Part shown: in pieces, positions 1-32,000 of the stretch
How the letters are laid out: the number at the start of each line of letters is the position of its first letter
How positions within the stretch are numbered: the first letter of the stretch is position 1
Source: Methanococcus maripaludis
GTDB taxonomy: Archaea; AGJL01; Methanococci; Methanococcales; Methanococcaceae
Length of the DNA: 32,000 nt
Reading direction: 5' to 3'
NCBI RefSeq assembly: GCF_002945325.1
Contig: NZ_CP026606.1
Coordinates: 1,682,919 to 1,714,918, forward strand
Made by a program: the position numbers and the translations under genes
Notes under the pieces: generated by a model
What the model saw: only the letters and a program-made list of their open reading frames with translations
Databases searched by the model: none
What the model was told of the DNA's origin: nothing

Positions 1-2
1 AC

Positions 3-1451
3 GTTGATGTATGGATTGATGTCGCAAATGACGAAGGATCTGACGAAATAATTGAAGACTTAAGAATAAGCGTAGAATCAAACTATCCCTTTGAAGTAAA
101 GCAAGTAAACCCGACAAAAGGCGTTTACGAGATTTCTCAATTAAATGAAGGGGAAAGTGATACAGCATACTTTAAATTACATATAAACGACGATGCATCA
201 TCAAGAGACTACAGGCTCGATGTAACGGTTTCATACGATATTGTGGAATACGATGGTGACGACAGACAAGTTATCTCAAAATCATACACAAAAATCTACT
301 ATATCCCAGTATACGGCCTTGCAAACTTTGAAATTAACTCAGATGGAGTTACTTTAACTCCTGCAAAAACTGAAAACGTTCAAATTAAGGTAACAAACAA
401 AGGAACTGGAACTGCAAAAGAAGCAACTTTGACAATTGGTTCAAACGATTTAATAAACCCAATTGATACAACCAAGTTCTATCTGGGAAGTTTAAGCCCC
501 GACATTACAAAATTACTCTCCCTTAATTTACATGCAAGCGGAGATGCAACTGAAGGATCATACCTAATTCCTGCAACATTATCATGGATTGATTCAGATG
601 GAACCGAAAACTCTGAAGTAATAAACATAGGCTTCATTGTCGAAGGAGACATCAATTTAGGAATTTCAAATGTAATAACTGATCCTACTGAGATAAAAGC
701 TCAGGAAACTTACGTAAAAATTGACGTTGATTTAACAAACAACGGACACGGCGAAGCTAAAAACATTGAAATTGATTTACTCTCAGAATATCCATTTAAA
801 GACTCATGGAGTAATTCAAACTTCAAAAACATCGGAACACTAACTTCAGGAGATACAAAAACTGCAACATTCTATATCGATGTAGATAAGGATGCAGAGG
901 CAAAACACTACTCAGTTCCATTAAATATCACGTATATGGACATATTCGATGAAGAACACTCTGAAATGGAGTATATTGATTTATATATCAAACCAAAACC
1001 AGTACTTGAAATCCTCCCAGAAACCTACACTTTAAAAGCAGGAGACGAAAACACAATTACTTTGACTCTCCAAAACACAGGCTCAGAAAAAGCTCAAAGT
1101 GTAAAAATAACGGCAATTAAAAACACAGCTCAACCATTTGAGTACACTCAAAAAACTGATTCAATCGGAACACTCGACACCAACGAAACGGGTGAAGGAC
1201 AGTTAATAATCGATGTGGATTCAGATGCAGCAAATAAAGAGTATTTAATTACTGTAGAAGTTAGGAGCGTTGGAGACTCTGAAGAAGGAGACGACAATGT
1301 ATACATTTCACAAAAAACTATTAGGGTAAACGTTGAAGGCGGAAGCAACTCAACACTAGTTTATCTAGTAGTATTGCTGCTTGTCGGTGGTTTAGGATAC
1401 TATATGTACCTTAAACGGAAAAAAGGTAAAGCAACAGAAGAAACTGAATAA
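3..1451 (+). CDS. Cell-surface protein, 5'-truncated by the window edge; tandem beta-sandwich (CARDB/COG1361 'S-layer-like') repeats and a C-terminal TM anchor
   Basis: Frame 3 is open from nt 3, so the track's GTG at 243 is internal. Repeated ~100-aa modules of the type '..V.V.N.G.G.AK...'. The C-terminus LVYLVVLLLVGGLGYYMYLKRKKGK is a TM helix with a basic tail. Confidence 0.6.
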   Translation, partial: VDVWIDVANDEGSDEIIEDLRISVESNYPFEVKQVNPTKGVYEISQLNEGESDTAYFKLHINDDASSRDYRLDVTVSYDIVEYDGDDRQVISKSYTKIYYIPVYGLANFEINSDGVTLTPAKTENVQIKVTNKGTGTAKEATLTIGSNDLINPIDTTKFYLGSLSPDITKLLSLNLHASGDATEGSYLIPATLSWIDSDGTENSEVINIGFIVEGDINLGISNVITDPTEIKAQETYVKIDVDLTNNGHGEAKNIEIDLLSEYPFKDSWSNSNFKNIGTLTSGDTKTATFYIDVDKDAEAKHYSVPLNITYMDIFDEEHSEMEYIDLYIKPKPVLEILPETYTLKAGDENTITLTLQNTGSEKAQSVKITAIKNTAQPFEYTQKTDSIGTLDTNETGEGQLIIDVDSDAANKEYLITVEVRSVGDSEEGDDNVYISQKTIRVNVEGGSNSTLVYLVVLLLVGGLGYYMYLKRKKGKATEETE

Positions 1452-1490
1452 TCTTTTTTAAATTTTTTAATTTTCTATTTTTTAATTTTA
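1452..1490 (+). terminator. Oligo-T tracts after the surface-protein gene (archaeal-type terminator)
   Basis: T6 runs at 1454-1459 and 1463-1468, with further T-runs directly after the TAA stop. Confidence 0.5.
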
Positions 1491-1548
1491 AATGTTTTAC
1501 CAATTAGGTTTATTTAATTGTAAACCAAATGTCTATTGATGAGTAATT

Positions 1549-2577
1549 TTGAAATTCAGGGGATTGGTAATCTTGAACAGTAAAGAATATGATATTTTAT
1601 CGCGATTATTTATGGTATTTTCATTTTTTGCACTCATTTACATGTTATGGCCGTTTATGGGGATTATTGCGCTTGCAGTTGCAGTTGCATACATGACAAA
1701 ACCCCTTTATGATATTTTAAAACCAAAATTTGGAAGAACTTATGGTGCAATAATCTGCCTTCTTGGAATTGTAATTCCATCTTTACTTTTGGTTGTACTG
1801 GTTGCAGAAGATGTTGTAACGTTTTTACTTTCACTTGATATTGAAAATATCATTACAAAAGTTACTCCAATTTTAAATGATATTGGATATTTGAGGGTAG
1901 ATGGTCCAGACGTTTCAAAACCGTTTTCTGATATCTGGAGTGTTTCAAAACCGTTACTCAATAGTTTTGCATCGCAAATTTCTTCAATCCCGTCATTACT
2001 GATGAAACTACTGTTCCTGTCGTTCATGACATTTTACTTTTTGAAAGATGGGGATAAACTGACGGATAGTTTTTTGATTTACGTTCCCGATGATAAAAAA
2101 AGGAATACTGCACTTTTTCTAAGTGAGATACACAAGGCTTTAAAGACGTTATTTATTGGAAACGCTGTTACCTCGGTAATTGTTGGAATTATTTCGATAA
2201 TAGGCTATTGGCTTATTGGAATTCCAAACCCGATTACACTTGGTGCACTTTCAGGAATACTAAATATTTTGCCGGTGGTTGGTGGCTGGACAATATACGT
2301 TCCACTTACTGTATATTACTTGTTAACTGGAGAAATTGCTAAGGGAATACTTTTAGGATTATTTGGAATTGTATTTTTATCTTTAGCACCGGATTTTGCA
2401 ATAAGGCCCCGTGTAATTTCAAAAGACGGAGATTTGCACCCTGCACTTGTTTTAATCGCATTTTTAATTGGACCGTTGGTTTTTGGAATACCGGGGCTTG
2501 CAATCGGGCCGATAATTGTTTCAACGGTGTATGCAATCCATAAAGTTAGAAGATTAATCGAAAAAAAGAATAATTAA
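1549..2577 (+). CDS. AI-2E family transporter (PerM/UPF0118-like permease)
   Basis: Polytopic membrane protein with family-typical stretches (LSGILNILPVVGGW, FGIPGLAIGPII). The start is ambiguous: in-frame TTG at 1549, 1564 or 1573, with AGGGGA at 1558-1563 favouring 1573. Confidence 0.75.
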   Translation: MKFRGLVILNSKEYDILSRLFMVFSFFALIYMLWPFMGIIALAVAVAYMTKPLYDILKPKFGRTYGAIICLLGIVIPSLLLVVLVAEDVVTFLLSLDIENIITKVTPILNDIGYLRVDGPDVSKPFSDIWSVSKPLLNSFASQISSIPSLLMKLLFLSFMTFYFLKDGDKLTDSFLIYVPDDKKRNTALFLSEIHKALKTLFIGNAVTSVIVGIISIIGYWLIGIPNPITLGALSGILNILPVVGGWTIYVPLTVYYLLTGEIAKGILLGLFGIVFLSLAPDFAIRPRVISKDGDLHPALVLIAFLIGPLVFGIPGLAIGPIIVSTVYAIHKVRRLIEKKNN

Positions 2578-2582
2578 TATTT

Positions 2583-3401
2583 TTAATATTTATTTTTTGT
2601 AAATACAAATATTACAAATAATGCTGCTAAAAGGAAGCCTAAATAAACTAAAATACCTTCAAAACCAATGTTTTTTGAAATTTCGGAAACTTCAGAAATA
2701 TTTTTTGAAGTATTTTTTGAAATGGATATATTTTCAGAAACATTTTCAAAAATTTCTATTTTTTCAGATTCTTCAAAATTTTTAAAAAGATCGTAGTTTT
2801 CGCCTGCATATACTGTGACTTTTTCTGAATAGTTTCCAAAAATTTCAGAAGAAAGCCTTAGAAAGTGGTTTCCTTCTTTAATTGATACGTTTAAGGGCGT
2901 GTTTCCCACATAATTTCCATCCACATATATTGGCATATTTTTAGGGTTTGAGTTTATAGAATAAATTCCGCGACCTTCACTTATTTTGTAGTTAAATTTT
3001 TTTTGAATGGTTTTTGGACCTACGTATACCTCATTTTCTGAATCATAATCGTAATACTGAATAAAAATTTTTCCGGATTTTTCACCGAGTTCTGCATTTT
3101 TTGAAGCATTTATTTTAAAAGATACTTTAATCACTGTTCCATCGTTAATAACTGGAATTTCGATATTTTTTGGAGTTATTTTTACGTTATCTTCGTAAAT
3201 TTCAGGAACTGCCGTTATATTATATGCACTGGATACTCCACCAACTTCCTCAATTTCAAGATAAATTCTTTCAGTGCTTCCCCTTTCGATTTCAGGAGTT
3301 GAAGCGCTTGCATCAAGGTATGGCACTGCTGAAACTGAAACAATATTTAAAATAATACATATTAAAAGGATAAATAAAGATTTTTTAAACATGATTATCA
3401 C
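2583..3401 (-). CDS. Secreted PEGA-domain protein with a C-terminal TM anchor
   Basis: N-terminal signal-like helix. PEGA-like segment SNPKNMPIYVDGNYVGNTPLNVSIKEGNHFLRLS. Sequon-rich stalk followed by the TM helix ILVYLGFLLAALFVIFVF. Confidence 0.65.
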   Translation of the reverse strand: MIIMFKKSLFILLICIILNIVSVSAVPYLDASASTPEIERGSTERIYLEIEEVGGVSSAYNITAVPEIYEDNVKITPKNIEIPVINDGTVIKVSFKINASKNAELGEKSGKIFIQYYDYDSENEVYVGPKTIQKKFNYKISEGRGIYSINSNPKNMPIYVDGNYVGNTPLNVSIKEGNHFLRLSSEIFGNYSEKVTVYAGENYDLFKNFEESEKIEIFENVSENISISKNTSKNISEVSEISKNIGFEGILVYLGFLLAALFVIFVFTKNKY

Positions 3402-3459
3402 GTTTAGATATATGTTTTAAAAGTTTAAAAAAAGTAAGGGTATGGTTTAAATCAACAGT

Positions 3460-4938
3460 TTAAATCAGCAAATTGATTCCATCCATCATGGCTTCAACAG
3501 ACGCCATTACAACGTCTCCGTGTGCTTTTTTGACTTCTACAACTTCGTTTCCTTTTCTCAAGTGAACTACTACTTCAATTAAAGCATCAGTTCCTCCAGT
3601 CATTGCACGAACACTGTAATCTTCAAGTTCAATATCTGCAACTCCGGTGAGTGCTTTTTTAACTGCATTAATTGCCGCATCAACTGGACCAAGACCGTAT
3701 GCTGCTTCACGGACATTGTCTTTGATATTGCAGTCGTTTGCAAATTTTAAGTTTATTGATGCAAGAGGCGATACTTTGTTTCCTGATACAACCGTAATTT
3801 CATCGAGAATTACTTTTCTTTCAAGTTCAACTCCTCGAACCTGATTTATGATGGTTTTTAAATCTACATCGCTAATGTATTTTCCAAGATCCCCAAAAGC
3901 CTTAATTTTTGAATATGTTTCTTCAAATTCTTCATGACTCAATCCAATGTTCATTATTTCAAGTTTATATTTTAAAGCAGCTTTTCCGCTGTGTTTTCCA
4001 AGTATAATTTTTCTCCTGTTTCCAACTGTTTCAGGATGAATTGGCTCATAAGTTTCCGTACTTTTCATAAGGCCGTCAACGTGAATTCCTGCTTCATGGG
4101 CAAAGGCGTTGTCACCAACAAGCGCCTTATTTGCGGGAACTGGAATTTTCATATATTTTGAAACAATTCTTGAAATTTTATGGAGTTTTTCAGTATCAAT
4201 TCCAGTTTCTATATCGTACAGTGATTTTAAACTCATAACTACTTCTTCAAGTGACGCATTTCCTGCCCTTTCGCCGATACCATTAATTGTAACGTGGCAC
4301 TGGTCTGCACCCGCACTTATTGCAGAAATTGTATTTGCGGTAGCCATTCCAAAATCGTTGTGACAGTGGATTGAAACTGGAATTTTTATTGTATTTTTCA
4401 TTGTTTTTATAAGATCTATTGCTTTTAAGGGCGTTAAAATACCGACAGTATCACAAACACAGATTCTATCAGCTTTTAGTTCTTCTCCTTTTAAGAATAG
4501 TTCTTTTAAAAATTCAACGTCGCTTCTTGTTGCATCTTCTGCTGAAAGTTCGACGATTAAACCATGATCTTTAGCATACTCTACAGCGTGCATTGCATCT
4601 TTTAAATTTTCTTCACGACTTTTCCTTAATTTGTAGGTCATGTGGATGTCTGAAGTTGGAACGACTAAATGGACGCTGTCAACATCACAGGAAAGTGCAG
4701 CATCAATATCTACTGGAAGGGCCCTTACAAATGAAGATATTTCAGCATTTAAATTCTGCCCTGTAACCAGTTTCATGGCTTCTCGTTCCCCTTTTGAGGT
4801 TATTGCACTTCCTGCCTCGATAATATTTACACCAAGTTCATCAAGTTTTATTGCCAGTTCGAGTTTTTCACTTGGAGATAGTGAGACCCCCGGAGTTTGT
4901 TCTCCATCCCTCAATGTAGTATCGAATATGTTAACCAT
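3460..4938 (-). CDS. cimA: (R)-citramalate synthase (2-isopropylmalate synthase family with a LeuA-type C-terminal regulatory domain)
   Basis: Close to my recollection of M. jannaschii CimA (MJ1392) along the full length (IFDTTLRDGEQTPGVSL, HCHNDFGMATANT, C-terminal GGTDALIEVVV). The start is moved to ATG 4938 (MVNIFD) because GAGG lies 5-8 nt upstream. Confidence 0.8.
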   Translation of the reverse strand: MVNIFDTTLRDGEQTPGVSLSPSEKLELAIKLDELGVNIIEAGSAITSKGEREAMKLVTGQNLNAEISSFVRALPVDIDAALSCDVDSVHLVVPTSDIHMTYKLRKSREENLKDAMHAVEYAKDHGLIVELSAEDATRSDVEFLKELFLKGEELKADRICVCDTVGILTPLKAIDLIKTMKNTIKIPVSIHCHNDFGMATANTISAISAGADQCHVTINGIGERAGNASLEEVVMSLKSLYDIETGIDTEKLHKISRIVSKYMKIPVPANKALVGDNAFAHEAGIHVDGLMKSTETYEPIHPETVGNRRKIILGKHSGKAALKYKLEIMNIGLSHEEFEETYSKIKAFGDLGKYISDVDLKTIINQVRGVELERKVILDEITVVSGNKVSPLASINLKFANDCNIKDNVREAAYGLGPVDAAINAVKKALTGVADIELEDYSVRAMTGGTDALIEVVVHLRKGNEVVEVKKAHGDVVMASVEAMMDGINLLI

Positions 4939-5033
4939 TTTATCCTCTCGCACCATTAGTTTTAGTATTTAGCCAATTGAATGATAAGTTTAAATAATAT
5001 TTCACTGATTAATTGATAAACCATAATATTTGA

Positions 5034-6494
<1,461 letters not shown>

Positions 6495-6532
6495 AAACTC
6501 TTAATTTTTCTAAAAAATAAATAAAAAAAGAA

Positions 6533-7789
6533 TTACTCCTCATTTTCGGGAGTTTCAATAGTTTCTGAAAATTCTTCAGCCATTATTTCTTTTTTACCAA
6601 CATTTAATGATTTGGACTGTCTTTTTTCTTTATCAATGTTCATCTGTTTTTTTACAGAATCAAGCGCATCTTTTAATACTTCAATAAAGTCCCATCTCTG
6701 TTTTTCGGCAACTAATTCCATTTCTTCGCCGTCCCAGTCTATTCTTTTGGTTGATGAAAGTTTTGGTTTTCCTTCTGCAACGTAAAGTTTTCTTGGAGTT
6801 TTTACGTACGTTTTTACACTGTAGTTTGGCACTCCACCTTTATCCCTTTCTTTTTTAACAGCTAATTTAATCCAGTGGATTTTTTTCGAATAAATGGCAA
6901 TTTTCTTAATTTCATTAAATAATATCCTTTCTGCAAGTTCTCTCTGGTCTTCGTCAAAATCACCTTGAATTTCAACTTCAACCATTGATTCAGCTCTTAA
7001 ATCCCTTAAGTATTTTAAAATATCAAGTCTTGTAACGATACCTCTTAATGTATCGTTTTTAAATATTGGAATTCCTCTAATATCTTGTTGTTCGAGTATT
7101 TCTGCTACTTCCGCAACTGAATCGCCTATATTTGCAGTAATAAGTGGTTTATTTATTATCATTGATACGGGCTGGGCCATTCTAGGCACTTTATTGCCAG
7201 TAAGTTCTCCAACTGTCATTTTGGTTTTTGGTTTGAAGACTTTTTTAACGATATCGTCTTCTGTAACCATTCCAATAGGCTTTCCATCCATATCGAGTAC
7301 AATTAGTCTTCCGATGTTATATTTCATCATTAAACTTCTTGCCTTACCGATACTTTCATCGATATCAATTGTGACGGGGCTTTTCGTCATTATTTTATCG
7401 ATTTTAACGTCTTTCAAAAGCTCTGACTCTGCTGCGCACTTCATGACATCGTAATCAGTAATAATTCCAATTAGTTTGTCATTTTCGTCGATAACTGGAG
7501 CTACTCTCTGACCGCTGTTAATCATTTCAAAAGCGGCATCAATCACCTGCGTATTCATTTTTACACAAAATGGTCTAAACATCAGATCTTCAACCTGTTG
7601 ATGCACAGAGTTTCCAAGTAGCAAATCATGCATTGTTACTAGATATATGTCATCATCTTTCTCAACTATCAAATTATGGAATTTTTTGTTTTCCATAGTT
7701 CCGACAGCTTTTGATATTGGCGTATCAGGACTTACTGTAACAACGTCTTTTGTGGCTATGTCAATTACTTGCTCTTTCAAGACTTTCAC
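6533..7789 (-). CDS. Protein with four CBS domains and a C-terminal ~120-aa domain resembling the HPF/RaiA (S30AE) fold
   Basis: Four CBS repeats lie within aa 1-262. The C-terminal secondary-structure pattern is described in the findings. The start is GTG 7789 or TTG 7780, with GGGGTG just upstream. Confidence 0.8.
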   Translation of the reverse strand: MKVLKEQVIDIATKDVVTVSPDTPISKAVGTMENKKFHNLIVEKDDDIYLVTMHDLLLGNSVHQQVEDLMFRPFCVKMNTQVIDAAFEMINSGQRVAPVIDENDKLIGIITDYDVMKCAAESELLKDVKIDKIMTKSPVTIDIDESIGKARSLMMKYNIGRLIVLDMDGKPIGMVTEDDIVKKVFKPKTKMTVGELTGNKVPRMAQPVSMIINKPLITANIGDSVAEVAEILEQQDIRGIPIFKNDTLRGIVTRLDILKYLRDLRAESMVEVEIQGDFDEDQRELAERILFNEIKKIAIYSKKIHWIKLAVKKERDKGGVPNYSVKTYVKTPRKLYVAEGKPKLSSTKRIDWDGEEMELVAEKQRWDFIEVLKDALDSVKKQMNIDKEKRQSKSLNVGKKEIMAEEFSETIETPENEE

Positions 7790-7814
7790 CCCTTTTCGAG
7801 TCCATGGTATATTT

Positions 7815-7855
7815 TATGATTTTGAGATTTTATATGGTTTCCGATATGATTTTGA
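7815..7855 (-). promoter_or_regulatory. Promoter of the CBS gene: TATA box (minus strand ATATAAAA, 7828-7835) flanked by a perfect 11-bp direct repeat
   Basis: TATGATTTTGA occurs at 7815-7825 and again at 7845-7855, exactly 30 bp apart and bracketing the TATA element ~40-50 nt upstream of the start codon. Confidence 0.45.
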
Positions 7856-7985
7856 AAAAGCAGTGATAATTCTCCGTTTTGGCGGGTTAAGAAGAGTATA
7901 TTGATATTCATGGAATTAAATATTTAAGTTAAAATTTGTATGTTAATCATAAATTCCGTTGTTTTAACAAAAGAACCATTAATAA

Positions 7986-8285
7986 TTAATATCTTTCAAG
8001 TTCATTTGCAATAACATTTAAAATTTCGTTTGTAAGCATGTTGACTTTTTCAGTTCTTTCTGAAACTTCGATCACTTTTTTCCTTAATCTTTCAGCATCA
8101 CACTGTTCGATGTCTCTTGCTTTTAGTGTTTTTCTTTTGTCTTTTGCAGCATTTTCTTCAGCGATTTTTGTAGTGGTTACAACCATTTCCTGTAAAATTT
8201 CAACTAATGCTACGACAGATTCAGCTGATACATTCATATCAGTATTTTCTTTCATAATTCTTTTAACGGTTCCTTTTGGTATCAT
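7986..8285 (-). CDS. Archaeal histone-fold protein with a ~38-aa C-terminal helical extension
   Basis: The histone fold IPKGTVKRIMKE..VSAESVVALVEILQEMVVTTTKIAEENAAKDKRKTLKARDIEQ aligns to the HMf-type pattern. ATG 8285 is preceded by AGAGGT. The TATA box (revcomp of 8341-8348) sits too close to ATG 8324 for that codon to be transcribed as a start. Confidence 0.75.
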   Translation of the reverse strand: MIPKGTVKRIMKENTDMNVSAESVVALVEILQEMVVTTTKIAEENAAKDKRKTLKARDIEQCDAERLRKKVIEVSERTEKVNMLTNEILNVIANELERY

Positions 8286-8402
8286 AATAAGACCTCTTAT
8301 TTTATCTTTAGAATCATATGGCATTTAAATTATTTAAACCTTATATAAAACAGTAAATCAAAAATGGGAAAATAACACAAAAGAATATTTAAAAAAAATA
8401 AA

Positions 8403-9470
8403 TTAAATTAATTTTTCATCGCCAAGCGGTACAATATTTTTCTGTTCGTATTCCATGTACTCAATCCACTCTTTTTTACAGTCGCATTCGATATCAAGTT
8501 TTTCAATTTTTTGAGTAACTGTAAAATCATTGAATATATCTTTTATTTTATCGTTGCAGGTGCAGTCAATATTGTTATGTGCTCCCCTTTTTGAAGAAAC
8601 TCCTGCAGTATCACACATTACGAGAGCATCAGGGTTTTTAGACTTTACTTCTTTTAAAATTTCTAAAATACTCCATAAAAATGGTGGTCTGTACTGATTT
8701 TTTTTCCAGAGAGTTTCAATTAAAGTTCCTTTGTGAATTGATGCAGGACAGAAAGAAATTCTGCTGCAGCCCATTTCGATGCATTTGTTTGCAGTGTCTA
8801 TTGCATCAATAATTGCCTCTTTTTCGGAAATAAATGGGGGTTTTATCAAAATATATGCTTTTATTCCTACATCGTATTCTTTTGCGACGGAAAACGCATT
8901 TTCAATTGTTTTTGTAGGAACACCTTTGTGAATTGCAACATTTCTTATTTTTTCATTTAAACTTTCGATTCCAACACCGATTTCAATGTTGCATGAAAGA
9001 ATATTTTTTATCGATTCCATGTTTTCAGGAGTTACAAATTCAGCTCTTGATTCAATTGCAACTTCCTTTGCACCCATTTCTTCGATTCTTTTAAAGATAT
9101 ATTCTCTCGTTTCAAGAGGGATTTCAAAAGTATCCAAAAAACTACCTGACGTAAATAGTTTTATTGACATATTTTTATTGAGCTGATCTTTATATTTTTC
9201 AACTGCAGAATCGAACTGGTTTTTCAAGTTTTCAGAAGTAATTTCGGCAGGGGATGCGTCCATTAGGTAGCTGCACATCGTGCACCCTCCGCTATCGTAT
9301 GCCCATTTACAGCCCTTTGTTCTTAAAATTATTGTAAAGCTTTGTCCAAACGTTTTATCGCGAAAAACATCGTCTTGAATCCAAACTGCAATCGGATAAT
9401 CAGGATTTCTTTCTTTTCGTTTTTTAAGATGTTTTTCACGGATATTTTTTAAATAATCAGCCATAGACAT
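8403..9470 (-). CDS. Radical SAM protein, probably the archaeal TIGR01210/RaSEA-like family (archaeosine biosynthesis)
   Basis: Cys triad GC54KWAYDSGGC63TMC66SY plus a TIM-barrel-like core. GAGGAG RBS before ATG 9470. The family assignment is from memory. Confidence 0.55.
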   Translation of the reverse strand: MSMADYLKNIREKHLKKRKERNPDYPIAVWIQDDVFRDKTFGQSFTIILRTKGCKWAYDSGGCTMCSYLMDASPAEITSENLKNQFDSAVEKYKDQLNKNMSIKLFTSGSFLDTFEIPLETREYIFKRIEEMGAKEVAIESRAEFVTPENMESIKNILSCNIEIGVGIESLNEKIRNVAIHKGVPTKTIENAFSVAKEYDVGIKAYILIKPPFISEKEAIIDAIDTANKCIEMGCSRISFCPASIHKGTLIETLWKKNQYRPPFLWSILEILKEVKSKNPDALVMCDTAGVSSKRGAHNNIDCTCNDKIKDIFNDFTVTQKIEKLDIECDCKKEWIEYMEYEQKNIVPLGDEKLI

Positions 9471-9534
9471 AATATCTCCTCAAAATAAGAAAATAATTTA
9501 ATAAAAAATTTAAAATAAAATAATCGGGGTTTAA

Positions 9535-12500
9535 TTAATTTTCAAGTTCATTTAATGAATAAACTCCAAGTTCTCCAGATTTAATTGCTTCGATAGCTTT
9601 AATTGCAGCGTATGCTCCTTGTAATGTAGTCATGCATGGAATGTTTAATTCAACTGCAGCTCGTCTGATGAAGTATCCGTCAGTTTTAGCTTTGTCTCCT
9701 GAAGAAGTGTTTATAATTAAGTCGACTTCTCCTTTCTGCATTAAATCAAGAACGCTGTTCTGCATGCTTTCTGAGATTTTTCTAACTTCTCTTACAGGAA
9801 TGTCAAATAACCGAAGCTCTCTTGCAGTTCCTCTTGTAGCAACGATTTCAAAGCCTAAATTGTGGTATTTTTTAGCAATTTTTGTAATGTTGTCTTTATC
9901 CCTGTTCCTTACGCTTATAAAGACAGTTCCGGAAGTTGGAAGTTCCATGTTTGCAGAAAGCTGGGATTTGTAAAATGCTTTTCCAAAGTCCTGATCAATT
10001 CCGATTGCTTCACCTGTTGACTTCATTTCTGGGCTTAATACAGGGTCTACTCCTGGAAGTTTTAAGAATGGAAATACTGCTTCTTTAACGCTTACATATT
10101 TTGATTTAGCAAGTCCAAAATACCTCATTTCTTTTAATTTTTTGCCCATTATTGCATTTGTTGCAATTTTTGCAAGAGGTACTCCAACTGATTTACTTAC
10201 ATAAGGAATTGTTCTTGAAGCTCTAGGGTTTGCTTCGATAATATATACAACGCCGTCTTTTACGGCATACTGGATGTTTAATAATCCAATTACGCCAAGT
10301 TCCAGTGCAAGTTTTGTTGTATGTTCCGCAATTTTTTCAATTACTTCTTTTGAAAGAGTTTGAGGGGGAATTACACAAGCACTGTCCCCACTGTGGATTC
10401 CAGCTTCTTCAATGTGTTCCATAATCGCGCCAATAAATACGCTTTCTCCATCGCACACTGCATCGACATCGACTTCAACAGCTTCTTCTAAGAATTTATC
10501 AATTAAAATCGGGTGATCTGATGAAACTTTAACAGCTTCTCTCATGTAATCTTTTAAATCTTCCGTGTTATAGACAATCTGCATTGCACGACCTCCCAAC
10601 ACGTATGAGGGTCTAACAAGTGCAGGGTATCCGATTCTTTCAACAACCTTAAGAGCTTGCTCTTCACTAAATGCAGTTGCACCATCTGCCTGAGGTATTT
10701 TCAATTTTTCAAGCACGTGTATGAACTGATCTCTATCTTCTGCAAGGTCGATTGATTGGGGGGAAGTTCCTAAAATGTTTACTCCTGAATTGTAGAGTTT
10801 CATTGCAAGGTTAATTGCGGTCTGTCCACCGAATTGAACGATAACTCCAAGTAACTGTCCGTTTTTATTTTCATTTTCAATTATATTCATTATTTCTTCG
10901 TAAACTAATGGCTCAAAGTATAATTTGTCCGAAGTATCGTAGTCAGTACTTACGGTTTCAGGGTTGTTGTTTACAATTATTGCTTCGATTCCAAGTTCTT
11001 TCAGTGCAAAAATTGCGTGAACTGTTGAGTAATCAAATTCAACACCTTGTCCGATTCTAATTGGTCCAGAACCTAAAATTATTACTTTTTTTCTGTCCGA
11101 GGATACGCTTTCGTTCTGTTCTTTATCGAAGTACCTTTCGTATGCTGAGTAGTAGTATGGTGTTTTAGCTTCAAATTCTGCTGCACAAGTGTCCACCATC
11201 TTGTAAACTGGAATTACTTCGAGTCTTTTTCTAAGATCCCTTATCTCATTTTCAGTTTTTGAAAATATTTTTGAGATTTGAACGTCTGAAAATCCTAATG
11301 ATTTTGCTTTTAAAAGGATTTCTTTTAATTTTTCGTCATCTACTGGAAGTCTTGAAATTACTTCAAGTTCTTTTTTACAGTCGATAATTTTTTTGATTTT
11401 TTCAATGAAAAATGGATTTATTCCAGTTCTTTCACAAATTCCGTCAACACTCCATCCTTTATCGAGTGCGTAAGCAATTACAAAGAGTCTTTCATCTGTA
11501 GCATGTTCTAAAATATCAACAATTTCAGAATTCGAGTATTCTTTGTCTTTTCCATCAGCAATTATTCCAAATCTTCCGATATCCAAACTTCTAACTGCTT
11601 TTTGAAGAGCTTCTTCAAGGTTTCTTCCAATTGCCATGATTTCTCCCGTGGATTTCATGGAAGTTCCAAGTTTTTTGTCAACAGTTCTAAATTTATCAAA
11701 CGGCCATCTTGGAATTTTTACTACAACGTAGTCTATTGTAGGCTCAAAGCTTGCTGGTGTTTCTTTTGTAACGTCATTTTGTATTTCATCGAGTGTTCTT
11801 CCAATTGCAATTTTTGCAGCGATTTTTGCAATCGGGTATCCTGTTGCTTTACTTGCAAGTGCAGAACTTCTTGAAACTCTCGGATTTACTTCGATTACAA
11901 CGTAATCAGTCATTTCAGGGTTTACTGCAAACTGAACGTTACAGCCACCTTCAATTTTCAAGTGTCTGATAATTTGCAATGATGCATCTCTTAATTTTTG
12001 GTGGAATTCATCGCTTAAGGTCTGTGAAGGCGCAGTTACGATACTTTCTCCAGTGTGTATTCCCATTGGATCGATGTTTTCCATGTTACATACAACAATG
12101 CAGGTATCGTTTTTATCCCTCATTACTTCGTATTCGTATTCTTTCCAGCCTAAAAGACTCTGATCAATTAAAACTTGTTTGATCATCGAGTATTTTAATC
12201 CTTTTTTTGTAATTTCAATTAATTCGTCTTCGTTATTTGCAATTCCACCACCTGTTCCTCCAAGGGTGAATGCAGGCCTTACAATTGCAGGATATCCAAG
12301 TTCCTTAGTAGCTTCAATTGCTTCCTCAACACTATGGACAGCTGCAGATTTTGCAATAGGTTGGTTAATTTCTTCCATTGCTTTATTGAATAAATCTCTA
12401 TCTTCTGAAGTTTCAATTACGCTTTCAGTTGAACCCAAAAGTTCAACACCGTGTTTTTCCAAGATTCCGCGTTTTGAAAGTTCCATTGCAAGATTTAAAC

Positions 12501-12780
12501 CAGTCTGACCGCCCATTGTTGGGAGAATTGCATCAGGCTGTTCTTTTTCAATGATTTTTTCCAATATTTTTGGATTTAATGGTTCCAAGTAAACCTTATC
12601 TGCAATATTTGTATCGGTTTGAATGGTTGCAGGGTTTGAATTTACTAAAATTGTATAAATTCCCTCTTCTTTTAAAGATTTACAAGCTTGCGAGCCAGAA
12701 AAATCAAACTCTGCTGCCTGTCCGATAACAATGGGGCCAGAACCCAAAATCATTACCTTTTTTATATCCTCTCTTTTCAA
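9535..12780 (-). CDS. carB: Carbamoyl-phosphate synthase large subunit (unsplit, 1081 aa)
   Basis: Two ATP-grasp halves, an oligomerisation domain and an MGS-like C-terminus, with full-length family motifs. TTG start preceded by GGTGG. Confidence 0.95.
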
Positions 12781-12840
12781 AATTCCACCTTAGGATACTT
12801 TTCCATATAATATGTTATTCTCGTTTTTAAACTCTATGCT

Positions 12841-12848
12841 AATATAAA
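12841..12848 (-). promoter_or_regulatory. Candidate TATA box for carB
   Basis: Minus-strand TTTATATT lies ~60 nt upstream of the carB TTG start. Confidence 0.35.
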
Positions 12849-13068
12849 ATTCAAATTGTCAAAGTATATCCAAAGACCAATATTTAAATTATCCGCTCGA
12901 AATAATTTCAAATGTTCCGAATCGATTGAAATAAAGTTTTATAAAATTATAAAAAAATAGAATTTAATTAAAATGTTACTAATTCAGTTGCGAGTTTTGC
13001 GAGTTTTTTTCTTTGTAATTTTAAAGACATTATGGTATTTTATAGGTTTTTCAGCATAACAATATTTT

Positions 13069-13818
13069 ATGAAAATGTTATCGTGGAATGTAAATGGGAT
13101 TCGTGCATGTTTGAAAAATGGCTTCATGGATTTTTTAGAACGTGAAAGTCCTGACATCATGTGCATACAAGAGACAAAAGTGCAAAGTGGACAGGTCCAG
13201 CTTGGACTTGACGGTTATTTTCAGTACTGGAATTACGCAGAACGAAAAGGTTATTCTGGAACTGCAATTTTTACAAAAATAAAACCAAATAACGTTATAT
13301 TGGGGATGGAAAACAGTGAGCACAACAATGAAGGAAGGGTAATTACTCTTGAATTTGACGAATACTATTTAGTGAATGTTTACACTCCAAATTCTCAAAG
13401 GGGCCTTACAAGGCTTGAATATCGGCAAAAATGGGATGAAGACTTTTTAAATTACATAAAAACCCTTGAAACTAAAAAACCAGTGGTATTTTGTGGGGAC
13501 TTAAATGTTGCACACAAAGAAATCGATTTAAAAAATCCGAAAACTAATGTAAAAAATGCAGGATTCACTCCTGAAGAAAGAAGTGGGTTTGACAATATTG
13601 TAAATTCTGGATTTTTAGATACTTTCAGGGAATTTAACAAAGAAACTGATAATTATTCTTGGTGGAGCTACCGATTTAATGCAAGGGCAAAAAACATAGG
13701 CTGGAGAATTGATTATTTTTGTATTTCGAAAAGTTTAAGGGATAATTTAAAAAATGCATTTATAATGCCTGAAATAATGGGTTCAGACCACTGTCCTGTG
13801 GGAATTATATTTGAATAG
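13069..13818 (+). CDS. xth: Exodeoxyribonuclease III / AP endonuclease (ExoIII-APE1 family)
   Basis: SWNVNG, CIQETK, GDLNVAH and SDHCPV motifs. No SD before the ATG, and a TATA-like TTTTATAG lies ~25 nt upstream, so the mRNA may be leaderless. Confidence 0.9.
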   Translation: MKMLSWNVNGIRACLKNGFMDFLERESPDIMCIQETKVQSGQVQLGLDGYFQYWNYAERKGYSGTAIFTKIKPNNVILGMENSEHNNEGRVITLEFDEYYLVNVYTPNSQRGLTRLEYRQKWDEDFLNYIKTLETKKPVVFCGDLNVAHKEIDLKNPKTNVKNAGFTPEERSGFDNIVNSGFLDTFREFNKETDNYSWWSYRFNARAKNIGWRIDYFCISKSLRDNLKNAFIMPEIMGSDHCPVGIIFE

Positions 13819-13840
13819 ATCTTCTGAAAAAATCTGTTCC

Positions 13841-13858
13841 TTACTTTTTTATTTTTTA
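13841..13858 (+). terminator. Oligo-T terminator after xth
   Basis: T6 at 13845-13850 and T6 at 13852-13857. Confidence 0.5.
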
Positions 13859-13971
13859 AAGATATTATTCTAGAGTTATTTTAATTTTTAAAATCGATAA
13901 GCTTTTTAAGCGATACCGCATTACATTTAAGAGAACAATTTTTGAAAAGGATTTTAGAAACAGTGATAATT

Positions 13972-15639
13972 ATGAAAGATACTGTAATGGCATATCTACT
14001 TGAAAATTCGATTAAATTCAAAGGAAAACCAAATCCAAAAGCTGCAATGGGAAAAATACTTGGAGAAAACCCTGATTTAAGAAGTAAAGTTAAAGAAGTA
14101 AACCAGGTTATTTCGGAAGTTTTAAAAGAAATTGAAACAATGTCCCTTGAAGAACAGCAGGCAAAATTAAACGAACTTGCTCCAGAAGGGTTTGGACAAA
14201 AAACAGAAAGAAAAAAAAAGGAAATTGAACTGAAAAACGTTAAAGGAAATGTTGTAATGAGATTTGCACCAAATCCTTCAGGACCCCTTCATATCGGACA
14301 CGCAAGAGCATCCGTATTAAACGACTTTTTCTCAAAAAAATACAATGGAAAACTTGTTTTAAGACTTGAAGACACCGATGCTAAAAGAGTTCTTCCAGAA
14401 GCTTACGAAATGATTCAGGAAGATTTAAAATGGCTTGGAGTAAAAGTCGATGAAGTAATTGTACAATCAGAAAGGCTTGAAATTTACTACGAATACGGTA
14501 GAAAATTAATTGAAATGGGACACGCTTACGTTTGCGATTGCGATGCAGATGAATTTAGAACTTTAAGAGAACAGGGAATTCCTTGTAAATGTAGGGATAC
14601 TACTCCAGAAGAAAATATTGCATTATGGGAAAAAATGCTCGCTGGAGAACTTGATAATGTTGCAGTAAGATTGAAAACAGATATTGCACACAAAAACCCA
14701 TCAATTAGGGATTTTCCAATATTTAGAATTGAAAGAACCCCTCACCCAAAAAATGGAACAAAATATCACGTATATCCTTTAATGAATCTTTCAGTAACTG
14801 TTGATGACCATTTGCTTGGTATGACACACGTTTTAAGGGGAAAAGACCACATAGTAAACACAGAAAAACAAGAATATATTTATAACTACCTTGGATGGGA
14901 TATTCCAGAATATGTTCACTACGGAATTTTAAAAATAGAAGGGCCTGTTTTAAGTACTTCAAAAATGCATGCAGGAATTTTAAGCGGAGAATACTCCGGC
15001 TGGGACGATGCAAGGCTTGGAACATTGAGGGCTCTCAGAAAAAGAGGAATAAGGCCAGAAGCACTCTACAAATTAATGGTTGAAATTGGAATAAAACAAG
15101 CAGACGTTAGATTTGCCTGGGAAAACCTTTACGCTGCAAACAAAGATATAATCGATAAAGATGCGAGAAGATTCTTCTTTGTAGAAAGTCCGAAAAAATT
15201 AGTAATTTCTGGTGCAGAAAATAGGAAAATTGATCTTAGAATGCACCCTGATAGAAGCGAACTTGGAAACAGGGAACTGTTATTCGACGGCGAAATATAC
15301 GTTTCAGACGATCTTGAAGCTGGAAAAATGTATCGACTAATGGAATTATTCAATATTGTTGTTGAACGGGTTGAAAATGATATTATCTATGCAAAATACG
15401 ACAGCGATGACTTTAAAGTTGCGAAAACTAATAAAGCAAGTATCATTCACTGGATTCCTGTAAAAAACAGCATTCCTGTAACGGTTATCGATGAAAATGC
15501 TGAAAAAATAGAAGGATTTGCAGAAAAAGACTTTTCAGTTGTAAAAGAAGATGATTTTGTCCAGTTTGAAAGATTTGGATTTGTAAGAATTGACGAAAAA
15601 GAAGATAATGGATATACCTGCTATTTTACCCACAAATAA
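13972..15639 (+). CDS. gltX: Glutamyl-tRNA synthetase (archaeal type)
   Basis: Class I HIGH motif ([12 protein letters not shown]) and a KMSKS-like LSTSKM. ATG 13972 is preceded by GTGAT; the track's TTG at 13942 lacks an RBS. Confidence 0.9.
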
Positions 15640-15642
15640 TTT

Positions 15643-15670
15643 AACTTTTTTAGATTTTAATTTATTTTTA
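15643..15670 (+). terminator. Oligo-T terminator after gltX
   Basis: T6 at 15646-15651 with further T-runs downstream. Confidence 0.45.
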
Positions 15671-15747
15671 AAATTCACGATTTTTTTAATATGAATTTAT
15701 AAGTAATTTAAAAAGATAAACTAACTTTAAACAACAAGTGATTTCAA

Positions 15748-16644
15748 ATGGAAAGTCAAAAAAAGATTTTAAAACTAACAGTTGATTCAAAAATTGTTGG
15801 AAACAAGTTAATCGATGTTTTAAAGGACAATTTTGAACTTTCAAATAAAATGATAAAAAAATTTGACAAAGAAAATAAAATTTTTGTAAATTCTAAAAAT
15901 ATCTCCTTAAAATCAAAATTAAAAGAAAATGAAACCGTTTATGTTGAAATTGATTGTGGAATCAATACAATTGATCCCGAAAACTTAGCCCTAAATATAA
16001 TTTACGAAGATGACGATTTATTGATTGTCGATAAACCAAAAAATATGGTTGTTCACCCTACTAAAAATGTGCTATCGAAAACACTTGCAAATGCAGTTTC
16101 AAATCACCAGAAAATAAATAATCAGAACTACAAAATAAGATTTGTAAACCGTCTTGATATGGACACTACTGGACTTTTAATCATTGCAAAAGATCCATAT
16201 TCTCATCAACGTCTTGCAAAACAGATGGATGAAGGAATTTTGGAAAAGATATATATTGCGGTAGTAAATGGGCATCTGGATTTAAAAGAAGGAATTATTG
16301 AAGATTCAATCGATTTAAATGACGACGGTATAAAAAGAGAATTATCTAATGTTGGAAAAATTTCTAAAACTAAATACAAAGTAATCGAAGAACTCAAAAA
16401 TGCATCAATTCTTGAAATAAAATTACTTACCGGCAGAACTCACCAGATAAGGGTGCATTTATCAAGTACTGGAAATTATATAATTGGAGATACTCTTTAT
16501 GGTGAAATTTCTAATTTAATTGAGAGACAAGCTCTTCATTCGTATATTTTAAGATTTATTCATCCAATTACAAAAGAAAAAATGGAATTTTCATCAAAAC
16601 TGCCAGATGATATGGAAAATCTCATAAAAAATTTGAAAGAGTAA
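15748..16644 (+). CDS. RluA-family pseudouridine synthase (RluD-like, with an N-terminal S4-like region)
   Basis: Catalytic motif [11 protein letters not shown]-like ([15 protein letters not shown]) and [10 protein letters not shown]. Confidence 0.85.
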
Positions 16645-16666
16645 AATTCGTGTGTTGTGGGAAAAA

Positions 16667-17923
16667 ATGGTACTTTTAAAAAATGGAAAAATCGTGTCTG
16701 AGAATAAAATAACTGAATCTGATATCTTAATCGAAGATGGAATAATTCAAAAAATTGAAAAAAATATTGATTATTCTGGTGAAATAATTGATTTAAAAGG
16801 AAATTATGTTTTTCCAGGAATAATTGATTCACACGTTCACTTTCGTTGGGGAAATCCCGAAAAAGAAGATTTTGTTTCCGGAAGTGAAGCTGCAATTGCT
16901 GGTGGAATTGTTTATGCAATAGATATGCCAAATAACACGCCTCCTGTAACTACAAAAGACATATTTTACAAAAAAATGAAAGAAGGAAATGAACAAAGCA
17001 AGATAAATTTGTATTTTGCTTACGGAGTTACGGAAAATAACTATTTAGAAAATGTCGAAGAAGCGATATTTTATAAAATTTTTATGGTAAAATCAGTCGG
17101 CGACCTTTTTATTAGTGATTACTCAAAATTAAGGGAAATTCTTGATCAAAACAAGATTTTTGCAATTCACGCAGAACATAAAAGTATAATTTCCGAAAAT
17201 TCCAAAAAATACGAACTAAATAGTTTCGAAAACCACTGTAAAATCAGAAGTCGAGAAAGTGAGATTGAAGCAGTTAGGGAAGTTTTAAATGTTTTACAAA
17301 AAATTGATAAAGAAAGTAAAAATAAGCCTCACGTTCATTTCTGCCATATTTCAGTTAAAGAAGCGCTTGATTTAATAAAAAATGCCAAAAAAACTTTTAA
17401 AAATGTAAAAGTTACTGTTGAAGTGTCCCCTCACCATTTATTTTTAAATTCAAAAATGGCCGAAGATTTGAAAGGATGTGGAAAATTTAACCCTCCATTA
17501 AGGGAAGAAGCAGATAATCTAGCACTATTAAATGGAATTATCGATGGAACGGTGGATATCGTTGCAACGGACCACGCGCCCCATTTAATCGATGAAAAAC
17601 TAAATTTGGTCGAAAACTGCCCTTCAGGAATTCCTGGAATCGAAACACTAGTGCCATTGATTATGAATTTGGTAAACGAAGAAAAAATTTCAATTTTTGA
17701 TGCATACAGAGTTTTATCAAGAAATCCTTCAGAAATTTTTAAAATAAATAATAAGATCAAAGTTGGAAATAACGCGAATATGACTGTTGTTGATATGGAC
17801 AAAGAATACAAAATATCTGCCAAAGATTTTAAATCAAAGGCTAAATTCACGCCTTTTGAAGGAAAAACCGTTAAAGGAAAGCCTTCTGCAACATTGGTTA
17901 ATGGGAAGATATATATATTATAA
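16667..17923 (+). CDS. pyrC: Dihydroorotase (amidohydrolase superfamily)
   Basis: DSHVHFR metal-binding motif and ATDHAPH. The start is set at ATG 16667 ([10 protein letters not shown]). Confidence 0.85.
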
Positions 17924-17970
17924 TCTTTCTAAAACATATTATACTATGTAAACTTTAGAACGGTGGTAAA

Positions 17971-18066
17971 ATGACGTATAGGTCGGAACAGTCGGAAACA
18001 AAAGTAGAATCATTATGTAAATTAAGTTCATTTGAATGTGTTGTTTTATTCCAGTGGTGGCAGTAA
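17971..18066 (+). CDS. Candidate trp leader peptide, 31 aa: MTYRSEQSETKVESLCKLSSFECVVLFQWWQ*
   Basis: Hand-translated and too short for the ORF track. GGTGG SD at 17962-17966 lies 4 nt before the ATG. Tandem TGG TGG at 18055-18060 sits two codons before the TAA stop. The ORF lies 189 nt upstream of trpC. Confidence 0.5.
   Translation: MTYRSEQSETKVESLCKLSSFECVVLFQWWQ
17982..18000 (+). repeat. Tandem direct repeat GTCGGAACA / GTCGGAAACA inside the leader ORF
   Basis: Read directly from the sequence. It is unusually GC-rich for this genome's spacers. Confidence 0.6.
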
Positions 18067-18086
18067 TCACTGTGTAATTTGTTAGT

Positions 18087-18117
18087 GGACGCTATAGTCC
18101 GGTTAATTAGTATTTTT
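18087..18117 (+). terminator. Weak hairpin (GGAC-N6-GTCC) followed by T5; candidate attenuator/terminator after the leader ORF
   Basis: GGAC at 18087-18090 pairs with GTCC at 18097-18100, plus one U-G wobble. TTTTT at 18113-18117. Archaeal RNA polymerase terminates at oligo-T. Confidence 0.3.
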
Positions 18118-18181
18118 GCAGTTGTTATCAAGAATTTAGAGATATCAGTATAGTTAATATTAATATATCTAACAATACGGA

Positions 18182-18193
18182 TTAATATAAAAA
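18182..18193 (+). promoter_or_regulatory. TATA-like element proximal to trpC (TTAATATAAAAA)
   Basis: ~62-73 nt upstream of the trpC ATG. This would place a transcription start near 18210-18216, downstream of the leader ORF. Confidence 0.35.
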
Positions 18194-18254
18194 TTCTAAG
18201 TATCGACTACACGGTTCATCAATTTATTCAAGATTTAAATTTTAGAGGGCAGTT

Positions 18255-18944
18255 ATGACCATAAATTTTAAAAAACAGGCAAATGCCATAAAAAATTTTG
18301 ACAAAAACCCAATAATCGCGGAAATTAAAGTTCATTCTCCAAAATATGGCGATTTGTTGAAAGGAAGATCTGAAATGGATATTTTAAGAATATATGAAGA
18401 AGCTGGAGCAGTTGGAATTTCATATATTACTGATAAACAGCATTTCAACGGAAACTTTGACATGTTTAAAAAGATCTGCGAAAACACCGAACTTCCAGTT
18501 TTAAGAAAAGATTTTCTAACAACAAAAGACGAAATTGAAAAAACAGCAAGTGCCGGGGCAAGTACCGTTTTGATAATTGCAAGATTATTGAAAGAAAAAA
18601 CAGCTGAATTTGTAGATTTTGCACTCGAATGCGGGCTTGATACGCTTGTTGAAGTTCATAACACAGAAGAAATTGAAATTGCTAAATCTACGAACACAAC
18701 AATGATTGGAATAAACAACAGGGATATTTCAAAATTGGAACTTGATGATGGAACTGTTTCACTAACTGAAAATCTTGCAGATTTAATTCCAAAAGACAGA
18801 ATTCTTGTCAGTGAAAGTGGAATTGCTAATTTAACCGATTTAAAAACTGCATTAAAATATGCAGATGCTGCATTGATTGGAACATCATTCATGACAGCCG
18901 AAAACCAAAACGAGTTCGTAAAAAGTTTTGTTGAGGGAAAATAA
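18255..18944 (+). CDS. trpC: Indole-3-glycerol-phosphate synthase
   Basis: Family similarity (IAEIK..SP, LRKDF, SESGI). AGAGGG RBS. First gene of the operon. Confidence 0.85.
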   Translation: MTINFKKQANAIKNFDKNPIIAEIKVHSPKYGDLLKGRSEMDILRIYEEAGAVGISYITDKQHFNGNFDMFKKICENTELPVLRKDFLTTKDEIEKTASAGASTVLIIARLLKEKTAEFVDFALECGLDTLVEVHNTEEIEIAKSTNTTMIGINNRDISKLELDDGTVSLTENLADLIPKDRILVSESGIANLTDLKTALKYADAALIGTSFMTAENQNEFVKSFVEGK

Positions 18945-19909
18945 TGTTAAACAAACTAATTGAACGTGAGAATTTATCATTTGAAGAATCATATGAATTA
19001 TTTAACATGCTTTTAAATGAAAGTGAAATGAGAATAGCAGCTTATTTGGTGGCATTACAGACAAAAGGCCTAACTGCTGATGAAATTGCAGGATTTGCAA
19101 AAGCAATGAGGGATAATGCAGTTAAAATTGACCTTGGGGAAGTTACTGACACTTGCGGAACTGGCGGGGACGGTTCAAAAACAATAAACGTGAGCACAGC
19201 AGTTTCAATAATTCTTTCATGTTTTACAAAAGTTGCAAAACACGGAAACGTTTCAATTACTTCAAACAGTGGTTCGGCAAATGTTTACGAAGCACTTGGC
19301 TGTAAAATTCCAGAAACTCCTGAAGATGCAAAAAAATCAATGGATAAAACAAATTTCGCATTTTTGTTTGCTCAAAAATACCATCCTGCACTTAAAAAAA
19401 TAATGCCTGTTAGAAACGAACTGAAAGTAAAAACAATATTTAATATTTTGGGACCTCTTGCAAACCCTGCAAACCCAAAATACCAGATACTCGGAGTAAA
19501 CTCTTCAGAATTATGTGATAATGTTGCAATTGCGTTATCAAAAGTTGGGGGCATTAAAAAAGCGCTTGTGGTATATGGTAATGGACTTGATGAGTTAACT
19601 CCAAATGGCACTTCAAAGATAACTGAATATGACGGAAAATTTGACACTTACGAAGTAACTCCAAAAGACTTTGGATTGAACTACTCAAAAATAATTCCTT
19701 GTGAAAGTCCTGATGAAAGTGCAAAAAGATTAATTGATGTATTTTCGGGAAAAATCAATGAAGACAGGAATTTTATATTGATGAATGCTGCAGCTGCACT
19801 TTATACTTCAGAAATAGCGTCAGACTTCTTAGATGGTGTTGAAATTGCAAAAGAAGCGATCGAATCTGGAAAAGTCCTTAAAAAACTTGAGGAGATAAGA
19901 AATGTATAA
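18944..19909 (+). CDS. trpD: Anthranilate phosphoribosyltransferase
   Basis: CGTGGDG and KHGN motifs. TAATG overlap with the trpC stop. Confidence 0.9.
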   Translation: MLNKLIERENLSFEESYELFNMLLNESEMRIAAYLVALQTKGLTADEIAGFAKAMRDNAVKIDLGEVTDTCGTGGDGSKTINVSTAVSIILSCFTKVAKHGNVSITSNSGSANVYEALGCKIPETPEDAKKSMDKTNFAFLFAQKYHPALKKIMPVRNELKVKTIFNILGPLANPANPKYQILGVNSSELCDNVAIALSKVGGIKKALVVYGNGLDELTPNGTSKITEYDGKFDTYEVTPKDFGLNYSKIIPCESPDESAKRLIDVFSGKINEDRNFILMNAAAALYTSEIASDFLDGVEIAKEAIESGKVLKKLEEIRNV

Positions 19910-21221
19910 ATTGGATTATGTAAATCCTCTAAAACTTTATGGTGTTTTAAGGGATGAAGGAAAATATCCAGTAATGCTTGAATCAAGAGCTAAAGGGCAG
20001 ATTAATGCAAGGTACACCTATATTTCTTCAAATCCCGAATATATGCTCAGAATTGGTAATAAAACCAAAATGGACAACGAAACGATTTCAAAAGAAAGCA
20101 ACCCTTTCAAAGCTTTAAAAGAAAATTTCAAAGTTACTCAAAAAGGCGACAGATTCACCGGCGGATACGTTGGATATATTGCATATGACTGTATCCATAA
20201 CTACATTGGTGGAAAAATCGAGGAACCTTCGGTATTTGGATACTATGACCACATGTATGTTTACGATCATGAAACAAGGAATTTTTACTACCATTCTGAA
20301 AATAACAACCCAGAAGAATTAAGAAATGCTGAATTAACTGTTGAAAAAGCAAAAAATTTCAAAATCGAAGAGGAAGACGGCGGAATTGAAGTTTTGGGTT
20401 GCGATGCGGACTTAGACGACTATGTAAAAATGGTTGAAAAAACTAAAGAATATATTTATGCAGGCGATGCTTTTCAGGTCGTTCCTTCAAGAGAATATCG
20501 CTTGAAAAATGAATTTTCTGCATTTCAATTGTATAGGAATCTTAGAAAAGTAAATCCAAGTCCGTACATGTTTTTGCTCGAATTTGATAAGGACGTTGTT
20601 GGAGCATCACCTGAAACAATGGCTTCGGTTCAGAATAATATCTTAAAAGTAAACCCTATTGCAGGGACTACTGCAATTGGAAAAACTGAAAGCGAAACTC
20701 AAAAATTGGCAGAAGCACTCTTAAAGGACGAAAAAGAGCGAGCAGAACACATGATGCTTGTTGACCTTGCAAGAAACGATGTCAGAAAAGTTTCAAAATC
20801 TGGAAGTATTGTGCTTGAAAGGTTTTTCGATGTTGTAAGGTACAGCCATGTTCAGCACATCGAAAGTGAGGTGCTTGGAACATTAAAAGACAATTCGACA
20901 ATATTTGATGCAATAGAAGCTGCATTCCCGGCAGGAACTCTAACCGGAGCTCCAAAATTCAGAGCAATGGAAATTATTGATGAAGTTGAAAAATCAAGAA
21001 GAAAAATTTACGGCGGAGCTGTAGGTTATTTCTCAAACAGCGGCAATGCGGACCTTGCAATTGGAATTAGAATGGCAGAAATTGACAGCGTTTGCAGAGT
21101 ACGAGCAGGCGGAGGGGTTGTTGCTGACTCAGTACCTGAAAATGAATACTACGAAACAGAGCGGAAAATGGCCGCAATGATGAAAGCACTGGGTGTTCAA
21201 AATGATAGTGATAATAGATAA
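19902..21221 (+). CDS. trpE: Anthranilate synthase component I
   Basis: Chorismate-binding C-terminal motifs (GTLTGAPK, GGAVGY). 8-nt overlap with trpD. Confidence 0.9.
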   Translation: MYKLDYVNPLKLYGVLRDEGKYPVMLESRAKGQINARYTYISSNPEYMLRIGNKTKMDNETISKESNPFKALKENFKVTQKGDRFTGGYVGYIAYDCIHNYIGGKIEEPSVFGYYDHMYVYDHETRNFYYHSENNNPEELRNAELTVEKAKNFKIEEEDGGIEVLGCDADLDDYVKMVEKTKEYIYAGDAFQVVPSREYRLKNEFSAFQLYRNLRKVNPSPYMFLLEFDKDVVGASPETMASVQNNILKVNPIAGTTAIGKTESETQKLAEALLKDEKERAEHMMLVDLARNDVRKVSKSGSIVLERFFDVVRYSHVQHIESEVLGTLKDNSTIFDAIEAAFPAGTLTGAPKFRAMEIIDEVEKSRRKIYGGAVGYFSNSGNADLAIGIRMAEIDSVCRVRAGGGVVADSVPENEYYETERKMAAMMKALGVQNDSDNR

Positions 21222-21798
21222 CAAAGATTCGTTTGTATGGAATTTGGCAGACTATGCATCGATTTATGATTCTGTAAAAGTTGTTCCAAACACGATTTCA
21301 ATTGATGAGTTAAAAAAATTGAATCCTGATGGAATAATTATTTCACCAGGTCCCGGAGCTCCAGAAAACAAAAGAGATGTTGAAAACTGTCCTGAAATTA
21401 TAAAAACTATGGATGTACCCGTTCTTGGAGTATGTCTTGGACACCAAACAATTGCACACATATTTGGCGGAAAAGTTGGAAGAATTCCTCCGGTTCACGG
21501 AAAATCAAGTTCTGTAACCCACGATTCAAAAGGAATCTTTAAAAATGTGAAAAATCCATTTACTGCTGGAAGATACCATTCTTTATCAGTTTTAAAAGTT
21601 CCTGAAAATTTTACAGTTACTGCAACGACTGATGACGGAACAGTCATGGGAATAAGGCATAATGATATGCCAATCGAAGGAGTTCAATTTCACCCTGAAA
21701 GTGTATTAACAGAATTTGAAGAAAAAGAAGGGCTAAAAATTATTGAAAATTTTGTGAAATTCGCTAAAACATATAAATCTTTTAAAAAGGAAATTTAA
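21202..21798 (+). CDS. trpG: Anthranilate synthase component II (glutamine amidotransferase)
   Basis: GVCLGHQ catalytic Cys and FHPES. ATG 21202 is preceded by GGGTG and overlaps the trpE 3' end by 20 nt. Confidence 0.9.
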   Translation: MIVIIDNKDSFVWNLADYASIYDSVKVVPNTISIDELKKLNPDGIIISPGPGAPENKRDVENCPEIIKTMDVPVLGVCLGHQTIAHIFGGKVGRIPPVHGKSSSVTHDSKGIFKNVKNPFTAGRYHSLSVLKVPENFTVTATTDDGTVMGIRHNDMPIEGVQFHPESVLTEFEEKEGLKIIENFVKFAKTYKSFKKEI

Positions 21799-21808
21799 GT
21801 GAAAAATC

Positions 21809-22444
21809 ATGTTCATAAAAATTTGCGGAATAAAAACTCCAGAAGAACTAAGAATAGTTGAAAATTACGGCAGCGCTACCGGAGTAATTTTAGAATGTGC
21901 TTCAAAAAGAAGAATTGGTTTTGAAACAGCAAAAAATCTTGTAAATTTATCGAATATTCCTGTATTTGCAGTTTCAACAACATTCGATATTTCAGTATGG
22001 GAAAATATTATTGAATTGACAGGTACGAACTATTTACAGATGCATTCGGATATCGACCAAAAAGCAATAGATTTCATTAAAAATGAGTACGGATGCTTTA
22101 TTATGAAATCGTTTAAAATTCCTGAAACAAGCGAATCACCTGAAATTGATGCTGAAAAAATTATTTCAGAAATTGAAACTTATGAAGTTGATAGAATTTT
22201 ATTGGATACTGGAAAAGGATGTGGGCAGATTCATGACCACAGAATAAGTCAAATGATTGCAAAAAAGTTTGACATTGTTCTTGCAGGGGGTCTTGATCCT
22301 GATAACGTATTAAAAATTGTAAAATCTGTAAAACCGTTTGGAGTTGACGTTTCAAGCGGAGTTGAGAATAATAATTCAAAGGACGAAGAATTGATAAAAA
22401 AATTTTGTGAAAATGTAAAATTAGGTGAAAATTATGAAATGTGA
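21809..22444 (+). CDS. trpF: Phosphoribosylanthranilate isomerase
   Basis: MFIKICGI N-terminus, [10 protein letters not shown]-terminal motif, and its position in the operon. Confidence 0.85.
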
Positions 22445-23618
22445 AGGATACTTTGGAGAATACGGCGGGCAGTTTATCCCTGAAGTTTTGATGCCTGCAA
22501 TCGACGAGCTTAAAGAAGCATATTTTGAATTGAAAGATGATGAAGACTTTCAAAATGAGCTTTCCTACTATTTGAAAAATTATGCAGGACGTGAAACGCC
22601 GCTTTACTATGCTGAAAATTTGACCAAAAAGCTTGGCGGTGCAAAAATTTACTTAAAAAGGGAAGATTTACTTCACGGAGGGGCTCACAAAACTAATAAT
22701 ACTATCGGTCAAGCGCTGCTTGCTAAAAGAATGGGTAAAACAAGAATAATCGCAGAAACCGGTGCAGGACAGCACGGTGTTGGAACTTCAATGGCTGGAG
22801 CATTGTTTGGACTTGAAACTGAAATTTTCATGGGAAGACTTGATACCGAAAGGCAGCAACCAAACGTATTTAGAATGAAACTTCTCGGTGCAAAAGTAAC
22901 TCCTGTTGATACAGGTTCAAAAGTTTTAAAAGATGCGGTAAACGAAGCAATGAGGAACTGGACTGCAACATTTGAAAACACGCATTATTTAATGGGAACT
23001 GTTATGGGGCCACACCCTTTCCCAACGATTGTTAGAGATTTCCAGTCTGTAATTGGAAAAGAAGTTAAAAAACAAATAATGGAACAGGAAGGAAGACTTC
23101 CAGATCACTTGGTTGCATGTATTGGTGGTGGAAGTAACGCACTTGGTTTATTCCATGCATTTATTCAAGATAAAGACGTTAGAATGGTTGGAATTGAAGC
23201 TGCGGGAAAAGGACTCAACACAAGCCTTCACGGAGCCTCCATTTCAAAAGGAAAGAAAGGAGTTCTTCACGGAATGCTTTCATACTTCTTACAGGATGAA
23301 GATGGCCAAATTGAAGAAGCATACAGTATATCAGCAGGATTGGACTATCCTGGAATTGGCCCAGAACACGCATATTTACACGATTCTGGAAGAGCAGAAT
23401 ATGCATCAGCAACTGATGATCAGGCATTAAGCGCATTCATGGAACTTACAAGAAGTGAGGGAATAATTCCAGCTTTGGAATCATCACACGCGGTAGCTTA
23501 CGCAATTGAAAATGCCGGAAACATGGATAAAGATGAAATAATGGTCATAAACCTTTCAGGAAGGGGCGACAAGGATTTAAACACCGTAATTGACATCATG
23601 CAAAAAAGAGGGATGTAA
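22434..23618 (+). CDS. trpB: Tryptophan synthase beta chain
   Basis: HGGAHKTNN (PLP lysine) and GGGSNA. ATG 22434 is preceded by GGTG and overlaps trpF by 11 nt. Confidence 0.95.
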
Positions 23619-24395
23619 ATGAATAAACCAGTGTTAGTCAGTTTTTTAGTTTCTGGAGATCCAAATCCAGATGCAACATTGAAATTTATGAAAACACTCG
23701 ATAAATATTCGGGAGTAATTGAACTAGGAATCCCGTTTAGCGACCCTGTTGCAGATGGGCCAACAATTCAGGCAGCAGATGTAAGGTCTCTATCTAATAA
23801 ATTTAAAATTTCTAAATCATTTGATATATTGAAAGAATTTAGAAAAGAATCAAGTACTCCTGTAATTTTGATGACATACTACAATCCTGTATTTAAAAGA
23901 GGAATTGAAAACTTTGTAATTCAAGCAAAAGAAGCAGGTGCAAATGGACTTATTATTGTTGATTTGCCACTTCAAGAAGCAACAGAATATCGAGAAATCT
24001 GTAAAAAACACGAAATGGGAACGGTATTTCTTGCAGCACCAAACACTCCAGAAGAACGTTTAAAAATATCTGATGAAGCAAGCACTGAATTTTTGTACCT
24101 TATTTCAACTTTTGGAATCACAGGTGCAAGGGATACCTTCGAACAGATGACATTTGATTTTATTAAACGAGCAAGAACAACTTGCAAAGGAAAAATCTGC
24201 GTTGGATTTGGAATTTCAAAAGGAAGTCATGCAGAAAGTTTAATTGAACAGGGTGCTGATGGAGTAATTGTTGGAAGTGCATTTGTAGATATTATTAAAA
24301 ATTATGGGGATTCAGAAGAAGCACTTGTTAAATTAGAAGAACTTGCAAAAGAATTAAGTGAAGGAATCGATAAAGGATACGGAAAAAGAAAATAA
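23619..24395 (+). CDS. trpA: Tryptophan synthase alpha chain
   Basis: [15 protein letters not shown] motif. The ATG abuts the trpB TAA stop. Confidence 0.9.
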
Positions 24396-24421
24396 CTACA
24401 AATTAATTGCGAAATTAAAAA

Positions 24422-25642
24422 TTAAAAGAACTTATCAAGGGTGGCCTGCCTTTGATTGCTCTTTAAAATCTTACTTTCTGTTTCATAGTCTTTCATTGGA
24501 ACATCGAGGTATTTTTTTATCTCTTCAAGTGCAGATTTTAAATCATTAAATTTGCCAAGCCTGTTTTCCATTGCAAGCCTTACGCCAGTTCGAATCTGCC
24601 ATACTCCAACTGGGGCATAATATTCCGGAGTAATTTCTCGAAATACTAGTATTTTCGCCTGTTTTTTTCGTTTTTTAAGGTATTCCAAAACACTTAGTCG
24701 GCCTGCATAAAATGCACCTGTTATTTTATTGGCATATCCTTTCATTCCCGTAATATCTTCAAAGTCCCCTAAAATCTGGTAGTTTTCACCGCTGAAAAGG
24801 GAACCTTTAAGCCAAACTTCAAGCATTTCAAAGGCATACAGATCTGGAACCAAAAGAACTGCATATCTATTCCCGAGGAAATTTTTAAAGTACACTTCGT
24901 AGTCATTAATCTGGTTATTTTCCAATATTTTTTTCTTTACGTGCTTTCCAAGCAAATCCTGTGCCGCAGTTATGCTCCATTTTGTTGGAACGAGTTTTTT
25001 ATTTATTCCAAGGAGCCCTGTTGAAAGAAGTTTTATTATGTAGTACTCATCAAATCCCGAATCGTAAAGTGAAATCATCCCCTCATTCGCCTTTAAATCA
25101 TCACCTACGATATAATCGGATTTTCGGGGGATTTTCGGGTTTTCTGCAAGTCTGAATTTTAACATGCTTTCTCGTGGGCCGACAGGGGGCGTAAATCCAC
25201 CAGTTATTAATTCAAGTTTTGGGGCTTTTTTAAGTTCAATTTCACTATCAACAGGTTTATTCGCCATTGCAAGTTCCTGAATGTTGTTTAATAACTTTGA
25301 ATTTTTATTCACTGAAACATTTGCATTAGTTTCGCCCATAACAAGCATTGAACGGTATTCCATAATTTCAGGAATTGTAATATTGTCCCATCGACTGGGA
25401 TCATCCATAAAAGAAGTATCCCCTTCCACAGGTGGAACCATTGGTCCAATCCTGACGTTTGGGTATTCAAATTCTCCAACAAAAACGGATGGGGGGGACG
25501 CTCCAAAAATTTCTTTTTTATTTATTTTTGATTCAACTGATTTTGCAACCCTAAATTTTTCAAGTATTGGGCACCTTGGCCTTCCGCAAAGATGTTTCCT
25601 ACCCTTACAAAGAGCGCATGTTTTTGACCTGAAAAGTTCCAT
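24422..25642 (-). CDS. Nre-family archaeal DNA-repair protein (DUF650/DUF651 type) with a C-terminal PIP box
   Basis: N-terminal Cys cluster CALCKGRKHLCGRPRCP typical of Nre proteins, plus the C-terminal QATLDKFF. Confidence 0.7.
   Translation of the reverse strand: MELFRSKTCALCKGRKHLCGRPRCPILEKFRVAKSVESKINKKEIFGASPPSVFVGEFEYPNVRIGPMVPPVEGDTSFMDDPSRWDNITIPEIMEYRSMLVMGETNANVSVNKNSKLLNNIQELAMANKPVDSEIELKKAPKLELITGGFTPPVGPRESMLKFRLAENPKIPRKSDYIVGDDLKANEGMISLYDSGFDEYYIIKLLSTGLLGINKKLVPTKWSITAAQDLLGKHVKKKILENNQINDYEVYFKNFLGNRYAVLLVPDLYAFEMLEVWLKGSLFSGENYQILGDFEDITGMKGYANKITGAFYAGRLSVLEYLKKRKKQAKILVFREITPEYYAPVGVWQIRTGVRLAMENRLGKFNDLKSALEEIKKYLDVPMKDYETESKILKSNQRQATLDKFF
24425..24448 (-). other. 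PCNA-interacting peptide (PIP box) QATLDKFF at the extreme C-terminus of Nre
   Basis: Matches Q-x-x-[LIM]-x-x-[FY]-[FY]; the codons were read directly. Confidence 0.6.
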
Positions 25643-25854
25643 AAAATCCCTTTGAAATTTTTAAATTACATTTTTTCAAATTTATCCATATTTGGGCTTT
25701 TTTTACAAATAATACTTATGTATTCAATGAATTTAAACTTATTTTATGGATTTAGTAAAGTTTGAAAGATTTAGATATATTTGGGAATCTAGAAAGATAT
25801 ATAATATAAATTGAACAGATGTAAAGCTTCAACTTTAAATCATAAGGGGTTTTT

Positions 25855-26103
25855 ATGAATATAATCTATATTTTGATAGTGGGTTTAATTATCGGATATT
25901 TATTTAAAAGCAGTCTTGAAAAAGTCGATTTATCAAAACCAACAAATTTAGCACTTCTTCTTTTGATATTTTTTATGGGTGTGGAAGCTGGAAAAGTCGA
26001 TTTAAATGCATTTTCAACGTTTGTAGTTTCAATGGAATTTTCAGTCATTGTAATGGTTACAAGCCTCCTTGTGGCAGTATTTTTAGGGGGTAGGTTCAGA
26101 TGA
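25855..26103 (+). CDS. LysO/DUF340-family membrane protein, small N-terminal part (82 aa)
   Basis: Three hydrophobic helices. ATGA overlap with the next ORF. Together the two ORFs approximate a single-chain LysO (YbjE) exporter. Confidence 0.55.
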   Translation: MNIIYILIVGLIIGYLFKSSLEKVDLSKPTNLALLLLIFFMGVEAGKVDLNAFSTFVVSMEFSVIVMVTSLLVAVFLGGRFR

Positions 26104-26687
26104 ATTTTACAGTTTTGGTGTTAATTTTCCTAATTTTGGGATTTATTGTTGGACGAAGTATGGGAATTGACTTTGGAAATATGTATGAAATAATGCTTTA
26201 CATCCAGATTTTATTAATTGGAATTGATCTTGGAAAAAGTAGCGGTCTTAGGGGAGTTAAAAAAGTTGGAAAATTTGGTCTTTTACTTCCATTATTTACA
26301 ATCATCGGTTCATTAATCGGCGGAATAATTGCATCAATTGTTTTAAACATTCCTATAAAATATGCACTTGCAATTGCGTCAGGAATGGGCTGGTACAGTC
26401 TTTGTGGGCCAATTTTAGCAAAATATTCTGCAATTTATGGGGTAATGGGATTTTTGGTAAATCTTGCAAGAGAAGTTTTAACAATTATCGGCTATTCTTT
26501 TGTGATAAAAAAGTTTCCAAAAGATATGGCAATTACGCTTGGTGGTGGGACCAGCATGGATTCAACACTTCCAATAATCGTTAAATTTGGTGGAAAAGAC
26601 ATAATGATTCTTTCATTTGTACATGGCTTTATTTTGACGCTTTTAATCCCATTTATAACGCCGTTTATATTAATGCTTCCAATCTAG
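26100..26687 (+). CDS. LysO/DUF340-family lysine-exporter-like membrane protein, large part (195 aa)
   Basis: Polytopic protein with family-like segments (SGMGWYSL.GP, GG.TSMD.TLP). Confidence 0.6.
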   Translation: MNFTVLVLIFLILGFIVGRSMGIDFGNMYEIMLYIQILLIGIDLGKSSGLRGVKKVGKFGLLLPLFTIIGSLIGGIIASIVLNIPIKYALAIASGMGWYSLCGPILAKYSAIYGVMGFLVNLAREVLTIIGYSFVIKKFPKDMAITLGGGTSMDSTLPIIVKFGGKDIMILSFVHGFILTLLIPFITPFILMLPI

Positions 26688-26819
26688 AATTTTAAATTTT
26701 AATTCACCACTAATTTTTTTAAAAATTTTCAATGTGGTATAATACGATAAAATTACAATTTTAAAGTTTAAAAAAGTTTATTTTTGTTTAAAAATTAAAA
26801 AAAGGAAATATTCAATATA

Positions 26820-27569
26820 TTATTCCATGCTGACGTATTTATTTCCTTTTAAGATGTTTTCAGAATCAAGAGATATATCATACAAACTATTATTCAATGC
26901 GGTGTTTGCAATTATACTATTATTTGTAGAACCCATAATTCCCCATATTCCAAAATTGGTATTGTATGAAACTTCATTTGTAATGAATCTGTTGCAGTTG
27001 GAGCCTTGAATGTCCAATCCAGCTTGATAATTGTAGTTTACAATGTTGTTGACAACTTTGTTTCCTGTTGATAAATCTACAGATATGCCCCAGGTATTAT
27101 TGCATACGAAATTGTCTTCGATATTGTTATTATCTGAGTACCATGCCATAATACCATCCATATTGTCTGAAGCATTATTTTTAAGAATTTTACATTCAGT
27201 AGCGTTGTTAATCCATATCCCGGAACCAAATTTGGATATCTGCATATCTTTAATGGTTACCTTGGAACAGTCGTACACGTATACTCCTGAGTCACCCATC
27301 CAGCCCCAATAGATATCATCCCCTTCGAGGTAGTTTCCATTTCCATCCAGTATTACATCATCTGCGTTTATTGTTATCGCAGTGCCTATGATTCCCGATT
27401 GGGATATATTCAATAGATATTTCCCAGAATCATTTATTGCATAAGGTAATGAATTTATGTAATTAGTATTTGTTCCCTTTTCCCCACCTGCTGCAGCACA
27501 TGCAATTGACATACTCACAAATACTGCGAGAGCCAAGGCTATTAATGGTTTATAACCAATTTTAGTCAT
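26820..27569 (-). CDS. Secreted right-handed parallel beta-helix (PbH1/NosD-like) repeat protein
   Basis: Repeated '..N.I..N....GI.....S..N' turns. Start set at ATG 27569 (MTKIGYKPLIALALAVFV..) with a GGGGGTGA RBS; the track's upstream extension has no support. Confidence 0.7.
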   Translation of the reverse strand: MTKIGYKPLIALALAVFVSMSIACAAAGGEKGTNTNYINSLPYAINDSGKYLLNISQSGIIGTAITINADDVILDGNGNYLEGDDIYWGWMGDSGVYVYDCSKVTIKDMQISKFGSGIWINNATECKILKNNASDNMDGIMAWYSDNNNIEDNFVCNNTWGISVDLSTGNKVVNNIVNYNYQAGLDIQGSNCNRFITNEVSYNTNFGIWGIMGSTNNSIIANTALNNSLYDISLDSENILKGNKYVSME

Positions 27570-27865
27570 TTTTAATTCACCCCCATGGTTACAATTAGAT
27601 TTATCCGTTTTATAATATTTAAAATTAATTAAAAAACGATTATAACACTTTAATAGTTTAATAACCAATTTATAACATTATTGATCGAAAAATAAAAAAA
27701 TATAATCTATATTTGTATAAAATACTGGTTTTAAACGTAAATTTATTAAAAATATGCAGAAAATACCTCCTACCTCCGATTTAAATAATATCTTTCCCAG
27801 AGTATCAAAAATTAATTATACTGTTTTAAAAATAATGTTTAATATGGGTTTGTGGGGGGATTGTC

Positions 27866-28222
27866 GTGTACACTTATCCCGTATTATTATCCGTAATTTT
27901 TATGGTAATTTTTGCAGGATGCCAATCAGAAAAGCCATTGGGGGATTCTACAGTTACGTTTCAAAACGAAACAACAGCGGTAGTATTGATAGAGGATTTT
28001 TCGTATAAGCCTGCAGTTGTGACTGTGAAAGTTGGAACAAAAGTTACATGGGTACAAAAAGATAGTGTAAGGCATACTGTAACATCAAATGACGGAATAT
28101 TTGATTCAGGACTTCTTTCAGAAGGAATATCTTGGGAATATACATTCAATGAAGTAGGGACGTATAATTACTACTGTATACCCCATCCTTATATGGAAGG
28201 AACGGTTGAAGTGGTAGAATGA
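27866..28222 (+). CDS. Type-1 (blue) copper protein, amicyanin/plastocyanin-like cupredoxin, probable lipoprotein
   Basis: Candidate Cu ligands are His in VRHTV plus C-I-P-H-P-Y-M (an amicyanin-type C-x2-H-x2-M loop). The N-terminal signal ends in the lipobox-like FAGC. GTG start after GGGGGGAT. Confidence 0.8.
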   Translation: MYTYPVLLSVIFMVIFAGCQSEKPLGDSTVTFQNETTAVVLIEDFSYKPAVVTVKVGTKVTWVQKDSVRHTVTSNDGIFDSGLLSEGISWEYTFNEVGTYNYYCIPHPYMEGTVEVVE

Positions 28223-28440
28223 CTCCAGAAGCTTCGTTTAAACTGGTTTACTATACGGGATTTACCAATTTTTTATTTATTGTCCTGATTATTCTTTCTT
28301 GTAGATGCGGAACTTTTTTACCGCATTCCTTTAAAAATCTAAAAATTTATAAAATAATTTTTAAATATCACTGCTACTATTGGGCGTTATTTTTAATTTC
28401 TGTAGCACTCCATTCTTATGGGGTATATTCACTAAGATAA
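28219..28440 (+). CDS. Small two-TM membrane protein translationally coupled to the cupredoxin
   Basis: ATGA overlap at 28219-28222. Two hydrophobic helices with Cys/His clusters (SCRCG..PH, YHCYYW..LH). Confidence 0.5.
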   Translation: MTPEASFKLVYYTGFTNFLFIVLIILSCRCGTFLPHSFKNLKIYKIIFKYHCYYWALFLISVALHSYGVYSLR

Positions 28441-28453
28441 GGGGGTAGAAATT

Positions 28454-28717
28454 ATGGATAAAAAATTTTTTGAATGCAAAGTTTGTGGGGACATTCATCA
28501 GGGTAAAAATGGGCCAAATCCCTGTCCAACCTGCGGATCAAAAGATTCCCAAAATGAAATCAAAGGATATACGATTGTAAAAAAATTCAGTGAATGCAAA
28601 GTATGTCAAGATTTTCACTGGGGTGAAAAAGCTCCAAGTCCATGCCCAACGTGCATGACAAAGGACTCTTACGTTGAAATTACAAAAGAAGAGCTTCCAG
28701 AAAAACTTGGAATGTAA
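28454..28717 (+). CDS. Tandem rubredoxin-like (rubrerythrin C-terminal type) metal-binding protein, 87 aa
   Basis: Two copies of C-K-V-C-x-D-x-H-x-G-x3-P-x-P-C-P-T-C. GGGGGT RBS. Confidence 0.7.
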   Translation: MDKKFFECKVCGDIHQGKNGPNPCPTCGSKDSQNEIKGYTIVKKFSECKVCQDFHWGEKAPSPCPTCMTKDSYVEITKEELPEKLGM

Positions 28718-28746
28718 CTTTTCTTTTTTAAATTTTTTTATTTTTA
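28718..28746 (+). terminator. Oligo-T terminator after the cupredoxin/rubredoxin unit
   Basis: Successive T-runs directly after the TAA stop. Confidence 0.5.
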
Positions 28747-28780
28747 TATTATTTTAGTTTTAATATCGTTTTCAGCAAGT

Positions 28781-28788
28781 TTTATATA
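28781..28788 (+). promoter_or_regulatory. Consensus archaeal TATA box TTTATATA for the membrane-protein/XRE operon
   Basis: Perfect methanogen-type TATA 86 nt upstream of ATG 28874. Confidence 0.5.
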
Positions 28789-28792
28789 TTTT

Positions 28793-28859
28793 AATGTTAA
28801 CAATATCTAACATTGAGTTAGAAATAAGTAACATAATGTTTGAAATAATTAACAGTATT
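28793..28859 (+). promoter_or_regulatory. Operator-like array of TAACA(T) half-sites, including inverted repeats and a 21-bp imperfect tandem repeat
   Basis: AATGTTA-N8-TAACATT at 28793-28814. TAACA at 28798, 28808, 28829 and 28850, giving spacings of 10, 21 and 21 bp. The 21-mers at 28818-28838 and 28839-28859 match at 16/21. Confidence 0.45.
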
Positions 28860-28873
28860 TATGGTGATATTAC

Positions 28874-29305
28874 ATGTTTGGAAAACCCGAATGGTTTGAG
28901 AGAAGAAAGTACGGCGGTTGGGGACTTCACCCAAAAACATGGCAGGGTTGGCTCTATATTGCAGTAATGGTTCTACCTTACATAATATTTCAATCGCTAC
29001 CTTATTGGGACGAAACAACAAGAACTTACGTTACTGTAGCTTGGGTTTTATTTTTATTGCTTGATGTAGGGCACATCATGGTAAATCTTGATAAAGATGA
29101 GCGAGAATATAAAATAGAAGCAGTATCTGAAAGAAATGCGGCATGGGCGATGGTTTTATTTTTAGTTGCCGGAATAATGTATCAATCGATTACGAGTGCT
29201 TTGAATCAAAGCTTTTACGTTGACTGGTTTTTAGTTCTGGCATTATTTGGGGGAATGATTGTAAAAACAATTTCAAATTATTACCTTGAAAAATCTGAAA
29301 TTTAA
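28874..29305 (+). CDS. Four-TM membrane protein (resembles DUF2178-type partners of small XRE regulators)
   Basis: Hydrophobicity pattern and GGTGAT RBS. The family assignment is tentative. Confidence 0.5.
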   Translation: MFGKPEWFERRKYGGWGLHPKTWQGWLYIAVMVLPYIIFQSLPYWDETTRTYVTVAWVLFLLLDVGHIMVNLDKDEREYKIEAVSERNAAWAMVLFLVAGIMYQSITSALNQSFYVDWFLVLALFGGMIVKTISNYYLEKSEI

Positions 29306-29377
29306 GGGATTAAAATGGACAGTAAATTTAAAAATAGACTTAATTTAAAATATTTTGAAAAGATTGGGCGATATTGA

Positions 29378-29578
29378 ATGAAAACGAGGATAAAAGAATA
29401 TCGGGCAAAGTACGACATGACGCAAGAGGATCTCGGAAAAATTGTTGGAGTTAGGCGTGAAACAATAGGTTTTCTTGAAAAGGGAAAATATAATCCGTCA
29501 TTAAAACTTGCTCACGCAATTTCAAAGGCGTTGAATGTGAAAATAGATGAATTATTTATTTTTGAAGAAGATGAATAA
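29378..29578 (+). CDS. XRE/Cro-C1 family helix-turn-helix transcriptional regulator (66 aa)
   Basis: [39 protein letters not shown] is a canonical HTH_3 pattern. Confidence 0.85.
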
Positions 29579-29711
29579 GAAAAAGACGAATAAAAAAATG
29601 GAAAAATTTTATCGAAATACTTTTAAAATAAAAAGAAAGGCATCAGCAGATCATAAAATTGGCTCATCACAAGGTCAGCCGGGGATAACATCATCATTTG
29701 CCTTAATTCTT

Positions 29712-30233
29712 TTAAATGTACTGTCCGAGAATTTCTATAACTTCATTTTGAAGTTCTCTTTCGTCAATCGGATCCATTTCGATATTGGAATTTGCAATAA
29801 TATAAAACGGCATTTCGTTCTTTTCAATTGTTGATATATATATGTATTCTTCACCAGATTTTATACTCGTTTTTTCGACATTTCCCATGATTTTGTTTAG
29901 GGTCTGGAAAACACCACTGTACTGTCCAGCAACTTCATCCGGGTCTTTTAATGTGGAAATGATTGTCAAACCTTCTTCATTAACAACAGTAATATCTAAA
30001 AGGTCATGTGAAAGGGCAATTTCTAAAAGGTCGTAAGTGTCGGACGCTTTTTCAGGATTTTTTGAGACCGCCTGACTTTTTAATTTTTGAAGTCCTTCAA
30101 TTACTTCGAGTTCAAGTAATTCTTTTTCTTCATTTTGTACATTCTTTTTATCTTTTTTTAGTTTAAATAGTGTGTAGTATGAACCAAAAAAACCTGCACC
30201 AAGTGAAATTGTAAATAAACCCAAATTTTCCAT
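29712..30233 (-). CDS. N-terminally membrane-anchored protein with a Roadblock/LC7 (MglB-like) type domain
   Basis: TM helix LGLFTISLGAGFFGSYYTLF. The C-terminal ~110 aa follow the Roadblock alpha-beta-beta-alpha-beta-beta-beta-alpha pattern (..LDITVVNEEGLTIIST..). AAGGGGT RBS. Confidence 0.45.
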   Translation of the reverse strand: MENLGLFTISLGAGFFGSYYTLFKLKKDKKNVQNEEKELLELEVIEGLQKLKSQAVSKNPEKASDTYDLLEIALSHDLLDITVVNEEGLTIISTLKDPDEVAGQYSGVFQTLNKIMGNVEKTSIKSGEEYIYISTIEKNEMPFYIIANSNIEMDPIDERELQNEVIEILGQYI

Positions 30234-30263
30234 TTTTTAGACCCCTTTTAAATATTATATTGT

Positions 30264-30422
30264 TTATTTTAATTTTTGAAGCCCTTTTATTACTTCATCT
30301 TTTAATTCTTCGCGCTTTTTAGCCTTATCTTTCTTCTTTTTCTGTATAATTATTCTCAAAATGGAGAAAGAACATATAAAACCTATTCCAAGAGATATTG
30401 CGAACAGGTAGATGTTATTCAT
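30264..30422 (-). CDS. 52-aa single-TM protein, paralogous to the N-terminus of the downstream 173-aa protein
   Basis: Hand-translated: MNNIYLFAISLGIGFICSFSILRIIIQKKKKDKAKKREELKDEVIKGLQKLK*. AGAGGG RBS. It shares VI(E/K)GLQKLK and nucleotide-level similarity with 30078-30110. Confidence 0.5.
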   Translation of the reverse strand: MNNIYLFAISLGIGFICSFSILRIIIQKKKKDKAKKREELKDEVIKGLQKLK

Positions 30423-30479
30423 AAAAGCCCTCTGTTAAACTATGGGTACCATTATATTTTCTGGGATATTTAACCATTT

Positions 30480-32000
30480 TTATTTATATCTGCTGTATGA
30501 GGTTGTGAATTTTTCAACAGTAATATTTAAAAATTCAATTTCGACATTATTCATACCTAATATGTCGGAAATGTCTCTTTCAATTTTATCAGTATTTAAG
30601 CTGCTTTTTATAAATCCAAGCATTTTTTTAGGGACAACGATAATTGAACACTTGCATTTATATCCGTTATCTTCGGTTATGGACATATGGACTTCAAATT
30701 CAGAAATATCATGTACATTTTCTAAATATTCATATATTCCATGTTCAATTTTTTCTTTTAGTCCTTCAACGCCTGTTTTTTCTTTATTTGAATTTTTAGC
30801 TTTTATTTTATTAAGCTCTTCTTGAAGATCTATATCATATTTATTATGTGTTGATTTATGCTCTGTTTTAGTTTCTGTTTTATTCCCTGTTTTTTTATTA
30901 TTGACAGTAACATCTGAAGTCATTTCGATTATATATGAATCAAATAGATCTTCAATGTCTTTTTTAATAACCTCAGAATTTTCATCTGACGTCGTGTTAA
31001 CACAACACGTGGCAATAAATTCGTCGTTATCAGAATATTCTATCGAAAGTTCAGTTTCAAACTCTAAAATAGCGCTATTTTCGTTGAAATAATCATTTAT
31101 TTTTTCTAAGAGTTCGTTTTCTATTGCACCCATTTCAGTTTTTGAAGGTTCAAACACGTCATCTAACAGATTTTCAATCATATCTTCAGTAGGTGTTCGT
31201 ATACCTAATTTTTTCATCAGCTCTTCTCTTGAAATATCTTCTTCGACCTGTTGGGGGTTTTCAGTTTCAGAATCGTCTTTTTCAAGGTATTCATTAATAT
31301 CTTTTACCTCTTGAACATATTTTGGAAGTTCTGTTTTTGGCATCTCAATTTTTACAGGTTCTGATGGTTTAATGGAAATTACTGATTCAGGGTATTCTTC
31401 GATAAAATAATTCAATTTTGAATTGTTATATTCGTAAACATCAATTGCAAAATCATTATCTTCATTAATTATATCGTTAAACATTTTAAAAGCATCATTT
31501 CCGAAAAATAATTTATTTTCAGCCTGATAAACAGCAGTAACTGGTAAATTTCCATTGTATGCAACATATCCTCTATGGTAAGTTCCATCAATTTTTTTGA
31601 AGAGTTCTAAAAGGGTGTATTTTCCAAGGTATTTTTCAAAATCGTTAGAAACGCCCAATTTTATGGGTTTGCCTTCTGGAACGGATATTCTTCCATTATT
31701 TGGAGCAATTGCTTTTTTCTTTTCAACCGGACTTTTTTTAACAGTTTCATTTGTTAAAAAGAGCTTTTTATTTGAATTTTGCATCATGGATAACATGGAA
31801 TCTGTATATGAAAATATGTCAACAATTGCGCCAAGTTCTGCCATTTTCATAGCGTTTACAACAGCATCATTTCCGAAAAATTCTCCTTCGTAGTCAGAAT
31901 ATCCGCCAATGATTTTTTTATTGTTTAAAAAAAGATGGCTTTCCTTAAACTGTCCGTTGACTTTTAGGGATAGTCTAACATGTCCGATAAAATTTTCTGG
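30480..32000 (-). CDS. Large uncharacterised protein, 5'-truncated by the window edge: two PATAN/DUF4388-like N-terminal repeats, an acidic linker and two C-terminal repeat modules
   Basis: The frame stays open from the track's ATG 31850 to nt 32000 (50 more codons, no stop). Repeats of the type 'G.V......L....FGNDA.......A.VD.F.Y'. Confidence 0.6.
   Translation of the reverse strand, partial: PENFIGHVRLSLKVNGQFKESHLFLNNKKIIGGYSDYEGEFFGNDAVVNAMKMAELGAIVDIFSYTDSMLSMMQNSNKKLFLTNETVKKSPVEKKKAIAPNNGRISVPEGKPIKLGVSNDFEKYLGKYTLLELFKKIDGTYHRGYVAYNGNLPVTAVYQAENKLFFGNDAFKMFNDIINEDNDFAIDVYEYNNSKLNYFIEEYPESVISIKPSEPVKIEMPKTELPKYVQEVKDINEYLEKDDSETENPQQVEEDISREELMKKLGIRTPTEDMIENLLDDVFEPSKTEMGAIENELLEKINDYFNENSAILEFETELSIEYSDNDEFIATCCVNTTSDENSEVIKKDIEDLFDSYIIEMTSDVTVNNKKTGNKTETKTEHKSTHNKYDIDLQEELNKIKAKNSNKEKTGVEGLKEKIEHGIYEYLENVHDISEFEVHMSITEDNGYKCKCSIIVVPKKMLGFIKSSLNTDKIERDISDILGMNNVEIEFLNITVEKFTTSYSRYK

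Follow-up and report, generated by a model that had tools for sequence, protein, structure and literature searches.

Leader-peptide attenuation is a textbook bacterial mechanism. We wanted to know whether the spacer preceding the tryptophan operon of the archaeon Methanococcus maripaludis contains a control element of this kind. The window analyzed is a stretch of 32,000 nucleotides of the M. maripaludis genome, in which Pfam searches identified an amidohydrolase gene (pyrC) followed by trpC, trpD, trpE, trpG, trpF, trpB and trpA. The seven trp genes form an operon at positions 18255..24395 of the plus strand; they correspond to MMP1008-MMP1002 in strain S2, in which the extent of the operon has been defined (PMC10450193, PMC7515710). 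A preliminary description of this DNA had proposed that a translation-sensing leader, possibly an attenuator, is located between pyrC and trpC. Its main elements stood up to analysis, namely a conserved ORF, a Shine-Dalgarno (SD) sequence, a pair of Trp codons and a premature RNA 3' end; the terminator as it had been drawn, a hairpin followed by five Ts, did not.

The pyrC-trpC spacer contains, on the same strand as trpC, a leader ORF of 31 codons plus TAA (17971..18066, plus strand) with the translation MTYRSEQSETKVESLCKLSSFECVVLFQWWQ, which ends in F-Q-W-W-Q followed by the stop codon. A GGTGG SD sequence (17962..17966, plus strand) is located 4 nt 5' of its ATG, and the distance between the leader stop and the start of trpC is about 190 nt. 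The coordinates, the translation and the SD of the ORF as described before were all reproduced, and the FQWWQ end, with TGG TGG at 18055-18060, is read directly from the sequence. The ORF is annotated in some genomes only, as a 'hypothetical protein', and it is not called in most. Searches of Pfam and NCBIfam with four leader peptides gave no match at E<=10, and the word-index and exhaustive profile searches with leader peptides matched only Methanococcus 'hypothetical proteins'. Two long proteins, P0125 and P0126, each showed 9-10 matching stretches in the profile search and were taken as repetitive and spurious. A tRNA scan found nothing. An antisense ORF (17955-18131, 58 aa) was also considered; M. 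vannielii has no corresponding conserved ORF, and it was therefore rejected. As to base composition, the spacer had been called less AT-rich than others, which is true relative to most short spacers of the window (29% versus 13-23% GC) but not relative to several longer ones (26-36%). Within the spacer, GC content peaks at 42% in the block 18038-18101.

The tandem Trp codons (TGG TGG, 18055..18060, plus strand), the proposed sensor, are invariant in all 11 distinct leaders that we compared, and in every one of these (11/11) they are positioned 0-1 codon ahead of the stop codon. The seven trp enzymes themselves are poor in tryptophan. An exact recount confirmed that they contain three Trp codons, one each in TrpG, TrpF and TrpB, among 2,056 codons, while about 11.5 would be expected from the Trp frequency of 0.56% in the long ORFs of the window. 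Trp-poor biosynthetic enzymes fit the logic of a Trp-sensing leader, and we count this in favor of such a leader. When the spacer was dinucleotide-shuffled 5,000 times, ORFs of 12 or more codons that had a WW pair among their last four codons arose with a probability of 0.0014; across lineages, the corresponding probability per spacer was 0.0002-0.002, i.e., about 0.001. The leader is the sole small ORF with a WW pair in the roughly 3.8 kb of intergenic sequence of the window.

The trpC loci of relatives were retrieved by exact-protein look-ups. A leader upstream of trpC on the same strand is present in 10 further loci, and short ORFs ending in WW precede trpC in M. maripaludis strains, M. vannielii, M. 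voltae and Methanococcus sp. L107. The M. vannielii leader ends in VEFVVLFQWWQ and that of M. voltae in VVL[FS]QWWH, each directly followed by the stop. In the Methanothermococcus okinawensis group (M. okinawensis, L094 and L096) the leaders end in SNV[AV]WRWW, and the stop codon is followed by U6. A metagenome scan with TrpC returned 13 loci, two of which have new leaders; a metagenome scan for the conserved DNA block described below gave no match. In L086, a further metagenomic lineage, the leader ends in YPTWWC. The leaders form at least three groups that cannot be aligned with one another. Their N-terminal parts are not alignable between groups and are divergent even within Methanococcus, and the only residues that the three groups share are the two Trp before the stop.

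The features around these two residues vary in ways that preserve the reading frame. M. maripaludis strains differ in their start codon, which is either ATG or GTG. Among the leaders, the stop codon is TAA or TGA at an unchanged position, and the codon separating WW from the stop encodes Q, H or C or is missing. Leader length varies between 17 and 43 codons without loss of the frame or an in-frame stop, and GGTG-type SD sequences also precede the leaders of M. vannielii, M. voltae, M. okinawensis and L096. These codon changes, the retained SD and the kept frame fit translation of the leader ORF. The gene upstream of the leader differs by lineage (pyrC, a DUF2085 gene or a divergent Pyr_excise gene); trpC is always directly downstream. 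The comparison of spacers upstream of trp that had been suggested as a check thus shows that the ORF, its GGTG-type SD and its terminal WW are retained by all Methanococcus examined as well as by two other lineages of the Methanococcales. The distribution has limits within the order: the WW leader is absent in some Methanococcales (L001, L087, L103 and L109). No such leader was found at the trpC loci examined from Archaeoglobales and other archaea (L002-L005, L008, L011, L019, L024, L028 and L104-L106).

The end of the leader belongs to an ultraconserved block of 64 nt (18038..18101, plus strand), which comprises the last nine codons, the stop codon and the 35 nt 3' of it. M. maripaludis, M. 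vannielii and M. voltae share 85-100% identity over the block, while among the trpC codons for conserved residues only 38% are the same in the three species. The synonymous positions of the last seven leader codons and the 35 non-coding nucleotides are invariant across species. Two conserved hairpins are located in this block. The pairing across the Trp codons that had been noted between CAGTG (18052-18056) and CACTG (18068-18072) is present, and RNAfold and RNAalifold extend it to hairpin A (18046..18077, plus strand), in which 18046-18049 and 18052-18058 pair with 18066-18072 and 18074-18077, enclosing both the Trp codons and the stop. Hairpin A (7+4 bp) appears in the minimum free energy (MFE) structure as well as in the consensus structure. 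All seven core pairs are kept (7/7), one U-A having changed to U-G, and no two-sided covariation is seen. In Methanococcus it is followed only by TTTGTT.

The second hairpin of the preliminary description (GGAC 18087-18090 with GTCC 18097-18100) and the T5 run at 18113-18117 are both present. In the RNAalifold consensus this hairpin C spans 18086..18101 (plus strand), with 18086-18090 pairing with 18097-18101 around a GCTATA loop. It is paired in every sequence aligned, and shows a two-sided change from G-C to A-U in all three M. voltae sequences and changes from U-G to C-G or U-A; the covariation amounts to essentially one evolutionary event. Both hairpins are weak, and the region does not fold better than shuffled sequences (z = 0.09 for 17960-18130 and -1.1 for 18040-18125). 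A 2:3 pairing that would bridge hairpins A (1:2) and C (3:4), hairpin B, was tried as a possible antiterminator and rejected. It has 6 bp only, its apparent covariation from A-U to G-C fails in M. voltae L093, where there is a mismatch, and it does no better than controls (102/500 versus shuffles). The Trp codons are likewise part of a hairpin in the MFE folds of M. okinawensis and L086, where U5-U7 directly follows it. Hairpin C is not recognizable in the M. okinawensis group or in L086, where a U-tract directly follows the stop.

All groups have in common a motif downstream of the stop. In M. maripaludis it reads TTGTTAGTG (18079..18087, plus strand), starts 13 nt after the leader stop and is preceded by TTT (18078-18080); the same or a near-identical 9-mer is found 13-14 nt after the stop of all Methanococcus leaders, of those of the M. 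okinawensis group and of the L086 leader. Further downstream, GTATTTT(T) (18110..18117, plus strand) includes the T5 run. Its TATTTT part is kept in all Methanococcus sequences, and the preceding G in all of them except L093. The distance between the T-run and hairpin C ranges from 11 to 26 nt depending on the species. A terminator hairpin directly followed by a U-run is therefore absent in Methanococcus, and in M. okinawensis and L086 it is present in shape only. Rfam gave no match at the gathering threshold, nor at E<=10 over 17850-18300, Trp_leader and T-box included. A scan for bacterial-type sigma-70 promoters and terminators, which is not relevant to archaea, flagged hairpin A only, and inspection by eye revealed no long-range base pairs that would join the trpC ribosome-binding site to the leader.

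A candidate promoter of the leader, P1, consists of the TATA-like sequence TATATATATTATAA (17910..17923, plus strand), which overlaps the last pyrC codons. Boxes of the TATATATA type are located 55-80 nt ahead of the leader ATG in M. maripaludis, L107, M. voltae L085, L094, L096 and M. okinawensis. In M. voltae the leader needs a promoter of its own because the upstream gene is divergent. The L086 and M. voltae leaders may be leaderless, since a TATA box is positioned 26-30 nt ahead of their ATG. A candidate second promoter, P2, is located between the leader and trpC, its TATA-like sequence TTAATATA (18182..18189, plus strand) being situated 73 nt ahead of the trpC ATG. This box aligns with TTTATATA and TTTATAGA in M. 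voltae, and the Methanothermococcus group has the strongly conserved sequence AACTTATATAT 58-113 nt ahead of trpC. Judging by these boxes, trp could also be transcribed from a second promoter, without passage through the leader. A published dRNA-seq table of transcription start sites lists neither MMP1008 (trpC) nor MMP1009.

Published Term-seq data on strain S2 show that the leader is transcribed and that RNA has a 3' end in vivo between it and trpC, at position 18095 of the plus strand of the window (genome position 992870, minus strand), which is recorded as the 'primary TTS' of MMP1009 (PMC7515710, Dataset S2; PMC8716108, supplementary files 17 and 18). The premature end that had been predicted thus exists, although at 18095 and not at the T5 run. 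It is located 29 nt past the leader stop and 172 nt past the pyrC stop, with the flank -30..+5 reading AUCACUGUGUAAUUUGUUAGUGGACGCUAU|AGUCC, i.e., window positions 18066-18100. The end is weak (32 head reads, termination efficiency (TTE) about 0.28), and it was assigned to pyrC by the authors of the data (PMC7515710, PMC8716108). Depletion of aCPSF1 barely alters it (TTE from 0.28 to 0.24). Unlike most sites of the same table, 18095 is a U|A step in the loop of hairpin C, away from a U-tract, and the published listing has no site at the T-run 18110-18117. This does not agree with the terminator drawn earlier from hairpin 18087-18100 and T5 (18113-18117), as the mapped end falls inside the hairpin loop and the T5 is 11-26 nt away from the hairpin, depending on the species.

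RNA levels over the spacer (49 FPKM) compare with 41 FPKM for pyrC and 93 FPKM for trp, so that spacer coverage is about half that of the operon, which fits the presence of a second promoter. Five other spacers had 0.7-7.5 or about 50 FPKM in the portion of the wild-type data that we consulted. In dTRAM0076, an RNA-chaperone mutant, expression of the trp operon is raised as a unit, 4.2-fold at trpC and declining along the operon.

Taken together, these data indicate that the 31-codon ORF is probably translated into a leader peptide through which the trp operon senses, in cis, how much charged tRNA-Trp is available. We infer that the leader is translated, that ribosomes can stall at its Trp codons and that stalling is linked to read-through into trpC. 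Transcription would start at a promoter just upstream of the leader, and a ribosome would load at GGTGG and reach the Trp codons near the stop. When Trp-tRNA is scarce, the ribosome would stall at the WW codons and cover the U-rich RNA next to hairpin A as well as the 5' arm and loop of this hairpin. With ample Trp-tRNA, it would terminate and leave, hairpins A and C would fold, and part of the transcripts would end early, as at the mapped end 18095, with less RNA reaching trpC. The output could be termination dependent on a hairpin or U-tract, occlusion of the site of a termination factor, or RNA cleavage. The geometry poses a problem for this scheme: RNA polymerase would already have moved past the U-rich tract when the ribosome is at the Trp codons, and therefore a pause or a later-acting factor must be assumed. 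We see an even chance that the scheme applies in this form across the Methanococcales, that is, that a ribosome-sensed leader peptide, through stalling at WW, sets RNA folding against exposure of a U-rich tract, and hence determines termination (possibly by aCPSF1/FttA) or a cut about 30 nt downstream.

The alternative that survives best retains the same sensor, stalling at WW, and moves the output to a post-transcriptional step. Depending on where the ribosome stands, hairpin C would fold and be cut in its loop at 18095, after which 5'-3' exonucleases (RNase J or aCPSF) would degrade the trp mRNA downstream; it is then the processing and stability of the mRNA, and not termination of transcription, that would be controlled. 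The position of the 3' end at a U|A step in a conserved loop that lacks a U-tract, and its near insensitivity to aCPSF1 depletion, are what a processing site would look like, and the 4.2-fold rise of trpC in dTRAM0076, an effect that fades along the operon, points in the same direction. M. maripaludis is moreover described as having no known 3'-5' exonucleases (PMC10515664). However, no nuclease is known for 18095, the end is documented by 32 reads only, and in the M. okinawensis group and L086, which have no recognizable hairpin C, the U-tract directly after the stop points to termination. We regard processing as an unlikely output.

Rather improbable, in our assessment, is a role of the conserved 64-nt block as the functional unit, read by an RNA-binding protein (TRAP-like) or by uncharged tRNA-Trp (T-box-like), with the ORF being incidental or auxiliary. 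The invariance of synonymous positions in the last seven codons and of 35 non-coding nucleotides across species is such that selection on the peptide alone does not explain it; the 9-nt motif, whose spacing from the stop is constant among the groups, and the recurring UAG triplets downstream of the stop also speak for this reading. The conserved region contains two UAG triplets, as compared with the 9-11 (G/U)AG repeats of TRAP-type sites, and neither a T-box nor any other Rfam family was matched at gathering or permissive thresholds. An incidental ORF would not keep an SD-led start, 17-43 stop-free codons and a WW-adjacent stop in three unalignable lineages, and it would not exchange ATG for GTG or TAA for TGA. 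To our knowledge, neither TRAP nor T-box systems have been reported from archaea.

We consider it quite improbable that the ORF and its terminator constitute an independent small gene, for a small protein or a small RNA, that is adjacent to trpC without any role in cis, with trp being expressed only from the promoter at about 18182-18189 under a protein regulator. All lineages have conserved TATA-like boxes 58-113 nt ahead of trpC, spacer RNA reaches about half of the operon coverage, a 3' end is located downstream of the ORF, and the protein regulators TrpY and Tar control trp operons in other archaea. Against this stand the unalignable N-terminal parts of leader groups that have only the two pre-stop Trp in common, the placement of the ORF always directly ahead of trpC on its strand even though the upstream gene varies, and the exhaustive profile search, which found the peptide nowhere else. 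In addition, termination at 18095 is only about 28% efficient, so most transcripts run on towards trpC. Finally, a functionless chance ORF in an AT-rich spacer, which the weak hairpins, no better than shuffles, and the omission of the ORF from most annotations might suggest, is effectively refuted by the comparative data, as an event with a probability of about 0.001 per spacer is seen in all Methanococcus examined and again in two other lineages, with extreme nucleotide conservation.

The Trp-sensing leader that we favor resembles the E. coli trpL type in several respects: a short SD-led ORF immediately precedes the first trp gene, it carries tandem Trp codons close to its end and has its stop codon within a hairpin, another hairpin and an early RNA 3' end are located ahead of the first structural gene, and the N-terminal sequence of the peptide varies freely. 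It differs in that it is archaeal and does not match Rfam Trp_leader or the leader-peptide families of Pfam and NCBIfam, that it has no convincing antiterminator pairing, and that no U-run directly follows the downstream hairpin, the 3' end being in the hairpin loop. Moreover, archaeal termination uses oligo-U and aCPSF1/FttA, and a second promoter is possible downstream of the archaeal leader.

A comparison with mycobacterial Cys-rich leaderless uORFs is also instructive; these uORFs reportedly act on the translation of the next gene. They are bacterial, and in the present case about 190 nt separate the leader stop from trpC. The mycobacterial elements are short uORFs rich in the cognate residue at which ribosome stalling tunes the operon, in a scheme that, like the one proposed here, is not the classical enterobacterial one (bioRxiv 10.1101/834739). 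Another parallel is found in leader peptides through which factor-dependent termination is gated, namely tnaC of E. coli, which involves Rho, and mgtL of Salmonella, since a ribosome held near the leader stop could mask the RNA next to it; the RNA concerned would be the U5-U7 directly after the stop in the M. okinawensis group and in L086, and aCPSF1 recognizes U-tracts (PMC8716108). However, tnaC senses free Trp via its nascent peptide and induces a catabolic operon, whereas we propose sensing of starvation at Trp codons for a biosynthetic operon, and the weak dependence of the 18095 end on aCPSF1 is a difference from both systems.

The preliminary description attributed the known control of archaeal trp operons to protein regulators, in agreement with the literature on TrpY of Methanothermobacter and Tar (TK0271) of Thermococcus kodakarensis, whose trp gene order is likewise trpCDEGFBA (PMC6737238). 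These systems serve the same purpose, Trp-responsive control of the trp operon, but they are DNA-binding proteins acting at the promoter; the locus studied here has an ORF and RNA structure, and nothing in it points to their operators. Leader and protein control could coexist, for instance with a protein regulator acting at the candidate second promoter. A literature search found no description of an archaeal trp leader peptide, and a 2021 paper names promoter recruitment as the only known target of archaeal transcription regulation (PMC8448881). The M. maripaludis leader appears to be the first equivalent, in an archaeon, of the trp leader-peptide attenuator of bacteria and a new, archaeal variant of attenuation.

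If this reading is true, the leader would be the first archaeal example of leader-peptide attenuation, and it would mean that transcription-translation coupling is used for regulation in organisms with a eukaryote-related RNA polymerase and termination system. A conserved Trp leader would provide a handle on whether archaeal ribosomes and RNA polymerase are functionally coupled, on the modulation of oligo-U and aCPSF1/FttA termination, and on whether attenuation is older than the divergence of the domains or has evolved twice. These questions of coupling, termination and origin can be tested in M. maripaludis, since it is genetically tractable and both CRISPR and Term-seq are established for it. 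The leader also flags a class of unannotated small ORFs that is worth seeking ahead of other archaeal amino-acid operons.

The gene order at the locus, as assigned with Pfam, is pseudouridine synthase, amidohydrolase (pyrC; MMP1009 in strain S2), trpC, D, E, G, F, B and A, with a convergent Nre gene beyond trpA. The encoded TrpC shares 99% identity with M. maripaludis proteins, in keeping with the species assignment of the window. The trp operon (MMP1008-MMP1002, 18255-24395) is preceded by a 331-nt pyrC-trpC spacer (17924-18254), which contains a short leader ORF on the plus strand (17971-18066; translation MTYRSEQSETKVESLCKLSSFECVVLFQWWQ, then stop). As claimed in the preliminary description, a GGTGG Shine-Dalgarno motif lies 4 nt upstream of its ATG and two adjacent Trp codons, TGG TGG, are present at 18055-18060. 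The same holds for two small hairpins, one of which (18087-18100) had been proposed to form a terminator with a T5 run at 18113-18117. The seven Trp enzymes contain 3 Trp in 2,056 codons, the same count as reported before, and the long ORFs of the window contain 0.56% Trp. The claim that the spacer is less AT-rich than others was only partly borne out: its GC content is 29%, and although most short spacers have only 13-23%, values of 26-36% occur in several of the longer ones.

When each spacer was shuffled 5,000 times with preservation of dinucleotides, an ORF of 12 codons or more that has WW among its final four codons arose with P = 0.0002-0.002, and the leader is the sole ORF of this kind within the approximately 3.8 kb of intergenic DNA of the window. 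It is annotated as "hypothetical protein" in some genomes, neither Pfam nor NCBIfam has a family that matches the peptide, and an exhaustive profile search gave no match to it outside Methanococcus. An antisense ORF of 58 aa over the leader region (17955-18131, minus strand) is probably spurious; its reading frame is not kept open in M. vannielii. Screening of the whole window against Rfam at the gathering threshold gave no match. Three other long spacers (28223-28873, 29306-29711 and 25656-26099; 26-31% GC) lack an ORF of at least 110 aa and may hold small genes or RNAs.

We then compared trpC loci gathered by look-ups of exact proteins and by a scan of metagenomes, the main check proposed in the preliminary description. 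Further Methanococcales have a short WW-ending ORF just upstream of trpC and on the same strand, with changes that keep the frame. It is present in six further M. maripaludis strains, in the Methanococcus locus L107, in M. vannielii (ending in NLVEFVVLFQWWQ-stop) and in three M. voltae strains (VVL[FS]QWWH-stop; 41-43 codons). M. okinawensis and two metagenomic relatives contain a leader ending in IYKMD[ST]FF.N.SNV[AV]WRWW-stop, and a further metagenomic lineage, L086, contains MKKLNNSFLGKYPTWWC-stop. These three leader groups (Methanococcus, the M. okinawensis group and L086) cannot be aligned with each other except for WW and the sequence after the stop. The leaders are 17-43 codons long without an in-frame stop, and their N-terminal two-thirds vary freely, even among M. 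maripaludis strains. The strains of this species differ in their start codon, ATG or GTG, and retain the Shine-Dalgarno motif; M. okinawensis has a TAA stop at the position where its relatives have TGA; and the codon separating WW from the stop encodes Q, H or C, or is absent. Such within-group changes fit a translated frame. The gene upstream of the leader varies by lineage (pyrC, a DUF2085 gene or, in M. voltae, a divergent Pyr_excise gene), and the association is therefore with trpC.

The leader was not found at the trpC loci of two Methanothermococcus single-cell genomes (L001 and L109), at L087 or L103, at the fused-TrpC loci L097 and L100, at the Archaeoglobales loci L002-L004, or at the other archaeal loci L005, L008, L011, L019, L024, L028 and L104-L106. 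In L097 and L100 (both 961-2145), which are metagenomic Methanococcales-like contigs, a 394-aa ORF has TrpC as its C-terminal portion; the fused cluster, P0025, contains PF01933 and IGPS. L109 (Methanothermococcus sp. SCGC AD-155-C09) has a 1.4-kb gene-free stretch upstream of trpC (127-1500), without a Trp leader, in which ORF-like segments are repeated (WDFYFL occurs twice).

The block at 18038-18101 shows 85-100% identity among M. maripaludis, M. vannielii and M. voltae, compared with 20-60% in the remaining spacer. In trpC of these species, codons are identical in all three at only 38% of conserved residues. Constraint on the block therefore goes beyond its coding role. RNAalifold detected two hairpins in it, A (18046-18077), which encloses the Trp codons and the leader stop, and C (18086-18101), and their pairing is kept in all cells of the alignment. 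Hairpin C shows a two-sided change from G-C to A-U in all M. voltae sequences, as well as U-G to C-G; this covariation is suggestive rather than statistical proof, because it is effectively one evolutionary event. A hairpin B bridging 18067-72 with 18083-88 would complete the 1:2/2:3/3:4 layout of an attenuator; one M. voltae strain has a mismatch in it, and its score does not exceed that of controls. None of the regions tested folds more stably than its shuffles. In M. okinawensis and L086, the Trp codons again lie within a predicted hairpin, which ends at the stop and is directly followed by U5-U7.

Alignment anchored on the stop codon revealed a 9-mer, TTGTTAGTG (18079-18087), that is common to the three leader groups and begins 13 nt, or in two cases 14 nt, past the leader stop, with the variants TTGTTAGCG, TTGTTAGTA, TTTTAAGTG and TGTTTAGTG. 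The 9-mer or a close variant is also present at +13/+14 in L081, L083 and L084, M. voltae L085 and L093, L107, the M. okinawensis relatives L094 and L096, and L086. Its presence in all groups suggests shared descent or a shared mechanism; it might serve to pause the polymerase or ribosome, to bind a factor or to pair with another segment.

Two site flanks from published S2 Term-seq match the window base for base. The primary TTS assigned to MMP1009 (genome 992870, minus strand, 172 nt past the pyrC stop; flank -30 to +5, AUCACUGUGUAAUUUGUUAGUGGACGCUAU|AGUCC) corresponds to window position 18095 (Yue et al. 2020, PMC7515710 Dataset S2; Li et al. 2021, PMC8716108). This places an RNA 3' end 29 nt past the leader stop. 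Its head reads number 32 in the wild type and, upon depletion of aCPSF1, 62; the termination efficacy is ~0.28 in the former and 0.24 in the latter (PMC7515710, PMC8716108). The T5 run is thus not the mapped end point: the 3' end falls within the loop of hairpin C and not at a U-tract, different from most sites of the Term-seq table. A weak secondary 3' end (7 reads) maps 17 nt past the pyrC stop, at 17940 (PMC7515710), downstream of the candidate TATA box of the leader and upstream of the Shine-Dalgarno motif, near the expected leader TSS.

The ORF, its retention in relatives, the two conserved hairpins and the 3' end are established by the data, and translation, stalling and a link to read-through are proposed. 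The reading best supported by the evidence is a translated leader in which the dwell time of the ribosome at the paired Trp codons signals the level of charged tRNA-Trp. We infer that a stalled ribosome would cover approximately 18043-18070, that is, the 5' arm and loop of hairpin A and the U-rich flank, and would favour read-through; a ribosome that terminates and leaves would allow hairpins A and C to fold, and some transcripts would end at 18095. The same logic could act in M. okinawensis and L086 on the hairpin and U-tract right at the stop codon. Termination might rely on a hairpin together with U-rich signals, or on the masking of a U-tract of the kind described as recognised by aCPSF1 (PMC8716108). 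The 18095 site depends only weakly on aCPSF1, which argues against a simple aCPSF1 model. Moreover, RNA polymerase would be beyond the U-rich tract once the ribosome is at the Trp codons, so a pause or a later-acting factor must be assumed. As an alternative to termination, the output may be cleavage in the hairpin C loop, where the mapped end lies, followed by 5'-3' decay.

TATA-like boxes 55-80 nt upstream of the leader ATG in most lineages (17910-17917 in the window) are consistent with a leader promoter; in M. voltae, where the Pyr_excise gene is divergent, the leader must have its own. Conserved TATA-like boxes also separate the leader from trpC, at 18182-18189, which aligns with M. voltae TTTATATA, and at 18160-18167. 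Others are at L094 1457, L096 1121 and L083 2894, and the Methanothermococcus group has a very well conserved AACTTATATAT 58-113 nt upstream of trpC. These boxes may constitute a second trp promoter, in which case the leader would govern only part of trp transcription. The spacer RNA level (~49 FPKM; pyrC, 41; trp unit, 93; PMC7515710), half that of the operon, fits this possibility; among five other spacers taken from the same table, four are at 0.7-7.5 FPKM and one at ~50. A TSS inside the operon is marked at trpE (MMP1006; PMC10450193 Dataset S1). MMP1008 and MMP1009 are both missing from the published dRNA-seq table. In a dTRAM0076 RNA-chaperone mutant, trpC is up 4.2-fold, falling to 1.8-fold at trpA (PMC6705878 S1 dataset), which shows that the operon is regulated as a unit, whatever the cause.

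The candidate leader resembles the bacterial trpL attenuator in sensor and position. In sequence it falls outside the Trp_leader families, and the Methanococcus element, unlike a bacterial attenuator, lacks a U-run immediately after the hairpin. The literature found ascribes archaeal trp control to TrpY and Tar (PMC6737238), and full-text searches did not turn up any account of a trp leader peptide in archaea. On comparative grounds, the element is a candidate, apparently not described earlier, for leader-based control of trp genes in archaea.

Follow-up and report, generated by a model that had tools for sequence, protein, structure and literature searches.

In eukaryotic signaling (Ragulator) and in bacterial polarity (MglB), a central part is played by Roadblock platforms that tether small GTPases to membranes. 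At the end of the window, by which we mean the whole 32,000-nucleotide stretch of Methanococcus maripaludis DNA analyzed here, a cluster of three genes raises the question of whether this methanogen encodes a platform of this kind and, if so, which NTPase it serves. A first-pass annotation, made from the letters of the DNA alone, had read the cluster as a tandem PATAN-like protein, a small TM protein and a membrane-anchored Roadblock-like protein, with a GTPase possibly just beyond. The cluster is real, but it is largely catalogued already.

RESULTS

Organization of the locus

The three co-directional open reading frames on the minus strand, designated A, B and C, were present where the annotation had placed them. 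Gene A (30480..32000, continuing past the window end) encodes a DUF2226-family protein (Pfam PF09987), gene B (30264..30422) encodes a 52-amino-acid protein with one TM segment and a juxtamembrane helix, and gene C (29712..30233) encodes a 173-amino-acid, membrane-anchored Roadblock/LC7 protein of the MglB family. A and B are separated by 57 nt and B and C by 30 nt, spacings that suggest co-transcription of the three genes. Direct reading of the sequence detected T-rich runs in the convergent intergenic spacer that follows C (29579..29711, assigned to neither strand), where transcription of A-B-C probably ends. Each gene had been credited with a good SD. G-rich, SD-like motifs were observed for B (GAGGG) and C (AGGGG), but the SD of A was not visible in the window because its start codon lies outside; in a near-identical contig, the sequence preceding the ATG of A is GTGGTAAT.

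Gene C encodes a membrane-anchored Roadblock protein

The identification of C as a Roadblock protein was borne out by Pfam matches of the family, profile matches in the PDB and Foldseek, which all agreed. Taken alone, the C protein of the window fell below every Pfam threshold, including that of Robl_LC7 (PF03259), and 9 of the 13 members of its family matched Robl_LC7, with a best E value of 1.3e-6. The best sequence matches of the C-family profile in the PDB were dynein Roadblock chains (E values of 0.004 to 0.05), in an alignment that takes in the VVNEEGLxIxST strand pair. An AF2 model of C had low confidence (mean pLDDT of 54); the best 50 Foldseek matches of this model were all Roadblock, MglB, LAMTOR or Rag C-terminal domains, with E values of 1e-4 to 2e-3 and target-normalized TM-scores of 0.5 to 0.66 for single-domain Roadblock chains and ∼0.3 for longer Rag-type chains. 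The Roadblock/LC7 domain spans residues 63 to 169 (29727..30047, minus strand) and was modeled as alpha-beta-beta-alpha-beta-beta-beta with a C-terminal helix.

Hydropathy analysis detected an uncharged N-terminal anchor in C at residues 4 to 23 (30165..30224, minus strand), followed by a K-rich stretch. C had earlier been described as a TM protein; in Methanococcus, the hydrophobicity of this anchor segment is no more than moderate (1.19). Orthologues from other genera have a strongly hydrophobic anchor (1.8 to 3.05), and a hydrophobic N terminus followed by K-rich flanks was present in all C orthologues. Under the positive-inside rule, the K-rich stretch after the anchor would place the remainder of C in the cytoplasm.

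The 90% cluster to which C belongs contains CAF30548.1 and GYY_05790, the latter matching the X1 entry "GY_05790" that stands beside MMP0992 among the orphan MglBs in PMC4316618. We infer that C is the orthologue of MMP0992 of M. maripaludis S2, with the step from CAF30548.1 to MMP0992 taken from consecutive accession numbering. MMP0992 was reported as an orphan MglB homologue in that 2014 survey (PMC4316618). The earlier view of the module as unstudied was thus largely true for function but not for the identity of C, which was already an orphan MglB in the survey and "Roadblock" in databases. The literature searched contained no mention of DUF2226, of MMP0991, to which A corresponds as orthologue, or of MMP0992, and none of the cluster genes was covered in the supplement of an RB-TnSeq preprint on M. 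maripaludis.

Gene A encodes a DUF2226 protein with duplicated domains

Gene A runs off the window, as had been noted, with 506 codons inside it (residues 23 to 528). Near-identical contigs gave a full length of 528 amino acids, which we took from contig L003:8169-9755; the 22 missing residues begin at a start codon 66 nt past the window end. Comparison with Pfam DUF2226 (PF09987) gave an E value of 3e-18 and a score of 66.7 bits, where the cut-off is 22. The match reached profile position 241 and covered all regions of the profile, and on this comparison A was judged to be a clear DUF2226 member whose N-domain, helical motif and C-domain all fit. Orthologues within Methanococcus had 48 to 96% identity, and no TM segment was found in A by hydropathy.

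The two N-terminal repeats proposed for A were real, but the proposed length of ∼65 amino acids was wrong, with each repeat spanning ∼100 amino acids. Repeat 1 (domain ∼7 to 98, of which residues 23 to 98 lie in the window at 31773..32000, minus strand) has the order beta-alpha-beta-beta-beta-alpha-beta-alpha, with AF2 block-mean pLDDT values of ∼64 to 88. Repeat 2 (residues 133 to 224; 31395..31670, minus strand) has the same fold and was detected with a domain E value of ∼1e-39 in a local hmmsearch. A pairwise BLASTP of the two repeats gave an E value of 6e-5 and 25% identity over ∼95 residues, and each repeat separately matched positions 5 to 108 of the DUF2226 profile. The repeats are followed by a conserved helical motif, ISREELMKKLGIRTPTxDMIENLLDDVFEPS (residues ∼277 to 312; 31131..31238, minus strand), which is the hallmark of the family. 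This motif corresponds to profile positions 146 to 189 and was matched in 8/8 sequences tested, including HEAT-repeat proteins of Hydrothermarchaeota, with the SREELMKKLGI region of A having the highest conservation across genera.

Two C-terminal domains with an alpha-beta-beta-alpha-beta order were present in the AF2 model, the first at residues 309 to 389 (30900..31142, minus strand; pLDDT ∼73 to 85) and the second at residues 433 to 517 (30516..30770, minus strand). The second is an extra copy restricted to the genus Methanococcus; orthologues from other genera are 360 to 401 amino acids long and have a single C-domain. The Methanococcales proteins thus differ from Pfam DUF2226, an uncharacterized archaeal family, by duplication of the N-domain and, in Methanococcus, of the C-domain as well. 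In Foldseek, these domains gave generic matches to ring-building motifs of FliF/EscJ and to CDF-transporter C-terminal domains. The TM-scores were low and these matches mirror a common alpha-beta-beta-alpha-beta fold, and no functional inference was drawn. Profile matches in the PDB between the N-domain and designer pentatricopeptide repeats were spurious, being the sum of ten sub-threshold repeats.

Relationship of gene A to PATAN domains

In bacteria, PATAN genes adjoin mglB and mglA, as in Aquifex, where aq_1844 stands in the order MglA, PATAN, MglB. The proposal that the repeats of A are PATAN domains was not substantiated. None of 14 N-domains, 3 consensus sequences and 2 distant homologues matched PF14332 (DUF4388), even at an E value of ≤10, and 8 Deinococcus control sequences matched it with E values of 6e-10 to 3e-4. 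Real PATAN sequences were obtained by seeding with a PATAN consensus, which gave only one weak tblastn match on an annotated DUF4388 gene; that gene was used only for fetching sequences, which were then verified against Pfam. When the N-domain profile of A was compared with verified PATAN by hhalign, the score was 15.4 and the P value a weak 0.064, the PATAN profile being shallow and drawn from Deinococcus only. The alignment was co-linear over 98 columns, in the same register as in the first-pass annotation, and 0/200 column shuffles reached the observed score (shuffled mean of 8.8, standard deviation of 1.6 and maximum of 14.4). A sequence search found no solved PATAN structure. A resembles the bacterial PATAN (PF14332) genes found by mglA/mglB in the order of motifs and secondary-structure elements, which was co-linear in the hhalign alignment, and in being a gene for a domain of ∼105 to 120 amino acids next to a Roadblock gene, an arrangement present in all informative loci. 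In contrast to those genes, A has a duplicated domain that is followed by the SREELMKKLGI motif, which is specific to its family, and alpha-beta-beta-alpha-beta domains instead of a receiver domain.

Gene B is a duplicated anchor

The description of B as a single-TM protein of 52 amino acids was upheld by a hydropathy peak of 2.22 (Kyte-Doolittle 19-residue mean), and 9 of the 15 residues after the hydrophobic segment are K or R. B is a paralogue of codons 1 to 52 of C; it matched the C-family HMM with an E value of 1.6e-12 locally and 1.6e-4 against 1.84 billion proteins. The gene was present only in loci of the M. maripaludis group and was absent from M. vannielii and other genera. Such a distribution could be expected if B were a nonfunctional leftover of a partial tandem duplication of C that encodes no real protein, and B also stops exactly where the similarity to C stops, with 27 of its final 30 nt identical to C. 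However, the reading frame was intact at exactly 52 codons in 7/7 M. maripaludis-type loci despite 11 amino acid differences between lineages, and B has its own GAGGG motif. Furthermore, the dN/dS ratio of B between two M. maripaludis lineages was 0.27, near the ratio of 0.21 for the corresponding region of C. Judged by these ratios, B is kept under purifying selection, and we consider it improbable that the gene is a mere remnant. The paralogy of B and C had not been noticed in the first-pass annotation.

Genes A and C are neighbors across the Methanococcales

Synteny in relatives had been put forward as a check on the cluster, and the A-C order was found to be kept across Methanococcus, Methanothermococcus and Methanocaldococcus. 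In each locus of sufficient length, A immediately preceded C; these loci were from M. maripaludis, M. vannielii, Methanothermococcus (n = 3), Methanocaldococcus (n = 2) and two further contigs. The gap between the two genes ranged from 8 to 113 nt overall, with the longest in M. vannielii (113 nt), 50 nt in Methanocaldococcus sp. 16A and gaps as short as 8 to 17 nt outside Methanococcus. The C family comprised 11 clusters among 1.84 billion representative proteins, and every member that was traced to a contig came from Methanococcales or from an unidentified metagenomic contig with an A-C pair; co-occurrence therefore appears to be lineage specific. A first profile scan of genome contigs with a Methanococcus-only alignment gave no match, and the sole return of a metagenome scan was one close relative of a Hydrothermarchaeota locus. 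At that locus, known from a single lineage, the gene for a DUF2226 protein fused to HEAT_PBS repeats is flanked by one for a chemoreceptor and one for a MinD/ParA ATPase, a gene context of the positioning or motility type.

The adjacency of A and C could simply be inherited gene order in one slowly rearranging order, with C an orphan Roadblock protein and A an independent cytoplasmic protein of unrelated function. The deacylase and AIRC genes upstream are likewise conserved neighbors across genera and have no obvious functional link, and the DUF2226 protein of Hydrothermarchaeota has no Roadblock neighbor. Against this, A and C stay contiguous, at gaps down to the 8 to 17 nt given above, though the gene found 3' of C varies with the genus (for HTH_3 in Methanococcus and for a beta-CASP nuclease in Methanocaldococcus, with one for a TRAM protein in contig L009), and AIRC has been lost from the lineage of the window while A-C was retained. 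We regard the reading of A and C as unrelated neighbors as rather unlikely.

Candidate NTPase partners

The suggestion of a GTPase gene just past nt 32000 was refuted, as the next genes encode a D-aminoacyl-tRNA deacylase, topoisomerase VI B and methyltransferases. No GTPase gene was present within ∼8 to 10 kb of the cluster in the locus of the window and seven related loci, and no NTPase gene adjoined A-C in any locus examined. A MinD/ParA-like P-loop open reading frame was detected ∼3 kb upstream in Methanocaldococcus sp. 16A. At a distant locus, the M. maripaludis genome encodes MMP1714, an MglA-group-4 GTPase with its own MglB (PMC4316618 supplement), and MglA-group-4 and MglB pairs were reported in all sequenced Methanococcales in PMC4316618. 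By family precedent, MglA would be the partner of A-C. The Dip system (GTPase DipA, DUF2073 protein DipB and Zn-ribbon protein DipC) was rejected as an identity for the cluster, since its families differ and this divisome-positioning system is reported to be absent from the Methanococci, among them the Methanococcales, in which the A-C module is found.

In a second reading, favored by the finding of no GTPase gene next to A-C in the loci examined, A and C form a membrane scaffold that is independent of any GTPase. Provided that the N-domains of the DUF2226 protein are PATAN-like, they would serve to bind an ATPase of the secretion or ParA/MinD type, for example a homologue of MinD or the ATPase that assembles the archaellum or type IV pili, and the anchored Roadblock dimer would provide membrane attachment alone. 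In cyanobacteria, regulators of the PatA type bind PilB1, the ATPase of the pilus motor, through their PATAN domains (bioRxiv 10.1101/2021.06.11.447907), the only DUF2226 locus found outside Methanococcales adjoins MinD/ParA ATPase and chemoreceptor genes, and the P-loop gene of Methanocaldococcus sp. 16A is in keeping with such a partner. However, the PATAN homology of A is unproven, the MinD association comes from one lineage whose protein has a different C-terminal part (HEAT repeats), and Roadblock domains are best known as GTPase partners. A scaffold of this type was considered unlikely.

DISCUSSION

In the reading that we favor, A and C would make up a membrane platform for regulating an NTPase. 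More specifically, a Roadblock platform may recruit A to the membrane and regulate or position an NTPase, with the MMP1714 orthologue as the likeliest client; we hold this tentatively, at a little short of an even chance. The module would have two components, A and C, across the Methanococcales and a third, B, in the M. maripaludis group. The N-terminal anchor and charged helical stalk of C would hold its Roadblock domain at the cytoplasmic face of the membrane, where C would dimerize into a platform, by analogy with other Roadblock proteins. B, a duplicate of this anchor and stalk, would probably co-assemble with C. A would be a soluble adaptor with two PATAN-sized N-domains, the helical motif and one or two alpha-beta-beta-alpha-beta C-domains, which C may bind and bring from the cytoplasm to the membrane. 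Together, A and C would regulate or position the NTPase, with C acting as an accessory Roadblock protein of the MglC or Ragulator type for the single MglA-group-4 small GTPase of the genome, whose gene lies elsewhere together with that of its own, soluble MglB. A bolder version, in which DUF2226 is the archaeal counterpart of PATAN and forms with a tethered Roadblock dimer a Ragulator-like platform that steers this GTPase in order to position the division site or the motility machinery, appears very doubtful.

If the platform reading is correct, a self-anchored Roadblock protein and the PATAN-sized adaptor encoded beside it would represent these systems in a simple archaeal form, and in a genetically tractable methanogen. 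The DUF2226 family would be placed in a functional context for the first time and would gain a hypothesis that can be tested. The practical value is moderate, as the Roadblock identity was already in databases and in the 2014 survey and the link to an NTPase is inferential.

Among known systems, C shares its fold with MglB and MglC of the MglA polarity module of Myxococcus and Thermus, with 6hjm, 1j3w and 3t12 among the best Foldseek matches. A further likeness is the C-terminal helix that follows the Roadblock core of C, and the genome encodes an MglA-group-4 GTPase. C differs from MglB and MglC in its membrane anchor at the N terminus and in its charged stalk, and the gene that it adjoins is not mglA but DUF2226. 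Ragulator (LAMTOR) and the Streptomyces conservon CvnA-D, which is a membrane-associated complex, hold Roadblock-fold dimers at the membrane as a small-GTPase platform, and the Foldseek matches of C include LAMTOR, Rag C-terminal domains and the Streptomyces Roadblock structure 3kye. The A-B-C cluster differs from both in containing no GTPase or kinase gene. The means of attachment also differs, being an intrinsic hydrophobic segment in C, a lipidated subunit in Ragulator and a sensor kinase in the conservon.

Gene A and the DUF2226 family

The three co-directional minus-strand open reading frames (ORFs) claimed near the 3' end of the window in the first-pass annotation were present as A (30480 to >32000; 506 codons inside the window), B (30264..30422; 52 amino acids [aa]) and C (29712..30233; 173 aa). 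An exact-sequence look-up of C identified many contigs reaching beyond the window end, in which full-length A was 528 aa and hence has just 22 residues outside the window. Homologues were 87 to 99% identical to proteins of Methanococcus maripaludis, which identified this species as the source of the window.

A matched Pfam PF09987 (E = 3e-18) and is a member of the named but unstudied family DUF2226. The AlphaFold2 model of A (mean pLDDT 66; mostly 70 to 88 in folded parts) contained four domains separated by disordered, acidic or basic linkers. N1 (residues 7-98) and N2 (residues 133-224) had a beta-alpha-beta-beta-beta-alpha-beta-alpha topology, and C1 (residues 309-389) and C2 (residues 433-517) had an alpha-beta-beta-alpha-beta topology. 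The predicted N-terminal repeats proved to be genuine, as N1 and N2 matched each other (BLASTP E = 6e-5) and shared DUF2226 profile positions 5-108. Conservation within the family was highest in the N2-C1 interval, at ISREELMKKLGI..P..e.Ie.ll..vfePS (profile positions 146-189). Orthologues in Methanocaldococcus and Methanothermococcus (360 to 401 aa; layout N1-N2-motif-C) had a single C domain, indicating that the second is a Methanococcus-specific addition. Foldseek matches of the C-terminal domains were FliF/EscJ ring-building motifs and CDF-transporter C-terminal domains, which are generic for such a small fold.

The N-terminal repeats had been likened to PATAN domains. A Pfam scan of 14 N-domains, 3 consensus sequences and 2 distant homologues detected no PF14332 match at E ≤ 10. 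Eight DUF4388 proteins from Deinococcus plasmids, each confirmed against PF14332, were utilized as a PATAN reference; hhalign alignment of the N-domain to this shallow profile scored 15.4 (P = 0.064), and a greedier setting was co-linear over 98 columns in the register of the proposed motif. None of 200 column-shuffled controls, a lenient comparison, reached this score (mean, 8.8; standard deviation, 1.6; maximum, 14.4). These alignments are suggestive of a possible, unproven link between the N-domain and PATAN.

Gene C and its membrane anchor

C of the window alone matched no Pfam or NCBIfam model. An orthologue profile searched against 1.84 billion representative proteins recovered only 11 clusters, and all members traced to contigs belonged either to Methanococcales or to a metagenomic contig with the same gene pair. 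Pfam Robl_LC7 was matched by 9 of the 13 family members scanned individually (best E = 1.3e-6), and the best PDB sequence matches of the family profile were dynein Roadblock chains and archaeal Robl_LC7 proteins (E = 0.004 to 0.6). A low-confidence AlphaFold2 model (mean pLDDT 54) had an alpha-beta-beta-alpha-beta-beta-beta topology with a terminal helix, and its top 50 Foldseek matches were all Roadblock, MglB, LAMTOR or Rag C-terminal domains. These results upheld the earlier Roadblock call and indicated that C is a Roadblock/LC7 protein. This identity is not new: Wuichet and Sogaard-Andersen 2014 (PMC4316618) include MMP0992 (S2) and GY_05790 (X1) among the orphan MglB homologues in their supplement, and some database entries carry the name 'Roadblock/LAMTOR2 domain-containing protein'. 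The 90% cluster of C includes GYY_05790 (strain X1) and CAF30548.1, which is probably MMP0992 from the consecutive accession numbering.

C had at its N-terminus an uncharged segment of ~20 residues and, directly after it, a K-rich stretch, an arrangement that by the positive-inside rule implies a cytoplasmic Roadblock domain. Hydrophobicity of this anchor (30165..30224, minus strand; orthologues P0016-P0023) was weak in Methanococcus (Kyte-Doolittle 19-residue means of 1.19 to 1.42) and strong in other Methanococcales genera (1.8 to 3.05).

Gene B is a partial duplicate of C

B matched residues 1-52 of C, a region made up of the transmembrane segment plus a helix, E-(V/I)-I-(E/K)-G-L-Q-K-L-K (C-family HMM, E = 1.6e-12 locally and 1.6e-4 when the whole library was searched). 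The gene is a tandem copy of only the 5' part of C (30078..30233, minus strand), with 27 of its last 30 nt identical. The 52-codon ORF was intact in all M. maripaludis-type loci and had a dN/dS of 0.27 versus a diverged lineage, the corresponding stretch of C giving 0.21; B is kept under purifying selection. Among the loci compared, B was absent from M. vannielii, where the A-C gap is just 113 nt, and from other genera, and was confined to the M. maripaludis group. The anchor of B was strongly hydrophobic (2.1 to 2.2), whereas C has no strong anchor in Methanococcus. B may co-assemble with C via the transmembrane segment and stalk.

Gene order and candidate partners

A-C loci were compared from M. 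maripaludis (two lineages), M. vannielii, Methanothermococcus (three loci), Methanocaldococcus villosus, Methanocaldococcus sp. 16A and two more contigs. A immediately preceded C wherever the locus sequence was long enough, so that the adjacency held across Methanococcus, Methanothermococcus and Methanocaldococcus; genes downstream of C varied between genera. An AIRC-domain gene (PF00731; ~255 aa) was directly upstream of the DUF2226 gene in most Methanococcales (contigs L026:1404-2171, L025:1616-2383 and L007:8085-8870), overlapping it by a few nucleotides in L007 and L008. The window lineage instead had a 380-bp AT-rich spacer beyond the window end (L003:7790-8168).

A GTPase had been suggested as a possible neighbor beyond nt 32000. 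The longer contigs encoded a D-aminoacyl-tRNA deacylase, topoisomerase VI B, two methyltransferases, a DUF166 protein and a prismane protein, with no GTPase among them, and when 234 ORFs of the compared loci were screened by motif and phmmer, no small GTPase was detected. The suggested neighbor was therefore not found. Each listed Methanococcales has one MglA-group-4 GTPase beside a soluble MglB at a separate locus (MMP1714, MJ_1339, Mevan_1016 and Metok_0410; PMC4316618).

The data show the domain identities, the synteny and the selection acting on B; interactions are all inferred. The best-supported interpretation of the A-B-C locus is that C, joined by B in the M. maripaludis group, would form a membrane-tethered Roadblock platform that recruits A as a cytoplasmic DUF2226 adaptor, and that platform and adaptor together may act on an NTPase, regulating or positioning it. 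Precedent in the family would make the distant MglA-group-4 GTPase the most likely client. The main alternative client is a MinD or secretion-type ATPase. The only DUF2226 protein found outside Methanococcales, in Candidatus Pyrohabitans (Hydrothermarchaeota), had the N-domain and helical motif fused to HEAT_PBS repeats, and its gene was flanked by chemoreceptor and MinD/ParA ATPase genes. The Hydrothermarchaeota order was chemoreceptor, HEAT protein with SREELMKKLNI, DUF2226-HEAT_PBS fusion and MinD/ParA ATPase (L015:3523-9838 and L016:1947-8201), suggesting that the N-domain and motif are a portable module tied to systems for positioning or taxis. Methanococci are reported to lack the Dip divisome-positioning GTPase system (bioRxiv 10.64898/2026.05.19.726155), leaving that order without a known system for positioning the division site. 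Three features of the locus appear to be new: the strict conservation of the DUF2226-Roadblock pair, the membrane anchor intrinsic to C and the duplicated anchor micro-protein B.

Other features of the window

A 355-aa ORF (8403..9470, minus strand), for which Pfam gave no match at E = 1e-5, was flanked by the genes for an archaeal histone-fold protein and for carbamoyl-phosphate synthase. A NosD-like beta-helix protein gene (26820..27668, minus strand), encoding 201 to 282 aa depending on the strain, adjoined a plastocyanin/cupredoxin-type copper protein gene (27866..28222, plus strand) in this methanogen. Between an HTH_3 regulator gene and a 143-aa membrane-protein gene, most M. maripaludis contigs carried a 128-aa ORF (L001:10852-11238) that was missing in the window (29306..29377) and L006, indicating an indel polymorphism. 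An 87-aa protein (28454..28717, plus strand) had two rubredoxin-like zinc ribbons, matching RUBY_RBDX twice.
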